Shown here one piece after another: positions 1 through 64,000 of a DNA stretch of 64,000 bases. The position numbers and the translations under genes were made by a program. Under the pieces are notes generated by a model. It saw only the letters and a program-made list of their open reading frames with translations, was not told the origin of the DNA and did not search any database. The DNA is from Lama guanicoe. Taxonomy: Eukaryota. Each line of letters begins with the position of its first letter. Position 1 is the stretch's first letter. The DNA lies in NCBI GenBank assembly GCA_013239625.1, contig MU057344.1:3744976-3808975 (forward strand), in the 5' to 3' direction.

Positions 1-661
1 AGCCGTTCAGCGTCTCAAAACTTACGAGGGGGGCACAGAGCCACATTCACAGGGGAGACATGGGCACAGAGCGAAAACGCCCTAATAAAGCCCTGAACCA
101 ACCTCAGCCTTGAGCCACACTGTGGGCTCTGAACGTCAGGACCCACCTGGGCTGTGACCTTGACACTGTCCTTTGGGCTGCAGCAGCCCTAGGCCTGACT
201 ACAGGGGCTGCACCTGAGAGCAGAAGAATCCAAGTGAGTCCCAACAGAATCCTTCTGCAAAGCTGCCTTAAACACGACACCCAGGCTGGCTGTGCAAGGA
301 GCTGGCGGTGGGCAAGAGGGGCTCTGCCCGGAGCCTCCGACCCAGGGAGGGCACCGCATGCCACCATGCAGACCCTGGGGGCCCCGAGTGGGCATCCCAC
401 ACCTGCCTTTCCTCACCCCAGCTCTGCAGATGTCCTTTGATCCAGGTCTCCCACTCCCCTCTCCCTTCCCTCTGTGCACAGCGCTCAACACACACCGCAT
501 CTCTCCAAAAAGGAGGCATTTAAACGCAAAAGGAAGGACTTGGAGAGTTGGTCATTCTCAATTTGGGATCCTTCAAGATTGAGAGGGAAAAAGAAAGAAT
601 GAAATATGAGCCTTCCCATTCACGAGTGTTATAAACAGTTATAATTTAGCACTGAATAATT

Positions 662-677
662 GGTTGCTATGGTAACC
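662..677. promoter_or_regulatory. RFX X-box-like motif in CHD5 intron 2
   Basis: GGTTGCTATGGTAACC, a near-palindromic match to GTTGCCATGGCAAC, inside an AT-rich island. Confidence 0.55.
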
Positions 678-3183
678 GCTGCAGTACAGGTTGAAATCAT
701 CTCTCCCTCCTGCGCTGGGTCTGACAAGGAGCTTCATCTACATATGCTCAGGTTCCGGCCAAAGCCCAGCTATTTCATGTAAATCAGAATTCACGACTTG
801 CCGCCTGTCCCCGCACCCTCCCCGCCCCGACCCACCGCCCAAAACTCCCTGCTGCTGTTGGGTCCCAGCCGAGGCCCGCTGCTCCCTCCACCCATGGCCT
901 TGAGTTGAGGCTACCCGGTCGGAGATGGAGGGTAGCAAAGGGGTGACATTCTCCTTCCCACGTCCTGAAGACCGGGATCCACTGGCGGCGGATGGGCGGT
1001 GGGCACACGGCAGCCAGGCTCCTGTGCCCTGGCTGTCTTGTGCTCCAGACCCTCTGAGATCTGACAGCTGCTAAACCAGCGCAGGGGAGGGGGCAGCAAT
1101 GGTGCAAGGGCCACCAAGGGGCCTGTCTGGTACTGTCTAGTCATCTGCAGCCCTCTGGTCACCCCCCTCTCCCAGCTTCCACCCCTTTTGAGATCCGGAA
1201 TTACATCTCAGAATTGCGTCTGGGTAGAGAGAGGAAGGAGAGAGGGTGAGGGAGGGAGGGAGAGTGGAGAGAACGGACGAAAGGGAGGGAGGGAGGAAAT
1301 GAGTGGTGGGAGAAGAAATGGAGCAAGATGGAGGGCAAGGCAGACAGAGGAAGAGGTGGCAAGAGATGCATAAGACAGAGAGGCCACGCTCAGGCCACGG
1401 CAGTGAGCGCAGGCCCAGAGACAAAAACAAAACCGTGCATTCAGGTAAGGCCCGAGGAAGGAGACGGAGAAAAGACCGGGGTGATCACAGCAAGTGGGAG
1501 GCAAGCACCAGCCCTCCAGGCCTCGGAGGCCACTGGCCCCCACACCTCCCCTTGCCGAACTCCCCCCACCCAGCCCCTCGCCTCGCTGCTGTCCAGACAC
1601 TGCCCACCACCAGCCTCCTTCCTGACCAGGGCAGGGGGGGTCCAGCTATAACCTGTACCCAGGAGGGCAGGAGAAAGCCCAGCCCCGTGGGGGGCTGGCA
1701 GGGAAGGAGGAGGGGCACCCCAGTGGCCCTTCCTCGGCACTGGGGGACTGGGCAGACCCGGCCTGGGGCCCAAGACCCAGGACCGGATGGAACCGCCCAC
1801 CGTGGCCTAGTCTCCCCCCAGCTCCTGCGACAGAAGCAGCAGGAGAGAAAGCACTGAGAAGCTGCAGGAAGCCCTGGCCTCGTCACGCAGCCCCAGGCCC
1901 CTAGAATCTACCTCCACCCAACGTCCACAGAGCCTTGGGTCTGAGGGGCGAGAGCAGGGGCCAAGATAGTATGACATTTCACAGCTTTAACCAAGAAGTA
2001 GGCCTCTGCATTCCAGGGCCCTGCCAGTCCCGAGCCATCTATCCTCTGCCTCAGACAAGGACAGACCTGCAGGCCAAGGTGCTGGCAGGGGTGGAGGGAG
2101 CTGCCGCGGGAATTCAGGGTCCCCTCCCTGTGGCAGGGGAGCTGGGCCACAGCATGTCCCTCCATGGGGGAACCTTTAGGCACGGGTCCCCCTGCTCCCC
2201 TCTCCTGCCTCCACTTCCCCACCTGGATAATGGGGACAGGAAGCTTCAGTTCACAAACTTTCCCACGTGCAGCCCACATGCCAGCCCCACGGTTAGGGGT
2301 GGGCGTCCTGGGAGAGGACACACCCGGCCATCCTGAAACGATGCTGCCTGGGAGCCCAGGCAGTGAGGACAAAGCTGAGCGGCAGCAGAGATGGAGGGTG
2401 GCATCGGACAGGGGCAGCAGTGGGCTTGGAGGAGGCTCAGGGTCTCTCCCGGGGAAGAAAGGGCAGTCTGCACGCACTGGAGGAGAGGAACGGACTGGCG
2501 TGGCTGCAGGTGGGCAGGAAGAGGCTCAGGGCGGCTTTGGCCAGGAGCCTGGACAGCGGCGTGGGGGCACGGGGGCACGGGGGCAGTCCAGAAGAGAAAT
2601 GCTGGGCCCACCCTCACCAGAGAGCACAGCAGGCTGCTGGGCGGTCCTGGCCGGAGGGGGCAGGGGCTGACACCCTGCTTCCGGAAGGCTAGCCCCGGAC
2701 TGACCACTGCGGGAACCCAGGGCACAGCCCAGGGCAGGCCCTGCCCTCCAGACACATGCAGGCCGACACCCTGGATGCCCCCAGGGACCTCTGGCCGTCC
2801 CCTGTGGCACCTCACATGAAGGTGCCCTATTGGTCCACATCTGATTTGTCCCCAAACAAGCAGGTGAGGTGGACAGGTGACGGCCCCTTTACTGCAGACA
2901 CAGAAGTGAGGCTCAGGTACAGGCAGTGGCTCCGGAGATTCTAGGAAGAAATTCTGCCCCTTCTTGCTCACCCGCCATCACAGGCCGTCCACCCGCAGGG
3001 GTCTCCTCCCTCCCACCCCTGCAGCACCCTCAGGGACCCTCCAAAGCTAAGTCATCCCACAGCCTCCTCTGCACAAAGCCGTGCAGGGGAAAAGCCAGAG
3101 GCCCACAGTGGCCTTTGCGACCACATCGGAACATTCCAGCAGGAACCTGTGCCCTCAGCCTGGGACATTCTCCCTGAGGGCTA

Positions 3184-3189
3184 CACACA

Positions 3190-3222
<33 letters not shown>
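3184..3222. repeat. (CA)n microsatellite
   Basis: CACACACGCG(CA)n run. Confidence 0.95.
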
Positions 3223-3224
<2 letters not shown>

Positions 3225-4112
3225 GGAAAGCCAGAGATCTGACAGCGCTTCCCCTCGGAGCAAGAGGGCCAGGGAGGACCAGGCCTGGGGGTGCGGCTAG
3301 ACAGCCCTGGGGCAGGATCTCAGCTATGTGGCTGTGACCCTGGGCAAGTTCATCTCTGAGCCACATTTGTAAAGCGGGGCACAGGCCATCACCTCCTCAA
3401 AAGGCCACCTGGAGGATCCTGTGATGCCCAGGAGAGGTGGCAGCTCTCATGTGGTGATGAGACCCCATCCTCGTCCCTCCAGAAGTGCGAGGGCTTTAAG
3501 CTGCAAACCAGCCCCAGTCTCCCCCTCAGCCGGGCGGTGGCCACCATCCCGCCCCGCCGATTCCCACAGCTGGTGCTGAGGATAAAGTGAATCCATGGGA
3601 AAACGTTCTGAAAATCCTCACGAGAGTTAGAGGAGAGCCCGGCCCTCGCTGGGGCCTCCTCGCCTTCTCCCACTTCCATCATTTTCATCAGGATTCCAAC
3701 TCACAACAGGTTGGAAGCAGCAAGCTGGAGACAGATGCCTGCCGGGAAGCAGGCGGGGAGAAAGCAGCAGGCGGCGCCCGTGCTGCCGAGAGCACAGAGG
3801 CAGCGGACGCGGCACAAGCGGGAAGGAGGGCCCCTCAGGGAAGGGGGGCGAGCGCCGGGGACCCCGTGCGTCACGGCCCAGGGTGGCCACCGGTGGGGGG
3901 GGGGAGAGGTGCCCTGGAACACCCTGCTCAAGAAGACAGGACACTAGGCAGGTGTCCGTGGCCCACCCCAGACACTGGTCCCGGCGCTCCGCACTCAGGC
4001 TCAGCTCTCGGGCGCGCCCGCCCCGCCGCCGATGGTTCCGGCAGCCCGGGGCTCCCTCCGCAGGCCCGGGGCGGGGGCCGCCGAGACCTCCCGCGGCCGC
4101 GGCCCCACTCAC

Positions 4113-7100
4113 CTCCTTCTTCCTCCTCTTCCCTTTGGGCCTGTTCTCCTTGACCTTCTTGGGCTTCTTCTTCCTGGGAAGGCTCACGGGCTCTTCAGGG
4201 AAAAAGTCGTCGAAGGCTTCAAGGCCACCATCTTCTTCTTCTGGAGGAGTCAGCAGGGGGGGTTACTCCAGGGAGCGACAGGGACAGCACAGCAGGGAGA
4301 CCCCCAGGGATGGAGTGAGAGGCGGGACCCCGCTGGGACAGCCAGCTCCTCTGCCAGCCTACCATGCCAAGTCATGGCCACTCCACTGTCCCCGGCCCCC
4401 CACCCCTTCTCCCTCCCACTAGTTCCTCTGCCCCAGCCCCCTCCCAACCCCGCAAAGCCATCCCCAGACCTACTTAGTGGAGCCCGAGCTCCTGGGGGCT
4501 ATGTTACATCACCCTACCTCTCTGGGCCTCTCCCCCTCTCATCTGTGAAATGGGACAATAACCACCTACCCTGCTACAGCAGTGCTCGGGAAACTGAAGC
4601 AAAAGTGAGTGACTAATTAAGAGGTCTTATTGACATGGCTCTAATGGAGCCAAAGTCATCTCCAGCTGGCCCCAGGGAGGGGTCGGGGCCCATCTCCGCC
4701 TTTCAGAGGCGCACAGTGTGGCCAGGAGACAGACAGCTCATGAGTGCAGGACGACAGGGACGTCCAAACCACATCCCCCTGGAGCACCCTAGTGGCCCTG
4801 CGGAGCAAGTGCCCGGGGGTTTGCAGGAGAGACCAGCATGGAGGATGCCAGGGCCCCCTTAATGGGAACGTGAAGACCACGCTACCTCTCCCGCCCCTAT
4901 CCCACACACGCACCCGCACAGGTCACTCCCGTCACACGCACCCAGACACACACGCACAGCAGGATGCCACACACGCTCCAGCTGGGCGCTTGGGACAATG
5001 CGGCATTCCACAGAGAGATGCAGGTATTCTAGAAGCTGCCCCCTTTTTCCTGAATTCCTCGCTCCTTCAGGAATTTGAAAGGCCAAGGGGGAGCAGGACG
5101 GGTGTGGGGCGGGGGTATCACCCAAGCTGCAGCCGGCACCGCCCCCCAAAGGGAACAGGTGGCAGCAGTCTAACGCCCACCCAAGAAGTCAGGAATGAGA
5201 GAGGGCACCAGCCCTGAGGCCCTGGGCACCAGCCCTGGCCACAGAGGAAAGCGAGAGGGTTCTCTTGGGGGCAAACAGCAGCAAGAAGACACCACAAGAA
5301 CAAATCACTCAGAGCAGAGCTACATCTGTCCTCCTGGGACGAAGGAAGATTCCAGAAGGAATCAGCCGAACCTCCAAAGAGTCCACAAAAGGGGCTCACG
5401 AGAAAGCCAGCACCCTACGCCGGCGGCTTGTCCTCCGCTCCCCACCCTCACTGCCCACGTGCGGGGTGGGGGAGGGGCAGAGAGAAGCGCCACGGGGTGG
5501 GGGGACATGATGGAGATCTCACTCAGCTGGGGTCTCCCTGGAACAGGACCTCCTTGTGGGGCTGACCCCAGGGGGAGCCCTGAGGAGGGCGAGGAGTGCC
5601 AGGGCCACCCAGGTGACTTCCACCTGGGAAATGGGCAGAGTGTCCCCAGCCCCACCAGGAAGCCTTTCACAGTAAAACATCCTGGCTGCTGAACACGTCA
5701 GACCACAGACGCTTGGATACGGGCATGCACCCTGGACACTCCAACATCTGCCCTCCCACCCCCCATATGGGTCCACCCCAGGTGCTGGGACCCCTGCCCC
5801 CAAGAGTCCCCAGGGCAGAGAGAGCAAGGCCAAGTCCCAGCTCCCTTCGCATCCTGCCAGGCAAACAGACGTGGGGAGAGGCCTCCTCCGGGCGGGGTCA
5901 GGGAGCTGCCCTGGAAGAGGTGACCTGAGGGTGGCCTGAATGCTAGTCACCCCGGGAAGCCAGCTCAGTGGTCCTGACTGGCAGGAAGGGCGCTGCTGAG
6001 GACAGGACCAGGTGGAGGGCACAGCTGCCCTGGCCCTGGGGGACAGGCAGTGAGGGTGGGCGCAAAGCTGGGTTTAACTTGGGCAGACCTCAGGTGGAGC
6101 CAGGCTGAGGCAGCAGAAGCTGACCCCGTCCTGCCCTCCAAGCCTTGACACAGGAGGAGCAAGGATTTGGAGGCCAGTTGAAAAGGAGCATAGGGACCCC
6201 CCCCCAGAGTCATCCTGAAGTGGAGGGCTCGGGGGGGAGGACAATGACATGGTTGGCAAGGAGCCATGCTAGGGATCTGGTGCCAGTCCACGCCTGCCCA
6301 CTTCCCCACCCGCCTCCACCTCCCCCCCGAGCCGCAAAGAGACCGCCTGGGCAGAGCCACCCCCGCACCCTGGCAATGCCCAGCACCGTTATGTAACAGT
6401 CTCAGCTGATGCAGTCGGGAGGGGGCCTCTCCCTCCTGCCTCCTGCCACTTCCCCACGTCCCCTGTCCCCTCAGCAGGGCGGTCTCCCAGGCCGGGAAGG
6501 CCAGCCCAGCACATGGTCACAGACTGACTGACTGGCCAGCGGAACAGACATGGGGGTGAACAGGTGGCTACGGGAGGTTCTAGAAGGAAGCCTGCAGTCT
6601 CCCGTGGGCTGTGCCTGGGAAGGAGGCGGGGCGCCCTCCACCTCTAACCCACATCCAGAACAGGCCTCAGAGGATGAGGCCTCGGGCCCCCTGCCCTCGG
6701 ACAGACCCGCTCCTCCACTCCCAGAAGGCCTGACGGCCCAGGGCCAGCTGCCTGGTCCAATCCCTCCTCCAGGAAAGTTCCAGGGCTGGCGCACGGTGCC
6801 GGGGGCCCCACCCTGCCCACTCCATCTCTGACAGGCCCTCCCTCCCCTGCACAGAGCTTCCAGCAGCCCTGAGAACACCCCGGCAGACCTTCTGTGGCAC
6901 TGCTCCCCAGGCCCCCATGACTCCTGTTCACCCGGGCTTCACCTCGGCCCAGCCCCCTCCTCCCTCCCTGCAACGGGCCCTGGATTTTTTCCAAAACCAG
7001 GCCTGGGAACTCACATCCAAGCAACCCTTCCTGGGACTATGCCCCTTCCTCAGGGAGGGAGGTGGGAGGCTTGGGCACTGGGGTCCCAAGGAGGCGTGGC

Positions 7101-10100
7101 CTCGAGACTCCTTGTCCTGCCAGGTCCTGGCCTGGCCTAGAAGTGCCCTCCCACACCAGCCCTGCCCCTCCAGGGCCCGAGGCTCCATCAATCCCAGACG
7201 GGCTATAATTAGGACCCATTAGCCCTGTTCTGTCTCCTCTCTCCTGAGCTCCCAGGTTGGAACCGCCCAGGGAGAAAGTGGGGGAGGTGGCTTCAGAGAC
7301 AGGCAGGGGGACAGACAGGGGTCAGTAAAGGGAGGTACCTTCCACTGCTTTTCCCTGAGCTCGCCCCTCCCCAGCTCCCTGCACACTTAGCTTAGCCCTC
7401 AGAACCCGCAGGCTGCACTGCAGGCCGCAGCCCAGGCAAGAGGAGTGGACCCCTCTTAGGGAAACACCTTACAGCAGCAGAAGTGCCTTCACACCACCTG
7501 CACCAGGCTGGGAGCAGGTAGCACACGCCAATTTACATTAATTCATCTACGCCACACAGCAACCCCAGGAGATGGTACTGTTATTACCCCCATTTGCAGA
7601 TGAGGAAACTGAGGCTCAGAGGATCTCATCACTGGCCCACATCTCAGTTTCACAGCCAGCAGGTGGCAGAGCCAGAATGGAACTCTGGCAGGTGGCTCCC
7701 ACCACCACATGTGGTCCCTGTGCCAGTCCCTCCTTCCAGGCAGAGGGCCCTCCCAGAATTCAGACTTTGCCCATATTTACTGAACAAGCACTGAAACAGC
7801 ATGGTCCATGTGCCAAGCTCAGGCATGCCCTGGGGACACTGAGGTGACTCAGGCCAGCCCTTTGTCTGGAAGGTCACCTGAGGTCCTTTGGTGGGGGTGG
7901 TAGGGAGATCAGGGCTAGTCCTCTGGAAGTCCACATGCTCACCCCACAAATGATGCTCTGCCCACCTCCTGTCCTTGTCCTCTGGGGAGGGCAAGCAGCA
8001 GAGCCCAGTGGGGCCTGGGTAAGAATGCAGCCCCCCAGGGAGCTTAGCAACCACAAAGTAATCAGAGCAAAAGAAAAGCATCTGATTGTGAAAGGAAAAG
8101 TCAGGTCATCTGATGTGGGGTGGCTGAAGGATCTGGGGAGGCCGAGCCAGGAGTCGGATCAAGAGCCCCATCACCAGGGTCCAGTGAGCAAATCTGCCAG
8201 CTATGGGGACCCAGCTGAATGTCTTCCATCCTCTCCAGAGCCTGGGGGAAGGGGCTCCTTGGGTTCCCACAAGCAGGTAACAAGACCATCTGGTGGCCAG
8301 GAGGAGGGACAAGGGAGCACAGGCTTCAAGCCACCATCCCTCCTGGCAGAGTGGCCCCCAATCCCTCCCTGACTGAGCCCATTTATTCAGCCTTAAAATG
8401 GGCCTAGAACCGCCTTCCTCACAGCGTGATGAATTAGAAACTGAGATGCAGTTTAAGTGCATGACAATGACAGTGCTCAGCCCAGGGCCCCAGGAGGGTT
8501 AGGATGCTGGAGGCTGAAGGAGGTGGGGGGGGGTCTCTGGTTCAGGCATTGCTGGGCCAGAGCTTCTCAGGGCCACCCTAGGGAGGGGTGCCCCAAGACT
8601 AAGGTTCCCATCAGTCCTTGGAAGGCCTCCGACACCACAGGCCTCTACTGATAATGGTCGAGGGGGAGGGGGAGCAGGACTCCCACCCAAGAGAGGATTA
8701 ATAATTTATTTATGACATTTAACAAAACCCAGATATCACCTCACTGGCGTCTCATCAAAGGAAGCGTGAGTCCTGAGCACCGTGGGCAGGCAGGCCATTG
8801 CGGGGAGCGTAGCGGAACAGGTGACGCTCTTATTCTAAGGGACCGGGGCCCGGGAAGAGTGAGGGAGGAGAAGGATGGGGACCCACAGGGAGGAGGAGGA
8901 AAGAAAAGCAAGGACTCAGGAAAGACAGACTGACAAAAGGAATGACATGGGGACAGAGTAAGAAGAAGGACAGAAGCAGGGAAATAAGGACAGAGCCAAA
9001 GAGCTAAGGCAGAAAGTCACAAAAGCTTTCTCTGCAAAGACCCCAGAAAGTTAGACATCACGTACTGTGTTCAGTACTTGGCTCAGTAAAGATAAGCAAG
9101 AAATCTATACTGGGTGGATGGATGAATGAATGGATAGACAGGTAGATGAATGGATGGATGGATGGACTGGACAGATAAATGGATGGGTGCATGGATGGAG
9201 TCTGGGTAGGATGGAGAGATGGATGGATAGATGGGTAGATAGATGCATGGATGGATGGATGAATGGACAGATGGATGGATGAATGGCTGGAGACTGGGTA
9301 AAAGGAATCAATGGATGGATGAATGGATGGATGAACGGATGGATGTTTGGGGAGTAGGTAGGATGGCTGGTCACGTGGTGGTGGGCGTATGTTTAGTTGG
9401 TTGGTTTTGTGGTTGGATGGGTAGGTGTTTGAGTGGGAGGGTAGATGCTTGGATGGGAGGATTAACAAGTGGGTGGGTGACTGAATGAATCAATGAAATG
9501 ATAGATCAATATAGAATGAGGGGAATCTCCCACAGGCCAAGACACTGGTTACTTTACCTCCTTCCTCCCAGTAAAAAGGATTAAGTATTATCAGGCTCCC
9601 TGAGATGGCCCAAACTCACATCACCCCAACGTGGGGCGGGGGCGGGGGGCAGGCAAAAACAGCACAGACCTTTGGGAATCATGGCTCTCTCCCTCCTGGT
9701 CCCTGGGCCCAAAGAAGCTTAGATGCTCTCATGGCTGGAGCCTGTCCTATGGGCTACCAGGGCACAGGCCAGTCAAGGGCCAGAGTGGTCATATTGCCCG
9801 GCCAGGAGAGAAGCTGGGCTCACCAGCTCTAGGAAACCCGCTCCTCTGATTGCGTGTGTGGAGGAAGGGCTGGGCCTACCAGGCAGGGATTTCTGAGGAA
9901 AAGGCCTAGGACACAGAGCCCCTCTCCTCCCACCCCCACTCCAGCCTCTCCCAGGCCCCCCAGCTTACTGGATGAGGGGGCAAGTCTTGGAAGCATTTCC
10001 TTGGGGAAGGCAGGCCAACTGCCCCCCTTGGATGGTGCTAATTATAAGCCACACTTTATTGGGCCCCTATTATGTGCTGGGCACTGTGACCTAAATGTTC

Positions 10101-13100
10101 CACATGCACCATCTCACCAGTCCTCATAATAACCCTCTATGAGGTAGCTGGTGCTGCAGCCCCATTCTAGAAGTGGGACACTGAGGCAGAGGGACTGGGG
10201 AGCTGGCCCAGGTCAGACCGCAAACAAGCAGGAGAGGCAGGGCCCCCCGACTCTTGAGCCCTCTCTTTGAATCCCCAGGAGAATCTGGCAGCTGGGGTCC
10301 GTGAGCCCGACAGGCAGGCACCTACCCTGCCTGCCTCCTCGGAGTAGGCTCGCCCACCTGCCTCAGCGGCACAGAGCTGGCCAGGCCAAACCTGGGTGCC
10401 AAACGAGAACCCAGGCAGAGTGACAAGAGGAGATTTGACATGTAGTGAGTCCCCTGCAGGAGATGTGAAACTCAGTGTGACAGCTCCCAGCACACTGGCT
10501 CCTCTACCCCCAAATGGCCACGTGTGGGACCTGCTGGCTCTAGGTCCCTGCGGGCCCCAGCCAGGAGCTCAGGCCGAGGGCTGCAGAGAGGCTGCGTGGA
10601 AGACTCGGGGGGCCGGCGACCAGCCAGAGCTTCAGGGGAGACATGAGGTTTGGGCGAGGCTGTCATCATGTCCAGAAGCCAGGGTGACCCAGGGACTCCC
10701 AGCCCTCAGACACGGAGACCACAACCCTCTCTGTAGCACCCACAGTGCCAGGCGCCAGGCACAGCAGGTGGTCAAGGGAGTCACACCCAAGGGAAGAGCC
10801 CATGAACACAGAAGTCAGCTGATGACAATATTCCAGGGAGTAGGCAGCGCTGCCAAGAAAATAAAGCATTAAAATGGGCCTGAGAATGACCGGGGAGGGG
10901 CCACACCTGAGCCAGGAGGGCCTCCCTGTGGTGACATTTGAGCTGGGACCTAACCAGCAGGAAGGAGGCAGTTGCGCACCAAGGAAAGAGCAGGTCTAGC
11001 AGAGGTCACAGCCAGCGCTTGGGGCAGGATGGAGCTTGGCCAATTCCAGAAGCAAGGAGGACAGTGTGTGAACAAGAAGGTGAGGGTGAACGAGAACAGG
11101 GGCTTTGCAGCTGAGCCAAGCTGTGGGGGTCTGTGCCTGATTTGTGTTTCTAAAGGTGACCCTGGCTGCTGGTGGGGTGATCAGTGAGGACTGGTTAGGA
11201 GGCTCTGGAGCAGACCAGCCAGAAGGGACTGTGGCTTGTACCAGGGAAACAGAGAGGAGCCGGGAGCTCAGGAAGGCTCAGGACATGCTCTGGATGTGGA
11301 GCACCTGGTCCTCTGAAGGACAGGCTGCAGGCTCTGCTCTGCAGGGCTTTGGGGACGTTCCTAGAGGCCCTGGGGACAATCCCACTCCCAAGCCCTGCCC
11401 TGGGGCAACAGGAGAAAGCAGAAGGGAGAAAAGGTGGTGGGCAGGCGACCTTGACCAAAGCCCAACCCCTCTGGCCCAAACAGAGTGACTTGGGTGCCCG
11501 CCAGCCTAAGGGCACCTTCCCTGACCTCCTCCCCTCCCCACCCTCCGAGCCCTGACACAGCCAGGTTGAGCCAGAGTGTGTGGGAAAGGGGGATAGGGCA
11601 ACCGATCAGGGGGTTGGGTGAAGTCCCAGAAATAAGCCTGTTAATTCATGTCCAGCCGTCCACTGCCCCCATCAGGGCTACAAAGGGCCACGCCCTGAGC
11701 ACCACTGGGAGCCACATACCGAGGAAGCCAGTGAGCAGCTTACCACGGAGCGAGCTTCCTGGGTAGAAAACAGCCATGGATTTCAGTGCCTGTGCTGGGT
11801 CTCTGTGTTTCCTTCTGGGAAATGGGCTTAATTCCCTGGACTCCAGGATGTAACAGTCAACTATTATCCAAGCAACACCGCTCACGTGGAGCCACCTCAC
11901 TCCCACTTCCTTCACCCCAGCAGGCGCTTTGCAAACTTGGCCAAACTGTCTGAAAGGCACGATAAGGCCCCAGCCACAGTGATTAAAGCAAGCGAACAAG
12001 TTGAGAGTGAGGGAGGACCCCCCAGTGGGCGTGGCCACCTGGTGGGAATCCCCTAACTAGGAAGAGGCTGAGCAGCCCGAGCTGCCGCCCCCAGGCCCTC
12101 CCCTTCTCACCTCCTGCGCACAGAAACTGAGGTGCCAATCTGTGGAATATTCTCCCCCGCCCCAGGAAGGGACTCCTGGGGCCAGACAGCACACTCCAGG
12201 GTCACGGAGGGCTCCTGCCCCTCCCACAAGTCTCTCAGGAGCCCAGGAGGGGCCACTGACTTGGTGAAGGGAAGCTGAGAAGTAGCAGAGACCCCCGGAA
12301 GGGAAGGAGGACGGCTGGTTGACAGGGTGAGGCCCTGCCCAGCTGCGCCAGGAGGTGAACTGTCCCAAACAAACGGTGAGCAGTTAACTAAAGAACGATC
12401 CTGCGAGGTTACCCCTGACGCACAAGCCCTGTTTATGCTGAATTCTGAGACGGATGGAAGGGCAGGGGCGGTGGCCCTGGGAGTCAGGCCTGGAGCCAAA
12501 GCAGGGTGGGCTGGGAACGCCACTACCCGGGCGACCGTGGGCTGGAGACGCCGGCCGGCGCTAGGGCGCGCCAGGACGACGCCGGCGGCCCGGGCAAAGT
12601 GTTTGGCAGTCACGGCACCCAGCGGCCTGGGAAGGGGAGCGGGAGTCCGAGCCCGCGCGCCTCAGCCTGGAGCCCTCGTGAGCCTGGAGGGAAGCCACCC
12701 CAGCCAGGGCGCTCGCCGGGTCCCCTAGCACGTCCGGTCCTCGCCCGGCTCCGGGCCCCACCCAGCCCACCCTGGGGCAGATAGGCCGGGACCGGGTATG
12801 GGGTCCCGCCAGCCCCCGCAAGGCCAGGCGTTCGCGGCGCGGGGCGAGAGCGCGGAGTGCGCGGCATCATCAACCGAAAGCGATTCCACCCCCTTCAAGG
12901 GCACGCGGGCTGACCCTCGCGGCGCCGCGCCCCCTCCTCGCTTCGGGCGCCCGGCGCAGGCCCCCCGCCGTTCTCCGCCCGCGCCGCGGCCCGGGTGGAC
13001 CCGATCGCGCCCGCCCTTGGCGGCCCGAGCGCCCCCTCCCGCGCGCCGCCAGCGCCGCCCGCGAGGTCCGGCTCCGGGGGCCCGCGGTTCTCCGCGCCCC

Positions 13101-13219
13101 TCGCCGCCCTGGCCCAGGGCGCAGCCAGCGCCCCACTCACCTGACATCTCGTCCTCGTTCTCCATCTCGTCCGCGAACAGCCGCGGCAGCTCCTCCTCGG
13201 TGCCCAGCGGGCCCCGCAT
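4113..13219 (-). CDS. CHD5: Chromodomain helicase DNA-binding protein 5, 5' part (coding exon 1 13219-13141, exon 2 4240-4113); the gene continues beyond the left edge
   Basis: Exon 1 (79 nt) encodes [26 protein letters not shown] then a GTGAGT donor. Exon 2 (128 nt, CAG acceptor, GTGAGT donor) encodes [43 protein letters not shown]. This matches the recalled CHD5 N-terminus and the synteny with RPL22. Confidence 0.95.
7500..7700. mobile_element. MIR SINE fragment
   Basis: Core CCCATTTGCAGATGAGGAAACTGAGGCTCAGAG; boundaries approximate. Confidence 0.8.
9110..9495. repeat. Degenerate (GGAT/GAAT)n simple repeat tract in CHD5 intron 1
   Basis: About 380 bp of TGGA/TGAA/TAGA tetramers. Confidence 0.9.
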
Positions 13220-14250
13220 GCCCGNNNNNNNNNNNNNNNNNNNNNNNNNNNNNNNNNNNNNNNNNNNNNNNNNNNNNNNNNNNNNNNNNNNNNNNNNNNN
13301 NNNNNNNNNNNNNNNNNNNNNNNNNNNNNNNNNNNNNNNNNNNNNNNNNNNNNNNNNNNNNNNNCCAAACCTCCGCCCCCCCGTCTCGACCCCCTTCCTC
13401 TTGGCCGCGTTCGCCTTGCTCCCCGCAAAGCCCGGGCTGCTCCGCCCACCGCGCCCCGCAGCCGGAGTCCCGCAGCCGGCCGAGGTGGCGGCGGCAGCGC
13501 CGGCGGCACGGCGGGGGGGCGGCACACATGCCCGGATTGTGACGTCCAGTCTGGTTGCTGTGGCAACCCCATCCCATCGTTCCGGCAGCGCGACTAGTTA
13601 ACAGCGGAGAACAAGTTGGGGGGACTAGTCCTGAGCCTCCGGGTGTGGGGTGAGGACAGGGCGTTCCGGCAGGGGGAGCCGTCGAGGCTCCCGCGCGCCC
13701 GGGGACCCGACGGCCAAGCGGGCTGCTGGGACTTGAGCGGGCCGGGCCCAGCCGAAGGCAGGGAAACCCCGGCCCGCGCACCCCGCACAGGGCCCGCTGC
13801 TGCCGCCTCCCCAGCCCGGGAAGGCCCTAGGCCCCAGGGTCCCCAAGTGCGCAGAGGCGGGGTCTCCGGGGCAGCGGGCGGCGAGTCCCAGCACTCCGCT
13901 CACACGCACCGAGACCCTCGTCGCCCCGCACCGGCTCCAGCCGCAACATGCTTCTAACCCCGTTTCCAAAGAGGATTAGAAGAAAAATGCGTTCCCTACT
14001 TGGGGAAGGGTCGCTCTGGAGAGAGCGAGTCAGATTCCTTCAGGAAAATCCGTGCGGACTGGCTCCGCCCTCACCTCATCGCACCGCGCTCCCACTGCCC
14101 ACGAGCCCTCTTCCAAAACGCCCCTCCCAGCGGGGCCCCCTTTATAAACACATCCAGGCCCCCGGGGGTGATACGGATCTTCGTTCTCTGTGCCCAAAAC
14201 TCTCGCTCAGAAGCGACACCTGTCGCGGAGCGGGAAGGAGCCGCGCCACC
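12500..14250. promoter_or_regulatory. CpG island / CHD5 promoter
   Basis: Dense CpG around exon 1; CRE-like TGACGTC at 13540-13546 and X-box GGTTGCTGTGGCAACC at 13553-13568. Confidence 0.85.
13225..13364. other. Assembly gap (140 N) in the CHD5 5' UTR
   Basis: Run of N. Confidence 1.
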
Positions 14251-17108
14251 AGCCCTTGGTTGTTAAAGGTGAAGATGGAGGCCAAAGCCCTCGGGAGCAA
14301 GACTGGAATTTTAAATGAGCGCCGCCAGTCTCTCTGCTGCAGCAAGCCTTAAAGCTACTCTAGAAACGCAAAAGTTTCAGTGGCGGGCAGGGCGGCCGGC
14401 AGCCTAACCCTAGAAGAGCCAGTAGAGAGAGCACCCTCACTGCACTGCCTGGGGTCAGACACGTTTAGGGGTACCCACTGGACACCCAGTCGTCGCCGGG
14501 ATCCCACAGGCTCCACCTGACTTGGGAAGCCCAAAGCAGCCGGGAGGTCTCCTCTCTAGCTCCCACCCCTCTGGTCTTGGCTGAGCACCTGCCCCATCCA
14601 GGTGGGCATTCACCAGTACCCGTGCCACTGGCATCACCAGGAGGGCTCTTCCTTTCCTTGAGGAACCAGGGGAGTTGTGGGTGCTTGACAAGGACCCCCA
14701 GTGCAAGACCTCTTGGAGAGGTGGCCGCAACCCAATCCACAGTGAGTCCAAGCAGTGACCTGAAGGCGATGGATGGCCTGGAGAAAGCTCAAAGACATGT
14801 GGCACATTTTTCGTAGCCCTTCTGACCTAATCAATTAAAAGCAAGCCCCAAACCAAAGCTCCTCTTCATTCATCCCCCGGCGAGGGCAGGAGTGTCCAGC
14901 CTCCTGGATAAAGTGCAGGGTGCTGGGAATCCCTTCGTCTCCTGGATCAGTTTTAAGCCACACCAGGAGAGATGCTGAATCTGCCCTGGGCAGGCGGCCT
15001 GCAAGGGCAAAGGGAAAGGCGGCTGGTCGGGAGGCGGCTAAGAGAGCAAGGGCTCCTCCTGGTCTGAGGCTATATTTCACCTCCTGGGCATCTTGCTGGG
15101 GGAGCCCCAACCACCGATGCTTTGGCAGGCCTGCCTTTGCCCTGGCAAGACTGCCTTCCTCTTTCCAGACCACCTGTCTTCCTGAATGTAAACCATCCAG
15201 GAAAGAACCCTAAGCGCCCCCAAACTGCCCATCCCTAGTCACCAGCCTTGCCCCCAACCCCTCCCAGATGGGATGAGGTCAGGACACTCACAGCTTCCCT
15301 GTCCCACTTTAGAGGAATTTTGACCTACAGTGTTTCCCATCACCGGGAAGACCCCCTCCACACACACACACACCCATGCACCATGAACCTTGGCTCCAGT
15401 TCCCAAGATGAGGTTGAGATTCAAGACATCATTCAAGGAAGAACTGTTCCAACTGCTTAATTTGGCAACAAATTAGAGTTGAGATGTTCATCACTCATAA
15501 TCCTCTCCCTGCCCTCGTTCTTCCTTGTTCTCGTGAGGGACGCAGCCGGGTAATGTTACTTAATGACCAAGAACAGAGCAAAACAAAACTGGAGTGGCAG
15601 AAACAATTGGGCTTCTGACTGGAAATCTCCAGTAATATTTAGAGGGGAGTTCTGATTAAACTATTAAATGTGCATTTTAATAACAATGGACAAAAAAACG
15701 ACTGATGTTACAAGCACTACCCTAAAAAGGTGAACATTCAATAAACTCTGCAGTTCCAGGAACAAGCCTGTCGTCAAGATCGTAGTTTCAGGAGACAAGA
15801 TTCTCACGTGTGCTGATCAGAGCCTCTAACTATATACCTCAGCGACAATTCAAAATCAAAATTTTAAACAATACTTTGGCTCTGTCCACGGTTACCAGAG
15901 GCCTGTCCCCTTGGTACTGCCAAATCTGTAGTTGCCTCTTGTCAGGGTCCCACTTACAGGGTGGACCCCCCTCAAGAGGGGCCGGCACAGGGCTCGGCTT
16001 ACAGCCTTGAGAAGCTGGGGCTAAGTCACAGGCAGGGCCAGGCAGCGAGAGAGAGATGAGAACAGGCTGCCAAGGCAGCTCCCAGGCTCCCAAGGGCATC
16101 AGTGACTGACCAGGGGACCGTTATCACCATACTGGGGTCTGGCTCACCATCCAGGATGTCAAGTGACCCCTAAAAAGGCTGATGTCTCAGTACTCCAAAA
16201 CATTCTGTAATTCTGACCAATTGTCTTAAAACACATTTGGTATGATCAAAGTCTCCTGCTTCCCTGGTTTGCTACATACCCATGATTCTGAACATCTGCA
16301 CTCGGCACTGACCAGCTAGGGCTGCTCTATTTCAACACGCAGCTCTCTTCCCGAGCGCGACGAGGGCGCTACTCAGAAGAGCGCACCTTCACCACTGAAG
16401 AGCCACAGAAGGGGTGGCTGAGGCTTTTGAAAGGAAGACAACAAAATGAAGCCTGTAGGTGAGATGGCGTTGATCACACCAAGGGTGAGGTGGTGTTGGA
16501 GTTGGGAGTCAGCTGAGAACAAATCTGTACTCACTTCCCATTCCACTACTCCCATGAACGTAAATCTCAGCTTGAAACTCTCCACAACCCAATCTGTTCC
16601 TGTGCCTTGATCAGGCAGGTGAGTCATGAGGCAGGAGAGAGCAAGACAGTGAAAAGGAAATTGGTCTAAAGTGTGGCTCAGACACAGCTGGTATAATGGG
16701 GGCAACATAATTCAAGTTCACACTGCACATCCCCCAGCAGAACAAGTCATTTGTTTGCCAAGTTACTCCCTAGGCTCTGGTCTGAAGAAATTCTACATGG
16801 AGAGTCCCTTACGGTCACCCTAGACCCTCACTGAGGCTCAGCAGCAGAACTAAGGTAAGAAAATGGGAATAAAAGACTCATGTTCTTGTCAGACTTAATG
16901 AAGTCCAAGGTCATTGTTCGTACAGCCATTAATCAGTGAGGACAAACCACCAAATTTTTGCTGCTAAACAGATTAATGTGCCAATCCTTAAAAAAAAAAA
17001 AAAGCCTTGCACAATAGTAGCCATGTGTTAGCCACTTTAATATAAAATGTGATCAAAACTCAATTACAAGAGTTCAAAAAGGCATAGAAAAAACCAATGA
17101 GTTTCCAT

Positions 17109-17114
17109 TTTATT
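17109..17114 (-). terminator. Distal RPL22 polyadenylation signal
   Basis: AATAAA on the minus strand about 1.7 kb after the stop, followed by U/GU-rich sequence. Confidence 0.65.
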
Positions 17115-18746
17115 ACAAGTTTTAAAATCTGGGTGTATTGAAAAAAAAACTTATATGCTAATTTCAGCCCAGAGTTAATTTTTTTTTAACAACTAAACTA
17201 AGAATTACTACAAGGGTACATCAATGAACAAACAAGTAGAATTTGCAAACCCAAGTCACAAACTTGCTAACAAAGTTAATCATGGTAAGGGAGAGAGCAC
17301 CAAAGAGCAACTGATGCCTCAGTTAAATTTGAAAGAAACTCTGCATTCTCTGAGGGCAGAGAAACATGCAAACAATTCTGCTTCAAGAAATTTGCATAGA
17401 AATAGAAAATGCTAGCGCCTTTACCACAAATGAAATTGCAAAGCCTCAACATGTTAAATTCAATCCAAGGAGCACCAAATGTTACATTGGAGCCCAGGTA
17501 CCTTTAACTTCCAGCTATGCAACTAGCAAGAGCACAAGAATCTCAGATGGAAATTAGCTGCAGGCAAGCTCTTGAAAACCATGAATTTGACACACCATTG
17601 TCTTGAGACAATAGACATTTCTGCAGAATTTTCAGAAGGGCACCATAAGGCATCAGGGTCTCTTTTCAATGTCTCTTGATTTTGTCAGCAACAATTAGAT
17701 CTTTACAACCTCATTAATAACCCTTCACACATCTCTAGCCTCAGCACACACAGCAACAGAACCCCCAGTATCCCACAGGAACACCCCTTTCAGTTCAGTC
17801 CTGCTTAATGTCAGTTTGTAGAATGAGTTTTGACATTAAGCCCAGTCAAGGCCTAAATGGCACAGGAGCAACTACTCCCAGGGCGTCTCAGTGCTTCTGC
17901 CTCTTCAGCATGAACTGTCTCCCAATCTCCTCTCTTCACACCTGCCCCCGTGAAAAGACTCCAGAGCTGGGGCATAAAGATTTCCAATCCAGATCCTGGG
18001 GCACCTCAGATGCCCACCCCGGGAAGTTCTGCATCTCCAGCTCCCCCTGCTGGGGGTCAAAGTGACAGTCTGGCCCAAAGAATTGCAGAAACAATGATTG
18101 TTTACAAATTTCTATTTCATAGACTTCTACTTAATTGAAAACCTGGGTTTTTACAATTGGTCTTGGGACCCTTTCCTGAGGGGTAGAAGAACACACAGCA
18201 ACGCCAGAGGACCACATGCCTACAGGAAGAAAAAGGATTAACATACATAGTAATTGTGTGCATCAAGAGTAATTGCAAAAAAAAAAAAAAAAAGTAATTT
18301 GTAACCACAAAATGAAGACAAACGCCCCAGAACCCTGCATTGTATTGACTGCCATTTTCCCAAAGGAAGAGAACTCAGAAACAAGTCACTGGTTCTGCTT
18401 TCAGTGAATGAGGAGTTTCCATGTTTGCATTCCTGAATCTTTGAGATAAGTACCAGATGAAACTGACTCACCCTTTTTGGTGTAAAATAGTGACTAACTG
18501 AGCTGACATCTCCGCATCCTCATCCACCTGCTCAATGTCAAATAGCAGTCAGTTCCCTCGAAGGAGTCTTACCCATCTATTTTTGGCATTACTACCACAA
18601 GAATTGAAATCTTCAAGTAGGAAAAAAAGTCTAATTACAAGTGAGTGAGTGGCAGCCCAAGTGAAGCCCTCTTGCTATGCTTTCTGATTTTCTGTTCAGT
18701 CCACACTGCAGAGATACAAGGAAAACCACCATTTTGGTTCCTAAGT

Positions 18747-18752
18747 TTTATT
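18747..18752 (-). terminator. Proximal RPL22 polyadenylation signal
   Basis: AATAAA about 35 nt after the TAA stop. Confidence 0.75.
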
Positions 18753-18786
18753 CAATAATTCATACAAAATATTCCAGATAATTGTT

Positions 18787-25138
<6,352 letters not shown>

Positions 25139-25759
25139 GGCGGCAGCGGAGGCAGAAAGGGAGGTGAGTGAACTACGCAGACGCAAAGAGCCCGCAGCGC
25201 GCAGAGCACGCCCGGCTGAGACCGTACCAATCGCTCTGCCACGCCCCCTCGGTCTCCACCATTTCGCCCTGTTCTGTACGCTCGCGAAGCGATTATTTTG
25301 CCTGAATGCAAAACCCGCCCTCTCACCCGCCCAGAGGATTCCAGGGGGAGGAAGGAGGCTGGGTGGCCTGTCCCACTGTGAATGATCGGAGGGGGGGGGC
25401 CAGAATGGACGAGCCCAAAGAAAAATAAAGGGGTTCGCTCTACATTTGAAAGTCTTAGAAAGAAAAAATAAATAAGGAAACTCAATAAAACATAAGTTTC
25501 CAGCTAGTGGGATGGGAGTTGAACCTGCTAATTTGGGGAGGTGAGGCCCTTCTGGCCCCTGGGTCTTAATGCCCGAGCGCACTTGGCTTCTTCCTACCCA
25601 AAGAGCCCAACCAGAAAGCTGGTGCCCAGGTGCTCTAGACCTCTTTGCTGCAGATACACTCTTCACAACTTCAAGTTCAAGCCGCCTACCCTCCGATCAC
25701 CACCTCCTAGCTTTCCTGTTCATGCCGAATAGTTTCCCAGTTCCAAAATCTCTTCTGCC

Positions 25760-25910
25760 AGCCATTCTCAAACTGGCATCCCAGGAATCACTTGGGACTC
25801 TCGTTAAAATGCAGATTCCAATTCAGTGGGTCTCAGTGGCTTGGGATTCTGCATTTCTCAAAAGCTCCCAGGAGATGCTGCTGCTTCTGCTGGTCCATGG
25901 ACCGAAGTTG
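25760..25910. mobile_element. MER5-like (hAT-Charlie) DNA transposon relic
   Basis: GTTAAAATGCAGATTC ... TCTGCATTTCTCAAAAGCTCCCAGGAGATGCTG...GCTGGTCCATGGACC resembles the recalled MER5A consensus. Confidence 0.65.
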
Positions 25911-26599
25911 AGTGGTAAGGTCCTTCATCCCCAGACCTATAGTCCATGGACTGGATCACTTTCACTCACTCTCACCCCCTCGTGTCCTTAGCATTTACAT
26001 TCCAGGGTCCTGAGTTGTAATCACGCAGTTACACACACCCTCTACTCTCTTTACCTGGCTGCCGCGTATTCACCTAGTAGAAGCCCAATCCTGGCTTATC
26101 ATGGTGGAAGAAAACAATGCTGACTGGTGTAGGTTTACGCTCAGGGTTACTCTGCCAGCTGACCAAGCTGCAAGCCCCCCGCTATTCTTGACTACAAACC
26201 ACATTTCTGCTTTGCCAGCTGCCCCTGCTTGGGTCCCTTTCAATGGGCTCAGAGGGAAGACTGGAGGAGGAAGAGACTTCTTTGTTTCCTTCCTGCTTGT
26301 TCCTGCTCTGTTGCTGTCACCTACTCCTGAGTCTTTATCCTGGTAGTACCACTTGCAACATTCCAGAAACAGCCATTGAATCCAGTTTGCAGTTATTCCA
26401 ACACTTGTAGAACCAGCCTCTTTTTCTTCTCCCCAGAGACACGAGCCCCAGCTGAGCAACACCTCCTCCTCAAGATATCAGTTTCCTGGGCCCCCTCCTT
26501 CAAGTTTCTACATTTTAATAAAACCAGTCTAGTAGTGGTAGCTGCTTCCTGCCTGCAGTAGCTACGGTTCTTATTTCACCCCTCAAGTCACCTAGGATA

Positions 26600-28200
26600 C
26601 AAGTCTTGCACCTAGTTAACAATCTTTAGTGTGCGTTCTCCCGACAGATACGTCTCCTAACTCTGACCAAGCCTTGGGGCTTCCTGACAATCCTCTACAT
26701 GACTATTTCCCACCTCTGATCAGATTGCCAGCCCCTTGCCCCAAAACCTCCCTCTTAGCTGATGACTTCCATTACTCTTTTTTTGAAAACATAGAAGTAA
26801 TCCAAAGAGAATTTTCAGACACTCCCACCTTCATATCTAAGCGTCCAGCAACATCTTTACCCAACTCAGCCTTCCCTCCTGTTACTATGGAAAATGGGTC
26901 CTTGCCCCCACCTGAGGTCAACCCTGACATAAGGGCATTCATCTCGCATACTTTGGTCTACTTGAGGACATCACTCCAACAGTCCTTGCCCCCCACCTCA
27001 TGAAATCATCTATGTATCCTTTCTTCTGGATTTTCTCCATTAGCATGTAACCATTTTTTAAAATCTCCCATCTTAGCGGGGAGGGTATAGTTCAGTGGCA
27101 GAGCGCGTGCTTAGCATGCACGAGGTCTGGGTTCAATCCTCAGTTCCTCCTTTGAATTAATAAATAAATAAAAACCTAATTATCTCCCCATCCCCCCCAA
27201 AAAGATTGAGAAAATCTCCCATCTTAAAACGGAAAAAGCAATCTCTCAACTCCCAGCATTCCCTGTCAATTACCACCCCTTTTCTCTCTTTACTATGGAC
27301 TCAAATTTTGTGTCCCCCAAATTCATAGTTGAAGCCCTAGTCCCATCGAGGTCACTGGTGACATCCCCCTGCTAAGCACTGGGGTCGGGTCTCGCTCCTC
27401 CTCTTCCTGCTTCTGTTAGCATCGGACGCCACAGGTCACTCCCGCCTCCTTGATGACCCTTCTTCCCAGGGAGCCCCCAGCACCTCAGGCTCTCCTGTCT
27501 CTCCTCCCACCTCCCTGGCTGCTCCTTCTGTGTCTCCTTGCTGCTCCTTCCTCCTCCCTGGACTCAAGAAAGAGCCACAGGGCACAGAGCTCCTCTCGCC
27601 TTTACCTGCACTTGACCTTTTGCATGCCCTGGACTCATGCCCTTAAACACGACTCCCCCAGTCTGTGTGTGCAGCCTCACCCTTCCCTGGACTCCTGCAG
27701 TCTCTAGTCTAGAGTGTCAAGCTGACCACCATCACCTCCACAACACCACTCTCACCTCGCACCCTCCTCCCTACACTCAAACCCACAGCCCTCGCCCTCA
27801 CTGTCCCCTCTCCGCCCTTACCCACTCCATCCTCAGCCTCACCCCCACCCTGAGTCCCTTCATCTCCACCCACTTTGGTCTTTACTTTCCTCTAAATTTA
27901 TTCCAACTGCTGGGACCTTGTACTTGCTGTTCCCTCGGCTTTGAACCCTTCCTGGCTTTTCTTGGTTCTGATTTCTTCTCATCCTCCAGAGGCTCTGCCC
28001 ATGGTTACCTAGTGTGTCCTCAGCTCCACCCCCTCCCGGCTACCCTCCATCACATCATCTCACTTCTTTCCTTTGGAGCGTTTAACACAGGCTGTCATTA
28101 TTGGACTTGTTTATTTGTGTACTTGGCTGATGTGTTCCCTTCTCTGTGCAGGGCCCACGGCAGATGCTCAGTAACTATTACTCAAATTGATGAAAACCGG
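26600..28200. mobile_element. Degraded L2-like LINE fragments interrupted by a young SINE
   Basis: Pyrimidine-rich degraded sequence ending in the L2-like tail CAGATGCTCAGTAACTATTACTCAAATTGATG; boundaries rough. Confidence 0.5.
27076..27210 (+). mobile_element. tRNA-derived SINE (camelid vic-1-like) with a 16-bp target-site duplication
   Basis: A box TAGTTCAGTGG, B box GGTTCAATCC, A-rich tail. TSD AAAATCTCCCATCTTA at 27060-27075 and 27211-27226, with a TTTT/AAAA L1-endonuclease-type site. Confidence 0.9.
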
Positions 28201-29039
28201 AACGGATGGGCTAAAGAAGCCCGAGTGTCAGGAACAAACAGCCACCTCCAGAGGAAAATAATGCATCATTTATTTATAAAGAACCCATCCAGTTCTGTAT
28301 AGCAGCTCTACCTCCTACTAGGGTAACATTTTCTACTTTGTAAGGTTGTCAGGATTAGATGAGAAAATACAAGGAAAAGAGCTTTGACTAGTATCTTGGC
28401 TCATAAACATTGACCATCGTTATTATGACTTGGAGAACAAATGGAACGAGGTCTAAGGAGGACCCTTAAAGGAATAAGTAGCTCCTGCCTAGAATTCACT
28501 TCTTTTCTTCCCCCTGGCAAACTTCTACTCATCCTTCAAAACCTAACTGGAATATTATCTCCTATTTTTTTTTACGTATTAGTAAGATTTTATTGAGTGC
28601 CTTTTGTGGGTCAGGCTCTGGGCTTCACTATGATTTCAAGAGGGTCAGAGACAGGGGCCCCTTCACATAGCTCACCATGACGTGTGCAGAAAAGGCGGGG
28701 ACCCTGGAGAAAATGACACTTGGTGAAACAAGTACCTACCGGGCCAAGAAAGACAGAGGGGGGCCGGCTGGAGAGGCTCAGAGCTTCCTCTCTCACTCTC
28801 CCGCCCAAACCTACCTCTTCGGGGAGAACTGGCTGATGATGGGGGTGGGGTCTTAATTTTTTGGAAGCTGAGGACGTTCATTTCACCTCATTGAAGTCTC
28901 ACCTCATCAACGGGAGGCCGCCCTGTTTAACCCGGCTCTGAGGCTCTAAGAGGTCAGGAACTTGGCCGAGAGTCCCCCCAGGCAGCCAAAGGCAGCCCTG
29001 GGATTCCAAGCGCTCTCACGTGATCTCCCAAACACTGGG

Positions 29040-30050
29040 GTGTCTGCGGGAGGGGAGGGAGGGGCGGCTGTTGCTCTCTGGCGCCCTCAACTGGCCGTCT
29101 AGGAAATGAGGCCGCGCGAAACCACTCCTGTCCCCGCCCGAGTCCGACGGGACAGGGCCGGTCTAGCCAGGGGGACCGTGCACCCTCGAGGAGCCCGCAG
29201 GCAGGGTCCTCGGGCCCCGCTCTGCGCGGCGTTCCCGCGGCTCCAGGTTCCAGACTGTGTCATCCCGGGCGGGGTCCAGTCGGAACCTCGGACCCTCGCC
29301 AGGAGCCGTCCTTTCCATCCGCGGGTTTCCGCTTCTCCTCTGGGCGAGGTTTGGAGGGCCGCGACCGTGACCGGTGGCCGCCAGCCTGGGAAAGGTGGAC
29401 AGGAGCACCGCGCCCGAGTAACGGTGCACCCAGCACGGAAGGAGTGTCGCCTGCAGGTCACCCAGAGGACACCGGGAGGGGAATTCCTGGGGTGGGAGTG
29501 AGGGGAGGTGGGAGAGGAGAGACAGGCAGGGGGCGGCTGGGCGTTGGATAGGAAGCACTGCCGGCCTGCGGCCTGACCTTCCAGGGCACCCCCCGGGAGA
29601 GGCGAGGAGGGCCAGCACAGGGCGCCCGCACGCCTCCCGGCGCACTCTCCCTGCGCCCGGCGCTCCAGCCGCCGGCCCCGGGCCCCAGTTGCTTCCGGCT
29701 CCACGACAGCTGGACGCCGGGTGGGGTCCATCGGGAGAGGTAAGAGGGAGCCAGTGACGGGGCAGACAGACGGCGGGAGCCCCTGCGGTCTCCGCGGACA
29801 GACTCCCGCACCAAGGGCGCCCCGCCACCTTCCTTCGCTGTCCCCGAAGATGTCCGGAGCTATCTTCGCTCCTCTGGAGGGCCCGAGCGCGCTGGACGCG
29901 GCAAGCGGCCACCCGCTTGTGTGCCCGCTGTGCCACGCGCAGTACGAGCGCCCGTGCCTGCTGGACTGCTTCCACCACTTCTGCGCCGGCTGCCTGCGCG
30001 GCCGCGCCGCCGATGGCCACCTCTCCTGCCCGCTGTGCCAGTGAGTGCCT
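29040..30050. promoter_or_regulatory. CpG island / RNF207 promoter with a probable non-coding exon 1 ending at 29739
   Basis: CpG-dense; donor GAG|GTAAGA at 29739/29740; acceptor AAG immediately before the ATG at 29850. Confidence 0.75.
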
Positions 30051-33000
30051 CCAAGGCCCCGAGGAGGGGAAATTGGCTCTACCTGAGCAGGGACCTACGT
30101 GCAGGAAGGGCAAGGTTCTGACTCCTGGTGGAGAAGGCTAGGAGAGGTCTACACCCAGCTGGTACTTCTCCAACGGAGAACGTGAACGCTCCCACCCATT
30201 TTACAGATCAGGATAACTGAGACCTGGGGTTATCGACCAAGGCATCCCACAGAAAGTCAGAGGACAAGGACGGGCTACAAGGCATGCCCTGTCGACCCAG
30301 TGCTGCTGGAATATGGGAATCTCAGCACAGCTTCAGAACACTCTCAATCAGTAACTCACCTGGGGGTCCTGAAGTCTTAGGTCAACGTAAGCATGTTTTG
30401 TTGGCTCAGGTCACCCAGGGTGGCCCTAAATTTGCCCAAAGCAGTGAGAAGGAGTTGAGGGGGAGGCTTTTGCCTTTGGCACCCTGGGTTGCCAACCCCC
30501 TCCCAGGATTTCCCCAGGACTGGAGAGGGACAGGGTCAGAGTGAGCAGTGGCTGAGATATTTATAGATGTCAGGCCTGCAGACACCCCACCTCTCAGTCC
30601 TATTTTTAGTTCCAGCCTGGAATGTATGGGGCAGGAAGTGGTAGGGTGCCTTGGGGAAGGGGCATCTGGATCTTGGCTGAAGCTTCTCCGCAGATACCAG
30701 ACGGCGGTGAAGGGCCCCAGCGGGCTCCCTCCAGTGGATCGGCTGCTGCAGTTCCTGGTGGACAGCTCAGGGGATGGCCTGGAGGTGGTGCGCTGTGCCA
30801 ACTGTGACCTGGAGTGCGGCAAGCAGGCAAGGGTGCCTGGGGGTGGGGTGGGGAGCGGAGAGTGCCAGGTTGTACAGTCCTGATGCTTGGAGTGTTACCA
30901 GCATGTCCTCAGAGGGTTATCCATCAGTGGATTCTCCAGCACCTCTCTAAGCCACCCTGTATCCAGAATGTGGGCCCATTTTACTGACGTGGAGACTGAG
31001 GTCGAAAACAACTGACTTGAGCCAACAGCCAGATAGTTGCAGAGGTTAAGACCATTTCAATTTGGGGGGAGCTTACTGGTCCCCAACTCAGGGTGGAGTT
31101 GTAAATTGGAACAGGAAGGGCAGTCCAGTGCACAGACCTGGGCCAGCTCTCCAGGGTCCGCTGCTACCTGGGTAGCTGTGCACAGCTATCTGCAGCCCAA
31201 GGGGAAGTGAAGACAGTGTGCTGCTGGATGGGTGATCCTGAAAGACCAGGGAGCAGAGATCAGGCTTCAGGCTGGACTGTGAAGGACACGCAGGACTCTC
31301 TCCAGCCTGTGAAGGCTGAATGGGGTATTCCAAATCCAGGAGGATGTCCCTGCAGGAGCAAAAGTTTGGGGTGTACTGGGCAAATTCTAGGATACGTGTT
31401 ACCCAGAAGTACAGACAGCCAGCAGGAGGTGAGGGGCTGAAGGTAGAGAGAGCATGGGGAGGAAATGGCTTGAGTGCCAAAGAAAAGAGTTGTGGGGTGG
31501 TGTCTGTACTTTCTCAGCCATTACTGGAGTCAGTGCCCTGGACTCTCAGCCCTGGGGAAGGGCACCTGCACACTGTCACTCCTATTCTTCTCCTAGCCAA
31601 GTGCCGACCATATGGCTGGAGTGAGCACGGCCATTTGGCTCCTATTGAAGGTACCAAGGGAAGTTTGAAAGGGCTTCACACACACAGACACGCACACGGT
31701 TTTGTTGTAGGTAAAATGTTTTCCAAATGCAGTGTCTGCCCTCCCCACAACCTCATATAACCCCCTCCCCATGCCCGTTTTGGGTACCTGCCTTTTACTG
31801 ACCCTACTTACCTAGTCTCTGGGCAGCGGTATTCTCATCTGTCAACGGGGTATATTAGGGCGCTGCGCCTCGGACTTCCATGAAAGGGCTGCAGTTGGCC
31901 GCGCGCCTGCCCCAGGCTGCAACTGATGCGCGCAACGACGTGTGGAGGCTGCGGTTCCCTCGCGGGCAGTGATCGGGCTCAGGTTCCCAGTCCATGGGCG
32001 GGCTGAGCCCGAGCTCTGTGCGCAGGACGCGGAGACCACGTACTTCTGCAACACCTGCGGGCAGCCGCTGTGCGCGCGCTGCCGCGACGAGACGCACCGG
32101 GCACGCATGTTCGCGCGCCACGACATCGTGGCCTTGGGCCAGCGCAGCCGCGACGTGCTCCAGAAGTGCAGTGAGTGCGACGGGCCGCGTGGGGACCAGC
32201 GCCGGGGCCGCGGGTGGGGATGGGGGCGGCACCGTCCGGAGCCCTCACTGCCGCCTCCGCCGCAGCGCTGCACGCCGAGCCCTACATCATGTTCTCCACC
32301 GACAAGAAGTCGCTGCTGTGCATCCGCTGCTTCCGGGACATGCAGAGGTGGGGAGAGGGCGCGGGAGGTGGGGGAGCTGGAGGGCGGCCCGGAGCGGGGC
32401 TCACCCGCGGGCTCCCGGCAGGGAGAGCCGGGCCCACTGCGTGGATCTCGAGTCGGCGTATGTGCAGGGCTGCGAGCGGCTGCAGCAGGCGGTGCTGGTG
32501 AGCGCGGGGTGCCTGGCGCCGGGGCTGGGGTTGGGAACGCGCGCCCAAGAGGCTGAGGCCGCCCTGTTCCCAGGCGGTGAAGGCCCTGCAGACCGCCACG
32601 CGGGAGGCCATCGCGCTGCTGCAGGCGATGGTGGAGGAGGTGCGACGCAGCGCAGCCGATGAGGAGGCCGCCATCCACGCCCTCTTCGGCAGTATGCAGG
32701 TGAGGGGCAGGGGGGCAGGACGACCATAGGCTGAGCATCCTTATCAAACATGACCCGGTGCCCAGGACACAGTGCAGGCCCCACAAGGCGCCCTTGTGGA
32801 GTTTCCAGTGCAGGTCAGCAAGCATTGAGCTCCTTCCAGGAGCTACTTCATCTCAGGTGCCAGGAGAGTTCTAGAAGGGGAGCAAGACCCTGCCCCAGGC
32901 TGGTGGTGAAAGGTGGTCAGGAAGACTTCCCTCGGGGGTGACAGTAAAGGGAGGGCCCCAGGGCTCTCAGGCAGTGGGATGCTAGAAGGAGGCAGCAGAG

Positions 33001-36000
33001 CTGGTAGGCTGGAGAGATGGCCAGCCTAGCCAGCTGTGTGGCTGGGGCCCAGGGGAGTGGGAGAGCCCTGGGAGGTGGCAGTCAGTGGCAGACTGTCCCT
33101 CCCAGGACAAACTGGCAGAGAGGAAAGCGCTGCTGCTTCAAGCTGTACAGAGGTGAGTGGTGGTGGGGTCTCCACTCCCTGCCCCTTGGCCTCCAGACAC
33201 CTATCTCACAGCCTGGGCCTGGGCCTGGGCCTGCCCTACCCTGGGAGGCAAGACATCCAGGTGACACCAGTGAGGAGGGCAGGGGGGCTCAGGGCTCAGG
33301 GAAGGGGTTACAGGGAATGCTGCACAAAGCTGGTGGGGAGCTGAAACCACCCAGTTCTGAGGCACCCCCATCCCAGGTAGGGGTAGGCAGCCCTCACCTT
33401 GCAGATGAGGCTGCCTGCCCCTCCACCAGCCAGTATGAAGAAAAGGACAAGGCCTTCAAGGAGCAGCTCTCCCATTTGGCCACTCTGCTGCCCACCCTGC
33501 AGGTAAGGGGAGCTGGGGGGTGCGGGCTGGGCACCCCAGCCAGGCCAGGCACTGAGCAGTGTCCCTCTCGCAGGTTCACCTGGTCATCTGCTCTTCCTTC
33601 CTCAGTTTGGCCAACAAGGCTGAGTTCCTGGACCTGGGCTATGTGAGTGCCACCAGCTCCTGCGAGTGACCCCCCTCCCCACCAGGAACCTACCCTGCAC
33701 ACCCGAAACCCCTGCCTGGAGGCTGGGCCGGGGTTCTCTGGGCTTACCTTCCCCTCCTCCACGCTGTTATCTACAAACCATTCAGGGGTCAGCTGAGTCC
33801 CTTTTAAACGGACAGCAAAGCCTGGAAGGGAGTTTAAGTCTCCTCCCCCAAAGTGCCTAGAGTCGACTGGAGTCCAGACCCCCCAACCTTTCCTGAAGAT
33901 TTGGGAATGGGATTGATGTGGGCATCCGGGCCAATCCCAGGGAGGATTGGAGCTGCCAATGGACAGCAGGGAAAGTCCCAAAGACAGACTTGCCCTCTGG
34001 GCCACCCTCCTCACTGAGGTGGGTCACCCCCATCCCCCACCCACCTGAGCGCCCTCCCTCGAACCGCCGCAGGAGCTGATGGAGAGACTGCAGGGCATCG
34101 TCACACGGCCACATCGCCTGAGGCCGGCACAGAGCAGCAAGGTGCACAGGCAGCGCCGCTGGGTGGGCGGGGGCAGGCCGGGGGCCCGCGGGGTGTGGAG
34201 CTGCCTCAGGACCTTGTCCCACCTCCCAGATCACCAGCGACCACCGCGCCGAGTTCGCGCGCTGCCTGGAGCCGCTGCTGCTGCCGGGGCCACGCTGGGC
34301 GGCGGGTGCTGGGGGTGGCACCAGCATGTGAGCCGCGGGGCGCCCTCCCAGGCACCGGGACCCGGGAGGAGGGGGCGGGCACAAGTTCCCGGTTGGGTTG
34401 GGGGCCACCGCACGTCACCCTTCCCAGCTCTCCGAGCTCCCCGCGCTGCATCTGGGTGCCACCGAAATCGTCAGGGCAGAAAGGCGAGTCTGCCCGGCCA
34501 GGAAGTAGCCTTTGGGCCCCCCCCCCAGATCGGAAACCCCTGGTAGAACTGGTGCGGACTTGGGTCAGGCGTGGACAGGAGGACTTGAGGGCTTCCCCCA
34601 AACGCCGCTGCAGTCTCAGCTCCTTTCCTCCCTGAAAGGAAGGGGTAGCTTAAGGTGGGACCTTAAGGTGGCCAGAAGCTTCAGGGGGTCTGACTTCCGG
34701 GCTCCAGTCTGGAGAGCCAGAGACCCAGGAGGAATTAGGAGAAATGCCTAAGATGTGTGTGCCAAGGACCCCCGGGCCCCAGGCAAGGGAGACTGCACGA
34801 CAGGCCAAATTTCCAAGGTCCAGGATATGTTAGTGAACATACTGTCTGCTGGGGACCAGCCCTAAGGATATCCTGATGGACTCTTTTCTGCACATCAGCA
34901 TCAGTCTCAGGATGTTTTAAAATATCCTTCTGATGTCACTGGCCTTGGGTGTGGTCTTGCATCAGGTTTTTTCAGAGCTCCTGTGTGGTTCTGGTTTGCA
35001 GCCTGGGGTGAGAGGGCTGAGAACGCACTGGGAGGCTAGGAGAAGGAGTGACACTGTGGACACCGCTCCCCCAACATCTGTATCCATTCTGGTTCTCTCC
35101 CTAGGCTAGCAGGGGGCTCGGGCCCCAAGGTAATGCTGGGGCCCAGCTGTCCTTCCCCAGTGGGAAAGATGTTGGGGTCACCGGTCCAAAAGCCCACGCT
35201 GCACCGGTCCATCAGTACCAAGGTGCTGCTGGCAGAGGGTGACGATTCACCCTTCATGGAGCACTGCCGCCACTATGAGGACTCCTACCGGGTGAGGATG
35301 TCAGAACTTGAGGGCTGGGAAAGGCTCCTCCCCTTCTCCCTAAGGTGCACTGGCCAAATCTAGTCTTGGCCATGTGGCCTGGAAGCCATCCCTCTGCCGT
35401 CGCCCCTGCCATGCACACAGCCTGCAGGGAACAGACACTCGTGTCGTCTCTCCCCCCAGAGCCTGCAGATGGAGATGCAGAACCTGAAGGACCAGGTCCA
35501 GGAGTTGCACCGGGACCTCACCAAGCACCACTCGCTCATCAAGGCCGAGATCATGGGCGACATTCTGCACAAGTCCTTGCAGGTGGACGCCCAGATCACT
35601 GCGGAGTACGCGTCCGTGGAGGGGATGAGAGTCGTCTTCCAGGAGGTAGCCCCTCCCGAGGCACCTCCCTTCCCTGCACCCCATTTGTCAGCATATACAT
35701 GGGCTACCCCAAGACAGGAACGGGAGCGGGGAGGACCTTGGCCTGGTGCCCTATGAGGCCCTCGTGTGGCAGGCTCTGGAACCTGGGTTTTGCCACTTGG
35801 AACCATGGGAACTGACTGCAGGTGCCTGATGGCTCTGAGTAGCCAGAGGGCAGAAATGCCGCAGTGGGAATTCCAACTCACAGTCACATGCCGTGTCCGA
35901 CTCACTTTCTCTTTCAGATTTGGGAGGAATCCTACCAGCGGGCGGCTAATGAGCAGGAGATTTATGAAGGTCCCAGGCAGCTGATGCTGGGTGCACCGCA

Positions 36001-38486
36001 GCCCTGGAGCTAAACCACATGCTTTCAGGGGCAGGAAGTCAGTTACCCACTAACCAGCCATGAACCCCCATGCTCTTCCCCTTAGCCCTTGCCTTTTCCT
36101 CACAGCTGCTAACGGACCCCAAAATTATACATCTGAGGTCAGGATTCAGTAAGTAGGATGCCTTCACAAGTCTCCCCTCACTCCTTACTTAGAGGTCACC
36201 ACTGAAACAGTTAGGATGTCTAAATGGTTTGAGGCTTGAGAGCAAGCATTTGAGGCCAACAAGACCTAACTCTCTGGCCGTGGCCCCCACAGCCCAGCTC
36301 CGTGACCTTCTCCAGCTGAAACAGGAGAATGCCTACCTGACCACCATCACCAAGCAGATCACACCCTACGTCCACTCCATTGCCAAGGTGAAGGAGCGGC
36401 TGGAGCCCAGGTGAGACCAGCGGGTGTTCCAAGGGAGCCAGGACACTTCCAAATGTGTGTGGGGAAAGCGCCACACATTTGGAAGCGCCCCACTCAGGGA
36501 AGTCCGTGGGCCGGGTTGTGAACGTTTAAACAGGGCACCTGGGCAGGGCAGGTGCTGGCCATCTGCAAAAACAGAATGAGTGGGCTGCTCTGAGTTCCCA
36601 CTTCTGGGTGCACAACGACCCCCCTCTCCACACCTTGGGGGTGCAATGAGGGTCCTCAGCGGATCCAGGCAGCAGGACACAGAGGAAAGAGAACTTCCTC
36701 AGTGCACAGTTTAACCTAGTCTAGACAGGAACCTCGACCAGGCTCTCAGCACCACACTTGGGCACTGAAAGGTGCTACAGTGCCAGAGGTTTTTCGGTGG
36801 CAGGTCCTCAATGTGCTGTCTCTCAAGTCTCTGGGCCCCAGGGTGGGCTGGTTGCCCTGGAGGGCCGGCGCAGAGTGGTCAGCCTGCGCTCTCCCTCCGC
36901 CACGCTCCAGGGGACTCCACTTGCCTGGCTCTGGGCAGAGATCTGATTCCTCTATCCGGGTTTCCTCTCTCTCGGCTTGGTGGAGCCCATCCCCCAAGCA
37001 GCCCTTGAGAAAGGAGGGACTTGTTCTGAATAGCACATGTCTGCAATATCTTTATTCCGCCTTCACACTTGACTGATAGTTTTGCTGCACGTTGAATTCC
37101 AGATGGAAATTCTTGATTGGAGATGATTCTCTTCCTTGAGAAGTTTGAAGGCACTCCGATTCTTAATCCTTGCACGGTGACCTACTAATTCTCCGTAGAA
37201 GCTTGTGGAATCTTCTCTGCTCCCAGTGTTCTGAAATTTCACATTGGTGAGGGTCTAGTTCCATCCACTGGATACTGGTGGGCCCTTTCAGTCTGGAAAT
37301 TCATGTCCTTCATTTTGGGCGTATTTCTTTTTGAACTGGTCAGTTGCTTTTCTCCACTTGCGGAATTCTCATTGGACACGGGCCTCCCTGAGCTGGCACT
37401 CTGACTTACCCTCCCCTTCCAGGCCTGTTTTCCATCTCTTTGCTGTTTTTTCCGGGAGATTTCCTCACTTATCTTCTAACTCTTCTATTCATTTCTTCAT
37501 TTTTGAAGAAAACTTCCAAGAGCTCTTTTAAACATTTTAAACTATAGGCATCTTTGTGCCCTCTTCTTGTTACACAGCGTCTTGTTGTTTCACGGACGCC
37601 CCTCGGGGGCTGATAGGTGTCTGCTTTCTCCCCCCCCACCCTAGTGGTGGTGGTTTTTGTTTTGTTTTTTTAATGGAGGGACTGGGGATTGAACCCAGGA
37701 CCTCGTGCGTGCTAAGCACACAGTCTACCACTGAGCTATGTCCCGAACCGCCTCTGCTTTTATTTTTTTTAAGTTTCCTTCTCCCTGAAGTCTATTTCCT
37801 CCAAGTTATGTTTTGTTTGTTTAGGTTTCTATCTTCCATGTTAAAGGCTTTTGTCAGATGGTCAGGAAATCTTTGATTACGTGCTCATGTTAGGAGTTGG
37901 GGCTGGGGTGGGGTTGTGTAGGGCAGGATGGACGCTCTGAGCCCATGGGTGGTGTTTCAGTGTAAGGGATCTGTGTGGTCAGAGTTTTTTATTTTGCTTT
38001 TCTTTTTTTTTTTTCATTTCCTCAATGTCAGTTTTAGATCTCTTCCCGGTTTCCTTCCTGGAAGCATCTGTACGCACACCTGGAGCATCTGTATGCACAC
38101 CTGGTTTTCTGGTTCTCACCTGTGTGCTGTACCCTCCAGAGACTAACGCTGCAGACTTCTGAGGGGTGTGGGGCCAGCATGCTCAGAGGCAGGGATCTTG
38201 ACCTTCATCGTCCTATTTCAATCCCACTCAGTCCTGCAGAGGCAACGGGGCTGCCCATTCCTGAGCCCCCTAAGGATTCTGGTGGGAATTGGCCTCAGCT
38301 TGCTCTGTGCACTTTGAATTCAGGCTTCCCGGGTCTGCTAACTCAGTGACCACTTGTCCAGTTGCTCTCCAGCCTCCAAAATTTTGGTGTTAGCCTTTCC
38401 TGCCCTCAACCTGGAGAGGCTTTTCTTTTACCCCCTCGTTTTGGTCCCTTTACTAGTTTTAGTGAGTTTGGGGAAGAAGGAGAATT

Positions 38487-38517
<31 letters not shown>

Positions 38518-41495
38518 ACAATTGCCACATTAATCCAAAACTGTCAAACCTCCTTTTAAGTGACTATTTTAACATGTCACACTGAGAAGTTCCACTCCTC
38601 ATACCTTCTGCACAAATTCTGATCAATCTTTGTCTATCCAGGACTAGTTACGCTGTTTCCTCCCAAGCTGACATTCAAAGCAGTTTACTCTAGATACTGT
38701 GTGATTCCATTTATAAAACCTCAAAACCAAGCGAACTAACGTCTCATGTTAGCATTTGGGATGGTGATTATCCTGGAGGGCCTCTGGGTGGAGGTGACGT
38801 CCTGTGTGCCCAGACTAAGCCGTGCCCTTATCATTTGTGCCCTTTCCCTTCTGTGTGCTCTGCTTTGTGAGCAGCTGGCTTCCAGTAGTGTGCTCCTGTC
38901 CGCCCACAAGGGGCAACACCTGGGGGAGTCACGTCTCTGTGGGGAAATGGCATCTGTGGTCAGTTTCAGCAACTGGAAAGGCGCTCGGGCTGGAGCCAAG
39001 CTCCTGGAGGTTTGGGGTGAGCAGGGAGGCTGCCTCCAGCCCTCTTCCTGGCACCACTTCCTAGGTGTCTGGAGTTGCCCTCTGCTTCCTCCCCTCCCAC
39101 TGCTGGCCACGCCCCCCGCCCACCAAGAATCCACTCATCAGTGACCTTTCCATCCCTTGGCCTCAGAGGAGCAGCACTGAGGAGCCTAGACCGTCCATCA
39201 CCTTCACCGTGCTCTGCTCTTGCTTCAGAGACCCTCCACACTCCGTTTCCCTCCTGCCTCCCCAGCTGTTCCTTCAGCCCCTTTGGCTTGGCTCTGCCTC
39301 CTTGGCTCAAGGCCCAGATGTCAGTTCTCCCCAGGGCTCAGCCCCAGGCATACTCCTCCCTCTGCACCCTCTCCTTCAGGGGCTTCACCCGGTCTCCTGG
39401 CTTTAAAACCCCTGTGGTGGTGCAGACGACCCCCAGTCCCTGTCCCCAGTACGGACCCACCCAAGCTCCAGACTCATCTCCAAGTGTCCCTTCCTGGGAG
39501 GGGGTGTCTCTGCTTAGACGGGTACCTCAAGTCCTACAATGGCCCCAGGACTCAATTTCCTCCCCTGGAACATGGTCCTCCTGTTTCATCTCAGTAAATG
39601 CACCAGTCACCCAGATGCTCCTGGAAAAAGCCGGGGAGACATCTGGATTCCTTTCCTCACCCCTCTTCCAACCCATCCCCAGATCCCGCTGGCTCCACTG
39701 TCTCACCCACCTGCTTTGTCTCCACTGCAGCCCCCAATCCAAGCCACTGTCGTCAGCCCCAGCCCCGGCCCCTCCAGCACGTCACATAGCCTATTGTGCT
39801 GGGCCCCGATAGCCTTTCCGGGACCCTCTCCACACCCCGGTCACCACGGCCTGTCAGTCCCTGGAGAAGCTGGGCTTGCTCTACTCCCAGCCTCTGCAGG
39901 AAGGGTTCTTGCTCCAGGTGGTTCCACGGATGCTCGTCACTCAGGTCGCAGCTTGAATGTCGACAGGCAGGCCTCCCCAGACCACCCTGGTGAAAGCAGG
40001 CCTCGCTTGCTGTCACCATCCGGCTCCATGTGTCCTTCCCAGCCTTGGCGTGTCTCCGCGACTGGAACGCAGCTTCCGCGGGGCCAGGGCCTGGCCTCCC
40101 CCATCCACTGCCATGGCCCTCGCCCACAGCAAATATCTGAGGCCCAGAGCTCGAGGCAGGCCCTTGAGTGTTAGCACAAGGCTGTGCAGTGAGCTTAGGG
40201 GCACGCGGCGGGCCACCTCTCCCACCGCCCCGGTTCCCAGTAACTGCTGTCTCTCGCCCAGGTTTCAGGCACCCGTGGATGAACAGTCGGACCACCTCCA
40301 AAACACGTATGACGACGGCGTGAATGGCGAGGCCCAGGCCAGGTGGAGCAAGTCTTCCCACAGCAAACAACTTCATCTCAGGGACACACACAACGACAAA
40401 GACAGAGCCCAGCTCTGCGGCCTCGGCAGGGCCTCAGTTTGTAAAACACGGGGTCGGAGGGGCTCTTAATCTACACAGTGCCTTCAAACATGTGACCTGG
40501 TAGATGACACATGTGGCTGATAGACCTGACCCACGTTTTATAACTTGGGGTGGCTGTGTCTGCCGGCCGCCCCGCTCACACCACTGAGCACGCAGGCTGT
40601 CACCCCGCGTCACTCAAACCCCCTTACGTGAGAAAAAGTGACTGAGGGTTATTTATTTGTGTGAGAGCGTTACTATTCACTGGAGCCACAGTGTTTGCCA
40701 AAACACTTGCCAGGGGGAGAGAAGAATGTGCGGTAACAGACATGTCACCGTCACAGGCTCATCTTTCAGTGTTGCACTCTCAGTAAAGTGTTAGTCACGG
40801 GTTGGAGAACAGAGTTGTAGAAAGCCGCAGCTAGGAGAGCCTCGGGGTGCGGGGAGGTCTGCAGCCATAGAGAGCCACAGCGTGCTTGGTGACAGAGCAG
40901 AAACTTGTCCCACCCTCCCAAGCACCTCTTTTAGCCCAGATGCTTCAAGGGAGGGTCGATTCAAAGCACTGTCACCACGAGCTAAGAGACCAAACTGCTG
41001 CTGCTTTGGCAACTGAACATCATCAGAGGGGGGAGGGTATAGCTCAAGCGGTAGAGCACATGCTTAGCATGCACAAGGTCCTGGGTTCAATCCCCAGTAC
41101 CTCCTCTAAAAATAAACCCCCACCAAAAATTTTTTTTAAAAAATTAGAAATGAGATAACACTTTAGGAGACAATGTAGTTCTGGTTCAGAAGATATGCTC
41201 ATCTACCGGTGCCTTCCAGAAGGGCTGGCTGTTCCGAAAGCCCTTGCCCGAGTGGACTTCAGCACTGGGATGCAGCGAGGTGGGGGGAGCAGACAGAAAC
41301 TCACGTTAAGTTTGTTTCTTTAGGAATGATCCAGTAAGTGTCTTGGAAAAGAGAGAGAAGACCTCAGAGCCTAAAGGGAACAGCCGGGCTCTGAGCAGCC
41401 TCACAGATGAGCCTTCACTGAAAAACAAAGATTCTCATAGACCCAAACCAAAAAATGGGGGTGACATCCCCACGCGGAGAGAGCGCCCAGCCTAG
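29850..41495 (+). CDS. RNF207: RING finger protein 207 (RING, B-box, coiled-coil), 634 aa; exons 29850-30040, 30694-30826, 32026-32170, 32266-32347, 32422-32497, 32574-32699, 33106-33152, 33430-33502, 33574-33642, 34073-34141, 34230-34327, 35105-35291, 35460-35645, 35918-35969, 36293-36410, 40262-40342, 41324-41495
   Basis: Exon lengths sum to 1905 nt with one continuous frame. Starts MSGAIFAPLEGP, RING CPLC..CFHHFCAGC..CPLC, B-box CNTCGQPLCARCRDETH, ends GDIPTRRERPA-TAG. Confidence 0.97.
30557..30640. promoter_or_regulatory. Candidate muscle/cardiac enhancer (MEF2 x2, TEAD, ETS) in RNF207 intron 2
   Basis: ATATTTATAG 30557-30566, CTATTTTTAG 30600-30609, TGGAATGT 30618-30625, CAGGAAGTG 30632-30640. 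Confidence 0.55.
37050..37900. mobile_element. Old L1M-like LINE fragment in RNF207 intron 16
   Basis: T-rich degraded sequence (GGGCCCTTTCAGTCTGGAAATTCATGTCCTTCA...) typical of antisense ancient L1; boundaries rough. Confidence 0.55.
37653..37750 (-). mobile_element. tRNA-derived SINE (camelid vic-1-like), antisense to RNF207
   Basis: Reverse complement reads CATAGCTCAGTGGTAGA...GGTCCTGGGTTCAATCCCCAGT plus an A-rich tail. Confidence 0.9.
38491..38516. repeat. (TG)n microsatellite
   Basis: About 13 TG units. Confidence 0.95.
41028..41145 (+). mobile_element. tRNA-derived SINE (camelid vic-1-like) in RNF207 intron 17
   Basis: GGGGAGGGTATAGCTCAAGCGGTAGAGCACATGCTTAGCATGCACAAGGTCCTGGGTTCAATCCCCAGTACCTCC plus an A-rich tail. 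Confidence 0.9.
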
Positions 41496-42651
41496 CAACT
41501 GGGACTGGTCCCTGGTGGTCGGGCTTTTTACAAAGGCTGGGAAATCGAAGGCAAGGTGGTTCCCATCATTTTTTTCAAAGGTGTACTTATGTATCAGCAG
41601 TAAACCCCAGAAACTTTGCCAGGTCCTAATTTCAGATTCTTTGGCTTAGTCTAGACTTCAAGTTGCTCAAAGTCGTGGTCCTCATGATGGTTACTTGGGA
41701 CAGTGTCCCTCCCAGTCCATCTGGAAAATGTTAAATGTGTGAACACCCAGCCTCAGGCCCCTCGTTCACTCTGCATCTCCCTGGCGTCTGCGGGCTGGGC
41801 CCCTCAAGCTTCCGTTGGGGTGCACCTGTCTGAAATTTAGACAAGGAGACTGTCCCACTGTGCAGCAGCTGCCCTGCCTCAGAGGAATCCAGTTCCTCCA
41901 AAATCACAGCCCCGCTGTTAACCGGGAGCTGCTGGAAAGTTCCACCCAGTAATCTGAGCACTGACTCAGCAAAAGGGAGAAACCTTCACTCCAGCTGAGC
42001 TCATGAAGCAAAGCAATAGCACCTGGCGGCCTGCGCCCTGCGGCCTGCGTGGCAGGAGGCAGCCACCATCATGGCTTCCCTGCTACCTATTCCGACCCCG
42101 ATCGCTCTCCTGCTGTTCGCCCTTTATTGCTATTAAAGCACAATTCACCAGCAACTTTGCTCAAGTTTTCCATCCCTACCCAAGTACCCTTTTTATCAAG
42201 TGGAACTTAAAATGCTTAACAACAAAAAAATTAACCTCCATTATCTAAACTGTAAAGTTTTAGAGGCAAAATGATGCCCAGATAGTCACATTTTAAGCAG
42301 GTATCGGCTAGATTCAGTGGTTCCAGCAGCGGATGGCTTCTACGAGCCAGGTAGGCCCACAGGTCAATACGCTGGGACCTCAGTTACATCGGTATCTCTA
42401 CACCTGTCACATCAGAGCCCTGACGCTCTGGTCCCAAAGCATCACAAACCTCCCACGGTGGCCCAGGGGGCAGGAGGAACTTGTCATGACAAACTGGTTA
42501 CAGGTAGGAGTTCAGAACAGAATCAAGTAGGCAAAACACATCTGGTTTTATGCTGTAGGTTCGGGACGTTTCTTAGCCAGAAGCAGCAAGATCCTAGGGT
42601 TTCCAAATCCCCCACAACCACACTGTTGTTCATAGTGAAATCAAGTACAGT

Positions 42652-42657
42652 TTTATT
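42652..42657 (-). terminator. Probable ICMT polyadenylation signal
   Basis: AATAAA on the minus strand about 3.1 kb past the ICMT stop. Confidence 0.65.
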
Positions 42658-42704
42658 TAAGAATCGGAAATAATCAGTATCTGTCAAAGAAAATCCAGTA
42701 TTTA

Positions 42705-42710
42705 AATAAA
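42705..42710 (+). terminator. Probable RNF207 polyadenylation signal
   Basis: AATAAA on the plus strand about 1.2 kb after the RNF207 stop. Confidence 0.55.
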
Positions 42711-45700
42711 CATTTCTGCATGTAAAGAGTAGAATAATTACTCTGTTAAGTTACTCTCCTAACTACGGGACAGGTCCTTGGGAGGGAGCGCTTGCCGCCA
42801 CACCTGACTGGCCGGTCTTCGGAGCCCAGGACGCGGCATCGAGCTTTCACAGCGGGGCGCAGGCAGCCAGCCTCTCCCACCACGCTGGACAGGCCGGGGT
42901 CGCCGGACCTCGCCAAGTCACTACAGGAGCAGACGCGGTGCGAAAGCACAACTATCTAAGGCAGGAAGAAAGTGCAGAGAAGGGACAGTGGCACACTGTA
43001 CCCATTACGGAGGGACTGCGACCAAGAGGAGCTGTGCCTGGGTCCGACCGAACCGAATCTATTAACAAAACCCCTTGGCTGAGGGACACCCCTGCTATCG
43101 TGTCAATCACCCAGAGAGCTGAATAAATGGAAGGAAGAACAGAGTTTACTTTTTAGGCTTAAGAAGCAGTTTATGGCCACGAAGTGGTGGTGGGGTCTTG
43201 CCGCCTCCGCTTTCTGCCAGGCTGGCCCCACGACCTCTTCCATAAACCGTAAACTGCCATTCTCAGCCCCAGCCTACAAATCCTCATAAGATGCTTCATC
43301 TTATGCTGCTTCAAAGTCGCTTTGTTCTGTTCAGTGCCTATTTTCCATCTCAGAATCTCTGCTGTAAAACCTGCAAAGGAAAAAGAACTCTCTTGACAGT
43401 TTTTTAATTTGAGGGAACTGGCGATGCAGCCTCTACCCAAAAAAAGCTTTCGGAAATACCCAAAAAGCCTGTACCTCATTAACCTGATTCTCAGCCGCAT
43501 GCACTGTCACTGCTAAATTTATCAAGTTAAAAATACTGCGAAGACCTCAGTGCTGGATGAAAGTCAATCACTTGCCGAATCCTGCCCCGAAGTAGTTCAC
43601 GTGTTATCCAACCGAGTCAGTGCTGACCTCCCCCCGGGTGACAAACCAGGCTCTAGAGCCGCTCTTTAAAGCACATCAAGTCCAAGTGGTGCACGGGTCT
43701 CACTGCCAATGCGAGGGCCTGCGTGGCTGGGGGAGGAGGGACACAGACCAACACCTTCCATCTCACCGTCCACAACGCCGGAGGCGCCACCAGCTGCTCT
43801 CCACCTGGTAGAGAGAGGACCTCGTGGCCCTCAGTGGTCATGAACGCTGGGTCCAATCCTGCTAAATGTAGTGACACAGAACTTTCCCTCAAAGAGCTGG
43901 GGACAGTCGCCTAAACCCAAGGCATACCCTCTCCGTTTTGCAATCCTACGTGGGGTTCACTTCGCTATGCAGTCTGGAGAACAAGTTTAGAATTGACTCG
44001 AGTCTCCAGACAGAGGAAGTGCATGCTGACATATGAGGACGAGGAACCAGCCGCCAAGGCTCCAGCAGCCACCCAGGCCAGTCTGCCCACAAGACCCCAG
44101 AGAGGGTCGAGGGTCAAGTCTGTCTAGTCCTCACACCAGCAGGGGCCATACCAGTCACCAACGAACCCGTAAACCTCTTTGGTATACATAATAATGAAAA
44201 AATTAATTAGGCCATGAAATCTAGAAATGAGTAATAGTCCGAGTTGGTAAAATGCTTTTTTGAACACACATTTCCAGTGTCTGGTACAGCGAATCACGTG
44301 CTGTCCTTTTTCTGTGTGACTCGTGCAGTACTGGTTTCATTTCTGCCATCTCTCACCTCAGTATTAAAAATGCTTGACATTGTTCTTCTAAGTCTTTACG
44401 ACACCCCTGTGAGGTAGGTGGTACTGACCCCCTTTGACAGAGCAGGGGGTCTAGGCACAGAAAGGTTTAGTGGCTCCTAGAAAGCCATGTGGCGCAGTGT
44501 GGCAGGACCGCGTGACAGCCTGGGGCTGACACCGCCTCAGAGTCATGCCCCACGGGGGCCACTGTGGAACGACAGCACGGAAGGGCTTCACGCTGACACC
44601 AAGTTCCTCTCTGGTCCAGAATCCAACAAGGGTCTCAAAGCTTACACGTCTGACGTGCAAAGCCAACCACTCTCCCCGAACCTGACAAAGTACTGACTAC
44701 ATCTCTATTTTTCTCATGAGTTGACTTGCTTAAATTTCGTGGTTGTGTATATACTCAAGCCCCTCTGGGAAAGACGGTTTGAAACGGCATTAGGGACGAT
44801 GGCATTTTGAGAACAGAACAGAGAAATCGATGGTTAATACGTTTAAGTTGAAACGCAAAAACACAAGCCATGGTAACATAAGAAGAAACCCCAGGTAGAC
44901 AGAGAGCAGCACTTCTCCATGTTTAACAGGGCCTTGCACAGAGCAGGCATCCAGGAGGCATTTCTTGGATAAAGAAGAAATGACACATCTGTGACATGCC
45001 TGTCACTGGGGACAGCCCCCTCCTAGTGGAGAGCAGGAGCCAGGGCCCCAGAGACGCCACGGGAGACCCCTGGCCTGGGGGACCCTGGTAACGCGCAGCC
45101 TCGGTCGAGTCATCTGGGGGCATCCACGCTGCCTTTCTGCCAAACTTTAAAAGGTGGGGCTCACACACCAACCAAGTCCCCTTTGAGTTCATACTGCTAT
45201 TTTAAAAAAATAGATCTGTAAATACGATGGGATCTATGAAGAGCCAAAGTGCCTTGTAAGGAAGTGTCTTTAAAATCGTATAGATGCTCATGCACTTAAG
45301 GAGAGAAAGGAGGTTGAAGCTGTGCTGTTTGTTTTTCGGTTAAAGTAAGGATTCTGAATGTGTCTCTAACGCTAAGAAGCACTGATGCCCGTGCACCCCT
45401 TCCTGCTGCAGGAGCCTCACACCGCTCCCAGGGGCCTGGTCACAGGTTAGCATGGCGGGTCTTGCGGGGCGGAGTGCGGCCTGGGCTCGCCCCGGGCGTG
45501 TCTGGAGGGCGCTGCTGAGTATTGCTGCTATTTCCTCCTTGTCCATCTCTCATCTCCGTCCTGCCTTGATGCAGCCCAAGAACAGGCTGCTCCAGGGTGG
45601 TGGGGAGGGGGGAGGGGGTCCTTTGGTCCTAAGGCCTTCTGACCACTTGGTCTTGAGTGAAATTCCAGAACAGTAACTGGTGACATAGAAAATGATTAAG

Positions 45701-45796
45701 AAAATCTACTCTGCAGAGTGGCCGACAGGAGGCAGCTCTGTCCAGGCCACGCAGAGTCAGGGGCCCCTCGGCCCCACCCGGACCGCCCCCGGCATG

Positions 45797-48700
45797 TCAT
45801 AGCTCCACCTTGACCCCCTTTATAAAAGGCAGGCCCGTGGGCACTCGCTTCTTATACTCCAGGTACTCCTCTCCAAAAAAGTGGATCAGTGAGATTTCCT
45901 CCTCTTCTGTCCGGTCGCGGAAGAATCGCCACACGGTCAGAGCGTAGCTCACGCCGCAGATGGGGTTACACAGCATGACCTGTCGGAGGAACACGAGGTT
46001 AGGGGGTCCAGGTCAGTGTGATTCGATTCCGTGAACTTTAGCGGCCTCTGTGGCTCTCCCACACGCACAGGGAAAGTGCCTGACAGACTCTCCAAATGCT
46101 ACCTCTGAGCGCCAGGGCCAGGGCGCCACTAACCAAAATCACATCATCACTTTCACAACAGAACTAAACATTCATCACCATTTCTTTTTTTTCCATATGC
46201 TTTTCTGTTGTTCTTCTTACCTGATACCTAAACATTAAAAAGAAAGATCAACCTCTTGGATTTCAACCCTCAGGTAGGGGTGACAGCAACTCCTCCCCCA
46301 CCTCAGTGTATGAATCCCCAATTCCATGCACCACCGCCTTCCCGAGGGGCTCCCAGCACATTCCTTCCTGTCCTGGCCACATACACCCTGACGCGCTCCC
46401 TCCAACCCCACAGCTGCCCGGCCCCCACAGGCTCCCCTGTACTCAACACACTGCTACCCAGCTGAGCTGCCCAAACCACTTCTTTCATCAGCTTGCGCCC
46501 CTGCTCCACCAAGGCCTAAACCACATCTCCCCAGGATGGCTTTGGAACCCGGGCAAGCAGCTCCTTGGCCCACTTCCTCTGCGCAGCTCAGGGAGCCCAC
46601 TGACCACAACCCCCCAACTCCGGTGGACCCTTTCGGGACGCATGTCTTCCCCAGGTGGGTGATTCCGCTGAGAGGGCCAGGCACATGCCCCTCCTTCTCA
46701 TTCTCACCAGTTTACTGAGCGCCTGTTGTGTTCCCAACACACGCCAAGCTCATCACGACCACCACCAAGCCATTCAACCCCCAGAGCAAGCCTGCGGGAG
46801 CACCGCTGTCCCCACTGAACTCATGAGGGGAGGGAGGCCAGTCGGTGAGTGTCAGAGCCAGGACGGGCCCAGCCAGTGACCCCAGAGCCTGAGCCGTCAC
46901 GGCTGGCAGACACGGGCAGTTTCCAGCGTGCCCTGTAGCGGGCTTTCCCAATCTCAGGCCACAACCTGTTACGGAGCCATGGAATCAATTCAGTGCACCA
47001 TAAACAGCTTTACAAATAACAGTAAGATAGAAAACAGAGTGCTGTGTACACAGTAAGGGTAAATGTCTGTTCCAGGAAAGATTTATTCCGTTTTTATACA
47101 AACGTGTGTGCTGGGTCATGGTGTAAAAAGATCTATGGTCCAAGAGGTATGAAAAACTCTTTAGTCCTAGAGCGCTGAGTTTATTAGTTAGCATTTACGG
47201 CAAATTACATGATTCAACTACAATCAGTTTGTTCCCAGGGAATGTGACTGCCAGTACGGGAGTCTTAAGTTTCAAAAATGCAAGTTTCAAAATAAATGCT
47301 GTGTAGTAACCTACCCCTACCATACCACTGGGGTCACTAGAGCGTCCCCAGGCACCATGAACCTCAGTGGGATGCCTGGGGGCCCAGAATGGATTTTCCC
47401 AAACAGGTGATGAGTCTTCTAAGCTCTATGCACATTCTCTGGCCAAGACCTTCTAGGACTAAGAGAACAGACTCCAGAGACAGTTGTCAAGAAACACGGC
47501 TCGATCTGCAGCCTGAGACAGAACAAGCCTCCTTCACTCATGTTCAGCCTGACACATGACCTTGACCTCATCAACAGCAGCTTCTAATGAAAACCAGCTA
47601 AGCTGCCTAGGGAGTGGCAGAGGGCCCTCACCCCACTGATCTGAGTAACTCAGATCCAGATCTAGGGTAAAGAGGCAGGAGAGAGGCACGACAGATGGAG
47701 TGACTGCACCCAGATTCACCAAGTGTTTACAAGTTTAGGACTCCCAGATCTTAAGTATACAGCAAAAAAAGAAAGTTAAGAACTAAATCAATTCTTTTGG
47801 CTTTAACACTGGAAACACGGCAGGGAACCCTTGTACCTCTTTAAGAGGACCAACAACTCTGTAAATACACTGAAACCCACTGAAGTGTACACTTGGAAAT
47901 GGTATGGGAATTATACGTCAATTGAAAACACATTTTAAAGAACTTTAAATGAGACCAGTATTGCATCTGATACTATACCTGGGTTCCGATGCTCCAGTAA
48001 AACCACCCAACATAGGAAGGATGCCGAAACCAAGCGTATACTCCGCTGGTCACCAGAGTGTGAGTTTCTGATTTTTCATTCTGCACCACGTGGTTGAAAT
48101 TGGAACCAGCTGTAAACATCGCTGCCTTCCTCAGACATTCTCCAAAGACCACCATCAGCAGCCCCGTGGTGCTGAGCCAGGTGATCTGCTTCAGCTCTGC
48201 CAGGGAGATGAGGTGACAAATGGGAAGTGAAGACCCCGGATTGTTGGGTTCCCCCTTTAGATGCTTAAAATGAACCAATTTTCCCAAATATAGGAACACT
48301 AGAAAACATGCTAGTGGGCAGCCAGCACTTGTCATCGCATTAAAATTTAACTATAAGCAAAACACACTCCCCTAAGTTGCGCTGTCCATCCATGTACTTT
48401 GAAGCTCCCAAAGCGCAGTCAGAGCCTCGTGGCAAAGAGCTGATGGGCTCTCAGTCCACATCGCCCTGCCACACGCTCCCACCCTGCCTTTGGGGACAAG
48501 GTCAGCTAAGTGAGGCAGAGGTGGAGCCAGCGTTTCCTGCCTTAGCCCTTTACCAAATCCTGGGAACTACATACACTTTCTTTAACTTGCTGTGGAAAGT
48601 TCGGTGTGAGGGTGGGTTCCAGATGCAGTGGTTTTTTGCTAATGAAATCTTCACAAGAACACAGAAAATGAATAGATCCAAATCTCCTGACTATAAAACT

Positions 48701-51226
48701 GGGATTAGTTTTATCAAAAGTTGGGGCTTCACGTTAGATGGTGCACTACGTTATTCAGGGCTTAAAGCGAAAGGTCAACGTGTCCTCCATTCAAAATCCA
48801 GAAGCAGAATTCACAAGCAGAGCCTGGCCGTTATAAAGAGCTTAGTGAGGACAGAGGTCTGGGGAAAGTCACTTGGGAGATTAGACCTGAGAAGTGCACC
48901 CACGTCACTGTCCTCAGGCACCCCGTGGGAGCCACCTGTCCCCCCGCCAGAAGGGTAAGTAGGGCACACTGACCTGGCCAAAAGATATTTTCGAGTGTGA
49001 ACTCTATCCAAGAAGAAAGGGCAGCTACTGTATACTCCAGACTGTGATTCAGGAGAAAGGAATCCAAGGACAGACTCTTGGGATTGTTGACTGCCGTGAC
49101 TAAGTATTCGGAATAGTGGAACAGTGACAGGGAGCACATGTACCTATTTAAAACCAAAACGGAAGAGAGGTAAGCTGGGGCAAGGGAACCAACTTAGCCA
49201 GAAGTCAAAGTACAGATTTGGTCTGAACTGTCCCTGAATTCTATGATGAGGTCCTGTTGTCACCTGTCTGAGAGTGGACATCAGGCACCCACATGTAGCA
49301 TCCATCACTCCTTGAGGTTTGCAGAAAGTGGGGTTTTAAAGGGACCACGTTTTTGCATGTCACAGGAGGGGGGAAAAAAACAACAACAACAAAAAAAAAA
49401 AAACATAGGCTAGGAAGGCATTATGGGCCTTCAGCCTTTTTTTAAAAAAAATGACACTACACACAGGAAAACATGAAAGAGGGAAATATCAAAATAAAGT
49501 AGTGATGTATGTCAAATACAAAAATTCAAAAAACTGAAATAATTCTGGCAAAGAAGGATTAGATGGCTCAGAGTACTGATAATAGGAGATAAAGCTTTTT
49601 ACCTTGAAGCCACTGGTTCATATCCAGGTCAGGGACTAGAAGGCTCAAGGGACTGAAATCATAGTGTAGGGAAAAATCCTACACTGGCCGTGGGGGATGC
49701 ACTAGATGTGACCTAATAGAAACGGAAAAGGCCTGTTGAAGACGAGCCAGAGCCTTGCCCCTTCCTGTCACTGAGGACCTGCACCCTCTTCTGGGAAGGG
49801 CTGGTCACATTACTCAATGGGCTGCAGCTGCAGAGCGCCTATGGGGAGGGTGCCAGGGAGACCTGTTTCCACCTGCAGCAGAAGGAACCAATGGGCACAA
49901 GCTGTCAAGGTCCGAGATGTGGGAATCTAGGTGGACGCTAGAGATCTCATTTCCTTAGAACCCTCAATAGCCCCCAGCCAGCCAGCCAGCCAGCCAGCCA
50001 GGGGTGCAGAAACATCCCTCCTGACCCTCTGATCCACCCACCCTCACCTCAAAACTATCATTTCCAAAGCACTCCTTACCAGCCAAAGTGATTCCAAGAA
50101 GACTGGCTAAAACTTAGCAGCACTCCACAGCCAAACACAAAGCCAAGGAAACAGGCTCGGATGGCTATCTGAAACGGACCCAAAAGAAGCTCAGTCACCT
50201 GGCTGTTCTCAGAGCACACATCCCACTTCCTGGGATAAGCAGGCCACTGGCAAGTACGGAGAGCCAATTTGCTCAGAGATTAACAGGGTGAAGCAGGACT
50301 GCCCGGGTTCCGACCCCAAGCCCGCCCCTCTCTGGCTCTGTGGCCTTTAGGAAGTTACTTAACCTCTCTGGACATCGGTTTCCCCATCTACACAACGGGG
50401 GTGGCCAACAGTACCCGCCTCGGAGGATTACCCACGTAAAACACTTAAGAGTAAGCGCTACATAAGTTGCAGCTACCATTACTTATGATTATTGTTATTC
50501 TGGGCTGTGGGAAAACTGCGTAAACCTAGCTTATTGGCCGGATTCTCTCAAGTCCACGCAGCGAATCGGGTCGGGGCACCCGGGATTCTGCGCCCAGCCC
50601 CCTGCACGTAACTGCGGGGCCTTTGACCTCAGACTTGACAGCAGGTAGTTCTCCACACCTTAAATTACATAAAAGAACTCGTGGGCCCGCTCACTCCCCG
50701 CCCCACGCGCATCAGCCGCACATGCTGAATCGCACCAACTGCAGTTTCCCACCCACTCTTCCAGGTAGAGGGGCCCCACGCCCCCCCCAAACTGGAGAGG
50801 AGGGGTTCCTCCTGCCACCTGAACTTGATGCTGCTCAAGAACACGGCCGGGGGAGGCAGCCCCTCTCGCGGGCCGGGCTCTCAGCCGACCCAGACCTCGA
50901 CACCCGGAAGACAGTGCCCACTCCCCGCCCCCGGCCCGCCGACCCTCGCCCTGACCCCCGCCCCGGCCCCGGTCCTCGCCCCGGCCCGGCCCGGCCCGAA
51001 CCTGGTAGCGCGGCGGCCGGTAGAGCAGCAGCAGCAGCGCGTTGAGCCCGGCCACGTAGAGCGCCAGCCCGGTACGGCCCTGCAGGCCGGCGCGCGTGAG
51101 CAGCGGCAGCGCGGGCGCCGAGGCCCCCAGCAGGAAGGTAGCGAGCACCGAGGCGCCCAGCAGGAAGGTGGCGAGGCTGAGGCGCGCCTCGGAGCCCGGC
51201 GGAGCCCGCGCCGCGCAGCCCGCCAT
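45797..51226 (-). CDS. ICMT: Protein-S-isoprenylcysteine O-methyltransferase, 294 aa; exons 51226-51002, 50168-50080, 49143-48974, 48196-47979, 45979-45797
   Basis: 225+89+170+218+183=885 nt, GT-AG. Starts MAGCAARAPPGSEARLSL, contains HTLVTSGVYAWFRHPSYVGWF and RTEEEEISL, ends GLPFIKGVKVEL. Confidence 0.98.
49555..49690 (+). mobile_element. Ancient tRNA-headed SINE relic, LF-SINE-like, in ICMT intron 2 (antisense to ICMT)
   Basis: GGATTAGATGGCTCAGAGTACTGATAATAGGAGATAAAGCTTTTTACCTTGAAGCCACTGGTTCATATCCAG has A/B-box-like ends and aligns by eye to the recalled LF-SINE 5' consensus. Confidence 0.55.
50330..50495. mobile_element. MIR SINE fragment in ICMT intron 1
   Basis: AAGTTACTTAACCTCTCTGGACATCGGTTTCCCCATCT core and ATT-rich tail. 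Confidence 0.8.
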
Positions 51227-51830
51227 GGCGCAGGGCGGCGGACGAGCAGGCGCTGGCGCCGGCTGTAGCCCGGGGAAACCCGCCCGCCGCGCCTGCGCAC
51301 TGCGCCGCCGACGCCGGCCGGGAAGGGCAGCCGCCCGGACCTGCGCGCCGCCCGCGAGCTCTCGCGATACTGCCGCGCGGCTGGGTTGGGGCCCGAATTT
51401 GGCGGGAGCGCCCCGCCCCGCGGCCCCGCCCTGCCGTCCCCAAGGGACACCTGACCCAGTCCGAGAGGCGAGCGGCAGGTGGCGGCCGGGGCCGCGGGGC
51501 GCCCGGGTCCTGGGCCGAGAAGTCGCCGCCGGCGTCTGCCAGGAGTCGGCCCCAAACTCCAGAATGTCCCTGTCCGGTGAAATCTGAAGGGACCCCGCCC
51601 TCGTCGGCCCCGTGCGGTCCTCCCAGAAACTGACACCTTTTGGCTCTCGGACTCGGGTGGGCGAGCCACCTCCATCCGACCTCGCCCCGCGGGGTCCTTG
51701 CGCAGGGACTGCCCGCCCCCGCAGGGTTTCGGAGTGCTCGCTGGGTGCCCAGGCTGCGGGGACACTGCCCTTGGGGCAGCCTGAAATCGCAGCACTGGCC
51801 CCCACGCAGCGAGATGACCACCCACTGCAG
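50550..51830. promoter_or_regulatory. CpG island / ICMT promoter
   Basis: CpG-dense, with GC boxes and NRF1-like GCCTGCGCA upstream of the ATG. Confidence 0.85.
51111..51170. repeat. 30-nt coding tandem duplication in ICMT exon 1
   Basis: GCGGGCGCCGAGGCCCCCAGCAGGAAGGTA / GCGAGCACCGAGGCGCCCAGCAGGAAGGTG, 26/30 identical. Confidence 0.95.
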
Positions 51831-52649
51831 TTCGTGTTGAGGGAGAATGTTGGCTTACGGTGGAAATGCTAAAAGGCAGAAATCAAAACTTTACAGGGGG
51901 ATCCTGACTTCACTTGGGAAAAACAAAAGTATATGTGTGAGCCTGGGAAAATGAAATAGAAGCCAAAATTATTTCACAGTGATAATCTTCAGGTGTTAGG
52001 ACTCTGGGTGGCTTTTATTGTGTTCTTTATATGCGTTTGTATTTTCCATATGGTCCACAATCAATATATACTACTTTTATATGATATTTACATCGTATAT
52101 GTATGTTATCCTTAGACACTGTTCCTTACTTTTTAAAAGCAGTAAATGCTTCCACTACCAGGTGCTCACAGAGGAATGAGGGAGGAGGAAGGCAAGTAAG
52201 CAGGTGACTAAAATAAACTGTAACAGGGTGGGAGGGAGGCAGGAGCCAAGTAGGGATACAGAGGAATGAGAGGGACCCAGGGAAAGGACTTGGATGGGAG
52301 GGTTAGGAGTCTGCATGGAAGAAATGCTGGAGCTAGGAGTTGGGGCCCTCAGGGACTGGCAGGCTGCTTGCCACTGGAAATGAGAGCAAGGGCGTCCACA
52401 GGGAGGGAGGGCATCGAGTTTGCAGACACAGAGGCAGAAGGAAGCATGCCTGAAGCTGAATAGGGGACAGGCCCTGAGGGAGGCTGGAACCGAGAGTGGT
52501 GGGTCAGAGAGCGATAAGGTCAGGTGGGCTGTGAGCTGCCGTCAGCCCAGCCCTGCATATGAGCCCCTGGCCACCCTACCCTCCTCTGTCCCTGCAGGAC
52601 CTGGCAGGAGGCCTGCTGTCTGGACAGTTGAGTTCAGGGAAGAATGGAG

Positions 52650-52790
52650 AGAGCCTGCCTCAGCAGCTTTGTGACCTGGGCAAATCAACTCTATGGGTCT
52701 CTCCGTCCTGTAAAATGGGGACCCTGATTTCACAGGCTCGTACTGATGATGCTGTGCAAGGCCAGCATCACATTTAAATGGTGCTCAGAA
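52650..52790. mobile_element. MIR SINE fragment
   Basis: TGTGACCTGGGCAAATCA...CTGTAAAATGGGG. Confidence 0.7.
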
Positions 52791-53626
52791 AACTTTTGAA
52801 CAAACTTGGTTAATGGGAGCTGAAAGGAGATTTAATGTTTTACAGTCCAAAGTCACCCAGTTGCAGTGGCATGTGGGAAGGAAGGTCTGGACTGTTTCCG
52901 GGGGCTGAGAGCCAGGGCTTCCTGCTACTGCCCCCCAGTTTCTACCGTCTGTCCCACTCAGGACCTCTCCCTCATCGCCAGAACACCTTAGGGCCACTAG
53001 AGGGTGCTCGCTGCATCTTCACTCCTGGGAGTGAGTCTGGTTCCGGGGCAGAGGGCTGCTCCCAGGAAGCTCCTTTTCTGGCCATTGGCCTCTACTCTCC
53101 ATGTTGACTTATGGTCCTGATTTACCCCACAGGGACAGTCCCTTGTTCTGGGGGAGGGGCACAGAGTAACATGTAATCCAGACTGGTGGGCAGGAGCTGC
53201 CCTCTCTCCTCTGCCCATCAAGTCTTCTTAGACCATACCTCTCCGTCAGTACCATCTTGGGGAGGGAGAAAAAAGGGGAGGCAACCCCCGCCCAGGTAGG
53301 GCCAGACCAGAGGGAAGGGGAATTTTTAGAAGTCACTGGAGTTGCTGAGTCTGTCAGGCCCAGAGTTCACAGAGCAGTGACGGAGGAGGAAGGCAAGTAG
53401 GCAAAAGTGTGCATGCACTGGCATAGACCCAGAGGAACAAAGTCACACAGAGATCCGGACAGGCGCACAGAAAAACAGTACTTCACACAGACTGAAAGAC
53501 AAACACAGAGACCTGCTTTCCCACCAGAGAGGAAAGCAATCTGATCAAACAAATCCACTCTGCACCAGTTCTCCAGTGTCACCCTAGCTTGTCATCCCCC
53601 AGGCTAAAGGAACAACAAACTTACAC

Positions 53627-53686
<60 letters not shown>

Positions 53687-53687
53687 A
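53627..53687. repeat. (GAAA)n microsatellite
   Basis: About 14 AAAG units. Confidence 0.95.
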
Positions 53688-55149
53688 AAATAACAAGAAA
53701 AATAACTCAGCCTGGGGATGCCTTGCTTGTCTTCTTTTTTGTACCCCCCCCAAATAAGCATTTGAATGTGTTTTGTTCTAGGAGCTGTGAGGCAAGCACA
53801 AAGGGGTCCCTTTCTCATGCAGGAAGATCCCTCTCTAGGGCCTCCCTGCCCCCATCCAGCCATCCACCCACCAGCTGAGGTGGCTTTCCATCCTGGGCCC
53901 AAGGGGGGATCCCACCTGTTTAAGAGCCCTCAGAATGATGTTAACTTTTCCAAGTTAAACTGCAGGCTGAGATGAAATTAGACTCCCTTTTCTGGAACAG
54001 GGTTTCTTTACTGAGCAAGAGGAAATGTAGGAAGGCGGGATGCTCAGAGCAAGTGGGAGGCAGGTGTAAGGCTGGGGTATTAACCAAACACCTCAACGCA
54101 CACCTGCTTCCGGGATGAACAGTCTGCCCCTGTCCTAGCCTGACCCCAAATAGGAAACAGTTCAGGAACTCTGCCTCTCCCTCCTCCCTGCAGGTGGGCC
54201 TCCAGTCGGGCATTGTTAGAGCGCCCTCCTGGGACTCCTTGTCACTCACAGGTCTGTGCCCCGTCCACTTCCCACGTAGAGGCTAGGAGGTACCTGCCCA
54301 GTGTGGCTGCAGCTTGCTCTAGTCCTCTAAAAGCCCAGCCCCCCCCCCCCCCCCCCGCCATTCCCAGCTCCAGGCATGAGAGCCCCCCTCTCTAGTCTGG
54401 TAAATGACGCATAATTTATGAGCATATCAGCCTGAAGTGCATAAGTCATATGTGCACAAAGGGGCCGGGTAAATATTTAAAGATTAGAGCCAGCTGGGGA
54501 GAAGCACAAAAGGCTGGGACAATGAGGGTCTCCCGGAATTCACTTTCTCTGTGCTGGGCCAGCCCGGTTCAGTGTTGATGCACTCACGGGAGTCCCAGGC
54601 TTTGTCCCCTGGAGGGCCCTTGGCTGCCGGGCTATTCGGAGTCCTAACACAGCTAAAGAGAGTTAAACAATCACTGCCTCTCCAGCCCCATCTGGAGACA
54701 ATTGGCTGAGTCATTTCAGTGCTTTTGCTGTGTCCCAATAGTTAATTACATGGAGCGATCACTTCATTCCATTTGGAAATGCATCTGTGCAGGGGGATAC
54801 ACATTTCTCCCTCCAGTCACTGCACTGGCAGTGGCCTTTGAAGCACTTAACAGTTAGTGTAGCTTTAAATGTCTGGGGCTGCGGGAAGGAAGGGGTTCCC
54901 ACCCAGGGCTGAGAGGCTGCATCTGGAACGTTCTTTCTTTTGCCAAAGTCAAGAAAACTAAATGGAGGAAGAGAAGACAAAGGCACAGGTAACTTTTGAC
55001 CTTAAATTCCCCAGCGTGAGAAAGCAATGGGTTTTGAGTAGTCTCCAGAGCTCTCCTGATTTATAGAAGGAATTATTCCGAATGAACAGAGGGCAGCCTC
55101 TGTCCCCCCAACGCTCTGCCTGTACTTGTGCTCCTTTCCAAGCCCCCTG

Positions 55150-56850
55150 GGAATCCCAGAGGCTAAAGATGGAAAGGGAGTCTGTGGCCTACATTCCTGA
55201 TTCGCATAAGCCCAGTTTCTAAGTTGGTTCATGCCCTTGTCGGCAGGCGGAGAGCACCGCGTCCCGCTGGCCCTCAGAGGACGACGAGAACCCGCTGCGC
55301 ACTCCCCACCTCGGAAAACGCCTCCCCCTGCCTCAGCATGCGTCCTCGGAGCCCGGCCTGCCTCAGTGTGTGTAGGACGTCCAGGCGCAAAACCTGCCAA
55401 CGGATTAGGGGAGGGAGTGGACCCCGGGGGCCCCAGCCTGGGTCTCCGAGAAGGAGCGCGATGAAGACTCATCTAGCTTTCCCAATGAACTTGCCAAACG
55501 CAAAACTCTGCCTTTGACTTAGCGGGGGAACTGGCTGCCCAGAAGATGGAGCCCGAATTGGGGGTAAGGGGTGGCGGGGGTAGGGTAGGCGTGGGGTGGG
55601 GAGGAAGCGGTTTCTGAGCACAAGAAAAAGGTGAGATGGAATTTGCACGGAGATCCCTTTCAGCCTTGAGTCCCGTGCGACCCTCAGCCAACTTAAGGCA
55701 AGGAACGGGCCAAGGGGGCTGTTTGCGGTAAGAGAGCCGTGCGAGGTCTGGGGGACGGGGGTGGGGGGCACAGCAGGGAACCCAGGAAAGGGGGGGCGAT
55801 AGGTCTAGGTGGGGAGGCTCCAGCCGAGGATGTGCCGAGGCAGGAGGGGGCGCAGAGGGCAGTGCCGGGGTGGGGGTGGGGAGCAGCAGAGGCGGAGGCC
55901 CTTCGAGCGGGTGGGGGCGGAGCTTGATGGCTGCGAATTCCGCCCGAGGCGCCAGGGCCGGCCTCGCCTCCGGCAGCCAAAGCAGAACATTGCGAATTAG
56001 CGCATTTTGCGGTCAATTTTCCACTGTTTAAGAAACACTAAGCCACCCACATGAGCAGCCCCACCCAGTGTAGCCGGGATCTCAGGGCAAGGGCTGGAGA
56101 GGAGTGGAGGCACTAGGAGATGCAGGTGCCAGGGTGCAGACGGCGACGGCTCGTGGGCCCCTTTATTGCGGCCCTAACTCTGGAGAGGGGGCCGGCCCGG
56201 CGCCCCCGCTGCGGGGCCGCGAGAGCTGCGCCTAGGGCCATTGGTTTGCTAATACTCTGGAGTTGAAAGGCTCGGGCGCAGGTTTATGGGGAGGGATCAC
56301 AATTAGAGGACAAATTGCCCGGCTGCCCGAAAGACTAGAGAGCGGGGGAGGGAGTGAGAGGGACTGCCAGAGTGAGGCGCGCGCCCATCCTCTGTGCAGA
56401 TGTGCAGCAGCTGGAAGCCCGCGCGCGGCGGGGCGCCCGGAGTTTGGCCCCGAGGGGGCGGGCGCGGGCGCGGCTTTGTGGGGCCGGCACAATGCCCTTA
56501 ACACTCGGCTGCCCCCTTTGTACCCGGTCGCGCCTCCCGCTTGCCCTGCGGCGCCTTTGTACCGCGCCTCCACCGCCCCAAGCTGGAGCGAGCGCGCGGA
56601 AGCCACTGGGCCAGGCCAGCTCCGGCGCTTCAAAGCTGCCCGGCGCGTGCCAGCGCCCGCAATACAGCCGCAGCTTCACCGCCCGCACCAGGTCGGGGCC
56701 AGCCGGGATCTGGCCGGCCGGCCCTTAGGCCGGGGCGGAAGAACTGTTCGGAGCCGCTGTCGCTGAAGTCTCCGTGTGAAAGGAGGGCGGGGCGCGATTC
56801 TCCACGCTGCTTGGCTCCTGGGAACGTCGCTACTGGGCAGGGCCCATCAA
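55150..56850. promoter_or_regulatory. CpG-rich region upstream of HES3 with a SOX motif cluster
   Basis: CpG-dense; SOX motifs at 56298, 56474, 56488, 56516, 56555. Confidence 0.6.
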
Positions 56851-58204
56851 TACCCCGAGCGGGGGCGGGTGGGGAAGAGGATGCCTCGTCTCCAGGGAGC
56901 TGGAGTGGCCCACAAGGGCCCAGCGATTTCCCTCCCCCTCACACTGAGGCCCTGCAAAGGCCAATTTGTTCATTCCTCGGGACCAGGGCTCCACTGCCGA
57001 ACTTCTGGATCCATAGTTTCCCCATCTCCCTCACAAGCAGCAATAGGGGCCTACATGTTCATGATACTGAAGCCAAGAGAACCCAGAAAAGGGAGATGGG
57101 TAGGTTTGAACCCAGGGACTCCCCTGGACGCCAGTCTTCCCATCCCTCACAGCTACTGGAGTCCATCCTCCTGAAGCCCAAGCCGGCACTGCCCTGGAGT
57201 CCTACCATAGGGTCTAGCCCATCCTGGGGCATGTGCCTCCTCTGAGTTCCTTGGGTCTCCCGCCACAGCCTGAATAATGAAAGGGGGTTGGCATTCTGGA
57301 CCTCCAAATGTTCAGAATGGTGTTCTCCCCAGATGCATCCCACCTCCCATTGGTAGGGACCCAGAGAAGGCCAAGGGGCAGGGGTGAGGGGAATAAACTC
57401 CCATGCCTACCCTGGTGGGGAGAAGGGTCCTCAGAGCTTGAATTGTCCAGTCCAGCCTGGAAACTCAGGAGTAAAAGTGGGGGAGGCCATTCTGACTGCC
57501 CTGCCCTGAGGCTGCCTGTAGCTTGCCCCCAGCTTGGGATGGGTCCTAGCGAGGCCAGCGGGCACCTGAGCCAGACTGCACCCTGGTGCAGGATTGCTCC
57601 CGGTCCTGAGCCCCCAGCCAGAAGTAGGCTGTCTGTGGCCCTGCGGGCGGGCTGCACGCTTTAATGGGACACATGTTGCTGCGTGGCCCCTGCGGGCCTG
57701 GCCTGCGCCTGGCTTTGAGTGGCCACAGGCAGAAAATCGCTGCATTGTCCCGACATTAGGGCGACTAATGCAGCGTTGCCAGCGCGGCCAGAGCGTGAAG
57801 CCCGCAGAAAGGCCTCGTTGGCGGGTGCTCCTGGCCTCCGCATCTTCATCAGGCCTGAGAAGGCCCGGTGCTCAACCATAGTCGTTATTGGGCCTTGCAG
57901 CCAGCTGGGCTCATGGACCTCCCCCACTGGGCCTGGTGGTAGGGCCCAGAACCTAGGGAGACTGGATGGGGCAGGGCATGGAGAAGATGGGCATGGGAGG
58001 GACTCCCAGACTCAGGAAGTGATGGGATGAGAGGGATAAAAGACAGACTGAGAAAGGGTACAAGGGGTCCCTTGGGAAGGAGAAGGGGTCCTGGAGGCGA
58101 AGCCTGGGCTAAGGGAGGGTGTCAGCAGAGAGAGGTGAGGAACTTCCCTGTCTGTCCCCCTCCCATCCCCTCCCCCGTGGGGCTCCGCAAGTCCAGGAGC
58201 GCCT

Positions 58205-58260
58205 CATTGATATGTAAACGAGGGCCCTATAAAGGCAGCACCGCCTCCGGCTGGCTCAGT
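58205..58260 (+). promoter_or_regulatory. HES3 core promoter: SOX-OCT-like composite, TATA box (58228-58233), Inr-like TCAGT
   Basis: CATTGATATGTAAAC at 58205-58219; TATAAA about 30 nt before CTCAGT; ATG at 58270. Confidence 0.75.
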
Positions 58261-58269
58261 TACGACAAC

Positions 58270-59473
58270 ATGGGCACTGAGCTCGAGACCCAGGGCAGCT
58301 CTGGCGGCCCCGCTGGCAACTTCCGCAAGGTCTGGGGCCCCGAGGGATGCGGGGGTGGCGGTGGGGGGCAGAGGGCAAGAGGGCTGAGACCCAACTCTCT
58401 TACTGCCACTCATTCACAGATCTCCAAGCCGCTGATGGAGAAGAAGCGACGGGCGCGCATTAATGTGTCTCTGGAGCAACTCAAATCATTGTTAGAGAAA
58501 CACTATTCGCACCAGGTGAGACACGGGGATGTGGTGGAGGTAGGCGGTGATACGATCCCCAGCCTCATCCCCTGGAACCTGGGCTGCTGTGCTATAAGCC
58601 TTTTCCACGGATCTGTAGATCCGGAAACGCAAGTTGGAGAAGGCAGATATACTGGAGCTCAGCGTCAAGTACATGAAAAGCCTTCAGAACTCGGTGCAAG
58701 GTAGACCGGGGGTGCCTGGGGTGGGGCGAGGAGCGAGTGTGTATGTATGTGTGGGAAATTGTGGGATCAGAGCCATGCATTCTACGAAGCCAGATGAAGG
58801 AGGGATGAATGGAGAGGAAAGCTCAGGGCAGTGGGCAACTAAGTGAAGAAGGGGCCCCAGATCGCTCTAAGTGGAGAGGCAGCAAAGGCCTGGCTGGCTG
58901 TGAAGTTGTAATCGTGTGGGCGAAGGTCTGGACTCCGAGGGGATTTTCGAGTTGCCTCCCTTCCCTTTTCTTCCCTCCCCTCCGCTGCACACTTCTCCCC
59001 TCCCTTTTTCTCTCTCCTCTTTACATCTCTTCTTTCTTCCTCCTCTCCCCTGTTCTCCCCTCCTTTCCACATTTCTTTTGTCCGCTCCCCTCCCCCTAGG
59101 GCTCTGGCCGGTCCCCAGCGGAGCCGAATACCCGTCGTGCTTCCGCGGCTGTCTGCCCGGCGTTAGCCAGCTTTTGAGGCGCGGAGAGGAGGGCTGCGGC
59201 GGCCTGCGCTGCCCCCTGGTGCACGAGCGCGCGGGTGGCAGCACCATGGACAGCGCCAGCTCCGGCCCTGAGGCGCCAGGCAGGCGAGGCCCCTGCGCCT
59301 CCGCGGTTTGGGTCCCCGTTCCCGCCGCCGGCGGCTCGCCGTCGCCGCCACCCCGGCTTCTCTTCTCTGGAGGCCTTCCCAGCCCGTCCACCAGCGTCCC
59401 AGCGCCGCAGTCGGCGTCTCGTCGCTTCGCCGACAGCCCGGGGCCGGAGCTGCGCTTGTGGCGGCCCTGGTGA
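58270..59473 (+). CDS. HES3: Transcription factor HES-3 (bHLH, terminal WRPW); exons 58270-58329, 58420-58515, 58619-58700, 59100-59473 (203 aa; 178 aa from the internal ATG at 58435)
   Basis: 60+96+82+374=612 nt. FRK|ISKPLMEKKRRARINVSLEQLKSLLEKHYSHQ|IRKRKLEKADILELSVKYM ... LRLWRPW-TGA. Confidence 0.96.
59237..59257 (+). promoter_or_regulatory. REST/NRSF RE1 element within HES3 exon 4
   Basis: GGCAGCACCATGGACAGCGCC, 18/21 to the consensus TTCAGCACCACGGACAGCGCC, with both half-site cores and the 2-nt spacer intact. Confidence 0.85.
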
Positions 59474-60764
59474 GGCCTAGGCGCAGCCTGGGACTCAAGG
59501 GGGCCCTCGTCTGGCCTGGGAACGCAAAGACTATTTTGAACGCCAGAACCCTAGTCATCGGCTCTGTTCCTGGGACGGGGTGGCCTGGAGCGTGCCGCGT
59601 ATCCGCGAACTCGGGGAAATACACGAAGCCACAGTTGCACCGGGTTCTATTCGTCTAGACATAACTCACCCCCGCCCCAACCCTACCCACTTAGGCTGGA
59701 CCCACTTTCTCCTCCCAGCCTCTAGTGGGGCGGGGAGGGGCTGTCCCGGGCTGCGCTCCTTTCCCAGGGCCCCTGGAGGGCAGCCCGCCCCCACCCCGCG
59801 GCCGCGGCGCGGTGGGAAGGTCGCCGTCGGCAGCGGCGCAGAGCGGACCCCTCGCAGCGAGGAGAATTACTGCCCCGCCCCAGCCCATTCAGCCGTCCTG
59901 GGACGCCCGGTTCCCACCGGCACAAAGCGCGCCAGGCCCCGCCCCGCCGGCGAGGGACCCCCTCCACCCCCCCCCGCCTCACAGAAACCCCCTCCCTAGC
60001 GCTCCTGCCCTGAGGCCAGCTCAGCGCTCCAGCCCCGCCCTGTGAGATGCTCCGCCCACCGCCCCGGCCACCCGACGCCCCGCCCTGCGCGGCTCCTAGT
60101 GGGAAGCCCGCGAACAGTCTACCAGCTTGAGGTTTGCTAGCGCAACCCCCAGCTCCTCTCAAGGGAGAGCTCACTCCTTTCCCCTCGGAAAAGGCCCCCT
60201 GCCCGTAGCCCGGCCTCAGGCAGCCCGGTCCCTTCCCCTGCCCCGCAGTCTCCGCCTCCTGAACTTTGGGGCCCCCAGGGAGCCCACCACCCTTGACAGC
60301 TCTTGGTGCGCTCTGCGACGGTTTATTCGTCAGAAAATGAGGTCATTGCTCGGAGTCTAACTTGAGGGTCTCGGAGTCTCGGCCTGCAAGGGGCAGCCTG
60401 GGGGTCGAGGACAGGAATCCTGCGCTGAGCCTACGAAGAGATCCCAGCACCTCCTCTTCCAGCTTGAAGTTAAGAATAAAGAGTGCGAACTTGTGAAATG
60501 GGTATAAAGATGCCACGAAAGTTCTCATTTCTCTCATAATGCCAGCTTAGGTAAATCTTTCTGAACTACAAATATCAACTTCATATGAAACATTTCTCGT
60601 TTTGGGCTGCCCCTACCTTGCCGTGTGCTAAACTCGTCCTAGTCGTACCCCGGGGAGAGGAAAGCCTTGCTCCCCTACCCAACCCAGCGGGCTCTGCCAC
60701 GCTGGGGAGCGGGTCCCCCCAGCGGAGGTCCCAGGTCTCAGCTTCCCGGCACTAATCCTCCTTC

Positions 60765-60783
60765 CGGCCACCAGGTGGCGATC
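60765..60783 (+). promoter_or_regulatory. CTCF motif between HES3 and GPR153
   Basis: CGGCCACCAGGTGGCGATC, strong match to CCASYAGRKGGCRS. Confidence 0.65.
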
Positions 60784-61211
60784 TTGCAGCGCGGACCCAG
60801 GGCGCGCCCTCCAAATTCCAGCCCCAGTGGGTGGGCGGGTCACCCTGCACTACGGGTCCGCCACTCCCGCCGCGAGGCCCGGCTGCAACTGCTCTGCTCT
60901 TCTCACCTCCAGAATCAACCTCACAGGGGCTAGGGAACCCTTAGGTCGTCTCCTTCCTCTATTAGGGCTGTAGAGCCCATCCCACCACCCCATCCTGCCA
61001 GTGCTCCAAGCCTGTCTCACACGCTGGGTGGGGTCGCAGGATTTGCGTAGAAAAGGGAGCAAATCAGACCCAAAGGAAGGGCGCATGGAGGAGTCATTCA
61101 GAACCCAGAAGGAGATATGTATGGGGGTAGCTGGCCAGCGTGCTGTTAGGCTCTAGAGAGGTGTTTCCATGAAACGAGCCTGGGATTACCTGGTGCAAAT
61201 CACAGGAAGTT

Positions 61212-61217
61212 TTTATT
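61212..61217 (-). terminator. Probable GPR153 polyadenylation signal
   Basis: AATAAA on the minus strand about 2 kb after the stop. Confidence 0.65.
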
Positions 61218-63213
61218 GGATTCTGTACAGAAGAGAAACGCTCAGTTGTCAAAAAAACTACAAACGGATCCCTGGCTCTGGGCTGGGTGGTGGTATGAAG
61301 ACAGAGCTCCCTCCCCCATGAACCCAGGGTCAAGCTGCTTACCAAGGCAGCAAACAGGCCTGGAGGCTGGACAAAGTGAGGGAGATCCAGGCTACGGGGT
61401 CCCCCACATGGAGTCCTCCCTCCTTTTTAATTTTGTAAAAACCAGGACTGGAGGGACTTCAGGGGACCAGGCCTCCCTGCAAGTATTGCCGTTGGATATG
61501 AAATATACAGTGAAAACCCAAGGTGACAAATTGGCCAGCCTGATGCAGGGGGGGCAGTGGCTAACTGGTGACCTCTGCCCCCACGTGACATGTCGGTCCT
61601 TGAAGGCACAGCAGCATTGGCGAGATAGGCCTCCTACGGCTGAGGCTGGATTGGAGCCCCTGCCTTACTCCCCTGTGGCCAGTTCATCCTCCGTAAGATA
61701 CCCCACAACCAGACTGAAGGGGACTCTGAAGCTGAGACAGAGCTGGGCAGGCCCCCCCCCCATCCTCCCCACTCCCAGAGGCTTCCCTGGAGCTGGGAAA
61801 CTGGAAGGTGAGGAGCCAGGCTTGGCCACCTGAGGCGCAGAGGCAGTGCTGCAATTCCAGATTGCAGAGCAGGAGGGAAGAGGGTGTAGGCCAGCTACTT
61901 GCCGACCCTGGAACCCATTCTAGGTCTCCATGTGTAGAGGCCACTGCATGGAGGCAGGAAACAGGATGAGACAGTCAACAGCCTTTGCATTCACTCGTCC
62001 ATCCAGCTCAAGGTCACAGCTGTTCCTGCGCTTCTCCTTAGCCTGAATCTAGGGTTTTCTCCATGGAAGAGCCAGCAGGCCCTCCCTAGGCCCATGGCCA
62101 AGCTCAGGCCTGCCAAAGGTCTGCCCAGGATGGAGAGCAACGAGGAGCCCTGCCCCAGGGTGGAGGAAGGTGCTCACCAGGTACTGGGCCCTAAACTCAG
62201 AATCTGGAAGGCCTCTAAGCCAAGATCCCTTCTGGCCAGACCTGTACAGGTTGGGGATGGGCACCAAGAAAAGGAAGCCCACTTCCCCTTTGCGTCAATC
62301 CTTTCCACCATGTACCCACGATCTTCATGGTGGGAGTCACAGAGGTGGCTGACATGGTGGGCATAGGCAATGAAGGCAGTGATGAGGGTGAGGACACTAA
62401 TAGTGGTCACGGTGGGTGTGGTGCCAACGGTGATGGTGCAGGAGTGTTGTGCTTTAGCTGGGGGTGGGGAGAGTTCCCAAGGGGGCCAGGGACACTAAGC
62501 GTGGGAGGCCTCAGGCTTGGGGGCCACACACTGAAGACTGGCCCCTACAAAGGACCCATGAAGAGCCCGAGACTCTCTCTCATTCCCTGTCCACGCAGTG
62601 GCTAGGGCACACAGACTAGGAGACTTGTTCAAACAGTCCTGAGAGTTAACATGGTCACCTGCTCATCATGGATGGGTAAACCGAGGCAGAACAGGTCAGC
62701 CGGGAGACCTGCTCAGAGAACTTGGTTGGGGCTCTGAAGACCCCTGTGCTTAGAGACCCTCCGTACCCCACCCCCTGAGGTGTGACAATTACAGTGCAGA
62801 GTGGAAAGGTGGGTGCAATCTGGTGGCTTCTGCAGGGCTGGGCTTTTGTTCCATCCAGTGGTAGCCCTGTCCCTGGGCTCCCCACACGCCACTCCCCGCC
62901 CAGCTGCCCCGTGCAGAGCCCGCCTTTCCCCAAGCCCCAGCCTCACTCTGCTCCGGAATGCCCTGCCCAGCGGCTGGTCCGTGCCCAGTGTGGTCGTCCG
63001 GGGCAGCTGTCGTCCCTCTAGGCAATGGCCACTTCCCAGGGCTGGCAGAGAGCCGTTGCCCTGTCGCCTTAGGAGGGCTGGCACGCCCGGGCGCATTTGG
63101 CGGGCTCAGCGCAGCCTGCCCAGGGCACGGGCCGGGCCAGGGTGGCATCTTTGGTGCTTTGGCCCCGCGGGCGGTCCGGCCAGCCTGGCGATCTAGGGAG
63201 GAACAGGCAAGCC

Positions 63214-63758
63214 CTAGGACGCCGAGCCCAGCGAGTCCGAGTGCAGTGTGACGTAGCCCGACGACTCGGAGGGAGAGCTCAAGAAGCTGCTGGTGCTGCC
63301 GCCGCCGCCGCCGCTGCCGCCGCCCGCCGCGCGCCCGCCCCCGGGCTCGCCCCACGACGCACTCAGGCCGGTCCGCAGGGTCTGTGCGTGCGCNNNNNNN
63401 NNNNNNNNNNNNNNNNNNNNNNCAAAGGCGTCGGCAGCAGCGAGGCCGAGGCGCAGCGGGCGCCGGGACCGGGACGGCGGCGCGGGCTGCCGGGGGGCGA
63501 AGTGGGGGTGCGGCGCGGGCCGTCGTCCAGAGCCGGGGGGCGGAGCGACAGTAGGCTCTCTGCCGAGCGACGGCGCGGGCGGAAGGGGGGCGCGTCCTCC
63601 GCGAAGGCCAGCAGGCTGCTGCGGGGCCGGTCGGGCCCGCCGGGCAGCACCAGGGCGGCCAGGTCCTCGCCGGAGCCCCAGCGTGGCAGGAACGTGGGCA
63701 ACTGGACCGCAGCCCACACGTCCGCGTCGTCGTGGGAGAAACGTCGCGTGGGCGGGAC
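63214..63758 (-). CDS. GPR153: Orphan G protein-coupled receptor 153, last coding exon (cytoplasmic tail), gapped
   Basis: Acceptor GACAG|, then [18 protein letters not shown]...[11 protein letters not shown]...[N gap]...[11 protein letters not shown]...[24 protein letters not shown]; synteny with HES3. Confidence 0.92.
63394..63422. other. Assembly gap (29 N) inside the GPR153 last exon
   Basis: Run of N. Confidence 1.
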
Positions 63759-64000
63759 CTGTCAGGACCACGAGGTTACCCTGGGCTGCCCTCCTGGAAA
63801 AAAGGGGACCTCTGCCTCCCCACAGCGGACAGGGCTGCCTGGTTTGGAGCTGTGAGATCTGGGGCAAGTGACAATCCCTGCAGGCCTCACTGTTGTCATC
63901 CGTAGCTTGAGTCGGTTGGGGAGATGACCCCTTGAATAGGGGAGCTGAGCCCCAAGGAAGTAGCACAGGCACCAGATGGCACACCCTCCCAGAGCACAAG

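Follow-up and report, generated by a model that had tools for sequence, protein, structure and literature searches.

ICMT carries out the final CAAX-processing step on Ras, Rho and prelamin A, and inhibiting it is being pursued in progeria and in cancers driven by Ras. A sequence-only reading of 64,000 nucleotides of Lama guanicoe DNA (assembly GCA_013239625.1, contig MU057344.1, positions 3,744,976 to 3,808,975; hereafter the window) raised the question of whether the second intron of ICMT carries a 110-nt poison exon whose donor was supplied by an antisense relic of the ancient LF-SINE family, and whether this exon acts as an exapted splicing-NMD switch. The gene occupies five coding exons on the minus strand of the window, from 51226 to 45797, with HES3-like and then GPR153-like genes, read by eye, beyond it. 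A run of N at 63395-63423, within the GC-rich final exon of this GPR153-like gene, marks an assembly gap. Homologues were found for the coding part of ICMT exon 1 (51002-51226, 225 nt), and exon 2 (50080-50168, 89 nt), the upstream partner of the proposed cassette, matches ICMT proteins; the top identity of the window ICMT among 62 protein matches was 87%. Just 5' of exon 2, intron 1 holds a MIR-like relic at about 50330-50500 (minus strand). Exon 1 contains an imperfect 30-nt tandem duplication at about 51175-51115 (minus strand) that yields ATFLLGASVL-ATFLLGASAP-ALPLL and an ICMT of 294 aa. This duplication occurs in 0/33 ICMT homologues read, Camelus ferus among them, and may mean that the first membrane segment has grown longer in this lineage, or else that the assembly is in error at this GC-rich sequence.

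The proposed cassette stands in the sequence of intron 2 as it had been drawn. On the minus strand, an acceptor (ctattag/G) opens the exon at 49712 and a donor (CAAG/gtaaaa) closes it at 49603, giving 110 nt (49603-49712). Spliced to exon 2, it reads W-S-H-L-V-H-P-P-R-P-V and then TAG at 49681-49679, and a transcript that includes it encodes a 115-aa product. The description of the acceptor as strong was an overstatement: acceptor and polypyrimidine tract (49713-49735) are present, but with 15/20 pyrimidines the site ties with seven other AGs of intron 2 and is exceeded by one that has 16. The donor (AAG/GTAAAA, 49597-49605) ranks second of the 56 GT sites in the intron on a crude frequency table. 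As had been claimed, the stop lies well 5' of the later junctions, at distances of 76, 246 and 464 nt from the three that follow, and it passes the >50-55 nt junction-distance rule at all three, by which included transcripts would be expected to decay. An in-frame restart within the poison exon was rejected, as no ATG follows the last stop in the frame entering exon 3 (48974-49143, 170 nt), the downstream partner. A search of sequencing runs with 49560-49760 found no RNA run among the 24 rows listed; at least half of the 16 words were present in 20 of these rows (14 at 0.56-0.63), and the search was not used as evidence. A metagenome scan with a 20-letter motif from the exon gave a single locus (L001), unrelated beyond the motif and set aside as a chance match.

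The human gene contains a counterpart that is already annotated. Entry ICMT_chr1_6293703_6294465_6294571_6294946 of Mironov et al. 2023 (PMC10123112, ST2 and ST7), drawn from GENCODE NMD transcripts, describes a 107-nt poison exon at hg19 chr1:6294465-6294571 (GENCODE v35lift37) with its premature stop inside the exon. Statements drawn from this source cover its tables ST2, ST7 and ST8 and, of its 82 ICMT rows, rows 1-32 and 53-82. The human exon resembles that of the window in gene, intron, distance from exon 2 (374 against 367 nt), size (107 against 110 nt), possession of an internal stop and length of the next exon (170 nt in both). The downstream intron differs, at 761 nt in human and 459 nt in the window, and orthology is assigned by geometry rather than from the human exon sequence. 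Within that coverage, the source says nothing on the origin, age or RNA structure of the exon (PMC10123112).

Expression data attached to this entry describe a minority exon whose use accompanies lower ICMT expression. In GTEx its median inclusion (psi) is 0.101, and samples with more inclusion have less ICMT mRNA (psiH-psiL 0.166, delta e_g -0.226, z -7.8), placing it among the 568 of 2754 annotated events that pair higher inclusion with a lower gene level (PMC10123112). Inclusion rises by 0.134 in brain and by 0.123 in cerebellum, and also in kidney, small intestine and pancreas, five of 30 tissue rows in all, and falls in one, uterus; the exon is not classed as tissue-specific (PMC10123112). 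In human brain, steady-state inclusion comes to about 0.23 and is higher without lower ICMT mRNA; more generally, no tissue in these tables pairs raised inclusion with lower ICMT, the effect being NS in 30/30 rows, with blood lacking data (PMC10123112). As included transcripts would decay, steady-state inclusion of ~10% (~23% in brain) would understate the share of transcripts diverted. The tables give no regulator for the poison exon, all 18 ICMT regulator rows referring to exon-3 skipping (PMC10123112). The latter event is a second annotated NMD route of human ICMT, more tightly associated with ICMT level (z -10.8) than the poison exon and credited in those 18 rows with candidate regulators (PMC10123112); human ICMT thus has two adjacent unproductive-splicing events.

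Mouse Icmt likewise has an NMD-stimulating, stop-bearing cassette of 109 nt (chr4:152383594-152383702), reported from dentate gyrus by Zhuravskaya et al. 2024, with an intronic flank PhastCons of 0.585 and an r of 0.47 between gene level and the protective pattern (Table S6, PMC11188260). We equate this table row with the exon of mouse protein record AAH57132.1 on the basis of size and class. In Upf2-null macrophages, ICMT is among the genes with raised PTC-bearing junctions, listed by gene and not by junction (Weischenfeldt et al. 2012, PMC3446288); this signal could stem from exon-3 skipping instead of the poison exon. ICMT is absent from the supplements of PMC6547761 and PMC8361881, and among the 12 files of PMC11188260 that were searched, the long ones possibly incomplete, it appears in only one and not in the CHX-responsive table. 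No junction-level NMD-inhibition result for the poison exon was found in the supplements of these three sources as searched. In PMC10581386, ICMT is named solely as a cerebellar marker.

Protein records extend the exon beyond human and mouse, with truncated products ending in it in four mammals, mouse among them. Of 22 proteins obtained when exon 1 was used to look for short forms of ICMT, one, opossum A0A5F8GST3, enters the poison exon; it matches SHLVHPPR at 8/8 residues, then proceeds in the neighbouring frame (6/9) and ends at the position of a TGA that the window has at 49661-49659. A query with the tail found the exon peptide in two of four matches, including goat A0A8C2Y0W7 (8/10). A cluster listing supplied two 105-aa records that terminate at the same codon as the window, from mouse (AAH57132.1, 7/10) and horseshoe bat (KAF6344694.1, 10/10); 15 members were listed, seven were read and these two carried the peptide. 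The codon position of the TAG is common to the bat, goat and mouse records, and all four species imply the same acceptor frame. For each of three queries tested, the poison-exon locus was the best match across the six frames of the 64 kb. Among 38 cluster representatives, a coarse and therefore weak search, two reach into the exon (opossum and goat), both mammals, and no non-mammalian record does so.

Since opossum and placental records both carry the exon peptide, the exon is likely older than the marsupial-placental split and at least therian in age. The opossum product changes frame inside the exon and still meets a stop, which fits selection for the presence of a stop and not for the peptide sequence. 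The tail itself drifts, with mouse differing from the window at 3/10 residues, and this drift together with a flank PhastCons of just 0.585 argues that the exon is not an ultraconserved element. The truncated product loses the entire Pfam ICMT domain, which spans residues 164-257 of full-length ICMT, and the 105- and 109-aa products matched no Pfam family. Two further records were not counted. In Cebus imitator, P0020, P0023 and P0072 belong to a diverged ICMT-like copy, one model of which (P0020) ends HTPLPPRPKCK after exon 2; this tail resembles a decayed poison-exon peptide and might mark a gene copy or retrocopy that retained the exon, and the record was left out of the support on account of its diverged source. 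A 101-aa Moschus record has a different tail.

The stop had also been placed inside an 8-bp hairpin, and the pairing is as described: 49685-49678 pairs with 49670-49663 around a 7-nt loop. This stem-loop (49663-49685, minus strand) folds at -11.1 kcal/mol, with z -2.69 and 2/200 shuffles as good for a stretch chosen for its fold. It is the sole perfect hairpin of at least 8 bp in intron 2, there being 28 in the 64 kb, or about 0.05 per 110 nt; folding of the poison exon as a whole is mildly better than that of its shuffles (z -1.76, 9/200 as good). Across the hairpin, opossum differs from the window at three residues. One base change accounts for each, in only one minimal way: at 49684 G becomes U, at 49672 in the loop U becomes C, and at 49664 C becomes A. 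In the stem, 49684 pairs with 49664, and the peptide thus implies that a G-C pair has become U-A in opossum. Among 22,208 random non-synonymous triples, 736 leave the stem intact, and in 352 (1.6%) it is a compensatory pair that achieves this; the figure is post hoc, draws on a single species, presupposes minimal change and is blind to silent changes. These comparisons give a hint that the stem around the stop is conserved. Separately, a predicted fold of 49718-49700 (minus strand) draws the acceptor AG into another stem, a weak one that includes three G-U pairs and, if formed, could dampen inclusion of the exon.

Where the exon came from is a harder matter. The donor lies within what the sequence-only reading took to be a tRNA-like SINE head antisense to ICMT, a putative and much decayed element at 49556-49635 of the plus strand. 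The tRNA-like character was not confirmed: ARAGORN calls no gene there, Rfam gives no tRNA match and the expected place has no A box within one mismatch, while a B-box-like 9-mer with one mismatch lies at 49616. Over four scans there was no Rfam match to tRNA or uc_338 at E<=5-10, with matches at chance level only; the uc_338 scan presumes that Rfam 15 includes a uc_338 model. An overlap of uc_338 with the 3' end of LF-SINE has been reported (PMC4233971). Alignment of the relic to the three tRNA-Ala SINE heads of the window lacked significance, 84-116 of 500 shuffles scoring equally well; an nhmmer search of the window detected no further copy, and the putative head folds no better than shuffles (z -0.2). 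The three heads belong to ARAGORN tRNA-Ala(AGC) calls at 27079-27152 (plus), 37675-37746 (minus) and 41033-41106 (plus), which are not tRNA genes but short SINEs that end in A-rich tails. These young elements resemble the camelid Vic-1 type.

What favours an LF-SINE is a match made by eye, in which 49556-49571 fits at 14/16 positions and 49593-49627 at 28/36, or 42/52 overall, against the LF-SINE string quoted in the sequence-only reading and not a database record. The matching positions extend beyond the A and B boxes, and the donor falls where it had been placed relative to that string. A copy of so old a SINE is expected to be decayed. Most LF-SINE relics are reported to be barely detectable (bioRxiv 10.1101/2025.03.14.643233), so that little weight attaches to indirect tests with a negative outcome. 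The supplement of PMC4255032 yielded no LF-SINE sequence. On the by-eye match, we regard the relic as probably LF-SINE kin; that it is another tRNA-derived relic is a lesser possibility, and that it is no mobile element at all is improbable.

The exon could therefore be exactly as described while the relic belongs elsewhere, whether to another ancient tRNA-derived SINE (such as MamSINE1, AmnSINE2 or one with a head of the MIR type, named in part after PMC5753468), to a tRNA-pseudogene remnant or to no mobile element. We accord this a real chance, short of expecting it: the silence of Rfam on uc_338 and tRNA is in keeping with it, A- and B-box letters are common to tRNA-derived heads, and the exon is seen only in therian records (2/38 matches extend, both mammals). 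It has to contend with the agreement of letters outside the boxes in the 42/52 match, and with the small weight that negative tests carry for relics so near the limit of detection. Doubtful, in our view, is the more ambitious proposal that acceptor, hairpin and donor all derive from one internally deleted LF-SINE, with a selected stem of therian age switching brain inclusion and the dose of CAAX methylation.

Similar exons are on record. Bejerano et al. 2006 described 19 LF-SINE-derived exons, PCBP2 included, of which 16 are alternative and 11 carry an early stop (as summarised in PMC9148063). The ICMT exon shares with this class its alternative use, its early stop and the proposed position of an ancient SINE opposite the gene; it differs in that its donor would sit in the tRNA-type head and in having been seen only in therians so far. 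The LF-SINE exons reportedly lie in antisense orientation. ICMT is not known to be among the 19. A second comparison is with the ultraconserved poison exons of SR-protein genes, such as TRA2A exon 2 (PMC10123112), in which inclusion likewise brings a premature stop and decay. The ICMT exon, in contrast, shows moderate conservation and has no regulator listed, and as ICMT is an enzyme and not an RNA-binding protein, direct autoregulation is not expected.

Whether the exon deserves to be called a switch depends on how far its inclusion is controlled. The exon itself is, as proposed, an annotated and significant unproductive event. The switch was borne out to a degree, in that inclusion varies among tissues and is anticorrelated with ICMT level overall. 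Against a strong regulatory switch stand the lack of any tissue in which the expected ICMT drop accompanies raised inclusion, the missing regulator and the moderate conservation. Alternatively, a genuine exon subject to NMD may be no more than tolerated leakage, a cryptic exon of long standing held at ~10% inclusion with no selected role. Such a leak would suit an exon that is not classed as tissue-specific and has no assigned regulator, whose effect on the gene level is modest (delta e_g -0.23), whose flanks are moderately conserved and whose acceptor is unremarkable among the AGs of intron 2. We nevertheless think it unlikely, as opossum, four placental lineages and the window all retain the acceptor frame and a stop, inclusion moves in tissues (up in five and down in one of 30 rows), and the opossum peptide implies a compensatory base pair. 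Least probable by far is that the included isoform serves to make a short membrane peptide from the N-terminus of ICMT (105 aa, or 115 aa in the window), with the stem aiding escape from decay: the truncated product does exist as full-length records and brain inclusion reaches about 0.23, but the opossum frame changes inside the exon and the tail drifts, the product lacks the ICMT domain and the stop obeys the junction-distance rule three times over.

We thus consider it highly probable that intron 2 of ICMT holds a stop-bearing cassette, with placental and marsupial counterparts, that likely trims ICMT through NMD, and whose donor likely derives from an antisense tRNA-type SINE, probably related to LF-SINE. 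Most likely, a donor on the weak side and an unexceptional acceptor lead to inclusion of the exon in a minority of transcripts, in Lama guanicoe presumably as in human; the included stop would expose this minority to junction-dependent decay, and the dose of ICMT would be trimmed accordingly. The stem around the stop may tune how often the exon is included.

The poison exon is real, and is already annotated and quantified in human; the main proposal made for the Lama guanicoe sequence was right. In the open-access literature searched, we found no paper that ties ICMT to LF-SINE, to exonisation or to a characterised poison exon. New here are the therian-wide product records for the exon and the possible compensatory pair, and the value added is an age for the exon that is at least therian, a hint of a conserved stem around its stop and a testable claim of SINE origin. 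Should the LF-SINE origin be true, the exon would be one more case of a class already described (PMC9148063). A native poison exon offers a ready handle on this enzyme, as forced inclusion would lower ICMT and blocked inclusion would raise it. If the structural-switch reading were also true, ICMT would possess a previously undescribed, SINE-derived and structure-controlled handle that could be pushed by antisense oligonucleotides.

Follow-up and report, generated by a model that had tools for sequence, protein, structure and literature searches.

We found that the first coding exon of ICMT (isoprenylcysteine carboxyl methyltransferase) in a guanaco (Lama guanicoe) assembly contains a 30-nt in-frame tandem repeat, at 51111-51175 of the window, by which we mean the whole stretch of DNA analyzed (64,000 nucleotides of contig MU057344.1). 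The repeat is confirmed in the assembled sequence, and its presence in the animal is a separate matter: we consider it somewhat better than an even bet that the repeat is a false tandem duplication arising from assembly. This weight, and the slightly lower one left for a real repeat, are matters of judgment and not of computation.

Judged from the sequence, the gene itself is an ordinary mammalian ICMT with an intact spliced frame and whole catalytic exons. It lies on the minus strand in five exons with AG acceptors and GT donors, which join to 885 nt encoding 294 aa with no internal stops. Exon 1 (CDS 51002-51226, 225 nt, 75 aa, 78% GC) encodes the predicted helices M1 and M2, and its product gave no match in a Pfam search. 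It is followed by exon 2 (50080-50168, 89 nt), exon 3 (48974-49143, 170 nt), exon 4 (47979-48196, 218 nt), which holds the first part of PF04140, and exon 5 (CDS 45797-45979, 183 nt with the stop), which holds the rest. The exon 4 and exon 5 pieces score 82.3 and 27.7 bits, respectively, both above the curated cut-off of 24, and the exon 4 piece matches the beetle ICMT structure 5V7P at E 1e-32. According to the available sections of PMC8358657, the substrate-coordinating arginines of the beetle enzyme are Arg173 and Arg246; alignment to that enzyme places their equivalents at Arg184 in exon 4 and Arg257 in exon 5. The single-unit orthologue from Pongo (P0014) has 284 aa and aligns with one 10-residue gap, and outside the insert there are 2-7 differences from the Camelus ferus, vole, and Pongo proteins. 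An earlier note on this DNA had named the gene as ICMT, with an exon 1 of 225 nt and a product of 294 aa; the spliced frame, the PF04140 matches, and the 284-aa single-unit orthologue all agree with it.

Tandem Repeats Finder described the repeat as having a period of 30, 2.2 copies, 88% matches, and no indels. In codon register on the minus strand, the units are 51172-51143 and 51142-51113. Unit 1 (51143-51172, codons 19-28) encodes ATFLLGASVL and is, at the protein level, the single unit of other placental mammals; unit 2 (51113-51142, codons 29-38) encodes ATFLLGASAP and is the extra copy, so that the exon 1 translation reads MAGCAARAPPGSEARLSL-ATFLLGASVL-ATFLLGASAP-ALPLL... The units differ at 4 of 30 positions (unit positions 3, 18, 26, and 29, which in copy 2 are window positions 51140, 51125, 51117, and 51114). 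The differences at 51140 and 51125 are synonymous, those at 51117 and 51114 give V>A and L>P, and unit 2 carries both amino-acid changes. The repeat finder and the codon-register comparison thus confirmed the description in the earlier note of an in-frame 30-nt repeat with units 4/30 apart, V>A and L>P included. A chance repeat is unlikely: the best 30-nt tandem match in the surrounding CpG island is 27, versus a maximum of 23 in 300 dinucleotide shuffles of the island, none of which (0/300) scored at least 26.

To place the insertion among relatives, we measured the segment between the EAR and GLQG motifs in 23 proteins, leaving out of the count P0043 (chimeric), P0073, P0075, and mammal-like hits without a species name. 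The segment has 31 residues here versus 21 in all 13 mammals, from platypus to camel (Camelus ferus, two bats, four rodents, a tenrec, two primates, a lion, an opossum, and a platypus). It has 29 residues in a turtle (Emydura, P0042); of eight distant relatives, seven have 29-30 and one has 22. Throughout the unit, the residues of C. ferus are the plain mammalian ones. The narrow range proposed earlier, that of a lineage-specific insertion that is not widespread, therefore stands, with a single unit in 13/13 mammals including C. ferus. Vertebrate-like sequences fall into two length classes of the M1-M2 connector, 21-22 and 29-30 (P0042, P0066-P0072, P0074), and the distant relative P0074, which is short like the mammals, hints at more than one length change. 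The excluded P0043 (Ictidomys, named OSTC-like) joins an ICMT exon-1-like start to unrelated sequence, as a chimeric gene model or a retrocopy near ICMT exon 1 might.

Searches for a second carrier of the repeat returned none. With the exon 1 peptide as the query, the best identity was 87%, the value expected of a single unit, and it was exceeded by 0 of 42 longer-protein hits (761 candidates) and 0 of 22 near-length hits (30 candidates). None of 25 HMMER hits over 50% representatives matched all 75 residues ungapped at high identity, and the best 11 of the 25 placed the 75 query residues on 65. An ESM Atlas search gave no usable hit. These results are weak evidence, because full-length carriers would sit inside 90% clusters and because a camelid intron read-through query, with 0 of 2453 candidates scored, left the search with no camelid positive control.

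One line of evidence against a straightforward biological origin is the divergence of the two copies. Since C. ferus has one unit, the copies should be at most about 4% old in divergence. This figure comes from window positions 40295-39963, which appear mostly intronic to the neighboring gene and served as a rough neutral yardstick: the stretch translates as the alternative C terminus of the C. ferus ICMT isoform P0019 with 9 of 111 residue differences and one gap, and simulation puts its DNA divergence from C. ferus at about 4% (best fit d 0.04, plausible range 2-6.5%), a distance that by itself would mark the source as a camelid other than C. ferus and most likely a South American one. The split between Old and New World camels is dated to about 16.3 million years ago in the available sections of PMC12127551. 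At d 0.04, four or more differences in 30 would be expected with a probability of 0.031 (between 0.003 and 0.13 across the plausible values of d), falling to 0.003 if only one of the copies could change, so that, judged on this yardstick, the 13% divergence between the copies appears too high for an event after the split from Camelus (P about 0.03). Under plain slippage the divergence is not compatible with the age, and only error-prone synthesis would rescue the fit. Both amino-acid changes fall in unit 2, and C. ferus has the same residue at each of the other 65 positions encoded by exon 1. The earlier note had taken the four differences as an argument against an assembly error. We read them the other way: they exceed what the time since the Camelus split allows (P 0.03, or 0.003), and the false duplications described in the available parts of PMC8081667 and PMC5632298 stem from under-collapsed, error-bearing sequence.

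On the minus strand, the yardstick stretch (39963-40295) encodes the counterpart of the alternative C-terminal end of isoform X1 (P0019) of C. ferus ICMT and lies antisense in an RNF207-like gene; in that isoform the last helices would be absent, and its C terminus is probably a read-through prediction.

Divergence of this size could also mean that the repeat is old, having arisen in the camelid stem, diverged there, and then been cleanly deleted in Camelus. Such a history would account for the 13%, and the microhomology described below would allow an exact deletion, but it needs two events, and the plain mammalian residues of C. ferus at every unit position speak against it. We regard it as highly improbable.

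The genomic context of the repeat points toward the assembly. Exon 1 lies in a CpG island (50801-51600) with a mean GC of 0.78, the highest of the 12 islands in the window. The window has only two N runs (13225-13364 and 63394-63422), and both fall inside CpG islands; such islands make up 10.9% of its length, giving a chance of 0.012 for this placement. Three islands are at least 650 bp long with a GC of at least 0.76, a cut-off picked after the table was seen; two of them hold a gap, and the third holds the ICMT repeat. No N lies nearer to the repeat than 63394, and a filled boundary is not visible from the sequence. As for the gaps themselves, that at 13225-13364 (140 N) is immediately 5′ of a CHD5-like start codon in a 1.5-kb CpG island, and that at 63394-63422 (29 N, minus strand) is in the last coding exon of a GPR153-like gene. 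There the open frame before the gap seems to be one base short about 10 nt from the gap edge, and the gap seems too short for the missing coding stretch. This edge points to error-prone gap edges in the assembly; a search of the PDB for a reference for its frame gave no match.

Precedents for such an error have been published. Homotype false duplications arise near contig boundaries or from sequencing errors, via under-collapsed sequence (PMC8081667, available sections), and short-read assemblies have yielded a spurious 22-bp tandem repeat within a coding exon as well as base-call errors in GC-rich sequence (PMC5632298, available sections). South American camelid references are largely built from short reads with gap filling, as described in the accessible parts of PMC6598621 and PMC7331169. 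We infer low coverage, a join, and miscalls as the parts of a false duplication here. Short or intermediate reads would have given poor coverage of exon 1, in its 78% GC island; an overlap of about 30 nt would have existed between two contig ends, or between a gap-filling extension and the sequence it was meant to reach; and one end, a low-quality tail with four miscalled bases, would have left the overlap uncollapsed. The ends would then have been joined, possibly on a 5-nt microhomology, and the animal would encode an ordinary 284-aa ICMT. We favor this explanation on account of the excess divergence of the copies, the confinement of the changes to unit 2 at the amino-acid level, the gaps in comparable islands, the 21-residue segment in 13/13 mammals, and the published precedent.

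Several observations count against an assembly error. The length of the repeat is a multiple of 3, which has a 1 in 3 chance, and the repeat is flanked by the 5-nt word CTCGC (51171-51175, minus strand), which recurs 30 nt on at 51145-51141. A third CTCGC-like copy, at 51115-51111, has one mismatch, and the breakpoint ambiguity amounts to 3 left plus 2 right bases. A 5-nt microhomology is found at only 2.5% of 7140 arbitrary placements in exon 1, 3.6% of 2363 in-frame placements, and 8.3% of 145 placements of length 30. Of the four differences, three are transitions (P 0.11 if errors were uniform), and the differences (3, 18, 26, and 29) are not crowded toward the junction. The site itself shows neither a gap nor an indel, whereas most false duplications in the available sections of PMC9516828 are separated by gaps, and the other GC-rich coding exons of the window are open on reading by eye. 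Outside the CpG islands found, the window has three further tandem repeats of complex sequence (19032-19065, 21244-21273, and 38060-38101), each with two copies of 15-21 nt that mismatch at 12-14%, so that diverged duplications are also ordinary features of this genome. Finally, an imperfect inverted repeat (51142-51198; arms 51142-51163 and 51177-51198, 77% complementary and 13 nt apart) overlaps unit 1 with one arm, though its folding is not beyond that of shuffles (z −1.51; 15 of 200 shuffles as good). With folding within the shuffle range, we rejected a hairpin as the cause of the repeat. Inspection by eye likewise led us to drop the idea that the inverted arm had templated the four differences, as one change improves pairing and one worsens it.

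It is quite conceivable, at rather less than even probability, that the repeat is real, young, and nearly neutral. It would then have arisen after the Camelus split by slippage between the two CTCGC words 30 nt apart, beside the imperfect hairpin, with the new copy coming from error-prone synthesis or drifting fast, and it may be one animal's allele or common to South American camelids. The microhomology, the reading frame, and the absence of a gap all agree with such an origin, and in humans some three quarters of short indels are attributed to slippage (PMC3638132, available sections). The catalytic exons are intact, with both arginines present. On the other side, four substitutions in 30 nt would be needed within a lineage about 2% deep, and the failure to find a second record with the repeat (0/64 above 87% identity and 0/25 with HMMER) weighs weakly against it.

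If the repeat is real, its structural effect is predicted to be mild. An AlphaFold2 model of exon 1 alone gave helices at residues 12-35 and 44-69 with a connector at 36-43 (mean pLDDT 66.6); a full-length model of a single-unit orthologue gave helices at 12-35 and 38-58, with a mean pLDDT of 38.1 that makes it usable at most for helix limits. Residues 16-33 differ from C. ferus by only two changes (L30T and P31F). M1 is therefore predicted to keep its start, end, and register, with M1 built in the old register from unit 1 plus the first half of unit 2, while the extra length would go into the connector (the 31-residue segment), which residues 36-43 (SAPALPLL) would extend. The N terminus of ICMT is cytosolic, which would put the connector on the luminal side; the active site is on the other side, within the cytosolic leaflet between M4 and the C terminus, and the enzyme would be expected to work as usual. 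There is room for a small effect, as the M1-M2 pair is packed onto the catalytic core and contributes to activity. By analogy with the turtle and the seven distant relatives, whose connectors are of nearly the same length, the extended connector is likely to be tolerated.

The earlier note had gone further, suggesting that TM1 is lengthened or substrate access altered and that the helix-breaking proline is compensatory. Neither suggestion is supported: the modeled helix at 12-35 is unchanged and the connector lengthened, away from the active site, whose place is on the cytosolic leaflet, from M4 to the C terminus (PMC8358657, available sections), and a proline is no rare outcome of random four-base changes. 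The adaptive version of a real repeat, in which selection in copy 2 favored V>A and L>P for restoring the length of M1 or changing substrate access, does draw on some evidence, as each of the two changes reduces hydropathy and is located in the predicted connector. Over starts 17-25, 19-residue Kyte-Doolittle means are 1.9-2.15 for a perfect duplication and 1.5-1.9 for the observed sequence, which is turtle-like. However, in 20,000 trials less those with stops, random four-base changes gave a proline in 26% and an equal drop in hydropathy in 26%, on which grounds we rejected selection on the proline. Two synonymous changes of four are as expected (P 0.41), exon 1 is outside PF04140, and the predicted loop is partly caused by the proline itself, so its position is not independent evidence. 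We consider adaptation very improbable, and even when the adaptive and older readings are combined, they remain improbable.

By translation, we take the neighboring genes to be CHD5, RPL22, RNF207, HES3, and GPR153. The order RNF207-ICMT-GPR153 agrees with consecutive rows in the available supplement of PMC12127551. In the HES3-like gene (59100-59520, plus strand), the last exon ends right after the WRPW motif, and an upstream in-frame ATG near 58270 suggests a longer first exon. Human HES3 has a few more residues past WRPW. Three tRNA-like elements, at 41033-41105 (+), 27081-27151 (+), and 37674-37745 (−), are 83-84% alike, score as Rfam tRNA, and are most likely a tRNA-derived SINE family, presumably of the camelid Vic-1 type; the accessible part of PMC8605555 gives no family name for them.

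Literature searches on ICMT with camelids, covering openly accessible papers, did not turn up the insertion. In the all-camelid comparison of PMC12127551, ICMT is absent from the main text; the six supplementary files covered, with the Old World but not the New World camel indels among them, give it only as a one-to-one orthologue and not as an indel gene. The RefSeq transcripts assigned there to the ICMT orthogroup include XM_006196606.3 (alpaca) and XM_010957606.1, XM_031463930.1, and XM_032495056.1 (camels). In a supplementary table of PMC7331169, apparently an introgression scan from its fd and LAI columns, one row names ICMT, for a chromosome 13 segment of 100 kb (fd 0.329, LAI 0.125).

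As an artefact, the repeat would illustrate a pitfall of genome scans: when a GC-rich first exon holds copies that have diverged yet stay in frame, they mimic evolution but also fit an uncollapsed overlap. If it is real, it represents a length variant, not reported in anything our searches covered, of a highly conserved enzyme that acts in RAS and lamin maturation, and it would probably be harmless, given that other vertebrates have a connector of such size. Its lesson would concern the tolerance of the M1-M2 pair, and it would reveal no new system. It is unlikely, though not negligibly so, that the repeat is both real and fixed in South American camelids, which would make this the sole mammalian ICMT found here with a longer M1-M2 connector. 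In that event, connector length would have been regained by one error-prone slippage copying ten M1 codons, and its length and make-up would converge on the connectors of turtles and other distant vertebrates. The lineage could then serve to test, in nature, whether connector length is tolerated or put to use by the N-terminal helix pair that is specific to animals, and the repeat would be a dated example of a tandem duplication that carried several substitutions from the start.

The guanaco gene has the five exons of mammalian ICMT and both catalytic arginines. The C. ferus protein (P0019) has 2 aa differences from it over the four shared exons, and the Pongo protein (P0014) has 7 aa differences over its whole length; none of the 13 mammals has ten extra residues after position 28. 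The ICMT of Tribolium castaneum (PDB 5V7P, 5VG9) has eight helices and an active site between M4 and the C terminus (PMC8358657, available sections). Its sequence match begins only at about residue 45-47, so that M1 and the connector are not mappable by sequence, and we rejected the beetle structure as a guide to M1. Turtle ICMT (P0042) and the distant relatives P0066-P0072 likewise have a longer M1-M2 connector rich in Pro, Ala, Leu, and Gly, but the 8-9 residues that they have in excess come after the LPLL motif and do not repeat M1, whereas the extra 10 residues here precede LPLL and are copied from M1 codons. With the homotype false duplications of draft assemblies (PMC8081667 and PMC5632298, in their available sections), the guanaco repeat shares a GC-rich first exon, a short diverged tandem copy, and gaps in similar sequence; unlike them, it has no adjoining gap, is much shorter than the read length, is flanked by microhomology, and is in frame.
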